Of a DNA stretch of 64,000 nt, positions 1-64,000 are shown one piece after another (within the stretch, counting starts at the first letter, position 1; each line of letters begins with the position of its first letter). Below the pieces are notes generated by a model. That model was not told where the DNA came from, did no database searches, and was given only the letters and a program-made list of their open reading frames with translations. The position numbers were made by a program, and so were the translations under genes. Origin of the DNA: an uncultured Eubacteriales bacterium (GTDB taxonomy: Bacteria > Bacillota > Clostridia > Oscillospirales > CAG-382); the NCBI GenBank assembly GCA_900548115.1, contig URJL01000005.1, positions 2,434 to 66,433 of the forward strand. The letters run 5' to 3'.

Positions 1-804
1 GCTGCCAGAAGGCAACAGATCCGAGAGCTTCTCGAGACAAAGCCCTTTATTTCGCTCAAGGAGCTCGGCGAGCTTTTCCCCGAAGTGACCGGCATGACCC
101 TGCGGCGCGACATCGAATATTTCGAACAGCAGGGAGAGCTGATCAAGGTGCGCAACGGTGCCCGTTCCATGAAGTTCATCACCGCCACGGCGGATGAAAA
201 ATACTCCCGCCGCGAACGGGAAAACGAAGCGGTTAAGCGCACGCTCGCACTCTGCGCGCGCGGCTACATCGAAAAGGGAAAGTGCATTTTCCTCGATTCA
301 GGCTCGACTGCCATGCAGCTCGCGTCGGTCATGGAGGACGAGGTCGTGAACGTCGTGACGTCGGGACCGAACATCTCGCTGAGGCTCATCGAAAAGAAAA
401 AGCCCATCGTGACGCTTCTCGGCGGCATTTTAAACCGCGACAGCCTGTCGGTGACGGGTGATCTCTCGATCGCCTCGCTCGAGAGCTTTTCGATTGACAC
501 CGCCTTTATCGTCCCGTCGGGTTATTCGTCGGGCGACGGCTTTACCTGCGGAAACTACAGCGAATGCGAGCTGAAGCGCGCCGTTGCGGCAAGCGCCAAG
601 CGTGTCGTTCTGATCATGGATTCCTCCAAAAACGAAAAACGCTATCCCTACACCTTCTGCGATCTTTCGGATATCGACGTTTTCATAACCGACAGCGACA
701 GCCCCGCCGCCCGCAGGGCGCAAAAGCAGGGCGTCACCGTCGTGATAACGGGAAATACGGTTTTGCGCGAACACGTGACCAAGTGCATTCCCGTCGAGGT
801 CTGA
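1..804 (+). CDS. DeoR/GlpR-family transcriptional regulator, N-terminus outside window
   Basis: Frame 1 is open from base 1. LLETKPFISLKELGELFPEVTGMTLRRDIEYFEQQGELIKVRNG is a DeoR winged-HTH. A DeoR C-terminal effector domain follows (IFLDSGSTA, VVTSGP, AFIVPSG, VVLIMDSSK). Stop TGA 802-804. Confidence 0.8.
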   Translation, partial: AARRQQIRELLETKPFISLKELGELFPEVTGMTLRRDIEYFEQQGELIKVRNGARSMKFITATADEKYSRRERENEAVKRTLALCARGYIEKGKCIFLDSGSTAMQLASVMEDEVVNVVTSGPNISLRLIEKKKPIVTLLGGILNRDSLSVTGDLSIASLESFSIDTAFIVPSGYSSGDGFTCGNYSECELKRAVAASAKRVVLIMDSSKNEKRYPYTFCDLSDIDVFITDSDSPAARRAQKQGVTVVITGNTVLREHVTKCIPVEV

Positions 805-990
805 CGCGGGTTTGTCCCGTTCCGTGCGATGTGTTTGCCATTACAATATACTATTATTGAAAAAATCCGAAAAAGCTCTTTACAGAAGGCGAATTTTGCG
901 GTATAATGAGAAGCGGTGCTTTGTGCGCCGCTTTCGCTTTTTAAAGAAAGACCTTCCCGCGTTTTCTGCGGGAAAGAAAAGGATAACATC

Positions 991-1278
991 ATGAACGAAA
1001 ATATAAAATCCCCCGCCATCGACCGCCTTTTCCGCGCGGTTTTGACGCTTGAAACGGTCGAGGACTGCTATGATTTTTTCGACGATCTGTGTACCATTCC
1101 CGAGCTTTTGGAGATGGCAAAGCGCATGACCGCCGCCTCCATGCTTGCCGACGGCAAGAAATACGCCGAAGTTGCCGCCGAAACGGGACTTTCCACCGCC
1201 ACCATAAGCCGCGTCAACCGCTGTCTGAAATACGGCAACGGCGGATACAAAAAGGCGCTCGGAGGACTTTGCGAATGA
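991..1278 (+). CDS. TrpR-like YerC/YecD family protein
   Basis: MNENIKSPAIDRLFRAVLTLETVEDCYDFFDDLCTIPELLEMAKR...TGLSTATISRVNRCLKYGNGGY is the typical YerC/YecD sequence. Start moved from ORF-track 916 to ATG 991, with AAGGA upstream. Confidence 0.8.
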   Translation: MNENIKSPAIDRLFRAVLTLETVEDCYDFFDDLCTIPELLEMAKRMTAASMLADGKKYAEVAAETGLSTATISRVNRCLKYGNGGYKKALGGLCE

Positions 1279-2048
1279 ACACAACGCTTTACGGCGCGGC
1301 GCTTGCCGAGGCATACGACGCGCTGAACGACGGGATCGATTACGAAAAGATCTGCGATTTTCTTCTCGAATGCGTGAAAAAGCACAGCGATATCGAGGTA
1401 AAAGACATCTGCGAGGCGGCATGCGGCACGGGCAGTATGGCGTGTGCGCTTGCGCGGCGCGGCTATCACGTCATCGCGTCGGACATTTCCGAGGATATGC
1501 TCTCCGCCGCCGACCGAAAGGCGAACGCGCAGAATCTTCCCATCCGCTTTGTGCTGCAGGATAAGCGGCGCAGCGTCATGTACGCGCAGAAAGACCTTTA
1601 TCTTTGCCTTCTCGACAGCATGAATTACCTTCTCACCAAGGACGACATTCTGTCGGCGCTCACGAGTGCGAAGGACTGTCTGAAACCCGGCGGACTTTTC
1701 ATTTTCGACATGAATTCCAAAAAAAAGTTCGAAACGGTCTACGCTCAAAACGACTATGTTCTCGAAACGGACGACGTGTATTGCGGCTGGGAAAACGAAT
1801 ACAACGAAAAGAGCCGCATCTGCCGCTTTTATCTTTCGATCTTCCGCGAAAACGCCGACGGAACGTACACCCGCGCCGATGAAGAACAGCGCGAGAAAAT
1901 GTACACCGTCCGTCAGATGAAAAGCTATATCGAAGAGGCGGGCTTCACGCTGTGTGCGGTCTACGGCGACGCGGACTTTGCCGAGGGCGACGAGACGCGC
2001 GACGAGCGGCTTTACTATGTTCTGAAAAAAGAGGAAAACCATGAATAA
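1275..2048 (+). CDS. class I SAM-dependent methyltransferase
   Basis: Start taken at ATG 1275, overlapping the upstream stop (ATGA). Motif I EAACGTGSMACALARRGYHVIASDIS; LKPGGLFIFD. The ORF-track N-terminal extension from 1089 is Arg-rich junk. Confidence 0.8.
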   Translation: MNTTLYGAALAEAYDALNDGIDYEKICDFLLECVKKHSDIEVKDICEAACGTGSMACALARRGYHVIASDISEDMLSAADRKANAQNLPIRFVLQDKRRSVMYAQKDLYLCLLDSMNYLLTKDDILSALTSAKDCLKPGGLFIFDMNSKKKFETVYAQNDYVLETDDVYCGWENEYNEKSRICRFYLSIFRENADGTYTRADEEQREKMYTVRQMKSYIEEAGFTLCAVYGDADFAEGDETRDERLYYVLKKEENHE

Positions 2049-2925
2049 AGACATCATCACCCGCGCCATGACCCGCGACGGGAACGCGCGCATTCTGGTC
2101 TGCTCATCGACCGAGACCGTGAACCGCGCCATTGCGGTGCATGACCTCTCCCCCACCGCCGCGGCGGCTTTGGGACGCACGCTTACCGCCTCGTCCATGA
2201 TCGGCATCCTGCTGAAAAACAAGACCGACAGCGCGACGCTCACCTTTTCGGGCGACGGCGTCTGCGGAAAGATCATCGCCGTGTCCGATTATGCGGGCAA
2301 CGTGAAGGGCTACATTGAAAATCCGCACGGTGATCTCCCGTCCAAATCCAAAGGGAAGCTCGACGTTGCGGGCGCCGTGGGACACGGCGTTATGAGCCTT
2401 GTGCGCGATGTCGGCGAAAAAGAGCCGTATGTCGGCATAACCCCTATCGTGTCGGGCGAGATCGCCGAGGATATCACCCGTTATTTCGCCGTGAGCGAAC
2501 AGATCCCCACCGTCTGCGGGCTGGGCGTTTTGATCGACACCGACCACACCTGCCGTGCGGCGGGCGGCTTTATGATTCAGCTTCTCCCCGGCGCGGACGA
2601 CGATTTTATCGATCTGCTCGAGAGCCGCATGACCCCCGTTTATTCGGTGTCGGCTTATTTCGACCGCGGACTTTCGAACGAAGAGATCATCCGCGAGCTT
2701 TTGGGCGACAAGATCCCGTTCGATCTGTTTGACGAAAACGAGATTGCCTATCGCTGCGACTGCTCGCGCGAGCGCACGCGGCGGGCGCTTATGAGCCTTC
2801 CCGAAAAGGATCTTACGGAAATGATCGACGACGGAAAAGAGATCGAGATGACCTGCCGCTTCTGCGACAAACGTTACATCTTCTCGATCGACGAACTGAA
2901 AAAAATACGGGAAGAACAGCAATGA
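2041..2925 (+). CDS. hslO: Hsp33-family redox-regulated chaperone
   Basis: Length about 294 aa. C-terminal zinc-centre cysteines CDCSRER...CRFCDKRY are typical of Hsp33. Overlaps the upstream gene by 8 nt. Confidence 0.9.
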   Translation: MNKDIITRAMTRDGNARILVCSSTETVNRAIAVHDLSPTAAAALGRTLTASSMIGILLKNKTDSATLTFSGDGVCGKIIAVSDYAGNVKGYIENPHGDLPSKSKGKLDVAGAVGHGVMSLVRDVGEKEPYVGITPIVSGEIAEDITRYFAVSEQIPTVCGLGVLIDTDHTCRAAGGFMIQLLPGADDDFIDLLESRMTPVYSVSAYFDRGLSNEEIIRELLGDKIPFDLFDENEIAYRCDCSRERTRRALMSLPEKDLTEMIDDGKEIEMTCRFCDKRYIFSIDELKKIREEQQ

Positions 2926-4361
2926 ATACAGTTTTTGAAAATACGGAGCATTACGATGCGCATTTCCCGCCCGAACAGGAAGAATACGCTTTGCGCGTGC
3001 AGAAAATCCTGTCCGAGCGGGCAAAAACCGAGGACAAAAAGCCCGGCGCTTTCATCGTCACCTTCGGCTGTCAGCAGAACGAAGCCGACAGTGAGCGGCT
3101 GATGGGACAAGCCGTTCTTCTCGGCTATCGGCGGGTAACGTGCGCTGAGGACGCCGACCTCATTCTCTACAACACCTGCGCCGTGCGCGAGCACGCGGAG
3201 CTTCGCGCGCTTTCCCGCACGGGAGCGCTCAAGCATCTGAAAAGTCAAAACAAGAATCTTTTGATCGGTCTTTGGGGCTGTATGGTCACGCAGGATCACC
3301 GCATGCAGGACGTAAAAATGAAATATCCCTACGTCGATTTTGTCGCGGGGACCAACATGCTGCACCGTCTGCCCGAGATCCTGTGCGACGTTCTCGAGAG
3401 CGGACGCCGCCGTTATTATGTCACGAATGACCCGCCGCAAACCGTCGAGGATGTTCCCGTACTGCGTGAAAACGACATCAAGGCATACGTTTCGATCATG
3501 TACGGCTGCAACAATTTCTGCACCTACTGCGTCGTGCCGTATGTGCGCGGACGCGAGCGAAGCCGCGACCCCGAAGCGGTCATCCGCGAGGTCGAGGGGC
3601 TGGTGCAAAGCGGCTGCCGCGATATCACGCTGCTCGGTCAGAACGTCAATTCCTATGCGCCCGCGGGAGGCATGAATTTTGCCTCGCTTCTGCGCCGTCT
3701 TGCCGAAATTCCGGGCGATTTTCGTCTGCGCTTCATGACCTCGCATCCGAAGGACGCGTCCGACGAGCTGATCGAAGTCATGGCGGAAAACGAAAAGATC
3801 GCGCGGCATTTTCATCTGCCCATGCAGTCGGGCAGCACCGAGATTTTGCGCCGTATGAACCGCAAATACACGGCGGAAAGCTATCTTTCCCTTGCCGAAA
3901 AGATCAAGGAAAGAATTCCCGATATCACTCTTACGACCGACATTATCGTCGGTTTTCCCGGCGAGACCGAGAAGGATTTCGAGGACACCTTTTCGATGGT
4001 CGAAAGACTGCGTTTCGATTCGGTCTTTTCCTTCATCTTCTCGCCCCGCGTCGGAACGCCTGCGGCGGATATGGAGGACGACACGCCCCACGAAGAAAAG
4101 ACCGCCCGCATGAACCGTCTTTTGAAGCGGCAAGCCGACATCGCCGCCGAGGATCATGCAAAGCTTGTCGGAAAAACACTTTCCGTTTTGTGCGAGAGCA
4201 AAGAGCCGAACGAAAACGGGCTTTATCTCGGCCGCACGAGCGGCAACATTTTGGTCTTTTTCGAAAGCGGCGCGCAAAACGGCGCGCTTTACGGGCAGTT
4301 TGTCCCCGTTCGCATCACCGCGTCGGGCGCCGCCAATCTTTCGGGAAAGGCAGAAAAATAA
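2922..4361 (+). CDS. miaB: tRNA-2-methylthio-N6-dimethylallyladenosine synthase (radical SAM methylthiotransferase)
   Basis: N-terminal MTTase domain VTFGCQQNEADSE; radical-SAM CxxxCxxC in GCNNFCTYCVVPYVRGRERSR; C-terminal TRAM-like domain. Classic position upstream of mutS-mutL. Confidence 0.9.
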   Translation: MNTVFENTEHYDAHFPPEQEEYALRVQKILSERAKTEDKKPGAFIVTFGCQQNEADSERLMGQAVLLGYRRVTCAEDADLILYNTCAVREHAELRALSRTGALKHLKSQNKNLLIGLWGCMVTQDHRMQDVKMKYPYVDFVAGTNMLHRLPEILCDVLESGRRRYYVTNDPPQTVEDVPVLRENDIKAYVSIMYGCNNFCTYCVVPYVRGRERSRDPEAVIREVEGLVQSGCRDITLLGQNVNSYAPAGGMNFASLLRRLAEIPGDFRLRFMTSHPKDASDELIEVMAENEKIARHFHLPMQSGSTEILRRMNRKYTAESYLSLAEKIKERIPDITLTTDIIVGFPGETEKDFEDTFSMVERLRFDSVFSFIFSPRVGTPAADMEDDTPHEEKTARMNRLLKRQADIAAEDHAKLVGKTLSVLCESKEPNENGLYLGRTSGNILVFFESGAQNGALYGQFVPVRITASGAANLSGKAEK

Positions 4362-4418
4362 AACAAATCACGCTTCCCGCGCCCTTGGGCGCAGGATACC
4401 GAAAGGAACGGTTACAAA

Positions 4419-4826
4419 ATGAACACAAACAACGAAGTATTGACTCTTTGCCGCAAGCTCGGCGAAGCGCTGCGCCAAAGTCCCGAATTCACCCGCTACA
4501 ACGACGCACGCGCTGTATGCCGCGCCGACAAGGAATTGCAGAGCAAGATCGACGAATTCAAGGTGCAGAAAAAAATCTACGACACCGAATCCGCAAAGCC
4601 CGACGCCGATCCCGAGCTTGTCGCCGTGATCAAAGGCAGACTGGACGAATTGTACGATGAAGTCTATTCGAAGGACATCATGACCGAATTTTCCTCCGCC
4701 GAGGACGATTTCAATCTTCTCTTAAACGCCGTCAACATGACGATCACGTCGTATATTTCGGAACAGCCTTACAGCGCGGAGGGCTCCTGCACGCACAATT
4801 GCAGCACCTGCGGCGGCTGTCATTAA
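4419..4826 (+). CDS. YlbF/YmcA-family regulatory protein with C-terminal Cys4 tail
   Basis: Helical YlbF-like sequence LCRKLGEALRQSPEFTRYNDARAVCRADKELQSKIDEFKVQKKIYD. Ends in CTHNCSTCGGCH. Confidence 0.65.
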   Translation: MNTNNEVLTLCRKLGEALRQSPEFTRYNDARAVCRADKELQSKIDEFKVQKKIYDTESAKPDADPELVAVIKGRLDELYDEVYSKDIMTEFSSAEDDFNLLLNAVNMTITSYISEQPYSAEGSCTHNCSTCGGCH

Positions 4827-4866
4827 AACCATTACGAAAGCCTAATTCGTCACGGAGGAAAAAGTC

Positions 4867-7476
4867 ATGCCCTATACGCCCATGATGCAGCAGTATCTCG
4901 AAACCAAAGAAAACTACAAGGATTATATTCTGTTCTACCGTCTGGGCGATTTTTACGAAATGTTTTTCGACGACGCGCTCAAGGTATCGCGCGAGCTGGA
5001 GCTGACGCTCACGGGCAAGGACTGCGGCATGGACGAGCGCGCGCCGATGTGCGGAATTCCCTATCACGCCGCCGATCAATACATCGCGCGGCTTGTGAAA
5101 AAGGGCTATCAGGTCGCCATCTGCGAACAGCTGGAGGACCCCGCAACGGCAAAAGGCATCGTCAAGCGCGACGTGGTGCGCATCATCACCCCCGGCACAA
5201 TCACCGAGGGAAGCCTTTTGGTCGAGGGAAAAAACAATTATCTCTGTTCGGTCTTTATCGACGGACTTTCCGCCGGCTTTGCCGTGACCGACATTTCCAC
5301 CGCCGAGATCTATGCGACCGAATTTTGCGACGGCGAGGGCGACCTTTCGCAAAAGCTCATCAACGAAATGGGCATTTATGCCCCGAGCGAGGTCATGACG
5401 AATCTGCCCGAGGAAAACTGCGAGGCACTGCGCGATTATGTCCGCATTCGTTTGGGAGCGAATTTTCACGCGGACGAAAAAAACCGTTTCCGCACCGACC
5501 TTCCCGCTCTGAAAAATCAATTCGGCGAGGGCTTTCTTTACCAAAACGGACTCCGTGAGGATTCGCCCATGCTTCCCGCTCTGTCGGCGCTCCTTTCCTA
5601 TCTTGCCGAGACGCAGAAAACCGACATTTCGTATATCAACAAATTGAATTGCTACAGCAACGAGCAGTTTTTGTCCATCGACATCAACACGCGGCGGAAT
5701 CTGGAGCTTTGCGAGACCATGCGCTCGAAGGAGAAAAAAGGCTCGCTTCTCGGCATTCTCGACAAAACCAAAACCGCCATGGGCGCGCGCCTTCTGCGCA
5801 AGCAGATCGAACAGCCCCTCCTCTCCTGCAACCGCATCGAGCGGCGGCAAAACGCCGTGCGGGGACTTTTCGACGACATGATCTCGCGCGATTCGATCGT
5901 CGAGCGCCTGTCGAAGATCAGCGACCTTGAACGGCAGATGACCCGCATTATTTACAATACGGCAAACGGGCGCGATCTGAAAGCGCTCGAAAACACGGCG
6001 CGGCAGATCCCCGTTATCAAGAAGATCCTCTCGGGCTTTGACAGCGCCGAGCTTTGCGACCTGAACGAGGCGCTCGACCCGCTTTCCGACATCGAAAAAA
6101 CGGTGCGCGAGGCGATCGTGGACGAGCCGCCCTTTACCATCCGCGAGGGCGGAATCTTCCGTCCCGGCTACAACGCCGCCATCGATGAGCTTCGCTCGAT
6201 GATGGGTGAGGGCGAGAGCTGGATCGTCAAGATCGAGCAGTCGGAGCGCGAGCTGACCGGGATCAAAAACCTAAAGGTCGGCTACAACCGCGTGTTCGGC
6301 TATTACATCGAAGTGACAAAATCCTTTCTCTCACAGGTGCCCGAGCGCTACATCCGCAAGCAGACGCTTGCCAACGCCGAGCGCTATATTACCGAAGAAC
6401 TTAAAGAAATGGAATCGCGCGTTCTCGGCGCCAAGGACAAAGTGACGGCGCTCGAGTACGAGCTTTTCCAAAAGATACGCGAATACATTGCGGACAACGT
6501 GACCCGCATTCAAAAGACCGCCTCGGCGCTTGCCCGGTTGGACGTGTATGCGTCGCTCGCGGGCGTCGCCAAAAAACGGCACTACGTCTGCCCGACCGTC
6601 GATTATTCGGACAAGATCGTCATCCGCGACGGGCGGCACCCCATTGTCGAGAGCTTTTTGCCGCAGGGCATGTTCGTTCCGAACGACACCGAGCTTTCGA
6701 ACAAAAACCGCCTTATGCTGATCACAGGACCGAATATGGCGGGTAAATCCACCTATATGCGCCAGACGGCGCTGATTATTCTGATGGCGCAGATGGGTTC
6801 GTTCGTCCCCGCGCGCGAGGCGCACATCGGCATCGTCGATAAGCTCTTCACCCGCGTCGGCGCGTCGGACGATCTTGCCTCGGGTCAATCGACCTTTATG
6901 CTCGAAATGAACGAGGTCGCGTACATACTCAAAAACGCCACCGCCAAGAGCTTTATCGTCTATGACGAGATCGGCAGAGGCACGTCGACCTTTGACGGCA
7001 TGAGCATTGCCCGCGCCGTCGCCGAATACACCTGCGGCAAAAACGTCGGCGCCAAGACCATGTTCGCGACGCATTATCACGAGCTTTGCGAGCTGGAGGA
7101 AAAATGTGAGGGTGTCGTCAATTACAACATCGCCGCCAAAAAGCGCGGAGACGAGCTTTTGTTCCTGCGCAAGATCGTGCGCGGCGCCGCCGACGACAGC
7201 TACGGAATCGAGGTGGCAAAGCTTGCCGGCGTTCCGCGCGAGGTGACAAAGCGCGCGTCGGTGATTCTTGAACATCTGAACGAGGGAAGCGCTGTCCCCG
7301 AAGGAAAGATCGCGCCCAAGGCAAAGATCGCCGAAAATCCGTCGGGAGCCGTATCCTTTGACGATCTTGCCCGCAGCGACGTGATCGAAAAGCTTGAAAA
7401 GCTCGATCCGAACACGCTGACGCCGATCGAAGCGCTGACCAAGCTTTTTGAACTGAAAAATCTTTTGACCGAATAA
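4867..7476 (+). CDS. mutS: DNA mismatch repair protein MutS
   Basis: TPMMQQYLETKENYKDYILFYRLGDFYEMFFDDA; Walker A GPNMAGKSTYMRQ; STFMLEM; DEIGRGTSTFDG. Confidence 0.97.
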   Translation: MPYTPMMQQYLETKENYKDYILFYRLGDFYEMFFDDALKVSRELELTLTGKDCGMDERAPMCGIPYHAADQYIARLVKKGYQVAICEQLEDPATAKGIVKRDVVRIITPGTITEGSLLVEGKNNYLCSVFIDGLSAGFAVTDISTAEIYATEFCDGEGDLSQKLINEMGIYAPSEVMTNLPEENCEALRDYVRIRLGANFHADEKNRFRTDLPALKNQFGEGFLYQNGLREDSPMLPALSALLSYLAETQKTDISYINKLNCYSNEQFLSIDINTRRNLELCETMRSKEKKGSLLGILDKTKTAMGARLLRKQIEQPLLSCNRIERRQNAVRGLFDDMISRDSIVERLSKISDLERQMTRIIYNTANGRDLKALENTARQIPVIKKILSGFDSAELCDLNEALDPLSDIEKTVREAIVDEPPFTIREGGIFRPGYNAAIDELRSMMGEGESWIVKIEQSERELTGIKNLKVGYNRVFGYYIEVTKSFLSQVPERYIRKQTLANAERYITEELKEMESRVLGAKDKVTALEYELFQKIREYIADNVTRIQKTASALARLDVYASLAGVAKKRHYVCPTVDYSDKIVIRDGRHPIVESFLPQGMFVPNDTELSNKNRLMLITGPNMAGKSTYMRQTALIILMAQMGSFVPAREAHIGIVDKLFTRVGASDDLASGQSTFMLEMNEVAYILKNATAKSFIVYDEIGRGTSTFDGMSIARAVAEYTCGKNVGAKTMFATHYHELCELEEKCEGVVNYNIAAKKRGDELLFLRKIVRGAADDSYGIEVAKLAGVPREVTKRASVILEHLNEGSAVPEGKIAPKAKIAENPSGAVSFDDLARSDVIEKLEKLDPNTLTPIEALTKLFELKNLLTE

Positions 7477-7516
7477 TTTTATTCATAAAAACCGACAACG
7501 AAAAGAGGTGACCGCC

Positions 7517-9661
7517 GTGGGAATCATTCATGTTCTCGATAAACATACCGCCAATCTGATTGCCGCCGGCGAGGTTGTGGAGCGTCCCGCCTCCGCCGTC
7601 AAGGAAATGCTGGAAAATTCCGCCGACGCGGGCGCGTCGCGCATAACCGTCGAGATCAAAAACGGCGGCACGTCGTATTTCCGCGTGACCGACGACGGCG
7701 TCGGCATGTCCGAGGAAGATCTTCCCCGCTGTGTTCTGCGCCATGCAACCAGCAAGATCAAAGAGCCGAGCGACCTTTCGGCGATCGGAACCTACGGCTT
7801 TCGCGGCGAGGCGCTTGCCGCCATTGCGGCGGTATCCGACCTTCGCATTCTGACAAAGCGCCGCGAAGATCCGATCGGACACGTGCTGCACATCGCGGGC
7901 GGCGAGGTCCTCGAGAGCGGCGAGGCAGGCTGTCCCGACGGAACGACCATTGCCGCGTCGGACATTTTCCGCAACATTCCCGCACGCCGCAAATTTTTGA
8001 AGAAAGATTCCTCCGAGGCAAGCGCCTGCCTTGCCGTGTGCGAAAAATTCGCGCTCTCCCGTCCGCACATCGCCGTGACGCTCCTGTCCGACGGGGCGGA
8101 AAAGCTGCGCACCGAGGGAGACGGGATCTTAAAAAATGCGATTTATTCCTGCCTCGGCAAGGATTTTGCCGCAAAGCTGATTCCCGTAAATTATACACAC
8201 GAGGGCATTTCCGTGACGGGCTACATCGGAAAGCCCGAAACGGCGCGCCCGAGCCGCGGACTTCAGAACTTTTTCATCAACAACCGCTATGTCCGCTCGG
8301 GAACGATCTGCGCGGCGCTGGAGGAGGGCTACCGCGCCTTCTGCCCGATCGGAAAATTTCCCGCCGCCGTGCTTTTCTGCACGCTTGATCCGCACCGCGT
8401 GGACGTAAACATTCACCCCGCCAAGACCGAAGTGAAATTCTCCGAGGAAAAGGCGGTGTTCGAAACGGTTCTTTTCGCCGTGCGCAGTGCGCTGAACAAG
8501 GGAACGGTGTTCGAAAGAGCGCCCGCACGAACGGAAACGGATTTTTCGAAAGCCATGACCGAGAGTCTCGGAATAAAAAAAGCGCCGACGCAGTCGACCT
8601 CGCTGTACCGTCGGGAGGACGAGAAAAAAGCGGCTGTCCCGACCGAGAAAGCCGAAAGCGAAAATGAAAGCCAAACCGCAAGCGCGAGCGTGCCGGCTTT
8701 TCCGCCCGCGGCGGAAAATGTGCCGAGCGTTTCGCCCATGACGGACATGCCGCCGACGGAAAAAGTACCGAGCGTACCGCCCGTATCGGAGGTTTCGCCC
8801 ACACGAAGCGCGCCCCCCGCCCCCGAAGCCTTTTCGGCACCCGATTTCCGAAGCGCCTTTTCCGACGAAAGCGAGGGCGTTTCCGATTTTCGTTCGCCGA
8901 ATCCCGCTCCGAACGCGGTGCATACGCCGAACCTTTTCGGCAATGCTTCCGAGCCCGAGCCGTTTGTCCGCCCGAGCCTTGATCTTTCGGCGCTTTCGGT
9001 TCCGACTCCGCCGATCCACGCGGAGGAACCGCCCGCCCCACCGAGCGAGCCGATTCAGCAGACGCTCGAGCCGAGCGAGCCCGAAGAACAAAGCCCGCGT
9101 TTTCGCGTTATCGGCGAATGCTTTCACACCTTTATTTTGGTCGAGCGCGGCGACACCTTATATCTCATCGACAAACACGCGGCGCACGAACGCATTTTAT
9201 ACGAAGAGATCAAATCGTGCTCCGAGGGGCGCGGCGCGCAGATACTGCTTGAGCCGATTCGAATCCGCCTGAGCACCGAGGAATATGCGGCGCTCACGGA
9301 AAACAAAGAGCTGTTTTCCGGAACGGGCTTTCTGTTTGACGATTTCGGCGAGGGTGTGATCCTTCTGCGCTCGTTCCCCGAACATCTCGAGGTGCGCGAC
9401 CTTCCCGACATCATCACAAGCCTTGCCGCGAAGCTCTGCGAGGGCGGCGCGCATGCCGGAAGCGATCTTTTTGACCGCGCCCTCTTCACAGCCGCCTGCA
9501 AAGCGGCGGTCAAAGCGGGACAGCGCAACTCGTATCTTCAGGACGAATACATCGCAAAGAAGATCTTCTCGGATGAGGCAATCCTCTATTGCCCGCACGG
9601 AAGACCTGTGCTGACCGAATTTACCAAAGATAAGTTATACCGCATTTTCAAGCGGACATAA
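7517..9661 (+). CDS. mutL: DNA mismatch repair protein MutL
   Basis: GHKL ATPase motifs AAGEVVERPASAVKEMLENSADAG, DDGVGM, GFRGEAL. C-terminal domain with DKHAAHERILYE. Long Pro/Ser-rich linker. AGAGG lies about 8 nt before GTG 7517; the ORF-track start 7508 is an in-frame GTG sitting inside that RBS, so the start is uncertain by 9 nt. Confidence 0.93.
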   Translation: MGIIHVLDKHTANLIAAGEVVERPASAVKEMLENSADAGASRITVEIKNGGTSYFRVTDDGVGMSEEDLPRCVLRHATSKIKEPSDLSAIGTYGFRGEALAAIAAVSDLRILTKRREDPIGHVLHIAGGEVLESGEAGCPDGTTIAASDIFRNIPARRKFLKKDSSEASACLAVCEKFALSRPHIAVTLLSDGAEKLRTEGDGILKNAIYSCLGKDFAAKLIPVNYTHEGISVTGYIGKPETARPSRGLQNFFINNRYVRSGTICAALEEGYRAFCPIGKFPAAVLFCTLDPHRVDVNIHPAKTEVKFSEEKAVFETVLFAVRSALNKGTVFERAPARTETDFSKAMTESLGIKKAPTQSTSLYRREDEKKAAVPTEKAESENESQTASASVPAFPPAAENVPSVSPMTDMPPTEKVPSVPPVSEVSPTRSAPPAPEAFSAPDFRSAFSDESEGVSDFRSPNPAPNAVHTPNLFGNASEPEPFVRPSLDLSALSVPTPPIHAEEPPAPPSEPIQQTLEPSEPEEQSPRFRVIGECFHTFILVERGDTLYLIDKHAAHERILYEEIKSCSEGRGAQILLEPIRIRLSTEEYAALTENKELFSGTGFLFDDFGEGVILLRSFPEHLEVRDLPDIITSLAAKLCEGGAHAGSDLFDRALFTAACKAAVKAGQRNSYLQDEYIAKKIFSDEAILYCPHGRPVLTEFTKDKLYRIFKRT

Positions 9662-9737
9662 AACATTTCCGCCGCCGATCGGCGACAAACGGCGAATCGA
9701 ATAATCGACTATCGAAAACCATCGAAAGGAACAACGC

Positions 9738-10874
9738 ATGTATAAGCTTTTAAAACAGGAAGGAAAAGCCCGACTCGGAGAGTTTGAAACGGTTCACGGA
9801 ACCATTCACACCCCCGTTTTCATGAACGTCGGAACATCGGCTGCCATCAAGGGCGCCGTTTCCACGGGCGACCTTGAAAAGATCAAATGTCAGGTCGAGC
9901 TTTCCAACACCTATCATCTGCACATCCGCCCCGGCGACGACGTTATCCGCGAAATGGGCGGACTGCACGAATTTTTTAACTGGCACGGTCCGATCCTCAC
10001 CGACAGCGGCGGATTTCAGGTCTTTTCGCTGGCGACTCTTCGCAAAATCACCGAAGAGGGCGTTTTCTTCAATTCGCACATGGACGGAAAACGCATTTTC
10101 ATGGGTCCGCGCGAGAGCATGCGCATTCAGGCAAATCTCGGTTCGACCATCGCCATGGCGTTTGACGAATGCGTCGAAAACCCGGCGGAATATAAATATG
10201 CCAAAAACTCCTGCGACCGCACGGTGCGCTGGCTCAAGATCTGCAAAGAAGAAATGGCGCGTTTAAAAGCAGAACCCGACGCCGTAAACCCGCATCAGCT
10301 TCTTTTCGGCATCAATCAGGGAAGCACGTACGACGATCTGCGCATCGACAACATGAAACAGATCGCCGAGCTGGGTCTTGACGGCTACGCCATCGGCGGA
10401 CTTGCCGTCGGTGAATCGGCGGACGAAATGTACCGCATTATCGAGGCGGTCGAACCCTTCATGCCGAAGGATAAGCCGCGGTATCTGATGGGCGTCGGAA
10501 CGCCCGTGAACATTTTGGAGGCGGTCTATCGCGGCGTCGACTTTTTCGACTGCGTTATGCCCAGCCGAAACGCGCGCCACGGAAATCTCTTCACGTGGAG
10601 CGGGCACATGAATCTGAACAACAATAAATACGAGCGCGACAAACGCCCCATCGATTCCGCCTGCGACTGCCCCGTTTGCCGCCGCTATTCCCGCGGTTAT
10701 ATCCGCCATCTCTTCAAGGCGCGCGAAATGCTCGGCATGCGTCTTTGCGTTCTGCACAACCTGTATTTTTACAACACGCTGATGGAGGAGATTCGAAAGG
10801 CGCTTGCCGAAGGACGCTACGAAAGCTTTTACCGCGAAATGCGCGAAAGACTTGCAAAGCGCGTGGATGACTGA
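9738..10874 (+). CDS. tgt: tRNA-guanine transglycosylase (queuine insertion)
   Basis: TPVFMNVGT, LTDSGGFQV, zinc site CDCPVCRRYSRGYIRH. Confidence 0.95.
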   Translation: MYKLLKQEGKARLGEFETVHGTIHTPVFMNVGTSAAIKGAVSTGDLEKIKCQVELSNTYHLHIRPGDDVIREMGGLHEFFNWHGPILTDSGGFQVFSLATLRKITEEGVFFNSHMDGKRIFMGPRESMRIQANLGSTIAMAFDECVENPAEYKYAKNSCDRTVRWLKICKEEMARLKAEPDAVNPHQLLFGINQGSTYDDLRIDNMKQIAELGLDGYAIGGLAVGESADEMYRIIEAVEPFMPKDKPRYLMGVGTPVNILEAVYRGVDFFDCVMPSRNARHGNLFTWSGHMNLNNNKYERDKRPIDSACDCPVCRRYSRGYIRHLFKAREMLGMRLCVLHNLYFYNTLMEEIRKALAEGRYESFYREMRERLAKRVDD

Positions 10875-10891
10875 CCGATTGAATCGAGCAA

Positions 10892-10930
10892 GCAAAACCC
10901 GACCGCAGACGCGGTCGGGTTTGCTTTATA
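10892..10930 (+). terminator. intrinsic terminator after tgt
   Basis: GCAAAACCCGACCGC-AGAC-GCGGTCGGGTTTGC followed by a T-rich tail. Confidence 0.7.
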
Positions 10931-10953
10931 ATTACATATTCTTTACCAAGCGA

Positions 10954-10979
10954 AAAGAGCGCCCGCGAGCGCTCTTTTT
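10954..10979. terminator. second hairpin, probably a bidirectional terminator (serves the minus-strand membrane gene)
   Basis: AAAGAGCGC-ccgcga-GCGCTCTTT flanked by an A-run and a T-run. Confidence 0.5.
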
Positions 10980-10989
10980 GAATTGATTT

Positions 10990-11511
10990 TTATTGTGAAG
11001 CCGTATCTTCGCTTTTTCGAAGTTTTCTTCTTTCGGCAATTTGCAGACACAGCAAAATGAGGTTGACGACAAAGAGAATAAAGGAAAGAAGATACGCGAT
11101 TTCGATAACCCCGTCATGCCGAATCCTACCGAAAAACACGTACGAATCCGATTCTCCCCCGTCCGGAAGAAAAAGGTAAGCGGTAAGGTACGTGATATCC
11201 GACCAGAGGACGTATTTCGAAAGGATCGCCGACCGTTCGAAAAAGGGAAGCGACCGGAAGCAGACGAGGACAAAGAACAGCGTATGGATGACGGGAATCG
11301 CGAACACTGTGGCGATCGTACGAATCCATCCGAAGTTGAAAAAGCCGCAGATTGCGGCGGCAAGCACGCACAAAACGGAAAGCATCGTGTATTTTATCCG
11401 CACACGATCTCCGCTTTTCACGGCAAGCACTGTGACCGTGACCAAAGCCGCGGCACCGATAAGAAGCGCTGTCAAAAAAGCAAAGACAAGCAAGAAAATA
11501 TTCTGTTCCAT
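10990..11511 (-). CDS. hypothetical multi-pass membrane protein
   Basis: About 5 hydrophobic segments. Start set at ATG 11511 (MEQNIFLLVF) with GGAG upstream. No family recognised. Confidence 0.55.
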   Translation of the reverse strand: MEQNIFLLVFAFLTALLIGAAALVTVTVLAVKSGDRVRIKYTMLSVLCVLAAAICGFFNFGWIRTIATVFAIPVIHTLFFVLVCFRSLPFFERSAILSKYVLWSDITYLTAYLFLPDGGESDSYVFFGRIRHDGVIEIAYLLSFILFVVNLILLCLQIAERRKLRKSEDTASQ

Positions 11512-11621
11512 ACGAAAGTCTCCTTTTTCATTCAATTTCATTCAAAATCATTTTGATCCTTCGAATTGTTTCAAAATTCGGCTTCGCTCGGGACATTATT
11601 GTTCTTTACGCTTTTAAAATT

Positions 11622-12485
11622 TTACGCCTGCGCGCCCGTCTCCGTCGGAATATCGGGCACCTTCGGTTCGGCTTCCTCTACGGTCGTTTTTTTATACGCC
11701 GACCAGATGATCTTGCGCGGGCAGACGCTTTCACACTTGCCGCAGCCGACGCATTTTGTATAATCGATCTCCGCCACATTGTCGGTCACTTTGATCGCGC
11801 CGACCGCGCAATTCTTTTCACAAAGGCGGCAGCCGATACAGCCCGCGTCGCAGTAGCTTTTGGTCACCGCTCCCTTGTCGGCGGACATGCAGCCGACCCA
11901 ATACGGAATATCGGCGGGCACCAGACGAATCAGCTTTTTGGGACAGGCGGCGACGCAAACGCCGCACGAGCGGCATTTTTCATAATCCACGGCGGCGACG
12001 CCGTTGATGATATGGATCGCGTCGAAGGGACATGCCTTTTCGCACGTTCCGAGGCCGATACAGCCGTTGGGACACACTTTATCGCCGCCCGAAAGACGGT
12101 TGGCGGCAACGCAGTCCGAAACGCCTTCGTAAATATACTTTTTCTTGGCAAGATCGTTTGTTCCCGAGCACATTACCTGTGCGCGCATTCTGCGCGTCTT
12201 CACATCGGCGGAAACACCCATAATCTCGGCAATTTTCTTTGTCGTCTCCTCGGTACAGCTGTTACAGGCGTTGATCGGCGCCTTGCCCTCGACGATCGCC
12301 GAGGCGAGCGCCGCACAGCCGGCATAACCGCAGCCGCCGCAATTGGCGCCGGGAAGACATTCGGTGATTCTTTCCACGCGCTCGTCGGTCTTGACGTAAA
12401 AGATCTTCGACGCTGCCGCAAGGATCACGCCCAGAACGGCGGCAATGGCGGCAAACCATCCGAAAGCGGTCAATACAGAACTCAT
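11622..12485 (-). CDS. rnfB: Rnf electron-transport complex subunit B
   Basis: N-terminal TM helix, then CLPGANCGGCGYAGCAALA and several CxxCxxCxxxCP ferredoxin motifs. Confidence 0.9.
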   Translation of the reverse strand: MSSVLTAFGWFAAIAAVLGVILAAASKIFYVKTDERVERITECLPGANCGGCGYAGCAALASAIVEGKAPINACNSCTEETTKKIAEIMGVSADVKTRRMRAQVMCSGTNDLAKKKYIYEGVSDCVAANRLSGGDKVCPNGCIGLGTCEKACPFDAIHIINGVAAVDYEKCRSCGVCVAACPKKLIRLVPADIPYWVGCMSADKGAVTKSYCDAGCIGCRLCEKNCAVGAIKVTDNVAEIDYTKCVGCGKCESVCPRKIIWSAYKKTTVEEAEPKVPDIPTETGAQA

Positions 12486-12519
12486 ACTTCGATACCTGTT
12501 TCCTTTCTTTTACCTGTTC

Positions 12520-13107
12520 TCAGCCGATCGTGACGCCCGAAAATCCGGAGAACGCCATGGCGAGAAGTCCCGCCGTCACAAGAGCGATCGGGAAGCCCTT
12601 AAACGGTTTCGGAATATCGGCAAACGCCACCTTTTCGCGCACGCCGGCAAAAACGACAATCGCAAGCGTAAAGCCGAGACCCGACGCAAAGCCGTAGATC
12701 GCGCTGACCAAGGGATTATAATCGTTCTGCACGCAAAGGAGCGCCGCTCCGAGGATCGCACAGTTGGTCGTGATGAGCGGAAGATAAATGCCCAGCGCCG
12801 CATACAGGGCGGGGACCGATTTTTTGAGAAACATCTCAATCAGCTGTACCAGCGCCGCAATGATCAGAATGAAGGCGACGGTCTGTAAGTACTGCATCTC
12901 GAACCGAACCAATATATATTGGTTCACAAGGCTCGTGATCAGCGAGGAAAGCGTCATAACAAAGGTCACGGCGCAGCCCATGCCCAGAGCGTTCGAGGGG
13001 TTTTCGGAAAGTCCGAGGAACGGACAGCAGCCGAGGAATTTCGAGAAAATATAGTTCTCTGCCAAAATCGCCGTAATGATCAGCGACAGAATAAACGAAA
13101 GACTCAT
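12520..13107 (-). CDS. rnfA: Rnf complex subunit A
   Basis: ENYIFSKFLGCCPFLG and the overall RnfA/NqrE-like polytopic sequence. Confidence 0.92.
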   Translation of the reverse strand: MSLSFILSLIITAILAENYIFSKFLGCCPFLGLSENPSNALGMGCAVTFVMTLSSLITSLVNQYILVRFEMQYLQTVAFILIIAALVQLIEMFLKKSVPALYAALGIYLPLITTNCAILGAALLCVQNDYNPLVSAIYGFASGLGFTLAIVVFAGVREKVAFADIPKPFKGFPIALVTAGLLAMAFSGFSGVTIG

Positions 13108-13727
13108 TTACCGCTCCCTCCTTTCTTTTCCGAAACGGCATTCCGAACCGCCGTTACGGCGGCGATCAGAAAACCGAGCGTGATAAACGCACCCGCGGGC
13201 TGGATAAACAGCAGCATCGGCGTATATCCGAAGCGAAGAAGAACATCCGCTCCGAACAGAGTCCCCGCACCCAAAAGCTCACGGATCATACCGAGAAGCG
13301 TAAGGGCAAAAGTGAATCCGACACCCATGAAGAAGCCGTCCAAAATCGACGGAAGCACGCCGTTTTTCGAAGCGTAAGCCTCGGCGCGGGCAAGGATGAT
13401 ACAGTTTACGACGATCAGCGGGATAAAAAGACCGAGAGATTTGTCGATTGCGGGGAGATAGGCTTTCAAAAGCAGCTGGATCGCCGTAACAACGCCCGAT
13501 ATCACGACGATGTACGACGCGATACGGACCTGAGACGGGATAAAACGGCGCAGAAGCGAGATGAGCATATTGGAAAGGGTCAGAACGCAAATAACGGTAA
13601 GACCCATCATCAGTCCGTTGAGCGCCGAGGTGGTGGTAGCAAGCGTCGGACACATACCGAGAAGCTGAACAAAGGTCGGGTTCTCGCTGACAATGCCGGC
13701 AAACGCACGTTCTTTGATCTTATTCAC
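13104..13727 (-). CDS. rnfE: Rnf complex subunit E
   Basis: NPTFVQLLGMCPTLA signature. Start placed at GTG 13727, which overlaps the rnfG stop by 8 nt. The ORF-track extension to 13793 is basic junk inside rnfG. Confidence 0.87.
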   Translation of the reverse strand: MNKIKERAFAGIVSENPTFVQLLGMCPTLATTTSALNGLMMGLTVICVLTLSNMLISLLRRFIPSQVRIASYIVVISGVVTAIQLLLKAYLPAIDKSLGLFIPLIVVNCIILARAEAYASKNGVLPSILDGFFMGVGFTFALTLLGMIRELLGAGTLFGADVLLRFGYTPMLLFIQPAGAFITLGFLIAAVTAVRNAVSEKKGGSGK

Positions 13728-14376
13728 CTTGCGTCCCCTCCGTTTCTTCGGTGTTTTCGGTTTGTTCGCCCGTCTCTGCCGACGGAGCCGCAACCGCGCT
13801 TAAATTGGCTGCGACGGTCACGATACGCTTTGCGGTAAAGACCGCTTCGGTGACGGGCTTGGACGTTTTGGTCGCGCCCGAAATAACGTAATCCTTATAA
13901 TTTCCCGAAAGGGTGCTTTCCGACGTCTCGATAAACTGCTCGGTAAACGACTTTTCGGTGACTTTTGTGCCGATTCCCGAGGTCTCGTCATTGGTCGAAA
14001 CGATCTTGACGCCCGTGACAAAGGCGGACGGATCGAGCGAGACGATCATGTCGACATCGCCCTTGAAGCAGGCGGGCGAGAGCTTTACGCAATAGCCCTT
14101 TACTTCCTCGCCGCTCTTCACAAGATAAACGGCGTCCACCGTTTTGGCGTCGGCATCGTCAAGATTTATCGGCATTTCGGCGTAGGTAACGCTCTCGCCG
14201 TCGAACAGCTCGGCAATGGCGTTTTTCAGCGCTTCTTCGTTGTTTTGCGCGATAACGGGGGCGGTGAAATGATTGACCGTCGCCACGAGAAGCGCAATAA
14301 TGCCGCAGATCGCAACAAGGGGAAGCGCGATCTTTAAAACATAAAGAAAAGTGGAGGTTTTTTTGTTCTCATTCAT
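13720..14376 (-). CDS. rnfG: Rnf complex subunit G (FMN-binding)
   Basis: N-terminal TM anchor. FMN-binding domain with flavinylation motif ISGATKTS. Confidence 0.85.
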   Translation of the reverse strand: MNENKKTSTFLYVLKIALPLVAICGIIALLVATVNHFTAPVIAQNNEEALKNAIAELFDGESVTYAEMPINLDDADAKTVDAVYLVKSGEEVKGYCVKLSPACFKGDVDMIVSLDPSAFVTGVKIVSTNDETSGIGTKVTEKSFTEQFIETSESTLSGNYKDYVISGATKTSKPVTEAVFTAKRIVTVAANLSAVAAPSAETGEQTENTEETEGTQGE

Positions 14377-15347
14377 GCTTTTTTGCCACCTCCAAACACA
14401 CGGGGTCTTGTAAATTTATCGATGTACCACGCAAGGCAGTTCATTACGAGAATCGCAAACGAAACGCCCTCGGGATAGCTTCCGCAGGTGCGGATAAAAA
14501 CGGTGATAAGTCCGCAGCCGATTCCGTAGAGAATACGTCCGCGGTATGTAACGGGGCTTGTGACGTAATCGGTCGCCATGAAGAACGCGCCGAGAATAAG
14601 ACCGCCCGAGCAAAGCGTGCTCAAAACATACTGCACCGCATCCATTCCGCTCGCGGGGAAAAGATACGAAAGGATCGCGACCGTCGCGATATAGCAAACG
14701 GGGATCTGCCACGTAATGATCTTACGTACAAAGAGATACAAAGCGCCCGCCAAAAGAAGCAGTACCGAAATTTCGCCGATACAGCCGGCGCAGTTGCCCA
14801 AAAACAAGTCAAGCAGGCTATCGGGCGGGGCAACGCCCTCTTTCAGCGAAGCAAGCGGCGTCGCCGACGCAACAATGTCCGCTCCTTTAAGCGAAAACGC
14901 GGGAAGCTTTTCCGAAGGGGCAGTAAAGCGCGCCATGTCGCCGGGAAACGCCAAAAACAGGAAGACGCGCGCGGCAAGCGCGGGATTTACGACGTTTTTG
15001 CCGATTCCGCCGTACAGCTGCTTTACGATCACGATCGCAAAAAAGCTTCCGACGGCCGGCATCCAAAGCGGAACCGATACGGGAAGACAGAAAGCGAGAA
15101 GCATACCCGTGACCGCCGCCGAAAGATCGCCGATATCGTTGCTTTTATTCATGATCAGACGATAGAGATATTCGAACAGCACCGCCGAGCCGACCGATAC
15201 CGCCGTCAGCGTCAGCGCCCGTGCGCCGAACAGATAGACCGCCCACACAAGAGCGGGACACAGCGCGATGATAACATCCAGCATGATCAGCCGCGTGGTG
15301 TCCTCATGGCGCATATGCGGGGAGGAAGTAACCTTTAAAAAGTCCAT
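14373..15347 (-). CDS. rnfD: Rnf complex subunit D
   Basis: Start at ATG 15347 (MDFLKVTSSPHMRHEDTT, typical RnfD/NqrB N-terminus). Polytopic. The ORF-track extension overlaps rnfC. Confidence 0.9.
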   Translation of the reverse strand: MDFLKVTSSPHMRHEDTTRLIMLDVIIALCPALVWAVYLFGARALTLTAVSVGSAVLFEYLYRLIMNKSNDIGDLSAAVTGMLLAFCLPVSVPLWMPAVGSFFAIVIVKQLYGGIGKNVVNPALAARVFLFLAFPGDMARFTAPSEKLPAFSLKGADIVASATPLASLKEGVAPPDSLLDLFLGNCAGCIGEISVLLLLAGALYLFVRKIITWQIPVCYIATVAILSYLFPASGMDAVQYVLSTLCSGGLILGAFFMATDYVTSPVTYRGRILYGIGCGLITVFIRTCGSYPEGVSFAILVMNCLAWYIDKFTRPRVFGGGKKA

Positions 15348-15373
15348 AAACAGCACCTTTCTTCCGTTATGCG

Positions 15374-16693
15374 TTAGGCTTGTGGCTTGGGACGCGCTTT
15401 GATCTTGTCCTTCGCCTCGCGTATGTATTGAACGATCGGAACATTGCCGGGGCAGATAAACGAACAGCTTCCGCATTCCATACAGCTCATAATGTTGTAG
15501 GAAAGACAGTCGTCGAGCTTTCCCGCCTCGGAAAAGAGCGCAAGATAAAGGGGTGTTAAGTGCATGGGACAGACGCTTACGCACTTTCCGCAATGAATAC
15601 AGCGCGGAGACGTTTTTTTCTCGTATTTGTCCGAGAAGAAAAGAAGCGCCGAGGTGCCCTTTGTGACCGTCGCGTCAAGATCCCACTGCGCCGCGCCCAT
15701 CATGGGACCGCCGTTGATGATCTTGGAAAGCTCTCCCTTGATGCCGCCGCAGTATTCGATGACATCGCGGTAAGAGGTTCCGAGCGGAATACGAAGGTTC
15801 TTCGGCTCGGCGATACAGTCGCCGTCGATCGTCACGGTGCGGGCAATCAGCGGCATGCCCTCGACCACGGCGTGATAGATCGCCGCACAGGTCTCGGCGT
15901 TGAAGATAACACAGCCGACATCGGCGGGAAGCTTGCCCGTCGGAATCTCGACGCCGTTTAAGGCATATACGATCTGGCGCTCGTCGCCCTGCGGATATTT
16001 GGTCTTGAGAAGCTTTACCGAGAACATCTCGTCGTCGCTGACCAATTCCTCCAGCACCTTCGCCGCATTTTTCTTGTTGTCCTCGATAGCAAAGGTCGCT
16101 TTTTTAAGTCCCAGCGCGATGAGTAAAATTTTTACGCCGTTGATGACGTCCATGGGGTGTTCGAGCAGAAGGCGGTGGTTCGCCGTGATAAACGGTTCGC
16201 ACTCGGCGCAGTTGACGATAATCTCTTTTGCCTTGCCTGCCGCCGATTGAATCTTGGCGTAAGCGGGAAAGGTCGCGCCGCCCATGCCCGAGATACCCGC
16301 CTCGCGCACAAGGTTTACGACCTCGTCGCAGGTGATCTCGGTGATCTTTTTTTCATAAGGCTTGATATCTTCGCAAAGGCGGTATTCGCCGTCGTTTTTA
16401 ATGACGACAAACTCGGTCTTGCCCGCGCCCATATACGAATTTCTCGTTTCGATGCGCTCGACCGTGCCCGAGACGCTGGCGTGTACGGGACAGGAAAGAG
16501 CCGCGTCGTTGCGCGCAATGACCTGACCCATCGCGACCGTGTCGCCCTTGGCGACGATCGCCTTGACCGGTGCGCCGATATGCTGCTGAAGAGGTAACGC
16601 TATGAATTCCGGAGCGGGCATATCCTCGATGGGCTTTTTGTTGGTGCCTTTACAGCCGTCCACATGGATACCGCCGGAAAATGTGATAGCCAT
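15374..16693 (-). CDS. rnfC: Rnf complex subunit C
   Basis: MAITFSGGIHV...; NADH/FMN-binding GISGMGGATFP; two 4Fe-4S motifs CIHCGKCVSVCP and CMECGSCSFICP. Confidence 0.92.
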   Translation of the reverse strand: MAITFSGGIHVDGCKGTNKKPIEDMPAPEFIALPLQQHIGAPVKAIVAKGDTVAMGQVIARNDAALSCPVHASVSGTVERIETRNSYMGAGKTEFVVIKNDGEYRLCEDIKPYEKKITEITCDEVVNLVREAGISGMGGATFPAYAKIQSAAGKAKEIIVNCAECEPFITANHRLLLEHPMDVINGVKILLIALGLKKATFAIEDNKKNAAKVLEELVSDDEMFSVKLLKTKYPQGDERQIVYALNGVEIPTGKLPADVGCVIFNAETCAAIYHAVVEGMPLIARTVTIDGDCIAEPKNLRIPLGTSYRDVIEYCGGIKGELSKIINGGPMMGAAQWDLDATVTKGTSALLFFSDKYEKKTSPRCIHCGKCVSVCPMHLTPLYLALFSEAGKLDDCLSYNIMSCMECGSCSFICPGNVPIVQYIREAKDKIKARPKPQA

Positions 16694-16752
16694 ATCGTTT
16701 TGATTCCTTTCTTGATTCTTCGAGGGAAAGTTGTGTTCCCTACCAAAGGGGT

Positions 16753-16781
16753 ATTATACACCTTTTTCCGCGAAATTTCAA
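16753..16781 (-). promoter_or_regulatory. candidate sigma-A promoter of rnfCDGEAB
   Basis: On the minus strand: TTGAAA (16781-16776), 17 nt, TATAAT (16758-16753). About 60 nt upstream of the rnfC ATG. Confidence 0.55.
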
Positions 16782-17044
16782 CCGTTCCTTTCCGTATAGT
16801 CGCCGAATGACGGTGAAATTGATAAACTGTTTACAAGAAAAAGCATGTTTGTTCGTTAATTAAAATTTTAACGTATCACGTTATTTCTTTCACATTTTTG
16901 TTTTGCTCCTCCTTTTTTGTCCCCCTCCCCCGCCGTTTTGGGGTTTGCCATATATTACAGGGTGACAAAACACCCCCGAAAGTATTATACTATAAAAAAG
17001 GGGGGCTTCCCCCTGCGGCACAACGCAAAAGGAGACCGTTCCGT

Positions 17045-17665
17045 ATGGAAATTCTGAAGATAAGCAAAACCGCCATAAAATTCAGCCTCACGCGCGAGGA
17101 GCTGTCCCTGCGGGGACTTTCCGCCGAGGCGCTCGACAAAACGACAACGGGCGCACGGCGGCTGATTTGGGAGCTGATGGACCGCGCCCGCGTCGAACAG
17201 GGCTTTGACTGCGGCGACGCGCGGCTTTTGGTGCGGGTCTTTCCCTCGCGCGACGGCGGCTGTGAGTTGTTCGTCACGTCGGAAAAAGAAGAGGAACGGG
17301 AGGAAAAAGAAAGGGGCGACACGAACGTCCCGCGCGCCGTTTTGTTTCTGCCCGAAAACGACGAGGCGCTCTTCTCGCTCTGCCGCCGCATGAAGGCAAG
17401 CGGTTTTCGCGGAAAAAGCGAGCTTTTTGCCGACGAGCAAAACCGCCTGCTTCTGCTGTTCGAGCCGTGCGGACGGCTTCCCTCTTACATACGGGAGCAA
17501 AGAGAAAAGAGAACCGCGCGCGCTTTTCCCTTTGTCGGCGAATACGGCACGGTCTTTGCGGCAAGCGAAGAACGCCGCGCCTATCTTGCCGAGCATGCCC
17601 GCTCCGTCTGCGGAAAAAATGCGGTGGAGACCCTTTCCCGTATCGGCGCGGGAGAAGAATTTTAA
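17045..17665 (+). CDS. mecA: MecA-like adaptor protein (Clp adaptor family)
   Basis: MEILKISKTAIKFSLTREELSLRG...LIWELMDRARVEQGF...LLVRVFPSRDGGCELFVT, acidic linker, C-terminal domain with EYG. Architecture parallels B. subtilis MecA. Start at ATG 17045. Confidence 0.65.
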   Translation: MEILKISKTAIKFSLTREELSLRGLSAEALDKTTTGARRLIWELMDRARVEQGFDCGDARLLVRVFPSRDGGCELFVTSEKEEEREEKERGDTNVPRAVLFLPENDEALFSLCRRMKASGFRGKSELFADEQNRLLLLFEPCGRLPSYIREQREKRTARAFPFVGEYGTVFAASEERRAYLAEHARSVCGKNAVETLSRIGAGEEF

Positions 17666-17745
17666 AAAATTCGAAAAAAGCGTTTTCTTTCGCCGATTTT
17701 TGTGCTATACTGGTAAAAAAGATTCGACCGAACAAAAAGGGGGCG

Positions 17746-18351
17746 ATGACGACGGAAAACAGAACGACTGCCGACGGGAGCGCAGAGCGCTGGGAAGCGC
17801 TTGAAAACGCCTGCCGAAACTGTACCCGCTGTACTCTCTGCAAGACGAAGCACAATACGGTCTTCGGCGTCGGAAACAAAAACGCGCGCCTTATGTTCGT
17901 CGGCGAAGCCCCGGGAGAACAAGAGGACCTTTCGGGCATTCCGTTTGTCGGCGCGGCGGGACAGCTTTTGGACAAATATCTCAGCGCCGTCGGCATTTCG
18001 CGTGACGACGTTTACATCGCCAACATTTTAAAATGCCGCCCGCCCCGCAACCGCGACCCTCTGCCCGAGGAGCAGGACGCCTGCATGGATTTTCTGCGTG
18101 AGCAGACGCGTCTTATCTCGCCGAAGGTCATCGTCTGTCTCGGGCGTATCTCCGCCCTGCGGCTGATCAAGCCCGATTTCAAAATCACAAAGGAGCATGG
18201 AATTTGGTTCCGCAAGGGTGCTTTTCGCATGTGCGCCGTTTATCACCCCTCCGCGCTTCTGCGCGACCCGTCCAAGCGCGAGGATATGTTAAAAGATATG
18301 ATCGAAATTGCCCGCATCTGCGGCGACGGCGCGAAAAACGACGCGACGTGA
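17746..18351 (+). CDS. uracil-DNA glycosylase, family 4
   Basis: CxxCxLC Fe-S motif CRNCTRCTLC; GEAPGEQEDLSGIPFVGAAGQLL; VYHPSALLR. Start at ATG 17746. Confidence 0.88.
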   Translation: MTTENRTTADGSAERWEALENACRNCTRCTLCKTKHNTVFGVGNKNARLMFVGEAPGEQEDLSGIPFVGAAGQLLDKYLSAVGISRDDVYIANILKCRPPRNRDPLPEEQDACMDFLREQTRLISPKVIVCLGRISALRLIKPDFKITKEHGIWFRKGAFRMCAVYHPSALLRDPSKREDMLKDMIEIARICGDGAKNDAT

Positions 18352-18435
18352 CCCGTTTTTGCCGTCCGTCGCATTCCGTGCAAAACAAAAAACCAAGGGC
18401 AAAGAGCAAAAATCAAAGGAAGTGTTTTTTTCATT

Positions 18436-18927
18436 ATGAGCATTATCGTAAGACCCTACCGCCACGAGGATACCCTTTCCGCCGCCGCCATTTGGAACCG
18501 CGTTGTGGAGGACGGCATCGCATTTCCTCAGCTCGAACCGATGACTCCCGAGGAAGCCGAGGGTTTTTTTGACAATCAGTCGTACACCGGCATCGCCGAG
18601 GACACCGAAACGGGCGAGATCGTCGGACTTTATATTCTGCACCCCAACAGCATCGGACGCTGCGGGCATATCTGCAACGCGAGCTATGCCGTCAAAGCGT
18701 CGGTGCGCGGCAAGCACATCGGCAAAGAGCTTGTGACCCATTGCCTTTCCGAAGCAAAAAAACTGGGATTTCGCATTTTGCAGTTCAATGCCGTCGTCGC
18801 GACCAACAGCGCGGCACTGCATTTGTATCAAACGCTCGGCTTTACCCGTCTCGGCACGATCCCGGGCGGATTTCGCATGGACGACGGACATTACGAGGAC
18901 ATTATCGTTCATTATAAAACGCTCTGA
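18436..18927 (+). CDS. GNAT-family N-acetyltransferase
   Basis: Acetyl-CoA motif A: VRGKHIGKELVTHCLSEAKKLGFRILQFNAV...N..A..LYQTLGF. Confidence 0.8.
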   Translation: MSIIVRPYRHEDTLSAAAIWNRVVEDGIAFPQLEPMTPEEAEGFFDNQSYTGIAEDTETGEIVGLYILHPNSIGRCGHICNASYAVKASVRGKHIGKELVTHCLSEAKKLGFRILQFNAVVATNSAALHLYQTLGFTRLGTIPGGFRMDDGHYEDIIVHYKTL

Positions 18928-18941
18928 CGCGGGAGGAAAAT

Positions 18942-19829
18942 ATGCGCGAAGGATACACGCCCGAGCCGTATCTTGAAATAGTAAAATTTTACACGATCTA
19001 TTATAACGAGCTTCCCGCCGATTACCGCCTCGGCGGCGAGTCGCACCCGTTTTGGGAGCTGATTTACATCGACAAGGGAACGGCGTTCTGCACGGCGCGG
19101 GAGCATGAATACACCATGCGGCAAGGCAGTATTCTTCTGCACATGCCGAACGAATATCACGACATACGCGCCGACGAAAAGGATCCGCCGAATGTGGTCG
19201 TCGTCACTTTTGACTGCAATTCGGACTCCATGCGCGCCCTTTGCGGGATGCAGTGCGTTCTTCCGCAGACTCTTCGGTATCATATTGCGGAAATACTGCG
19301 CAACGCGCGGGCGACGTTTGTCATGCCGATGAAAGGAACGCTTACGCCGAGACACGACCCGCTTCCGGGCGGGACACAGATGATAAAGCTGCATCTCGAA
19401 CAGCTTCTCATCGAGCTTATCCGACGGGACGAAAGCGCCCCCTCGCGCGGCGCACCGGGCGCGGTGCGGGATGAGCTTTCGGAGCGCTGTATTCAATATC
19501 TCGAACGGCACGTATACGGAAGCGTCACCATCGCCGAGCTGTGCGCCGCCGTCGGCTACAGCCGAACCCAATTGTGTACCCGTTTTCGCAAGGTGACGGG
19601 ATATTCGGTGCTGGATTATTACGCCGAGCTGAAGCTTGCGGAGGCAAAGCGCCTTTTACGGCACGAAAATCGATCCGCCGCCGAGGTATCCGCGCTTTTG
19701 GGCTTTGCAAGTCCCTCGTATTTTTCCCGCTTTTTCGCGCGGCTGTGCGGCATGACGCCGCTGCAATACCGCACGTCGCAGTCGGACAGTCGGGACGGAA
19801 ACAGCCGAACCGACAGCATTTGCGGGTAA
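18942..19829 (+). CDS. AraC-family transcriptional regulator (cupin sensor plus HTH)
   Basis: N-terminal cupin-like HPFWELIYIDKGT. C-terminal AraC HTH: IAELCAAVGYSRTQLCTRFRKVTGYSVLDYYAELKLAEAKRLL...LLGFASPSYFSRFFARLCGMTPLQYR. Confidence 0.85.
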   Translation: MREGYTPEPYLEIVKFYTIYYNELPADYRLGGESHPFWELIYIDKGTAFCTAREHEYTMRQGSILLHMPNEYHDIRADEKDPPNVVVVTFDCNSDSMRALCGMQCVLPQTLRYHIAEILRNARATFVMPMKGTLTPRHDPLPGGTQMIKLHLEQLLIELIRRDESAPSRGAPGAVRDELSERCIQYLERHVYGSVTIAELCAAVGYSRTQLCTRFRKVTGYSVLDYYAELKLAEAKRLLRHENRSAAEVSALLGFASPSYFSRFFARLCGMTPLQYRTSQSDSRDGNSRTDSICG

Positions 19830-19887
19830 AATCGTTTTTTGAGACAAAAAAGAACCGTCTTTCGGTTCGAAGAAAAGAGGAAAATCG

Positions 19888-20118
19888 ATGGAACAGAAAA
19901 AAATAGAGCGGATCGCCGAGCTTTCCCGCAAGCACAAAGCCGAGGGACTTACCCCCGAGGAAGCCGAGGAACGCCGCGCGCTTCATCGCGAATATGCCGA
20001 CGACTACCGCAAAAACTTAAAGGCCATGTTGGACAACACCTATATCCAAAAGCCCGACGGAACACGGGAAAAACTGCAGCAGAAAGACACGCCGTCCGAA
20101 AAAGGCGGCGACAAATAA
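19888..20118 (+). CDS. DUF896 (YnzC-like) small protein
   Basis: MEQKKIERIAELSRKHKAEGLTPEEAEERRALHREY...NLKAMLDNTYIQKPDG is the typical DUF896/UPF0291 pattern. Confidence 0.75.
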   Translation: MEQKKIERIAELSRKHKAEGLTPEEAEERRALHREYADDYRKNLKAMLDNTYIQKPDGTREKLQQKDTPSEKGGDK

Positions 20119-20121
20119 GCC

Positions 20122-21078
20122 ATGGGTGAATATCTCACCCCCTGCACCGTGACTCTTTCGCCCGCCGTCGACGTATATCTTTCGCTTCCGACTCTTTCGG
20201 TCGGGCGGGAGAGCGAAGCGACGCTTCTCGGGCGGTACGCGGGCGGAAAAGGCTTGAACGTCTCGGCGGCGCTCGACGCCTTCGGGACGGAAAACCGTGC
20301 GTTTTGCCTTTTGGGCGAAAAAAGCGCCGCGTCGTTTTTATCCTTTCCGCACCTTCCGAAAAATCTCGTTCCGTTTTCCGCGGGCGGCTCGGTTCGCGAG
20401 AACATCACGATCAAGAGCGCCGAGGGCGAGACACGCGTAAGTCTTCCCGCCGAGACAGTCGACGAAAAGACCCTTTCGGCGTTTTTTGAAAAGATTCCGT
20501 CGGGAAAGCGCTTTGTCGCCTTTTGCGGAAGCGCTCCGCGCGGCGTTTCCGAGGATTTTTTGACCGATGCTCTGCTTTCTTTAAAAAAACGGGGCGCGCT
20601 TTTGCTGTGCGATTCCCGTTCGCTCTCGGCGTCGTCGCTCCGAAAGCTCCGTCCGTACTGTATCAAGCCGAACGAATTTGAATTTTCCGTTCTGTGCGGA
20701 AACGACGCGGAGCGCGCGGCGGAATTTTCCGAAAACGTCCTTTTGACGTGCGGCGGAAAAGAGGGCTTTTTTCTTTCGCAAACCGAAAAATTTCGCTTAA
20801 TCCCGCCGCAAATTTCTCCCGTTTCGACGGTCGGGGCGGGAGACAGCACCCTTGCCGGCTTTATCGCGGGAAAAATGCGCGGACTTTCCGACGCCGAGAG
20901 CGCCCGTCTTGCCTTTGCTTTCGGGAGCGCCGCCTGTCTTACCGAGGGAACGACGCCGCCCGAAAAAGAAGCGATCGAGGCGCTTTATCAAAAGGTGAAG
21001 ATCCGACCCGAAGGCACTTTGCACTCCGCTTTTTTAAAAGCCCGAAAACAAACGGAAAATAAAGGAGAAACGTCATGA
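20122..21078 (+). CDS. PfkB-family sugar(-phosphate) kinase (1-phosphofructokinase/tagatose-6-P kinase-like)
   Basis: TVTLSPAVDVY...GGKGLNVSAAL N-terminal signature and the C-terminal VGAGDSTLAGF signature. Confidence 0.78.
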   Translation: MGEYLTPCTVTLSPAVDVYLSLPTLSVGRESEATLLGRYAGGKGLNVSAALDAFGTENRAFCLLGEKSAASFLSFPHLPKNLVPFSAGGSVRENITIKSAEGETRVSLPAETVDEKTLSAFFEKIPSGKRFVAFCGSAPRGVSEDFLTDALLSLKKRGALLLCDSRSLSASSLRKLRPYCIKPNEFEFSVLCGNDAERAAEFSENVLLTCGGKEGFFLSQTEKFRLIPPQISPVSTVGAGDSTLAGFIAGKMRGLSDAESARLAFAFGSAACLTEGTTPPEKEAIEALYQKVKIRPEGTLHSAFLKARKQTENKGETS

Positions 21079-23042
21079 ACCGATTTTTGTCCGGTCTTTT
21101 GACCGTTCCGCTGATCGCGGCGCAGGGACTTTTAAATGTCCGACCGCCCGAACTTTCCGTCGGCGTCACCGTGATCGCGCACGGCGGCGCAAGCGATTAT
21201 ATTTTGGTGCGCCCGTCGGACAGCCCGTTTGCCGTCACGGCGGCAGCGACCAATCTTTCGCGAAGCGTGAAAAAAGAGACCGGCGTCGTTCTTTCGCAAT
21301 ACACCGACGAAAGCCTGCCGAAAGATAAAAGCTCGGTCAAAAAGCAAAAGTTCATCCGCATCGGCTTTCCCGAGGATGAAGACGCGCTTTCGGTTCCCCT
21401 CGCCTTTCGCGATTTTGCCGTTTTCACCGACGACGGCGATCTTTGCGTCACGGCGGGCAACGAAAAAGCCTACGCCGACGCGGTCGAATTTATCGCCGGG
21501 AAATATCTGCGCGACGGCAGTTTTATCGTGCCGAACACGCCGTATGTTTTCCACGACACTTACCGCTTCGAAACCCGAACGCTTTTCGGAACGCCGCTTT
21601 CCGACTGCGCACTGCTTTATGAAAACGCGGCGGGCAAGGCGCTCTGCGACGAGCTTTCCGCTCTCATCCGCGAAAACTGCGGCCGTGCGCCGCACGTTTC
21701 GGAGGCTCCCAATGCTTCCAATACCGCGGACACATATATCCGCTTCGGCGCGGGAACGGGACTTTCGAAGGCGGAATACCGCATAACGGCGGAAAACGGC
21801 GGCATTTTTCTTACCTCGCCCACGGGTGAGGGACTGCGCGCGGCATACGATCTTATGTGCGAAGCGCTGTTTCCGGATTCGGCAAAGGAGAGCTTGGAAA
21901 AGATGAACATAACGGGAAAGCTTGAAAAAACCACGGTTTACGAAAAGGACATTGCCTATCGCGCACCCCTTGCGAACACGCTTTATCGGCTGGAAAAGGA
22001 CAAAAAACTGCGCGTCGCCTACTTCGGCGGCTCGGTCACGGTCGGCTACGGTGCAAGCGACACCGAAAAATATTCGTGGCGCGCCCGCACGACGGCATGG
22101 CTGAGGGAAGCCTTTCCCGACGCGGACATCACCGAAATAAACGCCGCGATCGGCGCGACCGGCTCCTACCTCGGTTCTTTCCGCACCGAGCGGGACATCG
22201 TTTCGCAAAAGCCCGATCTTTTGTTCGTCGAATTTGCTATCAATGATGTGTACAACGGTGAAACGATAAAGAGCGCCGAGCTGCATTACGAATCGATCGT
22301 GCGTCAGGTGCGAAAGGCGCTTCCCTTCTGCGACATCGTCGCGGTCTTTACCACCGATTCGGGACGAACCGCGTCGGGCGGCGATTATATGCAGCAAAAG
22401 GGACATGACGCCATAGCGAAGCTTTATGACATTCCGTCGGTCAACATCGGACGGGCGCTGACGCGCAGCAAAAACCTCTCGGGCACGGTAAACGACGAAT
22501 GGAAAAAGTATTTTACCGACATCGTACATATGACCGACGAGGGCTACGGCGAATATGCTTCGGTGATAAAAGAATTTTTGCGCAACGAATTGCTTTTCGG
22601 CGGCGCTTCGCTCACGGAACACGCGATGCCCGATGCAAAATATGCCGAAGCGGACGTTTTGCCGCGCTATGAGGTCGCCTCAAAAGATCATCTCAAGGGC
22701 GCGAACGGCTGGCGCTTTGACGAAGGCTCGTTCCAAAATCTGCCGCTTACGCCGTATAAAGGCTTTCTTTACACAAACGAGAAAGAAAACACCCTCACCT
22801 ATACTTTCGAGGGCACTGAGCTTGCTCTGTTCCTCGGCAATTATACCGCGGGAACGATCCGTTATTCGGTTGACGGCGGTAAAGAGAAGAGCGCCGTGCG
22901 CAGCTCGATGAACAATCCGTTTGTTTTGGCAAAAGAGCTTCCGAACGGGAAACACACCGTCACGCTTTCGGTCGCCTTTTCCGACAACACAAGCACCTCG
23001 TGCAGAATCGGCGCATTTTTGCCGCGCGCGCAGGCCGACTGA
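21075..23042 (+). CDS. multi-domain SGNH/GDSL-type hydrolase
   Basis: Central SGNH domain: block I VAYFGGSVTVGYG, FVEFAINDV, block V DIVHMTDEGY (DxxH). About 300-aa unassigned N-terminal part with a hydrophobic N-terminus, and a C-terminal beta-rich tail. ATGA overlap with the upstream kinase. Confidence 0.7.
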   Translation: MNRFLSGLLTVPLIAAQGLLNVRPPELSVGVTVIAHGGASDYILVRPSDSPFAVTAAATNLSRSVKKETGVVLSQYTDESLPKDKSSVKKQKFIRIGFPEDEDALSVPLAFRDFAVFTDDGDLCVTAGNEKAYADAVEFIAGKYLRDGSFIVPNTPYVFHDTYRFETRTLFGTPLSDCALLYENAAGKALCDELSALIRENCGRAPHVSEAPNASNTADTYIRFGAGTGLSKAEYRITAENGGIFLTSPTGEGLRAAYDLMCEALFPDSAKESLEKMNITGKLEKTTVYEKDIAYRAPLANTLYRLEKDKKLRVAYFGGSVTVGYGASDTEKYSWRARTTAWLREAFPDADITEINAAIGATGSYLGSFRTERDIVSQKPDLLFVEFAINDVYNGETIKSAELHYESIVRQVRKALPFCDIVAVFTTDSGRTASGGDYMQQKGHDAIAKLYDIPSVNIGRALTRSKNLSGTVNDEWKKYFTDIVHMTDEGYGEYASVIKEFLRNELLFGGASLTEHAMPDAKYAEADVLPRYEVASKDHLKGANGWRFDEGSFQNLPLTPYKGFLYTNEKENTLTYTFEGTELALFLGNYTAGTIRYSVDGGKEKSAVRSSMNNPFVLAKELPNGKHTVTLSVAFSDNTSTSCRIGAFLPRAQAD

Positions 23043-23067
23043 CGGCAAAGTCCGCATAAGACCGCTG

Positions 23068-23097
23068 AAAGCCCCTCCTTTCGGAGGGGCTTTATTT
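23068..23097 (+). terminator. intrinsic terminator after the SGNH gene
   Basis: GAAAGCCCCTCC-TTTC-GGAGGGGCTTT followed by ATTTGC. Confidence 0.7.
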
Positions 23098-23116
23098 GCT
23101 GTGCAAAGCACACAAA

Positions 23117-23150
23117 GCGGGAGAGCTTTCGCTCTCCCGCTTTTCGTTTT
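23117..23150. terminator. second convergent-gene terminator hairpin
   Basis: GCGGGAGAGC-TTTC-GCTCTCCCGC followed by TTTTCGTTTTC. Lies between the convergent + and - genes. Confidence 0.6.
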
Positions 23151-23159
23151 CATTCCGTT

Positions 23160-24401
23160 TTACAGCGTAAAGACGGTATGACGGTAAACCGTGTTTTCTT
23201 CTTCCAGCTTTTTTATGTACGCGTCGTATTCTTCGTCGCTCGTCTTGTCTTTCCATACGAGAGGCTGTCCTTCGGGACAAATAAAAGTGTTGCCGAAGAT
23301 TTTGTAATCCTTCGGAATATCACACGCGCCGCCCGATTTAAAGATCGACATATTGCGTGCATTGACAAAGGTATTGCCCGTAATTGTGATATCGCATACG
23401 GGCGTTTCGATGCCGTACATCAAAAGATGGGTCGAAGCCGTTTTATCGGGACGAACGGCATAACTCCAACCATAGCCTGATTCGATGCAAAGATTGTTTT
23501 CGAACCGACAGTTGATAAAGCCGCTTCCGGGGGTCTTTCCCGACGACCATATTTCAAAGCTGTGCTGATTGTTCCACATAATGTTGTCGGTAAAGACCAC
23601 ATTTTCCCAGCTTATATCTCCGGGATACCCCTGCATGGTGACGGCGACATCGTAGATGCCCGAGAATTTGCAATGCTCGACCGTGACAAAGCGTGAATGA
23701 CTTCCGCATTCCACGCCATTACCGTAACGGGTATTGGGAGTCGGAAAGGCTTGCAGATGCGATCCGCCGATCTCATGAAACTCACAGTGCGAGATCAGCG
23801 CATGCGTTCCGGTTCCGCAGATACCATGAGCGCCGGTACCGGTGACGACAATGTTTTCCACCTTCATGTACTGCGTAAAATTGATCCCGTTGATCTGACA
23901 GGCAAATCGAATATCCTCCGACAGCTCGGCGGGATCTTTTTCCGAATAAACATAGACAGCCTTTTCATCGCTGTAAAAATCCCATTGTGCGGAAAGCCCC
24001 TCAAGATCAAAGATCTTGTGCGGAAAGACCTTTCCCGAGACCTTTAAAAAACCGACATTGGCATTTTGATCAAAAATATTGCCCGTGATCTTGTCGGGAT
24101 TCAAAAGATCAATCTTATAAACGTTTCCCGAGACCTTTTCCCAAGCGTCGGGCTTTGCGATCTTATAAAGGGAAAGAACGGGCTTTTTACCTTCACCGTA
24201 AGTTCCGACAGCGGTGGGCGTTTCGAGACCCGTCCCCTCCGGGATCTGCAAATGACCGTAAAAAGTATCGCCGCGGCGAAGCAGCACCGTGTCTCCGCCC
24301 GTGATCGTTTCCCGAGCTTTTTTGATCGTGGCAAACGCACTTTCGGGCGAAAGACCGCTGTTTGTGTCACGCCCATTGTTCGATACGTAATAAATACTCA
24401 T
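23160..24401 (-). CDS. right-handed parallel beta-helix repeat protein, paralog 1 (no signal peptide)
   Basis: MSIYYVSNNGRDTNSGLSPESAFATIKKA N-terminus is typical of pectate-lyase-fold/CASH proteins. Repeated G-x-H/N-rich rungs (TGTGAHGICG, HCEFHEIGGSHL, RYGNGVECG, IMWNNQHSFEIW, NNLCIESGYGW). Confidence 0.75.
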   Translation of the reverse strand: MSIYYVSNNGRDTNSGLSPESAFATIKKARETITGGDTVLLRRGDTFYGHLQIPEGTGLETPTAVGTYGEGKKPVLSLYKIAKPDAWEKVSGNVYKIDLLNPDKITGNIFDQNANVGFLKVSGKVFPHKIFDLEGLSAQWDFYSDEKAVYVYSEKDPAELSEDIRFACQINGINFTQYMKVENIVVTGTGAHGICGTGTHALISHCEFHEIGGSHLQAFPTPNTRYGNGVECGSHSRFVTVEHCKFSGIYDVAVTMQGYPGDISWENVVFTDNIMWNNQHSFEIWSSGKTPGSGFINCRFENNLCIESGYGWSYAVRPDKTASTHLLMYGIETPVCDITITGNTFVNARNMSIFKSGGACDIPKDYKIFGNTFICPEGQPLVWKDKTSDEEYDAYIKKLEEENTVYRHTVFTL

Positions 24402-24440
24402 ATTTTTCCTTTTTCTTTTCCTCTCGGTTTCGTCGTCCGA

Positions 24441-25679
24441 TCAAAGAGTAAAGACCGTGTGACGGTAGACGGTGTTTTCCGTCTCCAGCTTCTTTATGTA
24501 CGCGTCGTATTCTTCGTCGCTCGTGTTTTCTTTCCAAGCAAGCATCTGTCCCTCGGGGCAAATGATCGTGTTGCCGAAAATGCGGTAATCGTGCGGGATC
24601 TTTGCCGTTCCGCCGGTTTTGAAGATCGTCATGGCGCGCGGATTGACAAAGGTGTTGCCGCTTACGGTGATGTCGCATATAGGGCAGTCCAGATGATACA
24701 TCAGAAGATGCGTGGACGCGGTTTTGTCGGGACGAACCGCGTAACTCCAGCCGTAACCCGATTCGATACAGAGATTGTTGCGGAAGCTGCAATTTACGAA
24801 ACCGCTGTTCGGCAGATTGCCGCTGCACCAGATTTCAAAACTGTGCTGATTGTTCCACATGATATTGTTGTCAAAGTGAACGTTTTCCCAATTGTGCTCA
24901 TGCGGACAGCCCTGCATCGTCACGGCAACGTCGTAGATACCCGAAAACTTGCAGTATTCCACCGTAATGTCGTGCGAATTTCCGCCGCATTCCACACCGT
25001 TTCCGTAACGGGTGTTGGGAGTCGAGAACCCTTTCAGGTGCGAGCCGCCGATTTCATGAAATTCGCAGTGCGAAATGTGCGTATACGAACCTCTGCCGCA
25101 GATACCGTGCGCGCCGGTGCCCATAAACGTAATGTTTTCGACCTTCACATACGTGCTCAGCAGCATGCAGTGGATGTTGCAGGCGATGCGGATGTCGTCC
25201 GAAAGCTCGGACGGCGCTTTTTCGGAATAGACGTACATATATTGCTTTTCGCTGAAAAAGTCCCACTGAGCGGCAAGCTTGTCGTACTCGAAAATCTTAT
25301 GGGGATAGATTTTTCCCGAGACCTTGATAAAGCCGACATTGTCGTCGCCGTCGATCACGTTTCCCGTGTACTTTGACGTATCCCAAAGGTCGATACGGTA
25401 GATATTTTCCGAAACCTTTTCCCATGCGTCCGCTTTTGCGATCTTATATTCGGAGAGGATCGGATTTCTTCCCTCGCCGTAAGCGCCGAAGGTCGTCGGC
25501 TGTTCCTCCGTTCCCATCGGGGGACGGATCTGTCCGAAAAAGGTGTCGCCGCGGCGCAGAAGAAGAGTGTCGCCGCCCTGTATCGTCTCGCGCGCTTTTC
25601 CGATCGTCTCAAAGGCTTTTTCGGGGGAAAGACCGTCGTTTGCGTCGTTTCCCGCACCGGATACATAATAAATACTCAT
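24441..25679 (-). CDS. right-handed parallel beta-helix repeat protein, paralog 2
   Basis: Collinear with paralogs 1 and 3 over the full length. Same motifs. C-terminus ...TSDEEYDAYIKKLETENTVYRHTVFTL. Confidence 0.75.
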   Translation of the reverse strand: MSIYYVSGAGNDANDGLSPEKAFETIGKARETIQGGDTLLLRRGDTFFGQIRPPMGTEEQPTTFGAYGEGRNPILSEYKIAKADAWEKVSENIYRIDLWDTSKYTGNVIDGDDNVGFIKVSGKIYPHKIFEYDKLAAQWDFFSEKQYMYVYSEKAPSELSDDIRIACNIHCMLLSTYVKVENITFMGTGAHGICGRGSYTHISHCEFHEIGGSHLKGFSTPNTRYGNGVECGGNSHDITVEYCKFSGIYDVAVTMQGCPHEHNWENVHFDNNIMWNNQHSFEIWCSGNLPNSGFVNCSFRNNLCIESGYGWSYAVRPDKTASTHLLMYHLDCPICDITVSGNTFVNPRAMTIFKTGGTAKIPHDYRIFGNTIICPEGQMLAWKENTSDEEYDAYIKKLETENTVYRHTVFTL

Positions 25680-25709
25680 CGTTTTTTCTCCTTTTGAAAA
25701 TCGGAAGGC

Positions 25710-26951
25710 TTACAGCGTAAAGACCGTGTGACGGTAGACCGTATTTTCTTCTTCCAGCTTCTTTACATATGCGTCATACTCTTCGTCGCTCGTCTTGTCC
25801 TTCCATGCAAGCGGCTGACCTTCGGGACAAATGATGGTGTTGCCGAAAATCTTATAATCCTTCGGCATTTGGCAAACGCCTCCCGCTTTAAAGACCGTCA
25901 TATTGCGTGCATTGACAAAAGTATTGCCCGTAACGGTGATGTCGCAAAGAGGACAACCGATTCCGTACAATAAAAGATGAGTCGAAGCGGTCTTGTCGGG
26001 ACGAACCGCGTAGCTCCAGCCGTAGCCCGATTCGATGCAGAGGTTGTTTTCAAAATGGCAATCGACAAAACCGGTGTCCGGTACATCGCCGCTTGACCAG
26101 ATCTCGAAGCAGTGCTGGTTGTTCCACATGATATTGTTGGTGAAATGCATATTGGTCCACGAGGTCTTGACGGGTCTGCCCTGCATGGTGATGGCAACGT
26201 CGTAAACGCCCGAGAATTTACAGTGATCGACCGTAATGTTGGCGGAGTTTGCCCAGCATTCCACGCCGTTGCCGTAACGGGTATTGGGCGTCGGGAAGCC
26301 GTTCAGCTCCGAGCCGCCGATCTCATGAAATTCACAGTTGTAAATATACGCGCCGTTCGAAACACCGTTGATACCGTGTGCGCCCGTGCCGCGGATAATA
26401 ATGTTTTCGACCTTCATGTGGGTTGTAAAAGGGATACAGCCGATCTGGCACGCGAAGCGGATGTCGTCCGAAAGCTCGGACGGGTTCTTTTCGGAATATA
26501 CGAAAACATACCGGTCGTCGTTATAAAAATCCCATTGAGCCGCAAGCTTTTCAAGTTCGAAGATCTTGTGCGGGAAGATCTTGTTCGAAACCTTCAGGAA
26601 TCCGACGTTGGTGTTGATCTCGGACGTGTTGCCCGTAAACTTTGCGGTATCGGTAAGATCAAGCTTGTAGACCTTTTCCGAGACCTGTTCCCAAGCGTCC
26701 GCATTTGCGATCTTATACTGCGAAAGAGTCGGCTTTGCGCCCTCGCCGTACGAACCGACGCTTGTCGGCTGTTCGGGAGAAATACCCGCCGGAAGCTTTA
26801 TCTGTCCGTAAAAGGTATCGCCGCAATGCAAAAGAACGGTATCGCCGCCCTTAAGAACCTCGCGAAGCTTTATAACGGTGGCAAACGCCTTTTCGGGCGA
26901 AAGTCCGTCGTTTGTGTCACAGCCCTTGTTCGATACATAATATGTACTCAT
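25710..26951 (-). CDS. right-handed parallel beta-helix repeat protein, paralog 3
   Basis: Collinear with paralogs 1 and 2. First gene of the tandem set, downstream of the candidate promoter at 27047-27076. Confidence 0.75.
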   Translation of the reverse strand: MSTYYVSNKGCDTNDGLSPEKAFATVIKLREVLKGGDTVLLHCGDTFYGQIKLPAGISPEQPTSVGSYGEGAKPTLSQYKIANADAWEQVSEKVYKLDLTDTAKFTGNTSEINTNVGFLKVSNKIFPHKIFELEKLAAQWDFYNDDRYVFVYSEKNPSELSDDIRFACQIGCIPFTTHMKVENIIIRGTGAHGINGVSNGAYIYNCEFHEIGGSELNGFPTPNTRYGNGVECWANSANITVDHCKFSGVYDVAITMQGRPVKTSWTNMHFTNNIMWNNQHCFEIWSSGDVPDTGFVDCHFENNLCIESGYGWSYAVRPDKTASTHLLLYGIGCPLCDITVTGNTFVNARNMTVFKAGGVCQMPKDYKIFGNTIICPEGQPLAWKDKTSDEEYDAYVKKLEEENTVYRHTVFTL

Positions 26952-27012
26952 TTTTCTGTCCTCCGTTATTCTTTTTGCGCCGTTCTTTGCCCGTTTTTAA
27001 GGGGCTGTCGGC

Positions 27013-27046
27013 ACAAAAAACTGGGGCGACCTTGTTCGGTCACCCC
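27013..27046 (-). terminator. intrinsic terminator downstream of folC (minus strand)
   Basis: Minus-strand RNA GGGGUGACC-GAACAA-GGUCGCCCC followed by AG-UUUUUU. The stem contains a G.U pair on the minus strand but a C.A mismatch on the plus strand, which argues for minus-strand function. Confidence 0.6.
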
Positions 27047-27076
27047 ATTATACACGGAAAAAAATCCCTTTGTCAA
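27047..27076 (-). promoter_or_regulatory. candidate sigma-A promoter of the beta-helix gene trio
   Basis: Minus strand: TTGACA (27076-27071), 18 nt, TATAAT (27052-27047). Directly abuts the terminator stem. Confidence 0.5.
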
Positions 27077-27212
27077 CCCTTTTTGCGAATTTCACAAAAA
27101 AGCTTTTAAAAAAAGCCTTTTTGTGTATCTTTTTCGCCGAAAAATCCAAAAATAGCTCGGTTTGTTCCCTGTGAAAAAACGATTTTTTCAACAATCGGAA
27201 GACAAAGTCGGT

Positions 27213-28496
27213 TCAAAGTGCAAGCCCTTCGACGGCGCTTCGCACCTCCTGCGAAAAATACAGCGTTCCGAGCGCGGCGCATACGCCGTCCTTTCCCGCA
27301 TTTTGTGCGGCGGCATTCACCGCCGTTTCGATCGAACCGAACGCTTCGGCTTTGCCGCCGAGAGAGCGGATTCTTTGCGCCAGTTCCTCCCCCGTCATGG
27401 CGCGTGGGTTGGGCGCGGTCACGGTATAAAAGCGCTCCGCCTCGGGAAGAAGGAGCGACAGCATCGTCGAAACATCCTTGTCCGCCATGGCGCCGAGAAC
27501 GAAGTGCAGCTTTTGCTCTCCGAAATATTGACGAATCGCGTCAACCGTCGCGCGCATGCCGTGCGGATTGTGCGAACCGTCGAGAAGAAAGACCGGCTCT
27601 TTGCGCAATACCTCAAAGCGCCCTTTCCAGACGACTTCGGAAAGTCCGCGGCGGATGTCTTCATCGGAAATGCTGTATCCCCGCATGCGGAGCACCCTTG
27701 CCGTTTCGATCGCAACGGCGGCATTGCACGGCTGGTAGGTCCCGATGAGGGGAAGGTGCAGACCGGAAAGCGCGCCGTAGGAAAAATCGATTCCGTCGAG
27801 CGAATATTTCTGTACCGAAAGAAGCGAAAAATCGGGTGCGGTAAGCGGGCAATGCTTTTCCTTTGCCGCCGAACGAATGACCTTTTCGACGCTTTCTTTT
27901 TCGGGATACATCACGACGGGCGCATTTTCTTTTAAAATTCCCGCCTTGACGGCGGCGATTTTTTCAACGGTATCGCCGAGATACGCGGTGTGATCCAATC
28001 CGATCGCACAGATGACCGAGCAGGCACATTCGGGCGCTTCGATAACGTTCGTGGAATCGAGCGTTCCGCCCATTCCGACCTCCAGAACCACAAGATCACA
28101 CTTTTTCTCGAGAAAATACAGCATGGCGGCGGCGGTGATGACCTCAAATTCGGTCGGCGGGTCGTCGGTCATGGCATCAGCGGCGGGACGGATGGTCTCC
28201 ACAATATGAATCAGCTCATCGTCCGTGATGTTTTGCCCGTCGACCTGCATACGCTCGTTAAAAACCGTAATGTAGGGCGAGGTGTAAAGCCCGACGCAAA
28301 ATCCGCTTTCGCGCAGAATCGACGCGATCATGGCACAGGTCGAGCCTTTGCCGTTCGTGCCCGCAACGTGAACGAATTTCAGCGATTTCTGCGGGTCGCC
28401 GAGCGCACCGAGAAGGCGGCGCGTGCGCGAAAGTCCCGGCTTTGTGCCGAGCCATTTGGTTTTGTGGATATACGAAAGTGCCTCTTCAATGTTCAT
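27213..28496 (-). CDS. folC: bifunctional folylpolyglutamate synthase / dihydrofolate synthase
   Basis: Mur-ligase P-loop HVAGTNGKGST. Overall FolC sequence (GLYTSPYI, VLEVGMGG, LDGSHNPHG). 4-nt overlap with folT. Confidence 0.92.
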   Translation of the reverse strand: MNIEEALSYIHKTKWLGTKPGLSRTRRLLGALGDPQKSLKFVHVAGTNGKGSTCAMIASILRESGFCVGLYTSPYITVFNERMQVDGQNITDDELIHIVETIRPAADAMTDDPPTEFEVITAAAMLYFLEKKCDLVVLEVGMGGTLDSTNVIEAPECACSVICAIGLDHTAYLGDTVEKIAAVKAGILKENAPVVMYPEKESVEKVIRSAAKEKHCPLTAPDFSLLSVQKYSLDGIDFSYGALSGLHLPLIGTYQPCNAAVAIETARVLRMRGYSISDEDIRRGLSEVVWKGRFEVLRKEPVFLLDGSHNPHGMRATVDAIRQYFGEQKLHFVLGAMADKDVSTMLSLLLPEAERFYTVTAPNPRAMTGEELAQRIRSLGGKAEAFGSIETAVNAAAQNAGKDGVCAALGTLYFSQEVRSAVEGLAL

Positions 28497-29026
28497 TTTT
28501 TAACAACTCCCCGTTCGGAAAAATACGGATGACGGATCAAAAGACAAAGCGCGGCGGCGTCGAGAACCGTCTCGATCGCGGCAAACGGAATCCGTGCGAC
28601 AAGGGTCGGGAAAAACGGACTGCCGAACATCACCGACAAAACGGCGGTCTTATACAGCACAGCGGCAAAAAGATTGGTCAGAACAACGCTTGCAATCAGA
28701 AGAAAAACGCGTCCGCGCGCGGGCAGGATCTTTCCCGAAAGACGATAGACCGCCGGCGGCAAAACACCGATCAGCCCCATGCCGACCGAAAGCGGAACAT
28801 TCGGCGCATAGCCCGAAAGAAAACAGCCGATAACATCGGCGAGAATGCCGCAGATTCCGCCGTACAAGGGACCGCAGAAAATGCCCGCCGCCATGACGGG
28901 AATGTTCCCGAGCGTAAGGCGCACGGTGCTCGAGCTCGGCGAAAAGCCGAGATAGCGGGTCAGAACGACGCTCAGCGCCGTTAAAATTCCCGTGGCGGTA
29001 ATGCAATAGATTGTTTTGTGCTTCAT
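28493..29026 (-). CDS. folT: folate-family ECF transporter S component
   Basis: Start at ATG 29026 (MKHKTIYCITATGILTALSVVLTRYLGF...LTLGNIPVMAAGIFCGPLYGG). Six-TM S-component pattern. Preceded by a THF riboswitch and followed by folC. Confidence 0.85.
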   Translation of the reverse strand: MKHKTIYCITATGILTALSVVLTRYLGFSPSSSTVRLTLGNIPVMAAGIFCGPLYGGICGILADVIGCFLSGYAPNVPLSVGMGLIGVLPPAVYRLSGKILPARGRVFLLIASVVLTNLFAAVLYKTAVLSVMFGSPFFPTLVARIPFAAIETVLDAAALCLLIRHPYFSERGVVKK

Positions 29027-29099
29027 AAAAAGCCCTCCTTGAAATAAAGAAAATGCGACAGAGAGCCGCATTTCAAAAAGGATAGAGCCTATGAAGTGC

Positions 29100-29198
29100 G
29101 ACAGCGGGATGCGGAAGCCGTACCGCAAGGCGATCTTTTCGTCCGAAAGACAACTCCCCGTCCTTTCGGCACTTTACGCACGGCAACCTACTCTGTCC
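29100..29198 (-). promoter_or_regulatory. THF (tetrahydrofolate) riboswitch
   Basis: Minus-strand RNA: GGACAGAGUAGGUUGCCGUGCGUAAAGUGCCGAAAGGACGGGGAGUUGUCUUUCGGACGAAAAGAUCGCCUUGCGGUACGGCUUCCGCAUCCCGCUGUC. It carries the conserved THF-class blocks as I recall them from the published E. siraeum folT aptamer: AGUAG, GCGU-AAGUG, a GGGA loop for the pseudoknot with CAUCCC, ACGAA, GCAUCC-GCU. P1 is GACAG/CUGUC. Location upstream of folT is the canonical context. Confidence 0.8.
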
Positions 29199-29205
29199 AA
29201 AGCTT

Positions 29206-29234
29206 ATTATAATACGAAGAAGCGGAAAATGCAA
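29206..29234 (-). promoter_or_regulatory. candidate sigma-A promoter of the riboswitch-folT-folC unit
   Basis: Minus strand: TTGCAT (29234-29229), 17 nt, TATAAT (29211-29206). The predicted start site sits at the riboswitch 5' end. Confidence 0.6.
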
Positions 29235-29235
29235 G

Positions 29236-29763
29236 CGCTTTTTACGAAAAAGCGGCAAAATATTCCCTCCCCTGCGGGGATCGTTTGCCGCCGCTGCGCG
29301 GGGCGTTGCCGCCCCTGCGGGGAGCGTTGCCGCCCCTGCGGGGAGCGTTGCCGCCCCTGCGGGGAGCGTTGCCGCGAAGATTGCATTCTGATGGTCAGAA
29401 TGCAACTTCGCCTTACCCACGTTATGCTGACCTAAGATTTTGATGCGTAATGAAGCCTTCCCCTTGAGGGGAAGGTGGCACGAAGTGACGGATGCGTCAC
29501 ATCACAAGTGATGTGAGAGAAATTTTGCCTGTGGCAAAATATTCCCGTGCGCCCGCGAAGCGGGCGAGCCGCAATAGCAACTTTCGGTGAGACAAACCCT
29601 TGTGCGCAGTCGTAAAAGCCTCTTTTGCCGTATTCTTCTTTTGCCATCGCCCGCAAACGGGCGGTGTTTGCCCTTCGGGCGGAGTTCCTTTTTCTTTCGT
29701 TTCCGAAAGAAAAAGAAACCAAAAAGAAAGGGAATTTAAGGGCTTGCGCCCTTAAAAATTCCC
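29236..29763. other. dense array of short unrelated stem-loops in a gene-free island
   Basis: At least 16 consecutive hairpins (coordinates in findings). No RBS-preceded ORF. The only open frames are repeat-driven. Confidence 0.8.
29269..29374. repeat. 21-bp tandem repeat, 5 copies (3 perfect, 2 degenerate)
   Basis: Unit CCCCTGCGGGGAGCGTTGCCG. Perfect copies at 29312-29332, 29333-29353 and 29354-29374. Degenerate copies at 29269-29290 and 29291-29311. Each unit contains a CCCC-TGC-GGGG mini-hairpin. Confidence 0.9.
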
Positions 29764-29932
29764 CGATTGTACAGAGCTGTTACGCTCAATCAAAAACGGT
29801 ATGCTTGTCTTTACTGTTATTACAGGTCGCACTTTACGCGATGAAATTGTACGAAATAGGAAAAGAACAAAAAGCAGGGGCATCGGTCGCCCGCACCTAC
29901 AGCGAGTAATGTTATGCCTTTTCCCGTCTTTT

Positions 29933-31195
29933 TCAAGCGTTCGGCGCTTCCTCTTTACCTTTTCCGCCCTTTACCTCCGACGGATACAAAACCGCAAGTC
30001 CTCCCTCCGCCGTCTCGCGATAGCGGCAGGAGAGGTCCTTTCCCGTCTCATAAAGAGTGCGGATAACAAGATCGAGCGAAATTTTTCGGTTTTCGTACAG
30101 CATTTCGGCAAGGCTCACCGCGTCGACCGCACGCATGGCGGCGACGGCGTTGCGTTCGATGCACGGAATCTGCACCAATCCGCGAACGGGGTCACAGGTA
30201 AGTCCCAAGTGGTGCTCGAGCGCAATTTCCGCGGCGCATTCGATCTGCTTCGGATTCATTCCTTTAAGATAGGCAAACGCTGCCGCCGCCATGCCGCACG
30301 CGCTTCCGATCTCCGCCTGACAGCCGCATTCCGCGCCGCTGATCGAAGCGTTGGTCTTGATTAAATTTCCGACGATCCCCGCGACCTCAAGCGCCGAGAT
30401 CAGCTCCTCATCCGAGTAGCCGCGCTCGCGCTGTTTAAACAGCAAAACCGCGGGCAATACGCCCGACGCGCCGCACGTCGGTGCCGTCACCATTTCTTCG
30501 CCGCAGGCATTTTCTTCGCTTGCGGCGTAGGCATACGCCGAAATCAGATAAATTTCCTTTTCGTGACCGTAATCCTTGCCTTGCCCGATCGCAAACAGCT
30601 TTTTGGCTTTGCGGGGGATATTCAAGCCTCCGGGAATGATTCCCTCGTCCGCAAGACCGTTTTTCACCGTTCGTTTCATGCGGTCGAGTACCAGCGCCAT
30701 ATACGCGCGAAGCTCTTTCCCCTCATACTTTTCCGCATATTCGGGAAGCGTGAGATTTTCCTTTATGAGCCGCTCCTCGATAGCGGTAAAGCTTATGTCG
30801 GGATACGGCAGGACCTCTTTCTTCTCCTTTTCGTCGGCAAATCGGATCGCACCGCCGCCGATGCTGTAAACGGTCTTGCGGCACAAAAGTTTGTCGCCCG
30901 CAAAGGCGGCGATCTCCATCGTATTGGGATGAGCAAGATCGGTCTTTTCGTTATCGAAAACGATGGAAACGCGATCCTCGCCGAGCGTTTTGCGGATGGC
31001 ATAATCGGTTCGGTGTCCTTTTCCCGTCTTGGAAAGCGAGCCGTACAGCGTCACCTCAAAGCGCGTCGCGTCGGGATACCGTTCTTTGACCGCGCGGCAG
31101 GCGTGCGACGGTCCCATGGTATGCGAGCTGGACGGTCCGCGTCCGATCCGATAAAGCTCGGTAAGTGACGCCATTCCGTGTGCTTTTTCTTTCAT
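29933..31195 (-). CDS. sdaA: L-serine ammonia-lyase (iron-sulfur dependent, single-chain type)
   Basis: N-terminal LYRIGRGPSSSHTMGP. C-terminal alpha-domain with APTCGASGVLPAVL and GAECGCQAEIGSACGMAAAA. Confidence 0.9.
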   Translation of the reverse strand: MKEKAHGMASLTELYRIGRGPSSSHTMGPSHACRAVKERYPDATRFEVTLYGSLSKTGKGHRTDYAIRKTLGEDRVSIVFDNEKTDLAHPNTMEIAAFAGDKLLCRKTVYSIGGGAIRFADEKEKKEVLPYPDISFTAIEERLIKENLTLPEYAEKYEGKELRAYMALVLDRMKRTVKNGLADEGIIPGGLNIPRKAKKLFAIGQGKDYGHEKEIYLISAYAYAASEENACGEEMVTAPTCGASGVLPAVLLFKQRERGYSDEELISALEVAGIVGNLIKTNASISGAECGCQAEIGSACGMAAAAFAYLKGMNPKQIECAAEIALEHHLGLTCDPVRGLVQIPCIERNAVAAMRAVDAVSLAEMLYENRKISLDLVIRTLYETGKDLSCRYRETAEGGLAVLYPSEVKGGKGKEEAPNA

Positions 31196-31239
31196 ATCGA
31201 TCCTCTCTTATTCTTTTCTCCGACCGCACGCGGCGGAGC

Positions 31240-31941
31240 TTATTGTTTTCGGTTCTGCGCGAAAAAGCAGTCGCGCACATACAAATAGCGGTTTTTGGAG
31301 ATCGGAACGGTTTCGCCCTCGGTCAGCTCGGCATGATAGCGCCGTACCGACGACACGAACGAAAGGTTGACTGCGTAGCTTTGATGGCAGCGCACAAAAA
31401 GCGAACCGCAAAGGCGCTCCAAAAATCCGCCGAGCGTCGATCGGCAAACAATACTGCGGTCGGCGAGATGAATGCACAGATCGTTGTGAAACACCTCGAT
31501 ATAGCGGATATCGGTCTCGCAGACACGGTATTTTTCCCCGTTCTTTGCGGCGATATACAAACGTCTTGCCGCCGGTCGAAAATCCGAAACATAATCGACA
31601 ATACCGCGCACCGTCTTTTCCGAAAGCGGCTTTTTGTATATGCCGAGATTGGGGACCGAAAGACCCGGCGGATTTTCAGACCCGCTCACAAAAACCGTGC
31701 GAACGGGATAACGCTCGACATAAAGCGCGCGCACAAATTCGACCATATCCTGTTCGCCGACCGTAAGATCGGTCGCGATGAGATCGAAAAGGCGGTCGTG
31801 AAGCGCCCGAAACAAGCGCTCGGAATCGAAAAACAGGTCGATCTTATATTCGATCCCGTATTCGTTCAAAACGGTTTGCAAAAGGTCGCGAAGCGCATAA
31901 AGATCGTTTTCCGCCGCATCGCAAAGTGCAATTCGAATCAC
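31240..31941 (-). CDS. LytTR-family response regulator
   Basis: Receiver domain (IRIALCDAAEND, FDLIATDL, VFVSGS, KKPL) plus C-terminal LytTR DNA-binding domain (IRYIEVFHNDLCIHLADRSIVCRSTLGGFLERL...FVRCHQSYAVNL). Start set at GTG 31941, with GGGGG 6 nt upstream. The ORF-track start 31962 is a TTG. Confidence 0.85.
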   Translation of the reverse strand: MIRIALCDAAENDLYALRDLLQTVLNEYGIEYKIDLFFDSERLFRALHDRLFDLIATDLTVGEQDMVEFVRALYVERYPVRTVFVSGSENPPGLSVPNLGIYKKPLSEKTVRGIVDYVSDFRPAARRLYIAAKNGEKYRVCETDIRYIEVFHNDLCIHLADRSIVCRSTLGGFLERLCGSLFVRCHQSYAVNLSFVSSVRRYHAELTEGETVPISKNRYLYVRDCFFAQNRKQ

Positions 31942-31971
31942 GCCCGTCCCCCTTTCTTTCAATTTCGTTGT

Positions 31972-33384
31972 TTACGGGTTTTCGTCTTTTGTCGGTTCGT
32001 ACTCCCCGATAGTGTAACCGTCGCGCCCGTTTTCCTTTGTTTTGTACAAAAGAGCGTCGGTCTGTTCCATCAGCTTCGGCAAGTCGGCGGGAAAGGAAAA
32101 ACGGCAGGCGCCGATACTGCAGGTGACTCTTTGCGAGTTTTCCAAAATACCTGCCGCCTCGGCGGCAAAAGAAGAAAGGCGCTTTTCAAGCTCGTGAGCG
32201 GAAAGCTCCGCCTTGTCGATCATAACGGCAAATTCGTCGCCGCCCATTCGCCCGCAGACGGCACAGTCGCGAAAATTCTTTTCCAAAAGAAACGCGACCT
32301 TTTTCAAAACGGTATCGCCGACGGCGTGTCCTAACGTATCGTTGATGGCTTTGAAACAATCGACATCCAAAATCAAGAACCATCCGTGCGCACATTTCTG
32401 TGTATCAAAATGCTTTTGCGCCCGTTCGCACAGATTTAGGAATATCCTTCTGCCCATAATACCCGTGAGCGCGTCCATTTCCCCGCGATAATTCCGATAG
32501 GCGCTGTGCTGATATCCCGCAATCAGGGTAATGACGCTGATCATGTTGAGCGAGAGCATGGCGACGGTAAATTCGATCTGCATATGAGAAATGTTATATA
32601 AGATCTCGGGTGCGACCGCGACGGTATGGGTTCGGAGCATGTGCGACATCCGCTCCAAAAAATAAACCGCTCCCGCGAAGGTCATGAAAACAATAAACAC
32701 GGTAAAGACCGTCACCGTGATCCGCTTGGTTTTAGAATTGTTTGCGGGAATATAGCGGGCGGAATCGATCGCCGTGCGGATATTTTGCATTTTTTCGTTG
32801 CGGTGAAGTTGTCGAACCCCGACCGCCAAAACGGCACAGAGAACCGAAGAAATCACATTGCTCATAACAAGATAGCAATTCCCGAAATATTCAAACGGAT
32901 GGTTCGAAAAGAAAAGCTGCATGGCGCCCATAACAAGCAGCGCCTGAGCCATAGGCGAAGCGAACGCCGCAAGCCCGACAAAAAGATTGGGATGCTTTGT
33001 CTTTTTCGCCGCCCAAAAAAGAAAACCGATCAAAAAGCCGAAAAGCGTTCTTGTTCCGACCGCCAGAATAAAGCTCCCGATGGGATTTCCGCTCATGAAA
33101 GGCGAAAAAAGCATATCCGCCGGAAAAATATAATACGACGTCGATTTATACATGCTCGCAAGACCGAAGACCGCGCCGATCGCGGCGGATTGCCATGTTC
33201 CGAGCAAAAGTGCTGCAATTAAGATCGGAATGTAAGCAAAGGTGACCGATATCGGCGGGATGTGAACGTATCCGAGAAAGGTGAAGGACATAAGAATTTC
33301 AAACGCCGCGAGAATCCAAAAAAGATAAAGATCAAAAGACGAATTCCCGCGTTTTTTCGGTTGCTCCGTAAACTTCACTCTCAT
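31972..33384 (-). CDS. polytopic membrane protein with C-terminal GGDEF (diguanylate cyclase) domain
   Basis: About 8 hydrophobic segments in the first ~290 aa. GGDEF domain follows (DALTGIMGRRIF..., INDTLGHAVGD, GRMGGDEFAV). Confidence 0.85.
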   Translation of the reverse strand: MRVKFTEQPKKRGNSSFDLYLFWILAAFEILMSFTFLGYVHIPPISVTFAYIPILIAALLLGTWQSAAIGAVFGLASMYKSTSYYIFPADMLFSPFMSGNPIGSFILAVGTRTLFGFLIGFLFWAAKKTKHPNLFVGLAAFASPMAQALLVMGAMQLFFSNHPFEYFGNCYLVMSNVISSVLCAVLAVGVRQLHRNEKMQNIRTAIDSARYIPANNSKTKRITVTVFTVFIVFMTFAGAVYFLERMSHMLRTHTVAVAPEILYNISHMQIEFTVAMLSLNMISVITLIAGYQHSAYRNYRGEMDALTGIMGRRIFLNLCERAQKHFDTQKCAHGWFLILDVDCFKAINDTLGHAVGDTVLKKVAFLLEKNFRDCAVCGRMGGDEFAVMIDKAELSAHELEKRLSSFAAEAAGILENSQRVTCSIGACRFSFPADLPKLMEQTDALLYKTKENGRDGYTIGEYEPTKDENP

Positions 33385-33441
33385 ATCTTCCCCCGCTTTC
33401 TCTTTTCGAAAACCCGAAAAATCATTATCTTATCTTTTTCC

Positions 33442-33470
33442 ATTATACTCTCCTTTTCGGAAAATTGCAA
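33442..33470 (-). promoter_or_regulatory. candidate sigma-A promoter of the GGDEF-LytTR-sdaA operon
   Basis: Minus strand: TTGCAA (33470-33465), 17 nt, TATAAT (33447-33442). Confidence 0.55.
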
Positions 33471-33482
33471 GCTGTCCGACGG

Positions 33483-34256
33483 TCACGGGCGAAAGGACGC
33501 CGCGCTTTTTTCCTTTGGCGACATTCCGAAGGTCTTTTGATACATACGGTAAAAGTTGCTGTAATTTTCGTACCCGATCTCGCGGGCGGCATCGGTCGCC
33601 GAGAGTCCTTCCTCCATGCATTTTTCGGCATACGACAGCTTTTTTTGCAGGATATACTGCTTGACCGAGGTCTTCATTTGCTCCGAAAACAGATGACAGA
33701 CCGAGGATTTCGAACGCGCCGTACGGCGGGCGATGTCCTCGAGCGTGATCTTTTCGCACAAATGCTCCTCAATATAAATTAGAATTTCCGAAAGCTCCCG
33801 GTTTTCGTTTTGTATTTTCCTTTCGGGGCGGTCGGCAAAGCGGTAAAAAAGCTCGGTCAGAAGACTTTCCGAAAGCGGCGCGTAGTATTCATCCCGACTG
33901 CTCAAAAGGATCGGCTCAAGTCTTGAGATGCAGTCTGCGGCGCGGACGCACACGGGAGCGCGAAGCAAAGAGAAAGGAGCGCGCAATGGGGCAGGCAGCA
34001 TGCTTTCGTCAAAAAGCAGAGTCAGACGGCGGTAGTTTTCACCGCTTTGCACACTTACGGCGTGATAATAAAGCGGCGGAATCAAGGTGGCGTGCCCCGC
34101 CGAAAGAAAGAGCGTTCCGCCCTCGGGATAAAGGCAGACCGTACCCGAAAAGACCGCGATCAGCTCGAACTGGGCGTGACAATGATTTTCCAAAAGAACG
34201 CCGTCGTTTGTGTTTGTTTCCGCATAATACCGGGACAAAGACCCGTGAAAAAGCAT
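33483..34256 (-). CDS. AraC-family transcriptional regulator
   Basis: N-terminal cupin-like sensor (HCHAQFELIAVFSG). C-terminal AraC HTH (LEDIARRTARSKSSVCHLFSEQMKTSVKQYILQKKLSYAEKCM...REIGYENYSNFYRMYQKTFGMSP). Divergent from the 34416 operon. Confidence 0.85.
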   Translation of the reverse strand: MLFHGSLSRYYAETNTNDGVLLENHCHAQFELIAVFSGTVCLYPEGGTLFLSAGHATLIPPLYYHAVSVQSGENYRRLTLLFDESMLPAPLRAPFSLLRAPVCVRAADCISRLEPILLSSRDEYYAPLSESLLTELFYRFADRPERKIQNENRELSEILIYIEEHLCEKITLEDIARRTARSKSSVCHLFSEQMKTSVKQYILQKKLSYAEKCMEEGLSATDAAREIGYENYSNFYRMYQKTFGMSPKEKSAASFRP

Positions 34257-34415
34257 ATTTTCCGTCTCCCCTGCACGTTTTTTTCTCTCGTCTTTTCCAT
34301 TTTATACGAAATTTGCAAGAAAAGCAATACTTTTTGTGCAAAAGGATATTCAGATTGCTTTTTTTCATTGCTATAATGGAGACGAGAATAAAATTCGGCA
34401 GACAGGAGAAAAACG

Positions 34416-35639
34416 ATGGACGTTTGTTTGAAAGACCGAATCACAATCGGAGAAAAAACGTTTCCGAACCGTATGGTATATCAGCCGATGGAGGGCTGTG
34501 ACTGCAACACCGACGGAAGCCCGAGCGAGAGGACGGAAAAAAAGTATCTTGCCGAGGCGGCGGGAGGCGCGGGAACGATCTGGTTTGAGGCGTGCGCCGT
34601 CTGTCCCGAGGGAAGGACCGGTGTGCGGCAGATGAGAATCACCGAAGAAAATCTTCCGTCCTTCCGCGTCCTTTTGGAAAAGGTCCGCGCCGTCGCAAAG
34701 GAAAAATGCGGCATCCGCCCGATCTGCATTTTACAGCTTACGCATTCGGGGCGGCAGAGCATTCATCCGATGATCGTTTACCGTCATCCGATCTACGAGG
34801 AAAAACGCCCCGTTACCGACGGGGCGATCGTGACCGACGAATATCTCGACACCCTTCCCGCGCTTTACAAAAAAGCGGCGCTTCTTGCCGCACGGGCGGG
34901 CTTTGACGGGGTGGACGTAAAATCCTGTCACGGCTATCTTTTACAGGAGCTTCTCTCAGCGTTCACTCGCCCGGGACGCTACGGCGGCAGCTTTGAAAAC
35001 CGCACGCGCCTTTATTTCGAATGCCTTCGCGCTGTGAAAGAGGCGCTTCCGAAGGACATGCTTCTCACGGCAAGGCTCAGCGTTTCGGACATGATTCCCA
35101 AGCCCTACGGCTTCGGCACCGACGAGAAAGGAAACCTCGATCTTACCGAACCCGATCGCCTGATCGAAAAAATGCACAAAGAGGGCATTTCGATCCTCAA
35201 CGTGACGGTTGGAAATCCGTATTACAATCCGCACGTCAACCGTCCGTTCCGCAAAGGACCGTATACGCCGCCCGAGCGTGCCGAAACGGGGCTTTTGCGC
35301 TTCGAGGCCATCGAAAAGCACTTAAAAGAACGCTTTCCTACGCTTTATGTCGTGGCGTCGGGGCTTTCGTATTACCGCGAGGATTTGTTTGTCCGCTCGG
35401 AAAAATTGCTTTCCGACGGCATGTGCGATTTTGTCGGCTTCGGGCGGATGAGCCTTGCTTATCCGAACGTTTACCGCGATTACGAAAACGGCTGTTTTTC
35501 GCCCAAAAAGTGCTGCATCTCCTGCTCGCGCTGCACCGAGCTTATGCGTCACGGCTGTATTTCGGGCTGTGCCGTCTTTAATTCTTACTATAAAAAGCTG
35601 TATGAGGAGGCTGTATTATGCAAAAAGTCGCCGTCGTGA
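34416..35639 (+). CDS. NADH:flavin oxidoreductase (Old Yellow Enzyme family) with C-terminal Cys cluster
   Basis: FPNRMVYQPMEG, LQLTHSGRQ, GFDGVDVKSCHGYLLQELLS, GFGRMSLAYP. Tail CCISCSRCTELMRHGCISGC. Confidence 0.82.
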   Translation: MDVCLKDRITIGEKTFPNRMVYQPMEGCDCNTDGSPSERTEKKYLAEAAGGAGTIWFEACAVCPEGRTGVRQMRITEENLPSFRVLLEKVRAVAKEKCGIRPICILQLTHSGRQSIHPMIVYRHPIYEEKRPVTDGAIVTDEYLDTLPALYKKAALLAARAGFDGVDVKSCHGYLLQELLSAFTRPGRYGGSFENRTRLYFECLRAVKEALPKDMLLTARLSVSDMIPKPYGFGTDEKGNLDLTEPDRLIEKMHKEGISILNVTVGNPYYNPHVNRPFRKGPYTPPERAETGLLRFEAIEKHLKERFPTLYVVASGLSYYREDLFVRSEKLLSDGMCDFVGFGRMSLAYPNVYRDYENGCFSPKKCCISCSRCTELMRHGCISGCAVFNSYYKKLYEEAVLCKKSPS

Positions 35640-36352
35640 CCGGCTCGCGCCGCGGTATCGGCAAAGGAATTGCCGACGCCTTAAAAAACGAGGGGTATCT
35701 TGTCGTCTATTCCGCCCGCACGGAGGATTCAAAGCTTGAAAACTACTGCCCGTGCGATATATCCGACGAACGCGACCGTGAGGCGCTTTTGCAGTTTGCC
35801 TGCCGCTTTACGGGGCGCGTCGATCTTTTGGTCAACAACGCCGGCGTCGCGTGCGAAAAGCGGCTGGACATTCTCGAGACCACCGAGGAAAGCTTCGACC
35901 GCCTTCTTCGCATCAACACGAAGGGCACTTTCTTCATGTGCCGTCTTTTTGCGCGGCATATGATCGAACAAAAGCAAAAGGACGCGGAGTATGTGCCGCG
36001 CATCGTCAACATTTCATCGGTCTCGGCATACACCTCGAGCGTCAGCCGCGGGGAATACTGCATTTCCAAAGCGGGCATTTCCATGGTAACAAAGCTATTT
36101 GCCGACCGCCTTGCGGAATACGGAATTCCCGTTTTTGAGGTGCGCCCCGGCATTATCGCCACCGACATGACCGAGTGCGTAAAGGAAAAATACGACCGCA
36201 TGATCTCGGAGGAGGGCATAACGCCCATCCGCCGCTGGGGAACGCCCGAGGACGTGGCAAACTGCGTTCTTGCGGCGGCAGGCGGACTTTTGGATTTCGG
36301 AACGGGAACGGTGCTGAACGCCGACGGCGGATTCCACATCCGCAGACTGTGA
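35618..36352 (+). CDS. short-chain dehydrogenase/reductase (SDR)
   Basis: VVTGSRRGIGKGIA (TGxxxGxG), NNAG, catalytic S...YCISK (YxxxK). Overlaps the upstream gene by 22 nt. Confidence 0.88.
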   Translation: MQKVAVVTGSRRGIGKGIADALKNEGYLVVYSARTEDSKLENYCPCDISDERDREALLQFACRFTGRVDLLVNNAGVACEKRLDILETTEESFDRLLRINTKGTFFMCRLFARHMIEQKQKDAEYVPRIVNISSVSAYTSSVSRGEYCISKAGISMVTKLFADRLAEYGIPVFEVRPGIIATDMTECVKEKYDRMISEEGITPIRRWGTPEDVANCVLAAAGGLLDFGTGTVLNADGGFHIRRL

Positions 36353-36361
36353 GGGAAAAAC

Positions 36362-38293
36362 GTGAACAAAAAAATTACGGTGCGGGAGGCGGCATACGAC
36401 GCGGTGGTCGTCGGCTCGGGCATTGCGGGCTATCAATGCGCCGACGAGCTTTTGCGGGGCGGGATGAAAAACATTGCCCTGTATACCGAAAATCGCCTTT
36501 TCGGCACCTCCCGCAACACGGGAAGCGACAAGCAGACCTATTATAAAATGTCGCTTGCGGGCGATGAGGGCGATTCGGTTCTGCTTACGGCAAAGACGCT
36601 TTACGACGGCGGCGGAATGGACGGAGACATTGCCCTCTCTCTTGCGGCGTGTTCGGTCGAATGCTTTTTGAAGCTTGCCCTTTCGGGCGTTGATTTTCCC
36701 AAAAACGAATACGGCGAATACGTCGGCTACCGCACCGATCACGACCCGTTTTGCCGCGCAAGCTCGGTCGGACCGTACACCTCGACGCGCATGACCGAAG
36801 CTTTGGAAAAGAGTGCGCTCGCGCGCGGGCTTTCCGTCTGCGAGAACAGGCGGGTCGTTCGCCTGTTGGTGAGCGAAAACAAGCTTGTCGGGCTTTTGGC
36901 GCTTTGCACCGACGAAACGCAAGACGAAAACGAAATTGTTCTCGAAAAGATCAAAACGCCGCGCGTTCTGCTTGCAACGGGGGGACCGGCGGGCATGTAT
37001 GCCGACAGCGTTTATCCGACGTCGCAAAGCGGCGGCTCGTCGCTTGCCCTTACGGCAGGAGCGGAATTTTCCAACCTTTGCGAGGGACAGTTCGGGCTTG
37101 CTTCGACCGATTTTCGCTGGAACGTCTCGGGAAGCTATCAGCAGGTCTTGCCCCGTTACATTTCAGTGGACGAAAGCGGCGTCGAGCGCGAGTTTTTGCG
37201 CGAGCATTTCGAAAACGACTCCGAAATGCTGAAAAGAATCTTCAAAAAGGGCTACGAATGGCCCTTTGACCGCCGAAAAAGCGGCGGCTCGTCGAAGATC
37301 GACCTGCTCGTTTACCGTGAGAGCGTGACGCTCGGACGGCGCGTTTATCTCGATTTCCGCCGCAACCCGAGCGGGCTTGAAAACGGCTTCTCAGCGGCGG
37401 GAGAAGAAGCGGAAGAATATCTTCGGAATTCCGACGCGCTTCGCGCCACTCCCATCGCGCGCCTTTATGCCATGAATCCCGGCGCGGCGCAGCTGTATCT
37501 CGAGCACGGGATCGACCTTCAAAAAGTGCCGCTCCGCATTGCCGTCTGCGCACAGCACTGCAACGGCGGCATTCATACCGACGCCAATTGGGAAACGTCG
37601 GTCGCGGGTCTTTATGCAGCGGGCGAGGCGGCGGGAAGCTTCGGCATGTTCCGCCCCGGCGGCTCCGCGCTCAACGACTGTATGGTCGGCGGACTCCGCG
37701 CGGCGCAAAAAATGCTGCGGCGGGAGGAAAAAATCTCCGATGCGGCGTTTTGCGACGCCGCCGAACGGGCGATCTTCGATCTTTCTTTTCTCTTTGACCG
37801 ACTTTTTTCGGAAAACGCGCGGGAAAAGGCACTGTCCGAAGCGCTCCTTCGCGCACGCCGCCGCATGAGCCGCGCCTTCGGCTTTTTGCGGGATCTTGCC
37901 GAGATGAAAAAGGCCCGCGGCGAGATCGAAGAAGACATAGCGGCGCTGCCTGAGCTTCGCATAGCAAACGAGAGAGCGCTTTCGCTTTACTTCAAGCTTG
38001 AGGATACGCTGAAAACACAGCTTGCGACGGCGCACAGCATGATCTTCTGCGCCGAGCGCTTCGGCGCGCGGGGCGCGGCGTATGTCTGCGACGGGGCGTT
38101 CGAAAACGAGCTTTTACCGCGCGGCGGAGAGGATCAAAAAATCATTTTAAAGAAAGAAAACGGTTCTTTTTCGGTGTGCGCCGTGCCGACAAGGCCGATC
38201 CCTTCGCGCAATTTGTGGTTTGAAAGTGTGTGGAAAAGCTATCGGGAGAGCCGAATCGAGAACGACAAAAACAAGGAGGAAAAAAGCGAATGA
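36362..38293 (+). CDS. FAD-dependent oxidoreductase (fumarate reductase/succinate dehydrogenase flavoprotein-like fold)
   Basis: Dinucleotide-binding YDAVVVGSGIAGYQCA near the N-terminus. Second FAD motif GLYAAGEAAGS. About 640 aa. GTG start. Confidence 0.72.
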   Translation: MNKKITVREAAYDAVVVGSGIAGYQCADELLRGGMKNIALYTENRLFGTSRNTGSDKQTYYKMSLAGDEGDSVLLTAKTLYDGGGMDGDIALSLAACSVECFLKLALSGVDFPKNEYGEYVGYRTDHDPFCRASSVGPYTSTRMTEALEKSALARGLSVCENRRVVRLLVSENKLVGLLALCTDETQDENEIVLEKIKTPRVLLATGGPAGMYADSVYPTSQSGGSSLALTAGAEFSNLCEGQFGLASTDFRWNVSGSYQQVLPRYISVDESGVEREFLREHFENDSEMLKRIFKKGYEWPFDRRKSGGSSKIDLLVYRESVTLGRRVYLDFRRNPSGLENGFSAAGEEAEEYLRNSDALRATPIARLYAMNPGAAQLYLEHGIDLQKVPLRIAVCAQHCNGGIHTDANWETSVAGLYAAGEAAGSFGMFRPGGSALNDCMVGGLRAAQKMLRREEKISDAAFCDAAERAIFDLSFLFDRLFSENAREKALSEALLRARRRMSRAFGFLRDLAEMKKARGEIEEDIAALPELRIANERALSLYFKLEDTLKTQLATAHSMIFCAERFGARGAAYVCDGAFENELLPRGGEDQKIILKKENGSFSVCAVPTRPIPSRNLWFESVWKSYRESRIENDKNKEEKSE

Positions 38294-39294
38294 AAACGAG
38301 CATTTTTTTGGGAGACGCGCGTGTTTTCCGGATCTATCACGGCGACTGCTTTGCCGCTTTGCAAAAAGAAGCCGATCTTGAACCGACTTTGTATACAAAA
38401 GACGACGTTTTAAAAGACCCGCAAGCCTTTTCGAAGGTCGAAACCATTTTTACGACGTGGGGAATGCCCGCCTTTACGGAAGAGGAAATCCGAAACGCCT
38501 TTCCGTCGCTGAAGGCGGTCTATTACGCTGCGGGCAGCGTCCGCTATTTTGCCGCACCGTTCCTTTCCTGCGGCGTGCGGGTGCATTCCGCATGGGCTGC
38601 CAACGCCGTTCCCGTGGCGGAATGCACGACGGCGCAGATTCTTCTTGCGAACAAAGGATTCTTTAAAAGCTGCCGCCTTTGCTCGAAGGAGCGCGCCCTG
38701 CGCGACGAGGCGAAGCGGTATGCCGAAGAAAAGAGCGGAAATTTTGACGCGAGCGTCGGCATTATCGGCGCGGGCATGATCGGCAAGATGGTCATCCGTG
38801 CGCTGAAGTCTTACGATCTTAAAGTCTTAGCATACGATAAATTTCTTTCAAAAGAGGAGCTTGCGGCGCTCGGTGCGGAAAAAGTGACGCTTGACGCGCT
38901 GTTTTCGCGCTGCGATACGATCTCCAATCATATCGCCAACCTTCCCGAAACGGTGGGCATGCTTCGTTACGAGCATTTTTCCCGCATGAAGAAAAACGCG
39001 ACCTTTATCAACACGGGAAGAGGCGCGCAGGTGGTCGAAGAAGACCTTTTGCGTGCGCTTATCGAAGAGCCCGACCGCACGGCGATATTGGACGTGACCG
39101 ATCCCGAGCCGCCGCTTGAAGAAAGCCGGCTTTACGGTCTTCAAAACGTCTTTTTGACGCCGCACATTGCCGGCTCGAGCGGAAACGAGGTTCGCCGCAT
39201 GGGCGAATATATGCTTGAGGAATATCGCCGCGGGGCGCGAAACGAGCGTTTTCTTTACGAAGTCACGCCCAAAATGCTTGAGACCATGGCGTGA
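38290..39294 (+). CDS. D-isomer-specific 2-hydroxyacid dehydrogenase family, NAD-binding
   Basis: Start ATG 38290 overlaps the upstream stop (ATGA). GIIGAGMIGKMV (GxGxxG), NTGRGAQVVEEDLLRAL, LDVTDPEP, TPHIAGSS. Confidence 0.85.
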   Translation: MKTSIFLGDARVFRIYHGDCFAALQKEADLEPTLYTKDDVLKDPQAFSKVETIFTTWGMPAFTEEEIRNAFPSLKAVYYAAGSVRYFAAPFLSCGVRVHSAWAANAVPVAECTTAQILLANKGFFKSCRLCSKERALRDEAKRYAEEKSGNFDASVGIIGAGMIGKMVIRALKSYDLKVLAYDKFLSKEELAALGAEKVTLDALFSRCDTISNHIANLPETVGMLRYEHFSRMKKNATFINTGRGAQVVEEDLLRALIEEPDRTAILDVTDPEPPLEESRLYGLQNVFLTPHIAGSSGNEVRRMGEYMLEEYRRGARNERFLYEVTPKMLETMA

Positions 39295-39309
39295 AACGGA
39301 GGGTAAAAC

Positions 39310-40068
39310 ATGAATCCGAACGAAAATCGCGCGGGACTTGTCTCGATCTCGTTCCGCGGCAAAACACCGAGCGAAATTCTTGCGGCGTGTAAAGATGCCC
39401 GCCTTACGGCGATCGAATGGGGCGGCGACGTTCATGTTCCGCACGGTGACAAAAAAAACGCACGCGCGGTGCGGGATAAGACCGAAAAAGCGGGACTTTC
39501 GATATCCGAATACGGCTCGTATTATCACATCGGCGACGGAAACGAAAAGCTGTTTGACGACGTGCTTCTCTCCGCCGAAGCATTAAAAACCGACTGTATT
39601 CGCGTTTGGGCGGGAAAGAACATTCCGTCAGCGGAGTATCCGACGCAGGATTACCGTGCCGCCGTCGCCGATGCAAGACGCATTTGCGCGCTTGCCGGAG
39701 ATAAGACCGTCGCGCTCGAATGCCATCCGTTCAGCCTGACCGACGAATATCACGCGGCACAGCGCTTTCTTTCGGATGTCGGGTGCGACAATCTGAAAAT
39801 GTTCTGGCAGCCGAATCAGTACCGAAGCGAGGAATATAATGTTGAAGCCGCCCGCGCGCTTTTGCCGCATATCGTCCGCGTACACGTTTTTTCGTGGAGC
39901 GCGACCGAGCGCTTCCCGCTGGAACACGGAAAAGAGGCATGGCGGCGATACTTGGATGTTCTCTCCGCAAAGCCGCTTTTCTATATGCTCGAATTTATGC
40001 CCGACGACCGTATCGAATCGCTCCCGCACGAGACGCAGACGCTGAGAGATTGGCTGGAGCTGCAATAA
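39310..40068 (+). CDS. xylose-isomerase-like TIM-barrel protein (sugar phosphate isomerase/epimerase family)
   Basis: Alternating beta/alpha pattern with family-typical conserved His/Glu positions (IEWGGDVHVPHGD, IRVWAG, ALECHPFSLTD, KMFWQPNQ, VRVHVFSW). Assignment by resemblance only. Confidence 0.6.
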   Translation: MNPNENRAGLVSISFRGKTPSEILAACKDARLTAIEWGGDVHVPHGDKKNARAVRDKTEKAGLSISEYGSYYHIGDGNEKLFDDVLLSAEALKTDCIRVWAGKNIPSAEYPTQDYRAAVADARRICALAGDKTVALECHPFSLTDEYHAAQRFLSDVGCDNLKMFWQPNQYRSEEYNVEAARALLPHIVRVHVFSWSATERFPLEHGKEAWRRYLDVLSAKPLFYMLEFMPDDRIESLPHETQTLRDWLELQ

Positions 40069-40089
40069 GAAACGCAAAATCGAACAAGT

Positions 40090-40119
40090 GAAAATCCCCT
40101 CCGAACGGAGGGGATTTTC
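40090..40119. terminator. bidirectional intrinsic terminator
   Basis: GAAAATCCCCTCC-GAAC-GGAGGGGATTTTC between convergent genes. T-run on both strands. Confidence 0.78.
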
Positions 40120-40127
40120 CTTTATTT

Positions 40128-42620
40128 TTATTGATCCGAATTTGCCAAAACCGCCGCGTAAACAAGCTTTGCCGCCTCGGCGCGGGTCACCGTATCGTCG
40201 GGACGGAAGGTAAGCGTTCCCTTATCGCCGTCGATGATCGAAAGTCCGTAGGCAATGGCAAGATAGCCGATATCCTCTTCTTTGATCAGCGGGTTATCGG
40301 AAAATTCGGTGCGGTAAATGCCGGAAATCTTTGCCGCGCGCGAAAGATTCATCGCGTCGATGATCTCCTTGACCGCCGTAAGGCGCGTCACGCTTTCGGT
40401 CTCGGGCGTTTTTTCGTTTCGCGAATAGCGATAATACAATCCCGCGCGGGAAAGCATCGTCGAAAACTCCTCCGACGTGATCTTCTCATCGGGGCGGAAA
40501 GTGCTTTCGCGCGAAAGGATTCCGACACGCGCCAGCTTTTCGATGTAATCCTTTGCCCAGTGCGAATCAATGTCGGTAAAGTCGCCCTGCGGAATTTCCT
40601 CGATCACGCTTCCGTTATACGTCACTTTTTTGCCCGTGAGCGCGCCGATATAAGTGCGGGGGTCTTTCGGCGAATAAACGGGGCGCGCCGTAACGGTGCG
40701 GGAATAGAGATCGGACGTGCCGTAGTAGAAATTGACGGCGGAAACGGGGTCGACGCCGTAATATTCGGCGCAAAGCGAAATAAGACCGTCAAAATCGGCG
40801 GCGGCAAGGTATTCGTTCACCTTCGCCTTATCCAGCTCCGGAGCCAGCTCGGAAACGATTTCTTCTGCCTTATTCGGACTCTTTTTAAGGCGCAGGATCA
40901 GATTTTTCAGCTTATCGCCGTCGCTCTTTTCGATCGTGCCGTAAAAGTATTCGGTATAATCCTCATAGTAAAGTTCGACGTCGGAAAGGTCGAAATACAA
41001 ATCGAATGCCTTTTCTTCGGTGATCGCGTCGCGGGGCGACTCGAAAACAAGATCGTTCGTCCACGCCGTCGAGAAGCGTGAAATTTTTCCCGTAATGCCG
41101 TCGACCGTGCCGCAAATGTAATCGGCGTTGTAATCCAGTCCCTCGTTCACGCGGACAAAGCGATACCCGTATGCGCCGTAGGTGCGGTCGGTTACCGTGC
41201 CGTTTTCGTCGTAAGCCACAAAGATCGTGTTTTCGTCATACAGCTCCGAACGGCGGGTAAGATCAAAATAATCGGTATTTTGCTTTGCAAAATCCGCAAG
41301 GACTTTTTCGCAGTCGCTCTCGCTGTATTGCTTCTTCGGAACGTCAAGCCCGTTCTTCTCGTAATACCATGCGTCGTGCAGATCGGAATCAAAGCGAAGA
41401 ACGCGTCCCGTTTTCGCGTCAACCGTGGCGCTTGCCGAAACATAATCGTAATAATCGGGGCTGTCCGCATCGCGCTCGGGCATGGTAAAACGGATATTCC
41501 ACGTAAAGTTGTCGTCGCCTTCGTTCTGCGGCACATAATATCGGCTGTGCGAGAATCCGCGCGAAAGGCTCGCTTCGACAACGCTCAGGCGGATATCGAG
41601 GTACAAAGCGGGGTTATCGGTGATCTTCTTTATCGCTTCTTCCTTGGTTATAAGACCGGAAAGTTCCGAAAGCCCCGCCAGCTCCTCTTCGGTCAGGGTG
41701 TATTCGACCTCCGCTTCCGCCGCATCGGCTTTTGCCGTATCATTGGAAAACGACCCGCCCGAACCGCCGCCGACGGGACTCCACGAAGAACGGGTGGTAT
41801 AAACCTCGCCCGTTACCGCGTCGATCGAAAGATTCGTTCCCGACGGGCGGTAAACGAGAACCGCTTTTTCCTCGACCGTGCCGTCGTCGTTGTAGGTGCG
41901 GTTGGTTGTGTACGAAAGCTCCATTTTCAGCGTTCCGCGAAGGATTTCCTTCGCCTTTTCCGCCGTTATGGGGTTTTCGACGCTTCGAACGACGGTGTCG
42001 TAATTGTATGTAACGTCACATCTTGTGACCTCGCCCGTCAACGCGTCGACAGCAACATCGGCGCTCTGAAAAGGATCCGAAAGACCGTTTTCGGTACGCA
42101 AAAAGCTGAAAGAATAGGTCGGGCGCGATATTCCCGAAGCGTCGCTTGCCGACGATAAGGCAAAATGCGCGTCGGGCGCAAGGCGGGAAAGAAAGCTCTT
42201 TGCCGTTTCGATATATTCTTCCTTTGCCTTTTCGGGAAAAGCGAAGGGCTCGTCGCAGCGTGCGGAATCGTAAAGGCTGTACGAAATAAGATTGCCCTTT
42301 TCGTCACACGAAACACGCACGCTTTTGTCTCCGTCGGGGCTGCTCCAGGTCAGCGACCACGAAGCGTCGGAATATGGGCTTCCTCCGGTATAATCCCAAC
42401 GGAAGTCGGTGCATTCCGTCGGAACCGAAAGGCGGGGTTTTATAATCTTTATAACAGTCTCAAGCGCTTCGGTCGTCGGCTCGTCGTTTTTTTTCGATAC
42501 GGGGTTTTCCGCGATCAAAAGCGTGTCGCGGCTCACATCGGTTGCCGATACACTCATCGGCACGGCGGAAAGACTTATAAGTCCCGCCATAAGACACAGG
42601 GCAAAGCGGTTCTTTTTCAT
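40128..42620 (-). CDS. secreted cell-wall protein: PepSY-like repeats plus C-terminal SLH domains
   Basis: Signal peptide MKKNRFALCLMAGLISLSAVPMSVSA. Four PepSY-type endings (DALTGEVTRCD, DAVTGEVYTT, DAKTGRVLRFD, DGITGKISRF). C-terminal SLH modules (FTDIDSHWAKDYIEKLARVGIL, FRPDDTVTRAEAAKLVY). Confidence 0.78.
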   Translation of the reverse strand: MKKNRFALCLMAGLISLSAVPMSVSATDVSRDTLLIAENPVSKKNDEPTTEALETVIKIIKPRLSVPTECTDFRWDYTGGSPYSDASWSLTWSSPDGDKSVRVSCDEKGNLISYSLYDSARCDEPFAFPEKAKEEYIETAKSFLSRLAPDAHFALSSASDASGISRPTYSFSFLRTENGLSDPFQSADVAVDALTGEVTRCDVTYNYDTVVRSVENPITAEKAKEILRGTLKMELSYTTNRTYNDDGTVEEKAVLVYRPSGTNLSIDAVTGEVYTTRSSWSPVGGGSGGSFSNDTAKADAAEAEVEYTLTEEELAGLSELSGLITKEEAIKKITDNPALYLDIRLSVVEASLSRGFSHSRYYVPQNEGDDNFTWNIRFTMPERDADSPDYYDYVSASATVDAKTGRVLRFDSDLHDAWYYEKNGLDVPKKQYSESDCEKVLADFAKQNTDYFDLTRRSELYDENTIFVAYDENGTVTDRTYGAYGYRFVRVNEGLDYNADYICGTVDGITGKISRFSTAWTNDLVFESPRDAITEEKAFDLYFDLSDVELYYEDYTEYFYGTIEKSDGDKLKNLILRLKKSPNKAEEIVSELAPELDKAKVNEYLAAADFDGLISLCAEYYGVDPVSAVNFYYGTSDLYSRTVTARPVYSPKDPRTYIGALTGKKVTYNGSVIEEIPQGDFTDIDSHWAKDYIEKLARVGILSRESTFRPDEKITSEEFSTMLSRAGLYYRYSRNEKTPETESVTRLTAVKEIIDAMNLSRAAKISGIYRTEFSDNPLIKEEDIGYLAIAYGLSIIDGDKGTLTFRPDDTVTRAEAAKLVYAAVLANSDQ

Positions 42621-42670
42621 ATTGTCGTCTCCTTTATGGTATTGAATTTACTCTTACGTCCTTTAGGACG

Positions 42671-42694
42671 AAAAAACAGGGAAAAAGTTCCCTG
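42671..42694 (-). terminator. intrinsic terminator after rlmA
   Basis: Minus strand: CAGGGAA-CUUU-UUCCCUG followed by UUUUUU. Confidence 0.6.
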
Positions 42695-42763
42695 TCTGAC
42701 CGTATCGTAAACATTGTTTTATGACGCGAAACGACTTCGTTCGCTTCCGCCTCGCGAAGATCC

Positions 42764-43576
42764 TTACGCTTTTCGATACACACCGATGCGAAAGGAAAGC
42801 TCGGTTTCGAGCCGCTCCAAGCCTTGCAGCTTCTCGCCGTCGCTTTTCGAGGTCTTCCAATAGTACGGCGTCATGGCGAAAAGGTCGCGGATGGCGCCGC
42901 CGTGTACGGTCACGGTATAATCGCACGTGATCTCGTCGATCTTTCGAAAGCCTTTATATTCGCGGTGCTTTTCGGGATTGTCGTAAGGGGTGTCGTAAAG
43001 CGCCTTTTTCAGCCCCGAAAGATGGCGCGGACCGGGTCCCGCGACGAAAAAGAAGCCGCCGTTTTTTAACACGCGCGCCGTTTCCTCCTCGGCGATCGGT
43101 GCGAAAACCGAAATTGCCGCGTCGGCGATTCCGTCAAACAGCGGGAGCGCAAAAAGACTGCACACGGCATAGCGGCAGGGGTTTTCCTTGCCCTTTTCAC
43201 ATTTTGCCGCCGTTTTCACGGCGTTTTTCGAAAGATCGACGCCGAAAAGCGACGCTTGCGGAAAGCTTTCCCGCAAAACGCGAAGATAGTATCCTTCCCC
43301 GCTTCCGCAGTCGATCAATACCGAAAGGGACGGAGTGTATTTTTGCACCGCTCCCGCCAGCGCGTCGGCAAAGGGACGGTAATAACCCTCGGAAAGAAAG
43401 CGGTGTCGGCTTTGCGACATTTCCTTGTCGTCGCCGCTCTCGCTTTTTCCGAGCGCAAGATTCAAATATCCTTCGCGCGAAAGGTCGAAGGTGTGGTTTT
43501 GCGGACAGCGAAAGCCGTTTTCGCAGAAAGCAAGCGTCCCGCCGCAGACGGGACAGCGATACGAAAGGAAAAACAT
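42764..43576 (-). CDS. rlmA: 23S rRNA (guanine-N1)-methyltransferase RlmA family
   Basis: N-terminal zinc ribbon YRCPVCGGTLAFCENGFRCPQNHTFDLSREGYLNL. SAM motif LIDCGSGEGYY. Start at ATG 43576. Confidence 0.85.
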   Translation of the reverse strand: MFFLSYRCPVCGGTLAFCENGFRCPQNHTFDLSREGYLNLALGKSESGDDKEMSQSRHRFLSEGYYRPFADALAGAVQKYTPSLSVLIDCGSGEGYYLRVLRESFPQASLFGVDLSKNAVKTAAKCEKGKENPCRYAVCSLFALPLFDGIADAAISVFAPIAEEETARVLKNGGFFFVAGPGPRHLSGLKKALYDTPYDNPEKHREYKGFRKIDEITCDYTVTVHGGAIRDLFAMTPYYWKTSKSDGEKLQGLERLETELSFRIGVYRKA

Positions 43577-43688
43577 AAAAACCTTTCCTCGATTCAAAAG
43601 TGTCGGAGCATACAAAAAACCGCGCAAAGTATGAAAAGCAAACGCTTCGGGCATACTGATACGGGAAAAAATTTACGGAGGAAAAACC

Positions 43689-44144
43689 ATGGATAAACGA
43701 TATTTTTCCGAGCGGGAGAAAAAAGAATTTCGCAAGTTTGCGGACGATCACGCCCCGAAGCGCAAGCTTTCGGTCGATCTGTGCCTTTCCTTTCTCGTCG
43801 GCGGAGCGATCTGCACGGCGGGTCAGGGACTTTTTGCGCTGTACAGCCGCTTTATCCCCGAAGAGGACACGGTGCGCACGCTTGTCTCGGTGACGCTTAT
43901 TTTTCTCTCCTGTTTGTTCACGGGAATCGGGCTTTACGATTCGCTTGCAAAGCACGCGGGCGCGGGAACGCTCGTCCCGATAACGGGCTTTGCCAACGCT
44001 GTCTGCTCCCCCGCGATCGACTCGCGCGCGGAGGGGTTTATTCTCGGCGTCGCGTCGAAAATGTTCGTCATCGCAGGCCCCGTCATCGTGTACGGCTGTG
44101 CCGCGTCGGTGATCTACGGCATTGTTTATTATTTCGTCCGCTGA
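43689..44144 (+). CDS. spoVAC: stage V sporulation protein AC (SpoVAC/SpoVAEB family)
   Basis: FLVGGAICTAGQG...VPITGFANAVCSPAIDSRAEGFILGVASKMFVIAGPVIVYG is the typical SpoVAC sequence. Confidence 0.85.
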   Translation: MDKRYFSEREKKEFRKFADDHAPKRKLSVDLCLSFLVGGAICTAGQGLFALYSRFIPEEDTVRTLVSVTLIFLSCLFTGIGLYDSLAKHAGAGTLVPITGFANAVCSPAIDSRAEGFILGVASKMFVIAGPVIVYGCAASVIYGIVYYFVR

Positions 44145-44166
44145 CTGCGGCTGATCGTCGGTACGG

Positions 44167-44787
44167 TCAGCCGATAAAATCGGAAAGCGATACCGAAAAC
44201 TCGTCGCGGAAAAGGGTGTAGAGCGCCGCGGCGGGAAGTCCGACGACGTTGTCATAATCGCCGACGATCTTCTCGACGAGCAGTGCACCTATGCCTTGGA
44301 TTCCGTATGCGCCCGCCTTGTCGAGCGGCTCGCCGCTCCTTACGTAGGCGCGTATCTCCTCGTCGGAAAGCGTGCGAAAAAAGACCTCGGTCGCGACTGT
44401 GCGCGACACTTCTCTTCCGCGGTACAAGACCGTCACGCCCGTATGCACGGTGTGGCTTTTTCCCGAGAGCGTGTGAAGCATTTGCAAAGCGTCCTCTTCG
44501 TCGTGCGGCTTTCCGAGAAGTCTTCCGCCGCGCTCCACCATCGTGTCGGCGGCGAGAATCGGAATTTCCTTTCCCGCCGCTTTTCCATCAAAAAGGAGCT
44601 TTTCGGCTTCGCATTTTGAAAAGACCGCACGCGCCTTACGCCGGGACAGCGCCGCGACCGTCTCGGCGGGCGAGAGCAAAGCGGAAACGCTCTCGTCGGC
44701 ATCGGCGGGCAGAACCGTAAACGATACGCCGATCCGACGCAATATTTCCGCCCGACGCGGCGAGGCGGAGGCGAGTAAAAGATACAT
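44167..44787 (-). CDS. maf: Maf-like nucleoside triphosphate pyrophosphatase / septum formation protein
   Basis: MYLLLASASPRRAEILRRIG... and C-terminal DKAGAYGIQG. Start at ATG 44787. Confidence 0.9.
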   Translation of the reverse strand: MYLLLASASPRRAEILRRIGVSFTVLPADADESVSALLSPAETVAALSRRKARAVFSKCEAEKLLFDGKAAGKEIPILAADTMVERGGRLLGKPHDEEDALQMLHTLSGKSHTVHTGVTVLYRGREVSRTVATEVFFRTLSDEEIRAYVRSGEPLDKAGAYGIQGIGALLVEKIVGDYDNVVGLPAAALYTLFRDEFSVSLSDFIG

Positions 44788-44877
44788 GGCAGAAATCTCC
44801 TTTCGTGGGGTGAAAAAACGGCGGTTTGGGCGTTTTGCGCCACCCGCTCTCGACAGGCAGAGTCCGTATTTCAAATT

Positions 44878-45132
44878 TTATTTGAGCAATTTTTTGCCCA
44901 ATACATAGGTAAGCGTCACAAAAATGACCGTCGAAACGGTAATATCGATGCTCGCGCCGAGTGTCAGGCGCAAAACGCCGAGATCAAGATCGAAGGGCGA
45001 CGCCGTGCCGAAGGTCAGACCGTAGGAAAGCCACGAAAGATACGGGTTTCCCGAACACAGCGACGCGACGAGCGAGCCGATCACGATGCCCGCGCAAAAC
45101 AGAAGTATATCCCGCCAAAAGCTTTTCGTCAT
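44878..45132 (-). CDS. DUF4321 small membrane protein
   Basis: 84 aa. LLFCAGIVIGSLVASL...LSYGLTFGTASPFDLDLGVLRLTLGASIDI matches the DUF4321 pattern. Often next to maf/mreB loci. Confidence 0.72.
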   Translation of the reverse strand: MTKSFWRDILLFCAGIVIGSLVASLCSGNPYLSWLSYGLTFGTASPFDLDLGVLRLTLGASIDITVSTVIFVTLTYVLGKKLLK

Positions 45133-45164
45133 GGTATTCTCCTTCCGTTACAGTTTTACAATTA

Positions 45165-47321
45165 TCATCGGATATTGCAGGTAAAAGCGGCGCTTCCGCA
45201 CGCTTTTTTCCTTTCGCCGTCGGGAAGCAGAACCGTCGCTTCCGCTCCGTCGGGAAGCCCGACGCGAAGCGCAAAGCTTTCGCCCTCGACCGTCCAGTCG
45301 ACCGAAACGATTCCGAAACGGGTCGGGACGGTGCCTTTGGCAAAGGTGAGCTCTCCGCACTGCGGCGCAACGGTAAGACCGTTTTCGTCGGTGCTCACGC
45401 CCAAAACCCGCGCGGCAAATTCATAAAGCGGCGCACAGCTCCACGCATGGCACTCGCTTCGCGGGGCCTTACTCGTGTCCTCGCACCACGTCGTGCAGTG
45501 ATTTTCCAGCATGGGAAGCCATTTCGGCAAAACGTGCGAAAAGGCAAGATCGTACCGTCCGCATTTTTCGAGTGCGCGGAAAAGATAATAATTCATCGAG
45601 AAGGAGCAATCGGAAAGCGCGGGCGTAAAGAGCTTTTCGCAGGCTCTCTCGGCGTGTTTTCCCGTCAGAACCTCCGAGAGAATGCCCCAGACGACGGTGT
45701 GCGCCGAAAATCCGCCCGAAAAAGCGCCGTCGCGAAGCAGTCCTTCTTTTTCGTCATAGCAGCGGGAAAGAACCGTCTCGGAAAGCTCCTTTGCCCGCGC
45801 GGCATATTCCGCTCCGAGTCCGCCGCGTCCGACCTTTTCGCAAAGATATGCCGCCGCGCGCAGAGCGCAGATGTAATAAAGATTATAAAGTGTGACTGCG
45901 TCGTTTCGTTCGACGGGCGGCACACCGAGCTTCCAGCCCTCGACCCAGTCGGCAAAATCCCAATAGGCAGAACGTCCGATAAGTCCGTCGCGGCGGATTT
46001 CGCCGTCAAAATACGAAAAGATTTTATCCGCCGTCGAAAGGTGCGAAAGCACCGTCTCGCGGTCGCCCGAGCGGTCGAAGTATTCCCGCAGAAGGAAAAC
46101 CCAGAAGAAAGAAAAGCCGGGAATTATCTGATGATAGGTCGCGGGATAATTCGCACACAAAAGCCCCTCGGGAATCTGCGATGCCGCAAGCTCGTCGATA
46201 CATTTTCGAACGGGACGGAGATCGTGCGAAAGGCACATGAGAACGCTTGCCTCGATCGCCGTGTCCATAATGTATTGCTGCTGTTCGTAATACGGGCAGT
46301 CAACGAAGATCTCGTGAAGACAGCAAAGAAGCGTATGCGCACTGACCGCATACATTTGATTGTAATGCTCGTCCGAGCAGGAAAAAGTGCCGTCAAGGCT
46401 CAGGGGATAATGACACGTTTCAAAGAAAAAGTCGGAAAAGTCCATGTCGGGCCCGTCCCACTCAATTCGGATATAGCGGAAGGAACGGAACCAAAAGCTG
46501 TGAAATTCGGCTTTGCCGTCGACCAAAACCGTATCGTACCCGCCCGAAAGCGTGCCGCTTATATCGTCGCGGCGGTGCTTGCCGTCGGGAAATTCATAAC
46601 ATTCGGCATAGATCAATTTAAATTTTCCCTTTCCCGAAAGACGCACGGATACCTTCGCGGTCTCATACCGTCCCGCATCCAGCTCCGCAAAGCCTTCGCC
46701 GCGCCGAACGACGGTAAAGGGCTTTTTTTCCTCGGGCACGATCGGCGGGGTGGGACGCGCAAAAAGATACGGATCTTCCCAAAATCCGTACCCCGTTCCC
46801 CTTTCCGTTCCGAAAGTTCGCTCGGGCATCTGCACCGTGACGGCAAGCTCGGTCACGGGAGCGGTCGTATCGACCCTTTCCCACGGGGCGATAAAGCCGA
46901 TCGACGGGTGGGTGTAAACAAGGTCGTGCCCGCCGTAAAACAGGATCTTCCAATCCTTATCGCCCTCGAGACGAAAATCTTCTCCCGCCGCTTCAAACAA
47001 AAGCTTCGGCAAAAAGCTCCGCTGTACCGTCGAAAACTCGAGCGCCCGTCCGAAGGCGGTAAGCCCCATGTGCAGAATGCGGACGCAAAAAGCGCTTTCG
47101 CCGACGGGGAGCGTCACGGTATAGGTATCGTAAAAGCCGTGATCGGGAATCGTTCGGCACGGTCCTTCGCCGACATACTTGCCGTTCAGCGTGAGTATGT
47201 AGCGTGTCATGGCAAAAATCCGAACCGTAACGGTCGTTTCCTTTTCGACCGAAAAAGTGCGGGTAAAATCGTATATTCCCTTATCATGCGGGATTCTTTC
47301 GGGGGTGATATAATGCGGCAT
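45165..47321 (-). CDS. six-hairpin (alpha/alpha)6 glycoside hydrolase, alpha-L-rhamnosidase (GH78)-like, cytoplasmic
   Basis: N-terminal beta-sandwich domains, then VDCPYYEQQQYIMDT and a helical barrel region ending in CHAWSCAPLYEF plus a C-terminal beta domain. Resembles rhamnosidase-related proteins. No signal peptide. Family assignment by eye only. Confidence 0.55.
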   Translation of the reverse strand: MPHYITPERIPHDKGIYDFTRTFSVEKETTVTVRIFAMTRYILTLNGKYVGEGPCRTIPDHGFYDTYTVTLPVGESAFCVRILHMGLTAFGRALEFSTVQRSFLPKLLFEAAGEDFRLEGDKDWKILFYGGHDLVYTHPSIGFIAPWERVDTTAPVTELAVTVQMPERTFGTERGTGYGFWEDPYLFARPTPPIVPEEKKPFTVVRRGEGFAELDAGRYETAKVSVRLSGKGKFKLIYAECYEFPDGKHRRDDISGTLSGGYDTVLVDGKAEFHSFWFRSFRYIRIEWDGPDMDFSDFFFETCHYPLSLDGTFSCSDEHYNQMYAVSAHTLLCCLHEIFVDCPYYEQQQYIMDTAIEASVLMCLSHDLRPVRKCIDELAASQIPEGLLCANYPATYHQIIPGFSFFWVFLLREYFDRSGDRETVLSHLSTADKIFSYFDGEIRRDGLIGRSAYWDFADWVEGWKLGVPPVERNDAVTLYNLYYICALRAAAYLCEKVGRGGLGAEYAARAKELSETVLSRCYDEKEGLLRDGAFSGGFSAHTVVWGILSEVLTGKHAERACEKLFTPALSDCSFSMNYYLFRALEKCGRYDLAFSHVLPKWLPMLENHCTTWCEDTSKAPRSECHAWSCAPLYEFAARVLGVSTDENGLTVAPQCGELTFAKGTVPTRFGIVSVDWTVEGESFALRVGLPDGAEATVLLPDGERKKACGSAAFTCNIR

Positions 47322-47333
47322 AAGAAAACTCCT

Positions 47334-48296
47334 TTATTTTTCTATCATTTGCTTTTGGGCGGCGGGCGGAAATTCCAGCGTCATCCGACCGATCTTGGCG
47401 GCGCGGAATTCGTCGAGCAGCATGACGGCGGTGCGGGAAAAGTCCACCTCGCCCCCCGCGATGAGAAATCCGCGGCGTCTGCCGATCAGCTCAAACACCT
47501 CGTGCGGCGCGGCGTCGTCGATCTCTTCGCGCGTCATCTTATAGCGCTCGCACAGTTCGTCGGGATACAGCTTGCAAAGGGTCTTGCAAAGCGAAACGGC
47601 AATTTCCTCGCGGTCCAGAATCTCGTCGCGGATCGCCCCCGTAAAGGCAAGACGCAGACCCGTCCGCTCATCCTCGAACTTCGGCCACAAAATGCCGGGG
47701 GTGTCGAGAAGCTCGATGCTGTTTTTGATCGTCACCCATTTGTTTTCCCGCGTCACGCCGGGTCTGTCCTCGGCTTTGACGCGCTTTTCGCCCGAAAGCT
47801 TGTTGACAAGGGTCGATTTGCCCGCGTTGGTAATGCCGATGATCAGCGCGCGCGGCATTCGCCCGATCATGCCCTTTTGCTCGAAGCGCGAAAGCTTGTC
47901 CTTTAATATCTCCCGCACAAAAGGAACAATTTCCGAAATGCCCTGCCCCGTGATACAGTCGGTGAAAATGACGTTTTGCCCGATGCTTTCGTAATATTTT
48001 TTCCAGCGGGCGCTCACCTCGGGATCGGCAAGCGACGATTTGTTCATCAGAAGAAGCGACGGCTTTCCGTTCAATATCTCGCTTATTTGCGGGTTGCGGC
48101 TCGATATCGGGATTCTTGCGTCGCAAAGCTCGATAGCGATATCCACCAGCGAAAGCTGTTCGGTGATCTCCCGACGGGCTTTCGCCATATGACCGGGAAA
48201 CCATTGGATCACCTTGCCCACCTCACGCGGCGGTTTTCCCTCGACGGCGGGGCGATTTTTTTTCTTTTTGGGGCGATACGGTTTATAATTTGCCAT
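47334..48296 (-). CDS. rbgA: ribosome biogenesis GTPase A (YlqF)
   Basis: IQWFPGHMAKARREI. Circularly permuted GTPase order: NKSSL (NKxD), then GITNAGKSTLVNKL (P-loop), then DTPGILWP. Confidence 0.92.
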   Translation of the reverse strand: MANYKPYRPKKKKNRPAVEGKPPREVGKVIQWFPGHMAKARREITEQLSLVDIAIELCDARIPISSRNPQISEILNGKPSLLLMNKSSLADPEVSARWKKYYESIGQNVIFTDCITGQGISEIVPFVREILKDKLSRFEQKGMIGRMPRALIIGITNAGKSTLVNKLSGEKRVKAEDRPGVTRENKWVTIKNSIELLDTPGILWPKFEDERTGLRLAFTGAIRDEILDREEIAVSLCKTLCKLYPDELCERYKMTREEIDDAAPHEVFELIGRRRGFLIAGGEVDFSRTAVMLLDEFRAAKIGRMTLEFPPAAQKQMIEK

Positions 48297-48315
48297 AATA
48301 CTCCTTTTTCGGTTT

Positions 48316-49158
48316 TCAGTTCACAAGAATTTTTCCGTCAAGACCGACTATATAGCAATCGGGCAGTTTTTCCTTGATGTGCGCAAGCGCCGCCGGATCG
48401 TTTTCGATCTTTCGTCCGACAAAAACGCCCTCGATGAGCGACGCGGGCAGTCCGAACATGATCGCCGCTTCGCGGTCGGTATCCTGCGCCGTGGGATGAA
48501 AACGAAGCTCGAGAAATTTCGGGTAATACCGATAATCCAAAAAAGGCTCAAGAGTCTCCGGGGAAAAATCGGTGTTCCATATATCGGCGCGGCGCATTTC
48601 GCGCGCTTCTTCGGAATCGATGCCGAGAATGAACGCGATCTGTCGTTTTTCGGAAACGAGACCGGGGAGAAACGACACTTCCTTCGTCTTTTCGCCCCAA
48701 TACATCCAGATGCTCTCGTCGTTATTGATCTTTTCGGTAAATTCGTCGAATTTTCGATACGGGATCATTTCGCTCCGACGCTCCGCTTCGGGCCCCCGCC
48801 CGACGGTGTAGGTGATTGTAAAGCCGCTGTATTTGTAAATGTAATCGGAAAGGGCGATGTCCTTTTCAAATTTCCACATGCCCACTCCGTTTTTGATCTT
48901 GTTTTCGCGCGACGTGTCGGTAAAATCGATGGCGACAAAGCCGTTTTCGACAGTGAAATCGAACTCCGAAAGCCCACCGAAAATGCCGTGCATCAAATTG
49001 TCGCGGTGTAAAATCAGGTCCTCTCCGACTTCGACCTTGCGCTTTTTCACGGGAGGGCAGGAGTAAAAAAGTTCCAGCTGGCGCAAAAGCACCCGCCGCG
49101 CTTCTCCCCCGAAGTGCTCTTCGATCACGGATCGGTAATATTCTTTGTTATATGTCAT
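48316..49158 (-). CDS. hypothetical cytoplasmic protein, no family recognised
   Basis: 280-aa ORF with normal composition. Tightly packed between lepB (27 nt upstream) and rbgA (19 nt downstream) on the same strand. Confidence 0.6.
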   Translation of the reverse strand: MTYNKEYYRSVIEEHFGGEARRVLLRQLELFYSCPPVKKRKVEVGEDLILHRDNLMHGIFGGLSEFDFTVENGFVAIDFTDTSRENKIKNGVGMWKFEKDIALSDYIYKYSGFTITYTVGRGPEAERRSEMIPYRKFDEFTEKINNDESIWMYWGEKTKEVSFLPGLVSEKRQIAFILGIDSEEAREMRRADIWNTDFSPETLEPFLDYRYYPKFLELRFHPTAQDTDREAAIMFGLPASLIEGVFVGRKIENDPAALAHIKEKLPDCYIVGLDGKILVN

Positions 49159-49185
49159 GCCTTTTCTTCCGGTTTTATCAATGTC

Positions 49186-49992
49186 TCACCACGACGCCGC
49201 AAACTCGTTGTCTCCGATCTGCGGCGCGGTGCTTTCGGTTTCTTCTCTGAGCTTTTCCCGTTCGTATGCGGCGACCGATTCGGCGGCGGGTTCGACCTTT
49301 CCGAAGCGGTCAAAGGGGTAAAGGCGGAAAAGCACGCGCCCGACAATCCGACTTTCGTTTACCTGACCAATCTGTGTGTCGCGGCTGTCGAGCGAATCGT
49401 TGCGGTTATCGCCCATGACAAAAACACAGTCCTTGTCGATCGTCAGCGGAAATTTCACATCCTTGTCGTGCATTTTCACGCCCTCGATGCGGTTGATGTA
49501 CGGCTCCTCCAATTCCTCGCCGTCGACATAAACGCGCCAGTTGTCAAAATCAATATCCACCGTCTGTCCCTCGGTCGCGATAATGCGCTTGATGATCGGC
49601 TTTTTGTTTTCGCGGCGGACAACGACGATATCACCCGTTTTGGGCGTATAGAACATGTCGGAAAGCACCAATCTGTCGCCCGGCTTGTCGGGAAAAGTAC
49701 CCACGCCGTACAGGGTCGGATACATCGACGAGCCCTGCACCGTCACGACGCGGAGCATAAAGGTGAAAAAAATCAGGACGACGGCAAAAGCCGTGGCAAA
49801 CGTTTCGATCCAGTCGTACACGTCGTGCAGAATCTGCACGCTTTTTTTCGTTTTCGCCTCCGTTTTCTCTTCGCCGTTTTCTGTATTTTTCTGCGTGTTT
49901 TCTTTTTCGTTTTCCTTCGGGCTTTCGTTTTCCGTGTCTTGACTCTTTTTCTCTTCGGTCGGTTCGTTTATCGGTTCGTTCGGATTCGGCAT
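49186..49992 (-). CDS. lepB: signal peptidase I
   Basis: TM anchor. Catalytic Ser box GSSMYPTL, Lys box IIKRIIATEGQ, VFVMGDNRNDSLDSR. Glu/Lys-rich N-terminal tail. Confidence 0.9.
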   Translation of the reverse strand: MPNPNEPINEPTEEKKSQDTENESPKENEKENTQKNTENGEEKTEAKTKKSVQILHDVYDWIETFATAFAVVLIFFTFMLRVVTVQGSSMYPTLYGVGTFPDKPGDRLVLSDMFYTPKTGDIVVVRRENKKPIIKRIIATEGQTVDIDFDNWRVYVDGEELEEPYINRIEGVKMHDKDVKFPLTIDKDCVFVMGDNRNDSLDSRDTQIGQVNESRIVGRVLFRLYPFDRFGKVEPAAESVAAYEREKLREETESTAPQIGDNEFAASW

Positions 49993-50087
49993 ATTTGTTT
50001 TTCTCCTTTTTTGAACGGTTTATACGGTTTTACGCGGCTTGGCCGGGCACGTTTTTCCCACGCCCGCACGGGGTTAACTCGGGGAAC

Positions 50088-50115
50088 AAAAAAGGAGCCG
50101 TGCGCGGCTCCTTTT
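50088..50115 (-). terminator. intrinsic terminator after rplS
   Basis: GGAGCCG-TGCG-CGGCTCC (50094-50111). U-run on the minus strand from 50093-50088. Confidence 0.65.
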
Positions 50116-50163
50116 CTGCGGTATGACCGCATAGTGCTGTCTTATCGGACGCAAAAATCCAAA

Positions 50164-50514
50164 TTAAAGGATTTCCTTCAGCTTTGCACTCTTGCCGACT
50201 CTGTCGCGCAGATAGTAAAGCTTTGCACGTCTTACCTTACCGTGTCTTACGAGTTCGACCTTGGCAACATTCGGAGAATGAAGCGGGAAAGTCTTCTCGA
50301 CGCCGCAGCCGTACGCAACACGGCGAACGGTGAAGGTTTCGGAGATGCCGCCGTTCTTCTTGGCGATAACGGTGCCTTCGAATAACTGGATTCTCTCTCT
50401 CTGACCTTCCTTGATGCGGTTGTGAACGATCACGGTATCACCGATGGCGATTTCCGGAACCTCGGTCTTAAGCTGCTCGTTTGTGAAAGCGTTTATGATC
50501 GCATTGTTGTTCAT
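50164..50514 (-). CDS. rplS: 50S ribosomal protein L19
   Basis: [65 protein letters not shown]. Start at ATG 50514 with AAGGAGG upstream. Confidence 0.95.
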
Positions 50515-50622
50515 AAAGCTGTCCTCCTTAAAATCTCGGGTATTCATGCGCAGCAGCAGCAGAGGAATGCCCCTGTAATCGTGACGGAAAAGGCGGAATC
50601 CACCGCTTTCCATAACGGGTCA

Positions 50623-50651
50623 ATTATAGCATACAAAGAGAAGAAAATCAA
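50623..50651 (-). promoter_or_regulatory. candidate sigma-A promoter of rplS
   Basis: Minus strand: TTGATT (50651-50646), 17 nt, TGcTATAAT extended -10 (TATAAT 50628-50623). Confidence 0.6.
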
Positions 50652-50768
50652 GCGTTTCACAGATTATTTACATTTATTCATCCCCTCGCGTTTTTCTTGA
50701 TTTTTCAAACAAAAAAAGCGCCGAAAGAAAAAATATTGCCGAAAAATTCGTTTTTTTCGAAAAAACTC

Positions 50769-50797
50769 TTGACAAAGCCCTTTGCTTTTGATATAAT
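50769..50797 (+). promoter_or_regulatory. consensus sigma-A promoter of the tRNA pair
   Basis: TTGACA (50769-50774), 17 nt, TGaTATAAT (TATAAT 50792-50797). About 45 nt upstream of tRNA-Met. Confidence 0.75.
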
Positions 50798-50842
50798 ATA
50801 CGAGCACGCGACGGAAGACTCCGATTCGCGCGGCACAAGCAT

Positions 50843-50919
50843 GGCGGAATAGCTCAGCTGGCTAGAGCATCCGGTTCATACCCGGCAGGTCACTGGTTCA
50901 AATCCAGTTTCCGCTACCA
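50843..50919 (+). tRNA. tRNA-Met (CAU), elongator type
   Basis: Cloverleaf: GGCGGAA/TTCCGCT acceptor (G1.U72, as in the B. subtilis elongator tRNA-Met as I recall it), D-arm GCTCAGCTGGCTAGAGC, anticodon loop TTCATAC, T-arm ACTGG-TTCAAAT-CCAGT, encoded CCA. Confidence 0.9.
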
Positions 50920-50953
50920 CATCGCCGGAGGGCAGCAGCCCTTTGGTTGATAC

Positions 50954-51028
50954 GGCCCGTTGGTCAAGCGGTTAAGACACGGCCCTTTCACGGCTGTAAC
51001 ATGGGTTCGATTCCCGTACGGGTCACCA
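50954..51028 (+). tRNA. tRNA-Glu (UUC)
   Basis: GGCCCGTTGGTCAAGCGGTTAAGACAC...CTTTCAC...GGGTTCGATTCCCGTACGGGTCACCA. Closely resembles the canonical Firmicute tRNA-Glu as recalled. Anticodon loop CTTTCAC. Confidence 0.92.
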
Positions 51029-51033
51029 CGAAG

Positions 51034-51066
51034 AAAAAAGCACTTGCTTTCGCAAGTGCTTTTTTC
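51034..51066 (+). terminator. intrinsic terminator after the tRNAs (palindromic, could act on both strands)
   Basis: AAAAAAGCACTTGC-TTTC-GCAAGTGCTTTTTT. Confidence 0.85.
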
Positions 51067-51198
51067 GTTGTATGCGGCTTATTGCCTTACGCCGCGCGGT
51101 ATCGCTTCGCGGTGACAGGCGCCTTGCGGCGCGTGACCTTTGCCTTCGGCAGTTATGTGCTGAGCGAAAGCGAAGCATCATCACTTTGCGCAAGCAAA

Positions 51199-51270
51199 AT
51201 ATCACACCGAGTAAAGCTCGACATATCACTGCGAGCAAAGCGAGCAATATCACTGTGAGCGCAGCGAACA
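51199..51270. repeat. 3 x 24-nt tandem units beginning ATATCAC
   Basis: ATATCACACCGAGTAAAGCTCGAC / ATATCACTGCGAGCAAAGCGAGCA / ATATCACTGTGAGCGCAGCGAACA. The third unit contains the spoIIE stop codon (51250-51252). Confidence 0.85.
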
Positions 51271-53793
51271 ACCGTCCTCTACTCTTACCGCAACGCAAGT
51301 CATATCGTCGTCGCGCACATTCATTTTTTTCGCCTTGGAAAGCACGGCGGAGCAGAGCTTTGCGGGGTCCTGCGCTGCTTTTTCCGAAAGCATTTCGCAC
51401 AGCCACGGAACCTCGTCATACGACTGCACAATCCCGTCCGACACCATAACCACAACATCGCCCGGCTCGAGCGTGAATTTTGTGTTTTCGGCATTGAACG
51501 ATCGGATAATGCCCGCCGGCGGCGTGCAGGAAGCGATCTTATAAAGCTTCGCCGCGCGAAGGATATACGCCGGCGCCGCTCCCGCCTTAATAAACGACGC
51601 TTCACCCGTTAAGAGGTCGATCTCCAAAAGGTCGACCGTCGCAAAGCTCTCGTCGCTTTTGGAGAGCAAAAGGTCGTTTAAAAGCTCAAGCGTCACGTTT
51701 TTATGTGCGCCCGTCGTCAGAAGCTTTTCGACAAACACCGACGTAAGGCGCGAGGTCAGCGCCGCACTTCTTCCGCTTCCCATACCGTCCGAAATCAGCG
51801 CATAAAACGTGTCTTCGTCGTTTTCGAAAAAGCTCACGCTGTCGCCGCTCACGGTGTTCTCCCCTTTCGCGCCGATACTGCGGGCATATTCAAGCTTCAA
51901 TTTTCTCGCCCGACGCAGACGCATGGTCGTTTTGCTTCCCACTCCGAGAAACTCGGGTTCGGTGAGCAAAAGTCCGCACTTTTCGCCGACAAAATCGGCG
52001 ATCTCCCGCGCCGTACAGGGAAAGCCCGTAAGGCACACGCCGTATACGTCGATGATCTTTTCGCGCGCGCCGTAAGCGTCGACCGACGAAAAACGCACGC
52101 CGATCCCGCAGAGCGCCGCCGTCACTTTTTCCGCAAGCGCTTTGTCGGGCGTCTTGTCGGCATCGCTTTTTTGTGAGGTATATTTGATCAGTCTTGCCAT
52201 GGCATTATACTCCGATGCTAAAATTTCGGTCTTGTTTTCTTTTATTTTTTCGGAAACCATTTCTGCGTATCCGTCGTTGAGATGCACGATCAGCTCGGGA
52301 AGCTTAAGACAGCTCGAGGCGTATTTTTCGGGAAGATCGGCGATCTTCAGTCCGCCCGACCCGAGACGCGCCAAAACGATGTCCTCGACGTGCGCCGAAT
52401 CGTAAAGCTTCTTACTATAGCAATTCTCCCGCATGGCGCACGCGCCGCAAAAGCGGTCGCAAACCGCGTGAACCACTTCGCGCACCTCCTCTTCACTCGG
52501 ATACCGAAGCTTGTCCGAAACGTTAAACAGCATATCCGAAACCGACGTGAGCGTTGACGAAAGCCCCTCCATACGCCCGCAGGACGCCCGTTCGGCGACA
52601 GTGCGCCGCCCGACCAGAAGGCGCGGCAAAAGGCGCGGGATGTATTCGCAAAGCGGTATGTACAAAACCGTTCCCGCAAGCGCGCTCAAAAAAGCGTCAT
52701 ACGCCGAAAGCGGCACCGTCGCAAGCGTCACCGACGAAAAGGTCAAAAGAAACAACGGGAGCATAACGGTCTTTTTTCTGCCGAAGGTAAAGCCCGCGGC
52801 AAAGCCGCCCGCACCGAGGGCAAAGGCAAAGGGGAGCGTTCCGCTCGACACGCCGCACAAAAGGCCGAACAAAAGCCCGTAAAGCGGTCCCGAGCACGCC
52901 GCCGCCAACACAAAGATCGGCGCGACGATCAAAGAGGAAAAAAGCTTTCCGAGCGCAATGCTTCCCGCGGCATAGGTCAACAGTCCCGCCGAAAGGCAAA
53001 GCGCGCAGTCGGACAGAATATTCTTCGACCTTTTCTCGCACGAAAGACGGCTGAAGCAATAGGTAAGAAGCGGAAGCGTCACGGCATATGTCCCGCCGCG
53101 CAGAAGATATTCGGCGCGAAATCCGCCCGCCGCCGCCATAATGCCGCCGAACGTCACCGAAAGTCCGAGTGACAAAAGCACTTTTTCTTTGAGCGGTTCG
53201 GAAAATCGGCTGCGGCTGAGATAGGCACGGACAAACAGTGCAAGGATATTCAGCGCAAAATATGCGCCCGAAAACTCGGTGTACCCGATCGCACGAAGGC
53301 TTGCGCCGAGACAGGCAAAGACCGCATATTTTCCCGCGGCGCACAACAGCGCCGTCCCGCAGGGATACATCCCGAACGGAAGCGCCGCACCGCCCAAAAA
53401 ATAGCCCGCCGCGCAATGCGTAAGGCACGGCAAAAGTCTTTCGAATATGCCTTTTGCTTTTTCAAGCGCCGTGCTCCGCGCTCTTTTTGCCTTCCCGCCC
53501 GCAGCGTATCGTTCGGTGCACGCCGCGTCGTTCCCGATGCCCGTTCTTCGTTTGCGCAGAAGCATCGCAAGGCGTCCCGCTTCCTCTTTGGCATCGGAAA
53601 AGCCCGCCTGCGCGGCGATTGCAAAACGTCGAAGAAGGATTCTTCCCCTTTTTTTCGCCCTCTCCCCCGCTCTTTTCTCCGTTCTTATCTCCGCTCTTTT
53701 TTCTTCCCCGTTTTTCGCCCCTTGTACGCGTGCCCTTTGCCTTTTCCCGCCCGAAAGCACGGTGCGCGGCGCAAACATTCCCTGCTCGTTCAT
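51250..53793 (-). CDS. spoIIE: stage II sporulation protein E (membrane PP2C phosphatase)
   Basis: Polytopic N-terminal half plus C-terminal PP2C/SpoIIE domain (SGDSVSFFENDEDTFYALISDGMGSG, VDLLEIDLLTGEASFIKAGAAP, GDVVVMVSDGI, DDMTCVAV). The start is uncertain: about 130 aa of basic sequence precede the first TM segment. Confidence 0.88.
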   Translation of the reverse strand: MNEQGMFAPRTVLSGGKRQRARVQGAKNGEEKRAEIRTEKRAGERAKKRGRILLRRFAIAAQAGFSDAKEEAGRLAMLLRKRRTGIGNDAACTERYAAGGKAKRARSTALEKAKGIFERLLPCLTHCAAGYFLGGAALPFGMYPCGTALLCAAGKYAVFACLGASLRAIGYTEFSGAYFALNILALFVRAYLSRSRFSEPLKEKVLLSLGLSVTFGGIMAAAGGFRAEYLLRGGTYAVTLPLLTYCFSRLSCEKRSKNILSDCALCLSAGLLTYAAGSIALGKLFSSLIVAPIFVLAAACSGPLYGLLFGLLCGVSSGTLPFAFALGAGGFAAGFTFGRKKTVMLPLFLLTFSSVTLATVPLSAYDAFLSALAGTVLYIPLCEYIPRLLPRLLVGRRTVAERASCGRMEGLSSTLTSVSDMLFNVSDKLRYPSEEEVREVVHAVCDRFCGACAMRENCYSKKLYDSAHVEDIVLARLGSGGLKIADLPEKYASSCLKLPELIVHLNDGYAEMVSEKIKENKTEILASEYNAMARLIKYTSQKSDADKTPDKALAEKVTAALCGIGVRFSSVDAYGAREKIIDVYGVCLTGFPCTAREIADFVGEKCGLLLTEPEFLGVGSKTTMRLRRARKLKLEYARSIGAKGENTVSGDSVSFFENDEDTFYALISDGMGSGRSAALTSRLTSVFVEKLLTTGAHKNVTLELLNDLLLSKSDESFATVDLLEIDLLTGEASFIKAGAAPAYILRAAKLYKIASCTPPAGIIRSFNAENTKFTLEPGDVVVMVSDGIVQSYDEVPWLCEMLSEKAAQDPAKLCSAVLSKAKKMNVRDDDMTCVAVRVEDGCSLRSQ

Positions 53794-54178
53794 ACTTTCA
53801 CATCCTCGTTTTGGTAAACTTTGCCAATACTGTTAAGCCTATTATACTCACCTGTTCCCGTGAAATCTGTCGAAGCGGGGCGGATGGGAAAAAGATTCGT
53901 TGGGTGATCAAAAATATTTGTAAACTTTCGATGAATATCCTCTATATATAACATATGGTAAAATGATTGTCGTGCCAAGCAAACAAATTCTTTATAATTA
54001 TTCAAGGAGGAAAACGGCATGCTATCCTTTTGCAAAAGGGCAGCGTCCCTTCTTTTGAGTTTTCCCTTGCAAAATAACACCGCAAGACCCGAAAGGAATC
54101 GGCTGGCTGTTTGACAAGATCGGAACACATATTATTACCAGCTATCGTGAGGGCGCACAATTAAGCGTACATGAAAGC

Positions 54179-54856
54179 GTGGTGTCTACGTCTACGAGCG
54201 CCGACGCTCTTTCCGATTTCAATACAAGCTTTAAGGCAAAAGTCGGACCGGATGATGCCGGTGTCGGCGCATCCTTATCAGACGGACTTAAAACCGAATT
54301 GAACGTTTCGGAAAGCAATGCGACTTTTCATCGAACCGTATCCCAATTCGGCGGCGACTGCAAGTATGACGGCGACGGAAAGATCACCTCGTGGGTGCCG
54401 GACGAAAACAACCTGCGTTTCTTTATGCCCGACACGACCGTTTACCGCAGCGGAGACAGCTTCGACCCGAGCGGGCTGATCCTGAAAATGACCTATAATA
54501 ACGGAAAAGAATCCTATGTTACGGAAAACTACACCGTAAACGGATACGACAACAGTAAGAAAGGCAGCCTTCCGCTTACGGCAAGTTATATGGGCTGTAC
54601 GGCAAGCTTTCTTGTTGAGGTGCTTTCCGAGCCGGGCTTTGATGTGAAGGTCTATCCTTCGGGCAAGATCAACATTTTTATGATCACTCCGAAGGATTTT
54701 GAAGAGCCCGCTTTCACGCTTGCCGCCTTGTATAAGGACGGCGTTATGACCGACGCTTTCTTCGGAAAAGCCGAAAACGGCTCCGAGCTTGTTTTCAGTT
54801 CCGCTTCGGAATATGACGAGATTGCATTATTCCCGTCAGCAGTCTTTCGCAGCTGA
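54179..54856 (+). CDS. hypothetical protein with a bacterial Ig-like domain; possibly the 3' part of a frameshifted gene starting at 54019
   Basis: C-terminal region SGDSFDPSGLILKMTYNNGKESYVTENYTVNGYDNSKKGSLPLTASYMGCTASFLVEV matches the bacterial Ig-like repeat pattern. The GTG start has no good RBS. A strong RBS plus ATG lies at 54004-54021 in another frame. Confidence 0.45.
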   Translation: MVSTSTSADALSDFNTSFKAKVGPDDAGVGASLSDGLKTELNVSESNATFHRTVSQFGGDCKYDGDGKITSWVPDENNLRFFMPDTTVYRSGDSFDPSGLILKMTYNNGKESYVTENYTVNGYDNSKKGSLPLTASYMGCTASFLVEVLSEPGFDVKVYPSGKINIFMITPKDFEEPAFTLAALYKDGVMTDAFFGKAENGSELVFSSASEYDEIALFPSAVFRS

Positions 54857-54907
54857 GACTCTTGAGAAAAGCGACCGTTGTTCGGTGATCGTGTCTTGTA
54901 AACAGCA

Positions 54908-54947
54908 GAACCCCCTGTTTCCGAATTTTTTCGGAAACAGGGGGTTC
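54908..54947. terminator. bidirectional intrinsic terminator (17-bp stem)
   Basis: GAACCCCCTGTTTCCGA-ATTTTT-TCGGAAACAGGGGGTTC followed by TTGTTTT. Between convergent genes. Confidence 0.8.
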
Positions 54948-54986
54948 TTGTTTTAAGAAAGCAACTTTTTTACTATCGTATTTTCA

Positions 54987-56402
54987 TCATTTCTTCTGCA
55001 AATACTCGTCGATGGCGGCGGCGGCATTTTTGCCTGCGCCCATGGCGAGAATTACGGTTGCGGCGCCGGTTACGGCGTCACCGCCGGCATAAATGCCCTC
55101 GCGGGAGGTAAGACCGGTCTCTTCCTCGGCGACGATTCCGCCCCACTTTTGCGTTTCCAAGCCTTCGGTGGTCGACTTAATCAGCGGGTTGGGGGACGTT
55201 CCGAGCGCCATGATAACGCAGTCGACATCAAGATCAAACTCACTGCCCGCTTTTTCAACAGGGCGGCGGCGGCCCGATGCGTCGGGTTCGCCCAATTCCA
55301 TCTCGATACAGGTCATACCGCAGACCGTTCCGTTCTTGGGATCGCGGCGGTCGTCGGGATTTTCATAGCCGTGAATGGCTACGGGGTTGTTGAGGGTCTT
55401 GAAGATAATGCCCTCCTCCATGGCGTGCTCGACCTCTTCGTGACGGGCGGGAAGCTCCTCCATGCCGCGGCGATATACTATGTATACCTCAGCGCCGAGA
55501 CGCTTTGCGCAGCGTGCGGCGTCCATCGCAACGTTACCGCCGCCGACAACGGCGACCTTCTTCGCGTGCTGAATCGGTGTGTCGCTTCCGTCGCGATAGG
55601 CTTTCATCAGGTTGATACGGGTCAAAAACTCGTTGGCGGAATAAACTCCCTTGAGGTTTTCGCCCGGGATATTCATAAACTTCGGAAGTCCGGCGCCCGA
55701 ACCGATAAAGACCGCTTCAAAGCCGAATTCACTCATCAATTCATCGATCGACACGGTTTTGCCGATGACCATGTTGGTCTCGACCTTAACGCCGAGCGCT
55801 TTCAGGCCATCAATCTCTTTTTGTACGATGGCTTTCGGGAGACGAAATTCGGGAATACCGTAAACCAAAACACCGCCGGCAAGATGAAGCGCCTCAAAAA
55901 CCGTCACTTCATAACCCTTTTTGGCAAGATCGCCCGCACAGGTAAGACCCGAAGGACCCGAACCGATAACGGCAACCTTGTGACCGTTGCTCTGCGGCTT
56001 TTCGACGGTCTCGGTGCTGTGCGCGTTGTGATAATCGGCGACAAAGCGCTCCAGCCGTCCGATGGCGACCGGCTCGCCCTTGATACCGCGAACACATTTG
56101 CCTTCGCACTGGGTCTCCTGCGGACATACACGACCGCAAACGGCGGGAAGCGAAGAGGACTGCGAAATGATGGCATACGCTTCTTCAAATTTGCCCTCGG
56201 CAACCTTGGCGATAAAATCGGGAATATAGATCTTTACGGGACAGCCGCCGACACACGGGCGGTTCTTGCAATTCAGACACCGTTTTGCTTCGTCTATTGC
56301 CTGTTCTTCGGTGTAACCGAGTGCAACTTCATTAAAATTCTTGTTGCGAACCTCCGGCTCCTGTGTGGGCATGGGGTTCTTTTTCATCGACATATTCGGC
56401 AT
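54987..56402 (-). CDS. nfnB: NADH-dependent reduced ferredoxin:NADP oxidoreductase large subunit (GltD-like glutamate synthase small-chain homolog)
   Basis: N-terminal Fe-S cysteines (CLNCKNRPCVGGCP, CGRVCPQETQCEGKC). FAD/NADPH GxGxxG motifs (VAVIGSGPSGLTCA, VAVVGGGNVAMD). Paired with the nfnA-like gene 1 nt upstream. Confidence 0.85.
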   Translation of the reverse strand: MPNMSMKKNPMPTQEPEVRNKNFNEVALGYTEEQAIDEAKRCLNCKNRPCVGGCPVKIYIPDFIAKVAEGKFEEAYAIISQSSSLPAVCGRVCPQETQCEGKCVRGIKGEPVAIGRLERFVADYHNAHSTETVEKPQSNGHKVAVIGSGPSGLTCAGDLAKKGYEVTVFEALHLAGGVLVYGIPEFRLPKAIVQKEIDGLKALGVKVETNMVIGKTVSIDELMSEFGFEAVFIGSGAGLPKFMNIPGENLKGVYSANEFLTRINLMKAYRDGSDTPIQHAKKVAVVGGGNVAMDAARCAKRLGAEVYIVYRRGMEELPARHEEVEHAMEEGIIFKTLNNPVAIHGYENPDDRRDPKNGTVCGMTCIEMELGEPDASGRRRPVEKAGSEFDLDVDCVIMALGTSPNPLIKSTTEGLETQKWGGIVAEEETGLTSREGIYAGGDAVTGAATVILAMGAGKNAAAAIDEYLQKK

Positions 56403-56403
56403 C

Positions 56404-57246
56404 TTACTTCACCTCCGAACGAAACAAATTGCACGTTTCTTCATACTTATGACGTTCAAATTCCTTATACATCGTGCTGCGCTCCATCGCCTCGTCAAAA
56501 TCAATCTCGTGACCGTCAAATTCGGGGCCGTCAACGCAGGCAAATACGGTCTTGCCGCCGACCGAAAGACGACAGCCGCCGCACATTCCCGTACCGTCGA
56601 TCATAACGGGATTCATGGAAGCGACCGTCTTGACACCGTATTCCTTCGTCAGCTTGCAGACAAATTTCATCATGATAAGCGGACCGATGGTGATGACCTC
56701 ATCGTATTTTTCGCCCGATTCGATCAGCTTCTTGAGCGCGTCGGTAACAAGACCTTTTTCGCCCCAGCTTCCGTCGTCGCTCATCTTACAGACGCGGCTG
56801 CTGTTCTCATCGAATTCTTTTTCCAAAATGACAAGATCTTTATTGCGGAAGCCGATGATCGAATGAACCTCACAGCCCTCGGCGTGAAGCTTCTTGGCAA
56901 CGGGAAGCGCGATAGCGCAGCCAACGCCGCCGCCGACAACGGCAACCTTTTTCAGGCCTTCGGTATGCGTCGCACGTCCGAGCGGTCCTACGAAGTCGCA
57001 AAGATAGTCGCCTTCGTTCATATGATTCAATTTTTCGGTCGTCGCGCCGACCACCTGGAAAATAATCGTAACCGTACCGTTTTCGCGATCATAATCCGCA
57101 ATCGTAAGCGGAATGCGTTCGCCGTCTTTATCGGTACGAAGGATAATGAACTGACCCGGCTGTGCCTTGCGCGCTACCATGGGCGCGTCAATGTCCATGC
57201 GAGTCACCGTTGGATTTAACACTTCTTTTTTGAGTATTTTGTACAT
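56404..57246 (-). CDS. nfnA: NfnA-type sulfide/dihydroorotate dehydrogenase-like FAD/NAD-binding subunit
   Basis: Ferredoxin-reductase-like fold (RIPLTIADYD, VGPLG, VAVVGGGVGCA). C-terminal 2Fe-2S cysteines GTGMCGGCRLSVGGKTVFACVDGP. Confidence 0.85.
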   Translation of the reverse strand: MYKILKKEVLNPTVTRMDIDAPMVARKAQPGQFIILRTDKDGERIPLTIADYDRENGTVTIIFQVVGATTEKLNHMNEGDYLCDFVGPLGRATHTEGLKKVAVVGGGVGCAIALPVAKKLHAEGCEVHSIIGFRNKDLVILEKEFDENSSRVCKMSDDGSWGEKGLVTDALKKLIESGEKYDEVITIGPLIMMKFVCKLTKEYGVKTVASMNPVMIDGTGMCGGCRLSVGGKTVFACVDGPEFDGHEIDFDEAMERSTMYKEFERHKYEETCNLFRSEVK

Positions 57247-57312
57247 AAGCGAACCATCCTTACTTTTCGAATTGAAACGCGGTCGGATCTTCTCTGCCGC
57301 ACTTCTGTCTCT

Positions 57313-57341
57313 ATTGTAGCACAGTGTTAAAAAATAGTCAA
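57313..57341 (-). promoter_or_regulatory. candidate sigma-A promoter of nfnAB
   Basis: Minus strand: TTGACT (57341-57336), 17 nt, TGcTACAAT (TACAAT 57318-57313). Confidence 0.6.
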
Positions 57342-57490
57342 GCGTTATTCGACTTTATCTATCCTGCAATTTGTAGTGTTTATTCCGATATTTTGTGAAT
57401 TTATCCTGCATTTTCCCGAAAAGCACGTTACAGAACGGTAAAATATACGAATAATTCAAAAACGCTCGCCTGCTGCATTCCTCATAGACA

Positions 57491-57516
57491 AAAAGCCCCG
57501 AAAATCGGGGCTTTTT
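57491..57516 (-). terminator. intrinsic terminator after the SLH gene 57531-60689
   Basis: AAAAGCCCCG-AAAAT-CGGGGCTTTTT. U-run on both strands. Confidence 0.78.
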
Positions 57517-57530
57517 GAGAGAATTTAGAC

Positions 57531-60500
57531 TTACTTGCCTCTTACAACGATTACGAGCTTTGCATAACGGAAGTCTTCACCGGAGTTCTTATCGGTGAGC
57601 ATGTAGAGCTTCAGCTTCGTTTCACCGGGCGTATAGTACTTGTTGTCGGTGTCGTCGTCGGCTTCGAGCGAGAGCATATCTACATCTTCGATCGTGTAGT
57701 TGGATTCGTCGCGGTCAAGCAGAGCGAATACCGTTTCGTCCTTAATCTGGATCGGATCCTCGGCGCCTTCTACGAAGAGAAGCTTTGCGTCGGTCTCATA
57801 GCTTGCAAGCGTCAGAATATCCGCGCTGCCGGAAGCAAGGTCTGCCTTGTGTCCGGAGTTGGTGTTCACGATCTTGTTGTCGCCGTCGATCTTATAAAGA
57901 GCAAACTTATCGAGTGCGCTCGAGGAGCTCTTCGTGGTCTCAACGCTGTCATAAGTCGTACCGGTCATCGGATCAACCGTATCGTACCGATATACGACGC
58001 GGTTATTTTCGTCGACTGTCTGAATGCTGTCAAGGAGCAGACGATAGTTATCGTTTTTGGAATCACTGACAACGTCGCCGCCGATCTCGCAATACATGAA
58101 AGCAAGATATTCGGTCGTCGTGGTGTCGGTACGGTTCTTAAGGACAACCACAGCCTTGGTGAACTTCATCGATTCGTCTTTTGCATTGAAATCGGGAAGC
58201 TTGGAAGCGTCGTAGATCACGTAATCGGATTCGTCGTCCTTGTTTACGTAGCGAACAACGATCTTGGTCTCTTCGTTGATGGCAACATACTTCATGCCGT
58301 TCGGAGAGAGAGACGAAGGAAGCGCGCTTGCGCCGTTGGGAACAAAGCGGTAAATCTTGTTTTGGAACTTATCGAGCGAAACGTTCGATACTTCAACACC
58401 ATAGGTCGCACTTGCGTCTTCACCGGCAAGGTCGGATGCCTTTGCCGTAAGATCAAGCTTTGCAAACTGATATTCACCGTTGCTGTTAACGGTATAGGTC
58501 GAAATGGTCTCAACAAGACCGTTATCTACATAGTAGTTGTCGTCCTGACGAACGCCGTCCTTATTGTTCTTTGCCTGCTTTACGATCTGGTACTTTCCGT
58601 CAACATAAGCGTGAACGTATTCATCGGACTGCAGAGTACCGTCAGTCTGGATACCGCCCGCGCGGAATACGACCTGCTTTTCACCCTCGTTTACATACTG
58701 GAGCACTGCGTACTGCTTTGCAACATCCGCCGTATCCTGCTTGCGGTTTGCCATCATGACACGGTTGCCGCAAGTGTAAAGTTCCCATGTGGAATCGAGC
58801 TTGACCTGCGATCTCCAGCCGTTTGCGAAAGCTTCATCGTTGTTACGATCGCTGTCCATGCTGACAAGACCGGTAGGCGCCGTGGTGTTGGCAAGGTGTC
58901 CGACGATGATACGACCGGAATCCCATGCGTAAATGGTTCTGCCGTTTTCCCAAGCCGTCATGTTCTTGTCCGAGTCGTGACGGATGCAGCGGCTGGTCAT
59001 GATCGAAACGCTGCTATTTACATCGTCGGGTGCAATGCGAACATAGTTTGCGGGGCCGTTTACATAAGCAAACACATATTCTCCGTCCTTGTATTTGCCG
59101 TCAACCGTTGCGCCGCCGACATAAATCTCGGGGATCTTCTTCGAGCTGTTATAGTAAGCACGGTAAGCGGAATTGCCGGTGTGCTTCGTGGTCGTCAGGT
59201 TGGAATCGCCCGTCTTATTGACGATCTTGCCCCATGTGTAGGGAAGAATCCATACATAGTCCACATTGCCGTCGGCATTACTGTCATAATACCGGGTGGT
59301 ATACTTGCCTTCGCCGAGGTTGGCAACCGAAAGAGCCCTCTTCATGGCCCGATGGTTCTCCTTGTCCAACGCGCAAGCTTCGGCTTTGGTGAGTTTTGCG
59401 TCGGAATAGCGATATTCAATCTTATCGCCGCACCAGTTATAGCCTGCCTTGAAGGTCATTCTGCCTTCGTCGCCGGACGAGGGATACATGATCAGCGTCG
59501 AGTTCGGAACACTGGAGGGCAGATTATAGAAATATGCCTTGTCCGTTCCGAAGGTTACAAGACCGCTGCGAAGCTTCTCATAGCTGGTTCTGTTCGTGTA
59601 GCTGTAATAGTCGCGTTCCTTATCGTCGCCGCTTCTGAGTTCGATGGAAGGACGAACATCGGAAGCAGACTTGCCCTTTGCGGATGTACCGAGGATCGTG
59701 CCGTCGTTCTTTACGTACATTATAAGGTCTAAAAGGAAGTAGTCGTCCGCTTTGCCCGAAAGACCGAGATCGGCAAATTCGATAACGGCTTTTTCTTTGG
59801 AGAGACGGGTCGTATCCTGTTTGGGAACGATAGCAGCCGTCCGGATCAGCTCTTTATCCGCCTTCTCGCCGCCGAGAGGCTCATATGCCTTGTACTCAGA
59901 ACCGTAGCTCGAAAGAGCGGAAAGGTCGATCGAATACGAAGGAGTTGCAACCACGCGGCGGTAAATTTCTTCAACGCCGTAGATCTTGTGGCAAACGGTA
60001 TCGTTTACCCACTCATAGGTGTAGTTGCTGGCAACCGTGTCGCCGGGACGCTCGAAAGCGGGAACAACGGTCTTCTTATAGGTCTCGTTCATCTCGGCGT
60101 AGAAAGCGTTGTAAAGAATAATCGCAACATCGCCGCGGGTCAGAACGCTGTCATAGCTCAGCTTAGAGCTGAGATTCTCGTCAAGACCGATCTTTTCGGC
60201 AACATCGATGAAGCCGTAAGGATAGGAAAGAGTCTCGTCCTTTTCGTAGCCGAGCGCGCGAACGAGCATTACGTAGCAATCCTGAAGGATGATATTACCC
60301 GAAGGATCGAATACGGTGTCGGAACGGCCCTTGATAATGCCGTTTTCGCTCGCCCAGGAAATCATGTAGTAGAAGGTGGAATCTTTCAGGTCGGTAAAGG
60401 ACGTCAGGTTATCGCCGCCTTCAACCGATTTACCTTCCTTCATCAGACGGTAGATAAAAGCTGCCATCTGTTCACGGGTGACTTTTTTGCTTGTGCCATA

Positions 60501-60689
60501 CGTGGTGTCGCTGGTCCCCTTTGCGATGCCGAGCGAGTTCAGAAGCGTTACTGCCTGGTAGAGTGCTTCATCCTTTGCGGAAACGTCTTTAAAGGACGCT
60601 GCCGACGAGGAGAAGGAGCACATACCGAGAAGCATTGCCGCTGCCAACACAGATGACAAAAACTTTGCAATTTTTCTCATGGACTTCAT
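57531..60689 (-). CDS. large S-layer-type protein with N-terminal signal peptide and three SLH domains
   Basis: Signal peptide MKSMRKIAKFLSSVLAAAMLLGMCSFSSSAASF. SLH modules (FKDVSAKDEALYQAVTLLNSLGIAKG, FTDLKDSTFYYMISWASENGIIKG, YPYGFIDVAEKIGLDENL). About 850 aa of beta-rich, Thr/Asn/Asp/Tyr-rich sequence follow. Start 60689 or 60680 is ambiguous relative to AGGAGG. Confidence 0.85.
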   Translation of the reverse strand: MKSMRKIAKFLSSVLAAAMLLGMCSFSSSAASFKDVSAKDEALYQAVTLLNSLGIAKGTSDTTYGTSKKVTREQMAAFIYRLMKEGKSVEGGDNLTSFTDLKDSTFYYMISWASENGIIKGRSDTVFDPSGNIILQDCYVMLVRALGYEKDETLSYPYGFIDVAEKIGLDENLSSKLSYDSVLTRGDVAIILYNAFYAEMNETYKKTVVPAFERPGDTVASNYTYEWVNDTVCHKIYGVEEIYRRVVATPSYSIDLSALSSYGSEYKAYEPLGGEKADKELIRTAAIVPKQDTTRLSKEKAVIEFADLGLSGKADDYFLLDLIMYVKNDGTILGTSAKGKSASDVRPSIELRSGDDKERDYYSYTNRTSYEKLRSGLVTFGTDKAYFYNLPSSVPNSTLIMYPSSGDEGRMTFKAGYNWCGDKIEYRYSDAKLTKAEACALDKENHRAMKRALSVANLGEGKYTTRYYDSNADGNVDYVWILPYTWGKIVNKTGDSNLTTTKHTGNSAYRAYYNSSKKIPEIYVGGATVDGKYKDGEYVFAYVNGPANYVRIAPDDVNSSVSIMTSRCIRHDSDKNMTAWENGRTIYAWDSGRIIVGHLANTTAPTGLVSMDSDRNNDEAFANGWRSQVKLDSTWELYTCGNRVMMANRKQDTADVAKQYAVLQYVNEGEKQVVFRAGGIQTDGTLQSDEYVHAYVDGKYQIVKQAKNNKDGVRQDDNYYVDNGLVETISTYTVNSNGEYQFAKLDLTAKASDLAGEDASATYGVEVSNVSLDKFQNKIYRFVPNGASALPSSLSPNGMKYVAINEETKIVVRYVNKDDESDYVIYDASKLPDFNAKDESMKFTKAVVVLKNRTDTTTTEYLAFMYCEIGGDVVSDSKNDNYRLLLDSIQTVDENNRVVYRYDTVDPMTGTTYDSVETTKSSSSALDKFALYKIDGDNKIVNTNSGHKADLASGSADILTLASYETDAKLLFVEGAEDPIQIKDETVFALLDRDESNYTIEDVDMLSLEADDDTDNKYYTPGETKLKLYMLTDKNSGEDFRYAKLVIVVRGK

Positions 60690-60794
60690 GCCCTCCTAAA
60701 AATATAAATGACGTACAAGCCTCGCGGCGCGTACGTATGGACAAATGACCGCGCAGCCTAATTGCTGTCGGCTCTTGTTCCATTTTCATCTCTT

Positions 60795-60823
60795 ATTATA
60801 ACAGCAACCGCGCCAAAATTCAA
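60795..60823 (-). promoter_or_regulatory. candidate sigma-A promoter of the SLH gene, with a ~100-nt 5' UTR
   Basis: Minus strand: TTGAAT (60823-60818), 17 nt, TGtTATAAT (TATAAT 60800-60795). Confidence 0.55.
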
Positions 60824-60984
60824 CAGTTAAATTCGAAATGTAACACTTTTGTAACATGGTACGAACCGAGAGGTGTTTTCTTGTGAAAAAGTACCAAAAC
60901 GGTTGTGTGATTTTCTTTGTACAAAACTTGTTTTTGCCCACCGTTTTCCCGCTTTGTCTATCTCTTTCGGCACTTTTTCAAAAA

Positions 60985-61015
60985 CAGAAAAGCCCCCGGC
61001 ATTTCTGCCGGGGGC
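60985..61015 (-). terminator. intrinsic terminator after the upstream SLH paralog
   Basis: Minus strand: GCCCCCGGC-AGAAAU-GCCGGGGGC followed by UUUUCUGUUUUU. Confidence 0.72.
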
Positions 61016-61047
61016 CGTAGATGACTTATAATTTGAAGAGATTCAAA

Positions 61048-64000
61048 TTACTTGAGGTCAGATGCGATAGGATCAAGCGCGATGATGGTCTTAACCTTAA
61101 CGATATCCGTGTTGTCCTTGTCGTCGCCGTCAACAGCTACTACGTAGACTCTGAAGGACTTGCCTTCCTCAAGATCCATGACGGAGTTGTCGGAACCGGT
61201 AGCGAGGATATCGGTATCGGTCATTTCATACTCACTGGTCTTGGTGTAGTAGAGGATCGTGGTCGTATCGTCTACGATGTAGGTGTGGCTGTCCTTGTCG
61301 AGAGTCATGAACTTGTTGTCCGCATCGTAGTCAGCGAAAGTAGCGGAGAAGATCTTTCCGTCTGCGTAAGAATCGCCAACGGTAACCTTCTTAACCTTGC
61401 CGTCTTCCTGCATTTCAACGAGCTTACCTGCAACTGCGGTGAAGCCGGAAACAGGCTCTGCAGAAGTGGTGGTGCCGGTCTTGGGATCAAGAACGGTAGC
61501 CTTCTGAGTTTCCTTGTTATTGGAGTTCAGAACAGTTTCAACTGCGGTTACGATTCTGTAATCCTTGGAGCCCGAAGAACCGAACTCATCGATTTCCGCA
61601 TAGAGGATACCAAGGTTTTCAATGTTGGAGGACTTGTTGTTAACAAAGATAGCCTTAACATTGTTGAACTGAGTGGTATCGAACTTAGGAAGGGTCGAAG
61701 CGGTGTACTCGGTGTAAACATCTTCGTTGTCATCGTCAACGGTCTTGATGATGATCTTGGTGTAATCCTTGACGTTGAATCTGGACATGCCGCCGATCTT
61801 TTCGGAGGTGATGCTGTAGATAGCGCCGGTGTAGTGCTTCATGGAGACCTTGTCACCGTAGTAAACGATGGAATCTTCGTTGTCCTTGTCAGCGAAGATT
61901 TTAGCGTAGTTTGCAGCGTTGTCTTCGATGTCAAGAGCGGTGAAGGTGTAAGCGGAATCGCCGTCTACCGTGTAGGTAGCGAACTTGCCGAGGAAGTCTT
62001 CGAAAAGAACGGTTTCGGCAACGGTCTTGTCGGTGATCTTGAGGGAATCAACGTCCGAAGTCTTGGTGTAGGTCTTCGTGGTATCGTTGTAATCGATGTG
62101 CGTGTAAGCGTAGTCAGCAAGCTTAACCGCCTTAACAGCGCCGCCCATTACTGCGTTTACATAGAGGTAGGTCTTGAATTCGCCGTTCGAAACGCCGGTA
62201 GCATCGTATACAACACGAGGAGTCGAGCTGTAGGTTTCCTTGTTGTCAAGGCGATACTTGGTAGCGTTCGCATCATCATACTTGATAATGATAGCGTAGT
62301 TTGCAGCAGCATCAAATCCGTCGGAAGAGATGTTGTCGGAGTACAGGAGAACGCCGTCCTTGATGTACATCTTGTAGGACTTACCTGCGCCGATGCCTGC
62401 GATGGTGTAGTTGTTGTAGTTGATGAGCTTCTTAGCAGCATCTTCAAATTCAACAACTTCGCCGGACTTAAGGGTGATGGTCTTGGAGTCGTCGCTGTTC
62501 TTCTTGGATACAACCATCGATTCAACAGGCTTAACAACTTCCTTGATTTCTACGTAAGGAATGGATGCGCCGGGCATGTATGCGAGGACATAGTCCTTAT
62601 CGGCATAGGTGCCTTCGATTACAGCGCTTTCGGTGTTAAAGGTCTTCGGGAAGGAAGAACCGGTAAGACCCTTGTAATCCTTATTCTTCTTAACTTCTAC
62701 CTTAGCGAAGGTGTAGGGCTTTTCCATTACGTACTCAGCGTAGCCGTCGCCGTCGATATCGTAAACATCGAGCTCATAGAGACCCTTGTTGTAGATACGC
62801 GGGAATTTGGCTTCGAACTGCTTGGTGAGGTAGTCGTGGCTGCCGTTGGTACCGTTGGTGGTATCATCGTAGTCACCGTCGAAGTCAACGTCACGAACAG
62901 CGCCGTATACGAACGAAGAGTTGCCGTCCTTTTCATAAGAGCCGGAGGTCATTTCGATGAACTTAACAGCGTCCTTCTTGTCTACATCGGTGTAGGAGTA
63001 AGGAGCGTTTTCCTTGTCGAGGTAAGCCTTGGTGCCTGCGAAGGTAGCGTAACCGGTCATAACCTTGTCTGCGCTCTTATCCTTAACGCCGCCGACATAG
63101 TATTCCTTGTCGGTCTTGGTCGAGGTTTCAAGAACAACGTCTGCTGCGGTTGCGGTCTTCTTGATCAGGTTGGACTTAGCTGCGAGGAACTTATCCTTCG
63201 TAAAGTCGGAAGAATCCTTCTTAACGAAAAGGGTGAGCTCTGCAAGGAAGTAATCATCGGAAGATCCGGAAAGTCCGAGGTCGTCCATTTCGATGGTTAC
63301 GAGTCTGCCGTTGTTGATAGTGTCGCCGTTTTCGTCGTAACGAATACCGGTGATGCGGTCAACGTCGTTCTTGTCGTTGTAGAGAGCCTCGGTACCGAAA
63401 CCATAGTGCGTGGTTGCGTATACGTTAAAGGTTTCTTCAACAACGCCGAAGATCTTGTGAGCAACGGTCTCGGTAACTTCGGTAGGCATGTAAGCCCAAG
63501 TGGACTTTTCAACGTCGCCCTCGGTGTACTTCTTTTCGATCCACTCGTTCTTCGTGGTGGTCTCGTTCATGTCAGCGTAGAACGCGTTGGCAAGAATGAT
63601 AGCGACGTTGCCACGGGTAAGAGTGTCGGTGTACTGAAGGGTGGAAGGAAGATTCTCATCCAAACCGATATCCTCAGCTACATCGATGAAGCCGATCGGG
63701 TAAGGAAGGGTGGATTCCTTTTCATAACCGAGAGCACGAACGAGCATTACGTATGCATCCTGAAGCGTGATACCGCCCTTAGGATTGAAGGTCGTAGCGG
63801 AAGTGCCCTTGATAATGTTGTTTTCGCTTGCCCACGATACCATGTAGTAGAACGTAGCATCGTCAAGGTCGGTAAACTTGGTGGCGTTGGTGCCGCCGGT
63901 AACCTGCTTACCTGCCTTCATGAGTCTGTAAACGAAAGCAGCCATCTGCTGACGGGTTACATTCTCATTGGGAGCAAACGTCGTGTCGGTCGTACCGTAA
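61048..64000 (-). CDS. second large SLH-domain S-layer-type protein; N-terminus (signal peptide and first SLH) outside window
   Basis: The frame stays open to the window edge (..YGTTDTTFAPNENVTRQQMAAFVYRLMKAGK). The SLH region is collinear with the 57531 paralog (FTDLDDATFYYMVSWASENNIIKG, YPIGFIDVAEDIGLDENL). The remaining ~800 aa are divergent. Confidence 0.85.
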   Translation of the reverse strand, partial: YGTTDTTFAPNENVTRQQMAAFVYRLMKAGKQVTGGTNATKFTDLDDATFYYMVSWASENNIIKGTSATTFNPKGGITLQDAYVMLVRALGYEKESTLPYPIGFIDVAEDIGLDENLPSTLQYTDTLTRGNVAIILANAFYADMNETTTKNEWIEKKYTEGDVEKSTWAYMPTEVTETVAHKIFGVVEETFNVYATTHYGFGTEALYNDKNDVDRITGIRYDENGDTINNGRLVTIEMDDLGLSGSSDDYFLAELTLFVKKDSSDFTKDKFLAAKSNLIKKTATAADVVLETSTKTDKEYYVGGVKDKSADKVMTGYATFAGTKAYLDKENAPYSYTDVDKKDAVKFIEMTSGSYEKDGNSSFVYGAVRDVDFDGDYDDTTNGTNGSHDYLTKQFEAKFPRIYNKGLYELDVYDIDGDGYAEYVMEKPYTFAKVEVKKNKDYKGLTGSSFPKTFNTESAVIEGTYADKDYVLAYMPGASIPYVEIKEVVKPVESMVVSKKNSDDSKTITLKSGEVVEFEDAAKKLINYNNYTIAGIGAGKSYKMYIKDGVLLYSDNISSDGFDAAANYAIIIKYDDANATKYRLDNKETYSSTPRVVYDATGVSNGEFKTYLYVNAVMGGAVKAVKLADYAYTHIDYNDTTKTYTKTSDVDSLKITDKTVAETVLFEDFLGKFATYTVDGDSAYTFTALDIEDNAANYAKIFADKDNEDSIVYYGDKVSMKHYTGAIYSITSEKIGGMSRFNVKDYTKIIIKTVDDDNEDVYTEYTASTLPKFDTTQFNNVKAIFVNNKSSNIENLGILYAEIDEFGSSGSKDYRIVTAVETVLNSNNKETQKATVLDPKTGTTTSAEPVSGFTAVAGKLVEMQEDGKVKKVTVGDSYADGKIFSATFADYDADNKFMTLDKDSHTYIVDDTTTILYYTKTSEYEMTDTDILATGSDNSVMDLEEGKSFRVYVVAVDGDDKDNTDIVKVKTIIALDPIASDLK

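Follow-up and report, generated by a model that had tools for sequence, protein, structure and literature searches.

A tandem trio of compact beta-helix proteins from an uncultured gut bacterium: candidate intracellular carbohydrate-cleaving enzymes

Results

Organisation of the trio locus

The window analysed here, a 64,000-nucleotide stretch of DNA from an uncultured Eubacteriales bacterium, carries three consecutive minus-strand genes, each encoding a compact beta-helix protein. The features of the locus, with positions counted along the window, are:

18942..19829, plus strand: AraC-family regulator with HTH_18 and AraC_binding domains, upstream of the PfkB and SGNH genes
20122..21078, plus strand: PfkB-family hexose(-phosphate) kinase (Pfam PfkB 1.3e-27), its stop codon overlapping the SGNH start
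21075..23042, plus strand: SGNH/GDSL esterase of 655 residues, convergent with the trio and CE2_N-like in its C-terminal part (Lipase_GDSL_2 1.5e-16, CE2_N 5e-6)
23114..23143, both strands: bidirectional terminator in the gap that separates copy A from the SGNH gene, 13-bp stem with 8 G-C pairs
23160..24401, minus strand: copy A (P0001), third trio gene, intact ORF for a 413-residue compact beta-helix protein, the copy modelled with AlphaFold2
24441..25679, minus strand: copy B (P0002), second trio gene, intact ORF for a 412-residue compact beta-helix protein
25710..26951, minus strand: copy C (P0003), first trio gene, intact ORF for a 413-residue compact beta-helix protein
27022..27047, minus strand: terminator-like hairpin with U-run at the end of the upstream folT-folC unit, abutting the trio promoter
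27047..27076, minus strand: candidate trio promoter TTGACA-18-TATAAT, 12/12 match to consensus, with the start codon of copy C 96 nt downstream

A first-pass annotation had described three ORFs of 412-413 residues separated by 39 and 30 nt, which is borne out (413, 412 and 413 residues, all on the minus strand). Each gap holds a purine-rich ribosome-binding site, AAAGGAG in the case of copy B, which lies 30 nt downstream of copy C, and GGAGGA is found upstream of copy C. The proteins are collinear, as claimed, with a single one-residue gap; their pairwise identities over the full length are 71%, 72% and 69%, so that the earlier estimate of roughly two-thirds was slightly low. The sequence blocks then quoted (RYGNGVEC, IMWNNQH-FEIW, NNLCIESGYGWSYAVRPDKTASTHLL and the C-terminal TSDEEYDAY-KKLE-ENTVYRHTVFTL) are all present. 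A 254-kb scaffold from a public metagenome carries the identical arrangement, base for base, but as this scaffold may be the source of this genome it is not independent evidence.

The candidate promoter is the only 12/12 consensus site between positions 22800 and 27400. The hairpin that it abuts has a 10-bp stem (7 G-C pairs) that precedes GTTTTTTG, and ends a unit comprising folC and the gene for a folate ECF S component; the bidirectional terminator begins 17 nt past the copy A stop codon. These two flanking elements are the only strong terminators in the trio region. Together with the short gaps, these signals make the single transcription unit proposed earlier plausible, and the trio apparently forms one operon driven by the predicted promoter at 27076-27047. 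Co-transcription with the PfkB, SGNH and AraC genes does not hold, as these lie on the opposite strand.

Evolution of the three copies

All three copies are intact and under purifying selection, with dN/dS of 0.12-0.18 and dS of 1.2-1.8, in keeping with the suggestion that they have been retained. Blocks identical in amino acid sequence share only about half of their codons, indicating that conservation reflects selection and not gene conversion. In the phylogeny, one of the checks proposed for the triplet, the trio forms its own, lineage-specific clade (SH-aLRT 99) in which copy C branches first. A second tandem trio, from another genome (locus L005), forms a separate clade with support of 100, so tandem amplification recurs. 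Judged from sequence, the tandem triplication that gave rise to the trio is old and lineage-specific, and its products evolve under purifying selection without gene conversion. The companion check, synteny, gave little: neighbourhoods over 80 loci are mostly not conserved.

Fold of the compact proteins

The AlphaFold2 model of copy A (pLDDT 96.5, pTM 0.94) is a single-domain, single right-handed beta-helix, with strands in recurring threes over residues 164-376 and a C-terminal helix at residues 389-402. At E<=0.001 Foldseek returns 44 matches, every one a beta-helix protein, and model and search together confirm the predicted helix of the pectate-lyase/glycosidase type. The closest matches are to GH120 (3vst, E 7e-11), then GH141, GH136, GH110 and PL9; resemblance is weak throughout, with TM values of about 0.4-0.5 and identities of 9-13%, and the comparison with beta-helix enzymes thus returned only weak glycosidase and lyase matches, GH120 first.

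At the sequence level no family-level match to the trio was found in Pfam, NCBIfam or the sequences of solved structures. Pfam PF13229 (Beta_helix) scores 25.6 bits for copy A and 19.3 bits for copy C, against a cutoff of 25.9, and does not match copy B; profile searches of solved structures return only GH136 enzymes and one PL9 lyase. Likeness to characterised families is confined to the N-terminal cap, which matches phage tail proteins too. A phage tailspike or depolymerase identity was rejected, the PHROG matches covering only the cap (residues 2-51, E>=3e-6) and the neighbouring genes being housekeeping or metabolic.

Conserved residues and a proposed active site

Conservation was assessed over 72 sequences, drawn from distant phyla and from the modules of larger paralogs encoded in this genome. 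Residues H192, R225, N228, E231, D251, Q257, E283 and R317 are invariant across the superfamily and kept in all three copies. N228, D251, Q257, E283, R317, N343 and N371 are kept in 72/72 sequences, E231 in 71 and H192 in 70. In the copy A model E231, D251 and E283 fall on three successive rungs, each in the third strand or immediately ahead of it. From conservation and strand register we propose that the active site is this row of carboxylates, flanked by H192, R225, N228, Q257, W312 and R317.

The beta-helix is also a fold of adhesins and tailspike scaffolds, and the match of the cap to phage tail proteins would suit non-catalytic binding or structural proteins, possibly exported by a non-classical route. 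We consider this very improbable: invariant charged and polar residues aligned on one sheet are preserved across phyla and architectures, the copies are under strong purifying selection, and the 10-14 cysteines per protein, with no export signal, fit the reducing cytoplasm. We infer instead that the proteins are catalytic.

Comparison with characterised beta-helix enzymes

GH136 is the only characterised glycoside hydrolase family matched by sequence. The lacto-N-biosidases compared (LnbX of Bifidobacterium longum and, from gut Clostridiales, ErLnb136, RhLnb136 and the R. inulinivorans enzyme; PDB 5gqc, 6kqs, 7v6m and 7v6i) resemble the trio in their right-handed beta-helix catalytic domain of ~420 residues; 7v6m is matched at 1.6e-12 by the family profile and at 3.5e-13, over 224 columns, by the profile of the larger paralogs, and Foldseek values for GH136 range from 1.4e-9 to 1e-7 at about 13% identity and a TM of about 0.4. 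Membership of GH136 was nevertheless rejected, as the compact-family match is limited to the first 75-100 residues (3-77/99 of 413), and the NCBIfam LnbX model scores 16-21 bits on the trio against a cutoff of 2500. The catalytic Asp-x6-Asp of ErLnb136 (D568/D575, acid/base and nucleophile) has no apparent conserved counterpart in alignments of the compact family, which contain no conserved D-x6-D or E-x6-E pair; the only pair with such spacing in the larger paralogs, E295/E302, falls opposite W276/E283 of the compact family. GH136 activity also requires a helper domain or subunit, GH136-I/LnbY (PMC8106489, PMC7335108). No such helper is fused or adjacent to the trio: the proteins start at the helix cap, the 261-nt gap upstream of the trio contains no minus-strand ORF of at least 80 residues, and the trio is flanked by folC and the SGNH gene.

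The closest structural match is the GH120 beta-xylosidase XylC (TM 0.53 query-normalised, 12% identity). This beta-helix exo-glycosidase acts on oligosaccharides; its catalytic carboxylates sit on neighbouring rungs, and a second domain helps to form the active site. GH120 membership was rejected, since there is no sequence match to XylC and the trio protein is a single domain of 413 residues, compared with 638 residues for XylC. The GH141 enzyme BT_1002 (5mqp), GH110 alpha-galactosidases (7jwf, 9beh) and PL9 lyases (5olq, 1ru4) belong to the same fold class and share a similar N-terminal cap motif, YYVS..G.D.N.G..P, with 9-13% identity, TM values of 0.23-0.49 and no profile match past the cap.

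The lyases among these matches raise an alternative, that the trio are cytoplasmic enzymes acting by beta-elimination on uronic-acid substrates, the carboxylates binding a metal and R317 or R225 acting as base. PL1 and PL9 enzymes use a metal site and an Arg/Lys base, and the conserved E231, D251, E283 and R317 resemble this arrangement and could be compatible with such a site. The Foldseek matches include PL9 rhamnogalacturonan lyase, Pel9A, K1 capsule lyase, alginate lyases and the RbmB lyase; the Pel9A-like PF22842 (17.8-22.9 bits, cutoff 25.2) and the NCBIfam PelN model match the cap only; one relative carries a capsule-lyase (K1-lyase) C-terminal domain; and GH78-like proteins near family members would be consistent with rhamnogalacturonan-type substrates. 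However, the top five structural matches are all hydrolases (GH120, GH141, GH136). No gene of the unsaturated-uronate pathway (GH88/GH105, KduI/KduD, KdgK/KdgA) was seen beside the trio, and the neighbouring PfkB protein is a 1-phosphofructokinase-type kinase (NCBIfam 1-PFK/hexose kinase subfamily 1.6e-54, under the curated cutoff), not KdgK. A lyase is therefore possible yet unlikely, and a glycoside hydrolase is the more likely activity.

Absence of export signals

The trio had been noted to have neither signal peptide nor anchor, and this was confirmed from start codons, open frames and hydropathy. Each ORF starts at the first ATG, GTG or TTG after the upstream stop, directly in the helix cap; as the open frames reach only 10-15 codons further upstream, a signal peptide could not be accommodated. 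Hydropathy at the N-termini is negative, and no 19-residue window in the trio exceeds 1.2 on the Kyte-Doolittle scale, indicating no membrane segment.

Among the best 120 homologues, 103 likewise begin directly at the helix cap, while signal peptides are present in a clade of eleven that includes Kiritimatiellae. Members of this diderm-type clade (Kiritimatiellae/Verrucomicrobia-type) thus have them whereas Clostridia members do not, which is the usual periplasm-versus-cytoplasm split for oligosaccharide-processing enzymes. The premise that such proteins are normally secreted proved weak: intracellular GH136 beta-helix enzymes that lack a signal peptide have been published from gut Clostridiales (PMC7335108), and the Clostridia members of this family lack one too. 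Its absence from the trio is consequently less odd and has precedent.

Family distribution and larger paralogs

The family comprises about 1,500 clusters (50% identity) at E<=1e-30, with 444 loci among species-representative genomes, and occurs in human and ruminant gut Clostridia, Kiritimatiellae, Verrucomicrobia, Bacteroidota, Paenibacillus and Arthrobacter. It has no specific Pfam or NCBIfam model, and no characterised member was found in the literature. The wider superfamily is strongly expanded in the genus, with 16 matches in a 2.1-Mb genome. The genome studied here encodes a fourth compact copy unlinked to the trio, besides about 11 distant paralogs; signal peptides are present in many of these and S-layer-homology (SLH) repeats in several (Pfam-confirmed in one, C2_20044; several others read by eye).

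These larger paralogs (466-2464 residues) carry the module C-terminally, many behind a signal peptide or lipoprotein signal. Their ~420-residue module is homologous to the compact family from end to end (hhalign 100%, E 5e-52, 394 columns, 28% identity) and keeps its invariant residues; they are equally uncharacterised. Elsewhere in the family the module is fused to an SGNH domain (P0132) or to a second module (P0124).

The latter fusion bears on whether the trio forms an obligate hetero-oligomer, one enzyme and not three specificities. Tight linkage, probable co-transcription and the need of GH136 enzymes for a second subunit (PMC7335108) would accord with this, as would the C-terminal 27 residues of the trio, which are identical at 25 of 27 positions despite being the least conserved segment across the wider family. 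Yet most genomes carry one to four scattered copies, single-copy genomes exist (G004), and the fourth copy here is unlinked. Each trio copy, moreover, has the full invariant residue set and none resembles a degenerate scaffold subunit, and we regard obligate oligomerisation as improbable.

Genomic context

The neighbourhood survey covered the 80 loci, with a domain scan of 141 neighbours; the most frequent neighbour cluster was seen at 6 of the 80. The suggested link to the SGNH esterase stood: at three loci from the same genus (L021, L022 and L026) an orthologue (42-46% identity) is found two genes away from a family member, beside a CE7 (AXE1) esterase, SLH-bearing relatives are found at L042, L052 and L053, and the SGNH fusion noted above joins the two in one protein. 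The adjacent esterase is a probable functional partner of the trio, going by gene neighbourhood and this fusion. A PfkB gene is also found near a family member at L002. No transporter gene adjoins the trio.

Overall, the domains met most often among the 141 neighbours are GT1/GT4 glycosyltransferases (9 of the 141), with DUF1972 also among the most frequent. These, a five-locus neighbour cluster of Bacteroidota, and the WbsX-type and LytR_cpsA_psr neighbours at L005 and L006, respectively, could indicate that the trio trims or recycles the cell's own glycans in the cytoplasm, as precursors of cell wall or exopolysaccharide, instead of serving nutrient catabolism; the heavy investment of this genome in surface proteins with the related module points the same way. 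In the individually inspected Clostridia loci, however, recurrent neighbours are catabolic (SGNH and CE7 esterases, GH31, PfkB, GH78-like proteins and a binding-protein-like lipoprotein, the last two each in 6 loci of the survey), and no glycosyltransferase lies near the trio in the window. For the trio we judge this role even less probable than obligate oligomerisation; the GT1/GT4 neighbours and the Bacteroidota cluster hint at polysaccharide biosynthesis or remodelling by some family members.

Discussion

The reading we favour, and consider probable from sequence and model, is that the trio are tandemly triplicated compact beta-helix proteins of a large uncharacterised family, active as cytoplasmic carbohydrate-cleaving enzymes on imported oligosaccharides. 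These substrates are probably acetylated and possibly contain rhamnose. Outside the cell, exported larger paralogs, some of them SLH-bearing, would act on the polymer; the resulting oligosaccharide fragments would be imported and finished inside by the compact copies, alongside esterases that remove acetyl groups, the adjacent SGNH protein among them.

A bolder extension is that the compact proteins are founders of a new GH (or lyase) family: helper-independent, cytoplasmic and single-domain, with an E-D-E carboxylate ladder, forming in this genus the inner tier to a large set of exported paralogs that carry the module, of which some are SLH-anchored, and with three copies providing three linkage or decoration specificities for one complex, acetylated glycan. 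This full scheme is possible, though we hold it only tentatively. The compact beta-helix family is a candidate new enzyme family, most likely of intracellular sugar-chain-cleaving enzymes on the sequence and model evidence.

The trio itself is an ordinary lineage-specific expansion. Assigning an activity to it would annotate thousands of genes now labelled 'hypothetical' and could add a CAZy family, and the wider superfamily probably defines the diet of these uncultured gut bacteria.

Organisation of the beta-helix gene trio

Three tandem minus-strand genes, here called copies C, B and A, encode compact beta-helix proteins, and the three collinear full-length reading frames described in the first-pass annotation are borne out. 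The features of the trio and its surroundings are as follows.

25710-26951, minus strand, copy C, maximal ORF, 413 aa
24441-25679, minus strand, copy B, maximal ORF, 412 aa
23160-24401, minus strand, copy A, maximal ORF, 413 aa
27076-27047, minus strand, consensus promoter (TTGACA-18-TATAAT), 12/12 consensus match
23114-23143, both strands, bidirectional terminator after copy A, 13-bp stem
Upstream of the trio, folT-folC, an unrelated folate unit
Downstream of the trio and convergent with it, PfkB-SGNH, with an AraC regulator before them

Over their whole length the proteins align with just one gap, of one residue (amino-acid identity 71% for A/B, 72% for A/C and 69% for B/C), and the genes are separated by gaps of 30 and 39 nt, each containing a purine-rich ribosome-binding site. 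The promoter directly abuts the hairpin and U-run that end the folT-folC unit. The end of the promoter is the exact start of the folC terminator stem (27047-27022, followed by the U-run; region 27013-27076, minus strand), and a transcript starting about 7 nt past the -10 box, without the 5' stem arm, would escape termination. Hairpins inside the trio are weak, with 5-6 pairs. The promoter, the placement of the terminators and the weak internal hairpins make it plausible that the trio is a single transcription unit, as predicted from the DNA sequence.

An assembly artefact or collapsed repeat was rejected, as DNA identity between the copies is just 71-73%; the same arrangement is also found on a 254-kb scaffold, possibly from the same source as this genome. 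Intact reading frames, purifying selection and retention of the invariant residues likewise rule out pseudogenes or degenerate copies.

Evolutionary history of the trio

All pairs of copies have a dS of 1.2-1.8 and a dN/dS of 0.12-0.18, indicating that the copies are old and under purifying selection. The near-identical amino-acid blocks noted earlier are present (codons 301-330, for example), with only about half of their codons identical. This attributes the blocks to selection; gene conversion as their cause was rejected, since synonymous sites there are about as diverged as elsewhere. Identity is slightly raised over the last 30 codons of the trio. The last 27 codons and stop (23160-23243, 24441-24524 and 25710-25793) encode a C-terminal helix-strand, TSDEEYDAYIKKLEEENTVYRHTVFTL, that is identical at 25 of 27 positions across the trio; this segment has the highest DNA identity (0.79-0.86) and is the least conserved segment in the wider family. 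The segment may represent an interface that only the three copies share, or a short tract of conversion.

In a maximum-likelihood tree of 124 sequences, which included three larger paralogs from the same genome as outgroup and was drawn midpoint-rooted, the trio forms one clade (SH-aLRT 99) with the topology (C,(A,B)), the outcome of the phylogeny that had been proposed as a check. P0011 and P0008/P0009, which are its closest homologues in other assemblies, fall in its sister group. Close relatives (57-61% identity) stand as a tandem doublet in a same-genus genome, G002, and at locus L018. A second tandem trio (426, 424 and 412 aa), from an unrelated assembly, falls in its own clade with support of 100, indicating that tandem amplification has happened repeatedly in the compact, single-domain family to which the trio belongs. 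This second trio (locus L005; 5988-9813 of contig JAZMCJ010000188.1, GCA_052830245.1, a Clostridia MAG) adjoins ADP-ribosylglycohydrolase, WbsX-type and GFO_IDH_MocA genes. In a search of 40 relatives, 8 of the 9 further same-genus genomes proved to carry the compact family, at 1-4 copies each, whereas the 31 genomes searched from 30 other genera yielded no member.

Fold and comparison with known families

From an alignment of 68 sequences, AlphaFold2 modelled copy A as a single right-handed beta-helix that has a helix (389-402) and a strand at its C-terminus (pLDDT 96.5, pTM 0.94); together with Foldseek, this model upholds the fold that had been proposed from sequence motifs. Foldseek against the PDB matched only beta-helix carbohydrate enzymes and tailspikes, all at 8-13% identity and with TM scores mostly of 0.2-0.5. 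The best match was the GH120 enzyme XylC (3vst; 7e-11, TM 0.53), with GH141 BT_1002, GH136 lacto-N-biosidases (6kqs, 7v6m, 5gqc), GH110 and PL9 rhamnogalacturonan lyase also among the best, and capsule lyases, alginate lyases and GH28 ranked after PL9.

Sequence matches are centred on the N-terminal beta-helix cap. Pfam gave only a generic Beta_helix match near threshold and a Pel9A-like match confined to the cap, the NCBIfam matches (LnbX and PelN) were cap-only and far under cutoff, and profile searches of solved structures found GH136 enzymes (best 1.6e-12) and a PL9 lyase over the first 75-100 residues only. GH136 is the closest known family by sequence, with a likeness limited to the cap. 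However, GH136 requires the GH136-I/LnbY helper, which the trio lacks, and its Asp-x6-Asp catalytic pair has no conserved counterpart in alignments of the compact family. GH120 is closest by structure, but XylC has 638 residues whereas the trio proteins are single-domain proteins of 413 residues, and there is no sequence match. The features tested do not support membership of GH136, GH120 or PL9. A prophage tailspike is ruled out by the gene neighbours and by PHROG matches that are confined to the cap. A literature search for a characterised member found nothing specific to the compact family.

Distribution and architectures of the wider family

A word-indexed homology search retrieved 260 proteins, and when 1.84 billion representatives were searched exhaustively with a profile, 1,508 matched at E<=1e-30, 6,173 at E<=1e-10 and as many as 18,500 at E<=1e-3. 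A scan of species-representative genomes gave 444 loci, from gut Clostridia MAGs (human and ruminant), Kiritimatiellae, Verrucomicrobia, Bacteroidota, Paenibacillus and Arthrobacter. First-look candidates numbered 7-53 per same-genus genome, mostly >17, and <=7 in most other genera. The beta-helix module of about 420 aa occurs in the following architectures.

Stand-alone, about 410-480 aa, with or without a leader
Module followed by a 200-300 aa extension of unknown type
P0132, 734 aa, signal peptide, one module followed by an SGNH esterase domain (VLCWGDSITEG and DVHLNEQGY blocks)
P0124, 855 aa, signal peptide, two complete modules in tandem
P0150, K1-capsule-lyase domain at the C-terminus
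Very large multi-domain proteins

In the genome carrying the trio (2.14 Mb), 16 matches were obtained. Besides the trio itself, they include a fourth compact copy located on a different contig (C6:6780-8033, 54% identity), and the rest are distant paralogs, about eleven in number (28-37% identity). Read by eye only, the surroundings of the fourth copy (C6:1-16000) include an AraC-like regulator, an HpcH-type aldolase, a GH29-like fucosidase and a glycyl-radical enzyme pair; uvrB follows immediately downstream. The distant paralogs, on contigs C37, C24, C2, C17, C12, C21, C7, C38 and C9 (loci L011-L016), are 466-2464 aa long and have the module as their C-terminal domain, and many of them start with a signal or lipoprotein peptide. 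Pfam confirmed SLH repeats in one, and such repeats were recognised by eye in several more. Their cap is immediately preceded by a short, conserved helical motif (..MKKDILNS.N..). Compact and larger forms are homologous end to end (profile-profile probability 100%, E 5e-52, 394 columns), and a Pfam scan of three larger paralogs gave no match within the module.

Candidate active site

Conservation was assessed on 72 sequences comprising the compact family, members from distant phyla and the modules of the larger paralogs of this genome. N228, D251, Q257, E283, R317, N343 and N371 (compact family numbering) are kept in 72/72, E231 in 71/72, H192 in 70/72 and R225 in 66/72; copies A, B and C each retain all ten. 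In the copy A model three consecutive rungs each have one of E231, D251 and E283 within or just ahead of their third strand (228-232, 252-258 and 280-286), so that these residues stack on one sheet. Stacked carboxylates are catalytic in beta-helix glycosidases and act as metal ligands in pectate lyases, and we infer that these three residues form a candidate active site, of either a hydrolase or a lyase. Differences between the copies are concentrated in one turn per rung, including the turns right after the E231, D251 and E283 strands. These turns are also variable family-wide, and their differences are therefore weak evidence of differing specificity among A, B and C.

Absence of export signals

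Each trio reading frame begins at the first ATG/GTG/TTG past the upstream stop, with the frame open only 10-15 codons further upstream, and the N-termini (MSIYYVS...) are hydrophilic, with no 19-residue window exceeding a Kyte-Doolittle value of 1.2. Start positions and hydropathy thus agree with the reported lack of a signal peptide. Each protein contains 10-14 cysteines. Among the 120 best homologues, 103 begin directly at the cap and classical signal peptides occur in a Kiritimatiellae-containing clade of eleven. Such a split, with the periplasm as the location in diderms and the cytoplasm in monoderms, would be typical of oligosaccharide- rather than polymer-processing enzymes.

The first-pass annotation considered an unsecreted beta-helix enzyme unusual. 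That oddity is weakened by the intracellular, signal-peptide-less beta-helix GH136 enzymes documented in Roseburia (PMC7335108), which make it unsurprising in itself to find a glycosidase of this fold in the cytoplasm of a gut Clostridium. Overall, the observation made in that annotation is confirmed and its interpretation is supported in part.

Gene neighbourhood

The PfkB protein belongs to the 1-phosphofructokinase type of hexose kinases, with a score under the curated cutoff. Given this type, a KdgK-type reading, which would have favoured a lyase pathway, was rejected. The SGNH protein (21075-23042, 655 aa) has a CE2_N-like C-terminal part and an unassigned N-terminal part of some 300 residues, for which the orthologue at L021 gives a weak Glyco_hydro_20b-like match. 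The hydrophobic N-terminus of the SGNH protein, MNRFLSGLLTVPLIAAQGLL, is a possible signal peptide; with one, this protein would lie outside the cell, unlike the trio.

Partners were sought in two ways: every ORF of 100 aa or more in 80 loci was assigned to a cluster, and Pfam domains were tallied over 141 flanking proteins. Neither gave a conserved operon partner, no neighbour cluster being common to more than 6 of the 80 loci. A 650-aa SGNH orthologue (42-46% identity) occurs at L021, L022 and L026 beside a CE7 AXE1 esterase, SLH-bearing SGNH relatives at L042, L052 and L053, and GH78-like alpha-L-rhamnosidase proteins in six loci; GH31, GH127 and AP_endonuc_2 also recur. A 490-aa binding-protein-like lipoprotein lies beside family members in 6 of the 80 loci (L018, at 8681-10153, L023, L027, L031, L088 and L090). 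The L031 counterpart has a weak SBP_bac_1 match and the L018 protein no Pfam match; three homologues (70-75% identity) are found in the trio's own genome, on contigs C57, C35 and C12. It may be an orphan oligosaccharide-binding protein.

These recurrent neighbours and the module-SGNH fusion favour catabolism of acetylated oligosaccharides as the role of the Clostridia clade. Overall, the domains seen most often among the flanking proteins are GT1/GT4 glycosyltransferases (9/141), and one five-locus neighbour cluster falls in Bacteroidota loci; in the wider family, some proteins may instead work in loci for polysaccharide biosynthesis.

On the best reading, lineage-specific tandem duplication produced three co-transcribed genes for active enzymes that cleave glycans in the cytoplasm and belong to an uncharacterised beta-helix family with a distant relation to GH136. 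The trio does not represent a novel type of system; as a candidate for a new CAZy family, it is a reasonable choice for enzyme discovery.

Follow-up and report, generated by a model that had tools for sequence, protein, structure and literature searches.

The hairpin-rich island between sdaA and folT in a 64,000-nt stretch of DNA from an uncultured Eubacteriales bacterium (the window) is probably one full copy of an undescribed, non-coding, dispersed mosaic repeat of uncultured human-gut Clostridia, composite in its build and similar in kind to the REP, BIME and BOX elements. The copy lies on the minus strand at 29268-29918, is about 640-650 nt long, and fills the intergenic space from stop codon to promoter, extending from just past the sdaA stop to just short of the folT promoter. 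Since it is modular, dispersed, and strain-variable, the island is regarded here as a Gram-positive counterpart of REP/BIME/BOX and not as one big RNA. A nest of REP/MITE-like palindromes had been among the explanations offered in the first-pass annotation, and it is the one borne out, as every module has dispersed copies in which the module order is kept; what that annotation overlooked is that the hairpins are the ordered modules of one composite element.

Layout of the hairpin island

The island holds eight perfect stems of 7 bp or more whose loops measure 2-6 nt, against 0.27 +/- 0.50 in 500 dinucleotide shuffles (maximum 3), and stems of at least 6 bp number 11 against 1.1 in the shuffles. 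The whole 64-kb window contains 56 perfect stems of at least 7 bp, eight of which fall inside the island, i.e., within 1.1% of the window. Folded as single-stranded DNA, the island performs far better than its shuffles, with similar energies for both strands (z = -9.6 for minus and -9.3 for plus), and its centroid fold consists of local hairpins alone, without long-range helices.

All of the hairpins listed in the first-pass annotation are present where it had placed them, and its word GGCAAAATATTCCC does occur twice (29254-29267 and 29533-29546). Its description of the hairpins as mutually unrelated is true within the window, but all of them except the one at 29236-29254 are members of a dispersed repeat family. 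Four of the five CCCC-TGC-GGGG units that it had counted are exact, but the fifth is a compensated CCGC-TGC-GCGG, and the hairpin it had delimited at 29381-29405 reaches further, as an imperfect 18-bp stem at 29374-29411. The hairpins at 29485-29500 and 29497-29516 share 4 nt and are thus mutually exclusive. The claim that the region holds no credible ORF stands, given that short ORFs lose their frame between strains through 2-nt and 8-nt indels; a 43-aa small ORF at 29752-29883 was dropped because strain indels break its frame.

On the folT side, the island is bordered by the folT promoter (TTGCAT-17-TATAAT, 29206-29234, minus strand) and a THF riboswitch (29100-29197, minus strand; Rfam RF01831, 89.4 bits). 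The 8-bp hairpin CGCTTTTT-ACG-AAAAAGCG (29236-29254) abuts the folT -35 box and lies outside the repeat family; it is the only locus-specific hairpin, is invariant among all spanning strains, and has zero dispersed homologues among the metagenome loci (blastn bins 29220-29259). At the outer edge of the element lies GGGAATATTTTGCC (29254-29267, minus strand), which repeats part of the 29533-29546 module and is conserved in every spanning strain.

Read on the minus strand, on which all of the following modules are given, the window copy runs from a degenerate S unit through a T remnant, the X core, variable hairpins, the A module, and the long hairpin LH to five S units. The degenerate S-type unit GGCATAACATTACTCGCTGTAGGTGC (29893-29918) aligns with the GGCAAyrCyCgCCGyAGGyGC units, which stand ahead of the X core in other copies. 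The T module is represented by a remnant (29874-29892) whose form elsewhere is GGGCGACCGATGGTCGCCCCTAC; its 8-bp hairpin, intact in strains L023, L027, and L029, is lost in the window copy because 4 nt are deleted. The T module is also found in L035, L053, L063, L039, and L103.

The X core (29640-29865) is the best-conserved module, with 36 copies among the metagenome loci, all of which enter the conservation profile, while the alignment comprises 22; the nhmmer profile built from copies matches the window at E = 6e-109. A consensus scan together with column conservation marks a promoter-like TTGATT-16 nt-TACAAT inside X (29766-29793), the hexamers of which are nearly invariant in the 36 copies, whereas the 16-nt spacer is variable. 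Terminator scan and hairpin listing both identify the X main hairpin, GGGGAATTTTTAAGGGC-GCAA-GCCCTTAAATTCCC followed by TTTCTTTTTGG (29719-29764), which is conserved in the 36 copies; this hairpin with its T-run resembles an intrinsic terminator and probably ends sdaA transcripts here. The hairpin listing adds X hairpin 2, CTTTTTCTTTCG-GAAA-CGAAAGAAAAAG (29688-29715), whose 12-bp stem is perfect and whose 3' arm is swapped for GGGAAGAAAAC in several strains and copies. X hairpin 3, GCCC-GAA-GGGC (29670-29680), is a C-GAA-G mini-hairpin that is near-invariant in the 36 copies, and X hairpin 4 is CGCCCG-TTTG-CGGGCG (29648-29663).

Past the X core, a variable linker with the terminal recurring motif CCGAAAGTTGCTATTGCGG (29567-29647) is the switch point to alternative hairpin modules in strain L011 and in other copies. 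It is followed by the hairpin CGCCCGC-TTC-GCGGGCG (29550-29566), which is replaced by CGCCTAC-TTC-GTAGGCG in L014 and by CGCCCATGC-TTC-GCATGGGCG in L023. An optional multi-hairpin module (29485-29546) comprises GGGAATATTTTGCC-ACA-GGCAAAAT, TCACATCAC-TT-GTGATGTGA, and GTGACG-CATC-CGTCAC; it is missing from strain L014 and from several copies at other loci, and it has a compensated-stem variant, ATTTCATC-GCA-GATGAAAT, in L088 and L116. The hairpin CCTTCCCC-TCAA-GGGGAAGG (29456-29475) is elsewhere the symmetry center of head-to-head A-LH-S doublets (L088, L053b). The A module, ...GCATCAAAATCTTAGGTCAGCATAACGTGGGTAAG (29412-29455), has a degenerate internal hairpin in the window copy and ends in the GGTA(G/A)(T/G) foot that lies 5' of LH, i.e., of the long hairpin GCGAAGTTGCATTCTGA-CCA-TCAGAATGCAATCTTCGC (29374-29411). 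The element closes with five 21-nt S units in tandem, GGCAACGCTCCCC-GCA-GGGGC (29268-29373), one of which carries CCGC/GCGG; TRF places a repeat with a 21-nt unit and 5.0 copies at 29269-29375.

Dispersed copies and strain variation

Scanning of the LH core pattern GMATTCYGACCAYCRGAATKC against public metagenomes yielded 84 stretches with about 120 LH copies, mostly on contigs of the human-gut assembly OUQF01, which accounts for 48 of the 80 listed loci (contig coverage 6-8x); many of the matches lie at contig ends. The copies elsewhere are mostly intergenic, and 73 of the 80 distinct LH copies have a 17-bp stem. In blastn searches against the metagenome loci, every module has copies elsewhere in the same module order, with 5-91 homologues in every 20-nt bin of 29260-29899 and none outside 29260-29905. 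Stretches of about 500-640 nt that keep the order are found again at seven or more other loci, among them L035, L053 (twice), L088, L063, L039, L103, and L105, a Hadza contig is built of four tandem X composites, and the modules A, LH, S, T, and X and their linkers are found in variable combinations across loci.

Within the 64-kb window, blastn-short and nhmmer profiles of LH and X reveal no further copies. High copy number is directly seen only in another genome (OUQF01) and not in that of the window, and in the same-species comparison the OUQF01 loci and those of the window species share no overlapping genes. That the element is multi-copy in the window species is suggested by contig breaks and by two alternative junctions, in L019 and L029, which could also stem from strain mixtures or misassembly. 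Searches of plasmid and phage collections with the island (blastn) and of viral contigs with the LH pattern returned nothing. To gauge how widely X is distributed, the translation of a spurious ORF that spans it served as a protein query; it gave only 14 matches, all of them to short ENA contigs.

At the sdaA-folT locus itself, eight strains that are 96-97% identical in the flanks (sdaA, riboswitch, folT-folC) share only 80% identity in the island, with a minimum of 61%. The differences between strains take the form of whole-module replacement, deletion, and copy-number change. The S-unit copy number ranges from 1 to 6 in other strains, with a 43-nt unit in its place in L014, and the segment that sets L011 apart has matches of 86-88% in L050 and L042. 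Among same-species contigs, 14 of 24 end within the island and two join it to other genes. A conserved syntenic locus in relatives, a check named at the outset, was not found, as those with 67% (L002, L003) and 85% (L004) SdaA identity carry other genes directly downstream and no island.

Another conceivable origin is a neutral spacer whose perfect hairpins were generated on the spot by template-switch mutations during replication and are unrelated to other loci. As inferred from the published template-switch literature, such switching yields perfect palindromes as well as multi-base "compensated" differences between very close strains. However, the modules have homologues, arranged in the same order, at many loci and also in other genomes, and the strain differences are alternative family members, as exemplified by the L011 segment. 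As a sole explanation, the neutral spacer is already contradicted by the dispersed homologues, and we consider it extremely improbable, although template switching may be what keeps the arms complementary.

The first-pass annotation had also considered a protein-binding or insulating array. Direct repeats spaced by about 21 bp are bound by LytTR proteins, the gene of a LytTR regulator adjoins sdaA, and the S array, with its 21-nt period of two helical turns, lies directly upstream of the folT promoter; the 21-bp S repeats could in principle be the sites of that neighboring regulator, or iteron-like sites that regulate folT. This locus-specific function is nonetheless very unlikely. Hundreds of S-unit copies are spread over intergenic regions unrelated to this one, their number changes at this locus despite identical flanks (including the L014 unit), and compensated stem variation preserves structure rather than a sequence-specific site. 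The array thus lacks support as the main explanation, its units being spread over many unrelated intergenic regions in strain-variable copy number, whereas a secondary terminator or insulator effect of a dispersed mosaic repeat at the sdaA-folT locus is plausible.

Pairing, strand, and a possible mechanism

The arms of the hairpins co-vary between copies: 11 of the 17 LH pairs change on both sides, the covariation score is 0.397 versus 0.142, and 95.9% of cells are paired, with none of 500 shuffles reaching the pair-change, score, or pairing values. Among 123 LH copies, 79 sequences are distinct. In 105 distinct hairpins, 1272 pairs are Watson-Crick (about 97%), 15 are G.T, 10 are A.C, and 17 are of other types. 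Because Watson-Crick pairs dominate and G.T is about as rare as A.C, the hairpins are best described as DNA-level palindromes; neither these counts nor the folding of both strands yields an RNA-strand signal. On one strand, the loops of the S units read G-N-A or G-NN-A (in minus-strand sense, GCA 97, GTA 66, and GAA 19 across the whole family). This loop form agrees with the d(C-GNA-G) motif, a very stable DNA mini-hairpin (PMC3201870, PMC13037366).

The same observations weigh on the proposal of a single large structured ncRNA between sdaA and folT, similar to ROOL, GOLLD, OLE, or raiA. Its attraction lies in the exceptional folding energy (z about -9.5), the GNRA-like form of many minus-strand loops, and the covariation of the stems. 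However, the fold is a string of local hairpins only, a terminator-like hairpin with a T-run stands in the middle of the island, both strands fold equally, and 97% of the pairs are Watson-Crick, G.T being roughly as frequent as A.C. Additionally, strains whose flanks are 96-97% identical differ by the loss, exchange, or multiplication of modules, copies occur in either orientation relative to genes, and the region is absent in relatives at 67-85% SdaA identity. At the gathering threshold, Rfam yields only the THF riboswitch and tRNAs in the window, no known RNA family (including ROOL, GOLLD, OLE, raiA, and HEARO) on the island, and nothing at seven other element-rich loci; at E <= 10, the island gives nothing beyond chance, the best sub-threshold match scoring 25 bits where the gathering score is 80. 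With no Rfam match, local hairpins only, module swapping, and no orientation bias, the large ncRNA of the first-pass annotation is highly improbable.

A narrower role in RNA would be that the element, or at least its X core, acts as a functional RNA or a regulatory cassette present in many copies, in which TTGATT-16-TACAAT drives a hairpin RNA of ~45 nt ending at the T-run or in which the host uses a portable terminator-plus-promoter unit. The consensus scan picks up the promoter as well as the terminator, conservation across the 36 X copies peaks at the hexamers and the hairpin while the spacer varies, and the OUQF01 S arrays often adjoin the -35 boxes, ribosome-binding sites, or stop codons of neighboring genes. 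Yet X shows no orientation bias relative to the upstream gene (12 same, 14 opposite), it has no Rfam family, and G.T pairs are not enriched. As the X copies are 75-90% identical overall, the conserved hexamers may just reflect recent common ancestry. We consider a cassette of this kind unlikely. The orientation of LH relative to flanking genes likewise shows no significant bias.

The island is more readily explained as a selfish, non-autonomous element of the REP/BIME/BOX kind, which would spread and be reshuffled through recombination between copies and tandem slippage, probably with the help of a trans-acting enzyme that recognizes the hairpins in single-stranded DNA. The complementarity of the arms would be kept by intrastrand template switching (quasipalindrome correction) and not by slow RNA-level compensation, and the strand with the C-GNA-G loops is expected to be the one that folds. 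Locally, the X hairpin with its T-run (29719-29764, minus strand) would act as the sdaA terminator, and the remaining hairpins would separate sdaA transcription from the riboswitch-controlled folT promoter. Against a purely selfish element, the promoter-like hexamers in X, which barely vary among copies, give a hint of some function under selection besides selfish spread. Furthermore, the spread may have occurred through recombination alone, without transposition.

A mobilizing enzyme was sought, with tests of low power, across ~0.6 Mb of sequence. In this span, tblastn with approximate IS608 TnpA and E. coli RAYT queries gave no candidate, a regular-expression search for the HUH...Y motif over all six-frame ORFs gave no Y1/HUH candidate, and all-against-all blastp revealed no multi-copy gene. 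A weak match in L041 was dropped as a glycosyltransferase-like ORF. A bolder proposal is that the repeats are the footprint of an undescribed mobile-DNA system of gut Clostridia acting on single-stranded DNA hairpins, in which an enzyme, perhaps no classical RAYT, would read LH and the C-GNA-G mini-hairpins on one strand, X would be a promoter-terminator minigene for a multi-copy tiny hairpin RNA, and the element would supply terminators, promoters, and even stop codons to abutting genes; this we regard as speculative and rather unlikely.

Relation to known repeats and significance

The closest parallels are the REP and BIME elements of Enterobacteria and Pseudomonas, including the REPINs with their RAYT/TnpA-REP Y1 HUH transposases. 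Both they and the window family are extragenic, high-copy palindromes near gene ends, of which about 120 LH copies are seen here, mainly in OUQF01, with one copy in the window. Both form mosaic arrays with conserved non-palindromic linker motifs, found here in variable combinations with the palindromes, and both have co-varying stems and strain-variable copy number and arrangement. Head-to-head A-LH-S doublets, reminiscent of REPINs, occur at some loci of the window family (L035, L088, L053b, and L103), and an LH pattern scan adds L036 and L047, although the head-to-tail tandem arrangement, to which the window copy belongs, is at least as common. The short purine-rich GGTA(G/A) foot 5' of the hairpin is comparable to the GT[AG]G of REPs (PMC6006769, PMC3733652). 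In 80 distinct LH copies, the 5' flank has the consensus AACAnnGGTA(G/A)(T/G), with GTAG within 9 nt in 33 (41%) and GT[AG]G in 35.

The two differ in sequence, with no similarity between them and no resemblance to the E. coli REP consensus by eye, and in host, which is a lineage of Clostridia here, whereas GTAG REPs were confined to Proteobacteria, Cyanobacteria, Chloroflexi, and PVC in a survey of 2013 (PMC3733652). The unit described here is also far larger (~640 nt, with at least 10 different palindromes in fixed order), it combines a 17-bp stem with arrays of 4-bp GNA mini-hairpins, and no RAYT was found with the approximate queries in the ~0.6 Mb.

Pneumococcal BOX elements, boxA-(boxB)n-boxC, share with the window family a Gram-positive host, a variable tandem inner module, an intergenic location, strong predicted secondary structure, and strain variation (PMC3049150). 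They are likened to it by architecture and not by sequence comparison, consist of other modules, and belong to an unrelated host lineage; the window element is longer and has many distinct perfect palindromes. Minisatellite-bearing MITEs (BrickBuilt of Porphyromonas gingivalis, PMC4596501) and Correia/ERIC-type elements are likewise non-coding, dispersed, and intergenic, with a variable tandem array and possible promoter-like and terminator-like signals. However, the window copy lacks TIRs and a target-site duplication, and no parent IS was identified: across 29180-29990, there are no terminal inverted repeats at the element ends and no flanking direct repeat, the search returning only a 13-nt pair of 85% identity, at chance level, in the folT promoter and the sdaA coding sequence. 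The stem-loop sequence (SLS) families of bacterial genomes (PMC2267715) are also repeated intergenic sequences defined by hairpin folding, but they form a generic catalogue, against which the window family is set by description only. The S units are no CRISPR array, being contiguous 21-nt tandem repeats without spacers, and the CRISPR-DR matches in Rfam reach 15 bits against a threshold of 39.

Mosaic palindromic repeats of the REP/BIME type are textbook features of Proteobacteria and, to our knowledge, are hardly documented in Clostridia; the family described here means that an abundant, fast-reshuffling equivalent exists in uncultured human-gut commensals. It explains short-read assembly breaks, such as the 14 contig ends within the island and the dozens of OUQF01 contigs that start or end in LH, and it offers strain-typing markers comparable to the targets of REP-PCR and BOX-PCR. 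It also calls for caution with intergenic "structured RNA" candidates in MAGs, which may be repeat mosaics, and the element represents a natural library of compact terminator-like hairpins. Watson-Crick perfection, arm covariation, and strand-specific GNA loops together point to a single-stranded-DNA mechanism and a putative enzyme.

Hairpin content and setting of the island

The island, 698 nt long, separates the sdaA stop codon (TGA, 29933-29935 on the minus strand) from the folT promoter (TTGCAT-17-TATAAT, 29206-29234). It contains eight perfect stems 7 bp or longer, with loops of 2-6 nt, against 0.27 ± 0.50 expected from 500 dinucleotide shuffles, and 11 stems of at least 6 bp against 1.1; the eight belong to a class with 56 hairpins in the whole 64-kb window. 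When folded as single-stranded DNA, both strands score about 9.5 SD better than shuffles. Every hairpin listed in the first-pass annotation was recovered, as were both copies of the 14-mer GGCAAAATATTCCC, with the corrections that two hairpins overlap by 4 nt and that the 11-bp hairpin forms part of a longer, imperfect stem of 18 bp (29374-29411). The five units described as CCCC-TGC-GGGG are also present, one of them as a compensated variant (CCGC/GCGG), and TRF reports a 21-nt unit in 5.0 copies at 29269-29375.

Downstream of the folT promoter come a THF riboswitch (29100-29197; RF01831, 89 bits in Rfam) and the operon of folT (ECF S-component) and folC (folylpolyglutamate synthase) at 27213-29026, assigned from Rfam and precomputed Pfam; a THF riboswitch ahead of folT-folC is a standard arrangement. 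On the other side, a LytTR response-regulator gene lies directly upstream of sdaA (31240-33384), an adjacency kept in the relative L004 at 85% identity (L004:4553-6561), and is preceded in the window species by a GGDEF membrane protein; the LytTR regulator may control the serine dehydratase. Elsewhere in the window, identical 18-nt hairpins, CGTCCGAAAGCTCGGACG, occur 1.27 kb apart (25196-25213 and 26465-26482), probably inside a pair of beta-helix (Pel9A-like) paralogues that lie downstream of folC. At 10895-10978, 23068-23143, and 50740-51066, strong perfect hairpins with stems of 10-15 bp stand back-to-back; they share no similarity with the island modules and resemble ordinary bidirectional terminators.

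A dispersed composite element

The long hairpin (LH) was sought through a degenerate pattern of its core, GMATTCYGACCAYCRGAATKC, which matched 84 stretches of the metagenome collection; contig pieces of the human-gut assembly OUQF01 account for 48 of the 80 loci listed. ERZ808246 and Ga0256404 also contain members of the family; the remaining matches, devoid of family flanks, were set aside as chance. The OUQF01 contigs with an LH match all have 6-8x coverage and often carry the match at their extreme end; the uniform coverage suggests that the pieces derive from one genome. Common to the copies is a composite architecture, in which an A module (...ATCAAAATnTTATGTCAACATAACAnGGGTAG..) is followed by LH (consensus GTGAAATTGAATTCyGA-CCA-TCrGAATTCAATTTCAC) and then by n mini-hairpin S units of ~21 nt (GGCAAyrCyCnCC-GyA-GGnGC).

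The first-pass annotation had named blastn as a means of telling a conserved locus from dispersed copies, and dispersed homologues were found: between 5 and 91 among the metagenome loci for each 20-nt bin from 29260 to 29899, and none at 29200-29259 or past 29920. Among the collected loci, 36 copies of the X core (29640-29865) occur; its most conserved columns are those of TTGATT and TACAAT, set 16 nt apart with a variable spacer, and of the hairpin and T-run that follow. The modules stand in window order over ~500-640 nt at L035, L053 (twice), L088, L063, L039, L103, and L105, and a Hadza contig (L116:1-1459) consists of four X composites in tandem. Given these dispersed homologues and the module order recurring at other loci, 29268-29918 is one full-length copy of the composite element. 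The stem-loops had been called mutually unrelated; all are modules of the dispersed family except the 8-bp hairpin abutting the folT -35 box (29236-29254), the sole locus-specific one. A REP/MITE-like nest, one of the readings first proposed, is correct in kind, and a protein-binding or insulating array is not supported. Within the 64-kb window, profile searches picked up this copy alone. High copy number is seen directly in OUQF01, a genome other than that of the window; in the window species, more than one copy is indicated indirectly, by contig breaks and two alternative junctions.

Turnover of the island between strains

One human-gut metagenome scaffold (L001) is identical to the window. 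The island is absent from two Clostridia MAGs with SdaA 67% identical, in which another gene begins ~25 nt past sdaA, and from L004 (SdaA 85% identical), in which a convergent beta-lactamase-family gene lies 85 nt past sdaA; it is therefore not a conserved syntenic feature. Among 24 same-species contigs (SdaA 98-99% identical), eight span sdaA to folT, 14 end within the island, and two connect the island to unrelated genes. In these two (L019:1599-2132 and L029:1415-2464), the SdaA alleles are the same as in spanning contigs and the island is joined to a Na+/H+ exchanger in one and to DUF378 and methyltransferase genes in the other, by either real rearrangement at repeats or chimeric assembly through them.

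Across the eight spanning alleles, island identity averages 80% (minimum 61%), as against 96.5% for sdaA, 95.8% for the promoter-riboswitch segment, and 97.2% for folT-folC. Rather than scattered substitutions, the differences are exchanges of whole perfect hairpins with the loop retained, such as TTGCATTCTGA-CCA-TCAGAATGCAA for TCGAATTCCGA-CCA-TCGGAATTCGA and CGCCCGC-TTC-GCGGGCG for CGCCTAC-TTC-GTAGGCG. Modules also differ in presence or absence, and the tandem array ranges from one to more than six units in short-read assemblies, which may misreport copy number; L014 has a 43-nt unit in its place. A 91%-identical orthologue (L115:1-474, 2944-3314) of the OUQF01 locus L072 has flanking islands that differ in content, and hypervariability therefore holds in that lineage too. 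The last ~13 residues of SdaA differ between strains (positions 408-417; window 29933-29975, minus strand) and are unaligned in relatives of 65-72% identity (94-97% query coverage); the 3' end of sdaA may run into repeat-derived DNA.

Since the alternative segments are themselves family members, the differences between strains would stem chiefly from recombination or gene conversion involving other copies and from slippage. In L011, for instance, a variant segment matches L050 and L042 at 86-88% identity.

Palindromes, placement, and kinship

The LH stem is 17 bp in 73 of 80 distinct copies, and 79 distinct sequences occur among 123 copies. Aligning 47 distinct copies leaves 95.9% of cells paired, and both partners vary at 11 of the 17 pairs (110 cells). 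The covariation score reaches 0.397, whereas shuffles give 0.142 (0/500 as high) and slid partners at most 0.095. The stems of 105 distinct family hairpins hold 1272 Watson-Crick, 15 G.T, 10 A.C, and 17 other pairs, and are essentially perfect DNA palindromes, showing neither the G-U enrichment nor the strand asymmetry expected of selected RNA helices. No Rfam family, including the large RNAs named for that scan in the first-pass annotation, matched in the island at the gathering threshold, and E <= 10 gave chance-level matches only (the best scoring 25 bits where the gathering score is 80); a large structured ncRNA is not supported. Plasmid, phage, and viral-contig collections also returned no island match. 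As G.T or A.C intermediates are as rare as other mismatches, arm complementarity would be kept at the DNA level, by intrastrand template switching or repair in a folded single strand.

On the element forward strand (window minus), the S-unit loops are closed by C-G and read GCA (97), GTA (66), or GAA (19), or are of the G-NN-A types GCAA, GTTA, GCTA, and GTCA (9-15 each), a strand-specific feature of the family. They match the d(C-GNA-G) motif, which forms unusually stable DNA mini-hairpins (PMC3201870, PMC13037366). X hairpin 3 (GCCC-GAA-GGGC) likewise has a G-N-A loop, and X hairpins 2 (GAAA) and 1 (GCAA) have G-NN-A loops.

The great majority of OUQF01 copies lie between genes, in gaps of 50-1600 nt, and LH and X show no significant orientation bias relative to flanking genes. 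S arrays there often reach coding boundaries (e.g., L039:1130-1230, L055, L088:499-600, L050, L063:984-1090, L072); many end in GGTTA, the reverse stop codon of a convergent gene, and others directly adjoin a -35 box (TTGACA/TTGATT) or a ribosome-binding site (AGGAGG), which suggests that the element supplies or tolerates stop, promoter, and ribosome-binding signals at gene boundaries. Head-to-tail arrays occur, as do head-to-head doublets centered on a CCTTCCCC...GGGGAAGG hairpin at some loci. We infer terminator, promoter, and mobility roles: the X hairpin and T-run (29719-29764), ~170 nt past the stop, are the likely sdaA terminator, which the rest of the element would separate from the folT promoter.

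The element is a dispersed, intergenic, modular palindrome repeat whose sub-units vary in tandem number and whose modules turn over rapidly from strain to strain. Its closest kinds are REP/BIME/REPIN elements (PMC2817692, PMC3116915, PMC3733652, PMC6006769), the modular pneumococcal BOX element (PMC3049150), and MITEs with internal minisatellites (PMC4596501), although the window copy shows neither terminal inverted repeats nor a target-site duplication, the hallmarks of MITEs. By analogy with IS200/IS605 and REP-RAYT, propagation probably involves an enzyme recognizing hairpins on one DNA strand. The 5' foot of LH is GGTA(G/A)(T/G), with GTAG in 41% of copies; a 2013 survey placed GTAG REPs in Proteobacteria, Cyanobacteria, Chloroflexi, and PVC, with Firmicutes not listed (PMC3733652), and RAYT-like genes are reported from Clostridia (PMC5581495). 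Neither a RAYT nor another candidate gene for a hairpin-recognizing enzyme was found in ~0.6 Mb of incomplete genomes searched with approximate queries, and membership in a REP-RAYT system is unproven. The literature searched, incomplete in coverage, held no prior description of the family. The element is an apparently undescribed instance of a familiar class of bacterial repeat, and the discovery of a dedicated hairpin-recognizing enzyme, or of an X minigene that functions, would raise its interest.
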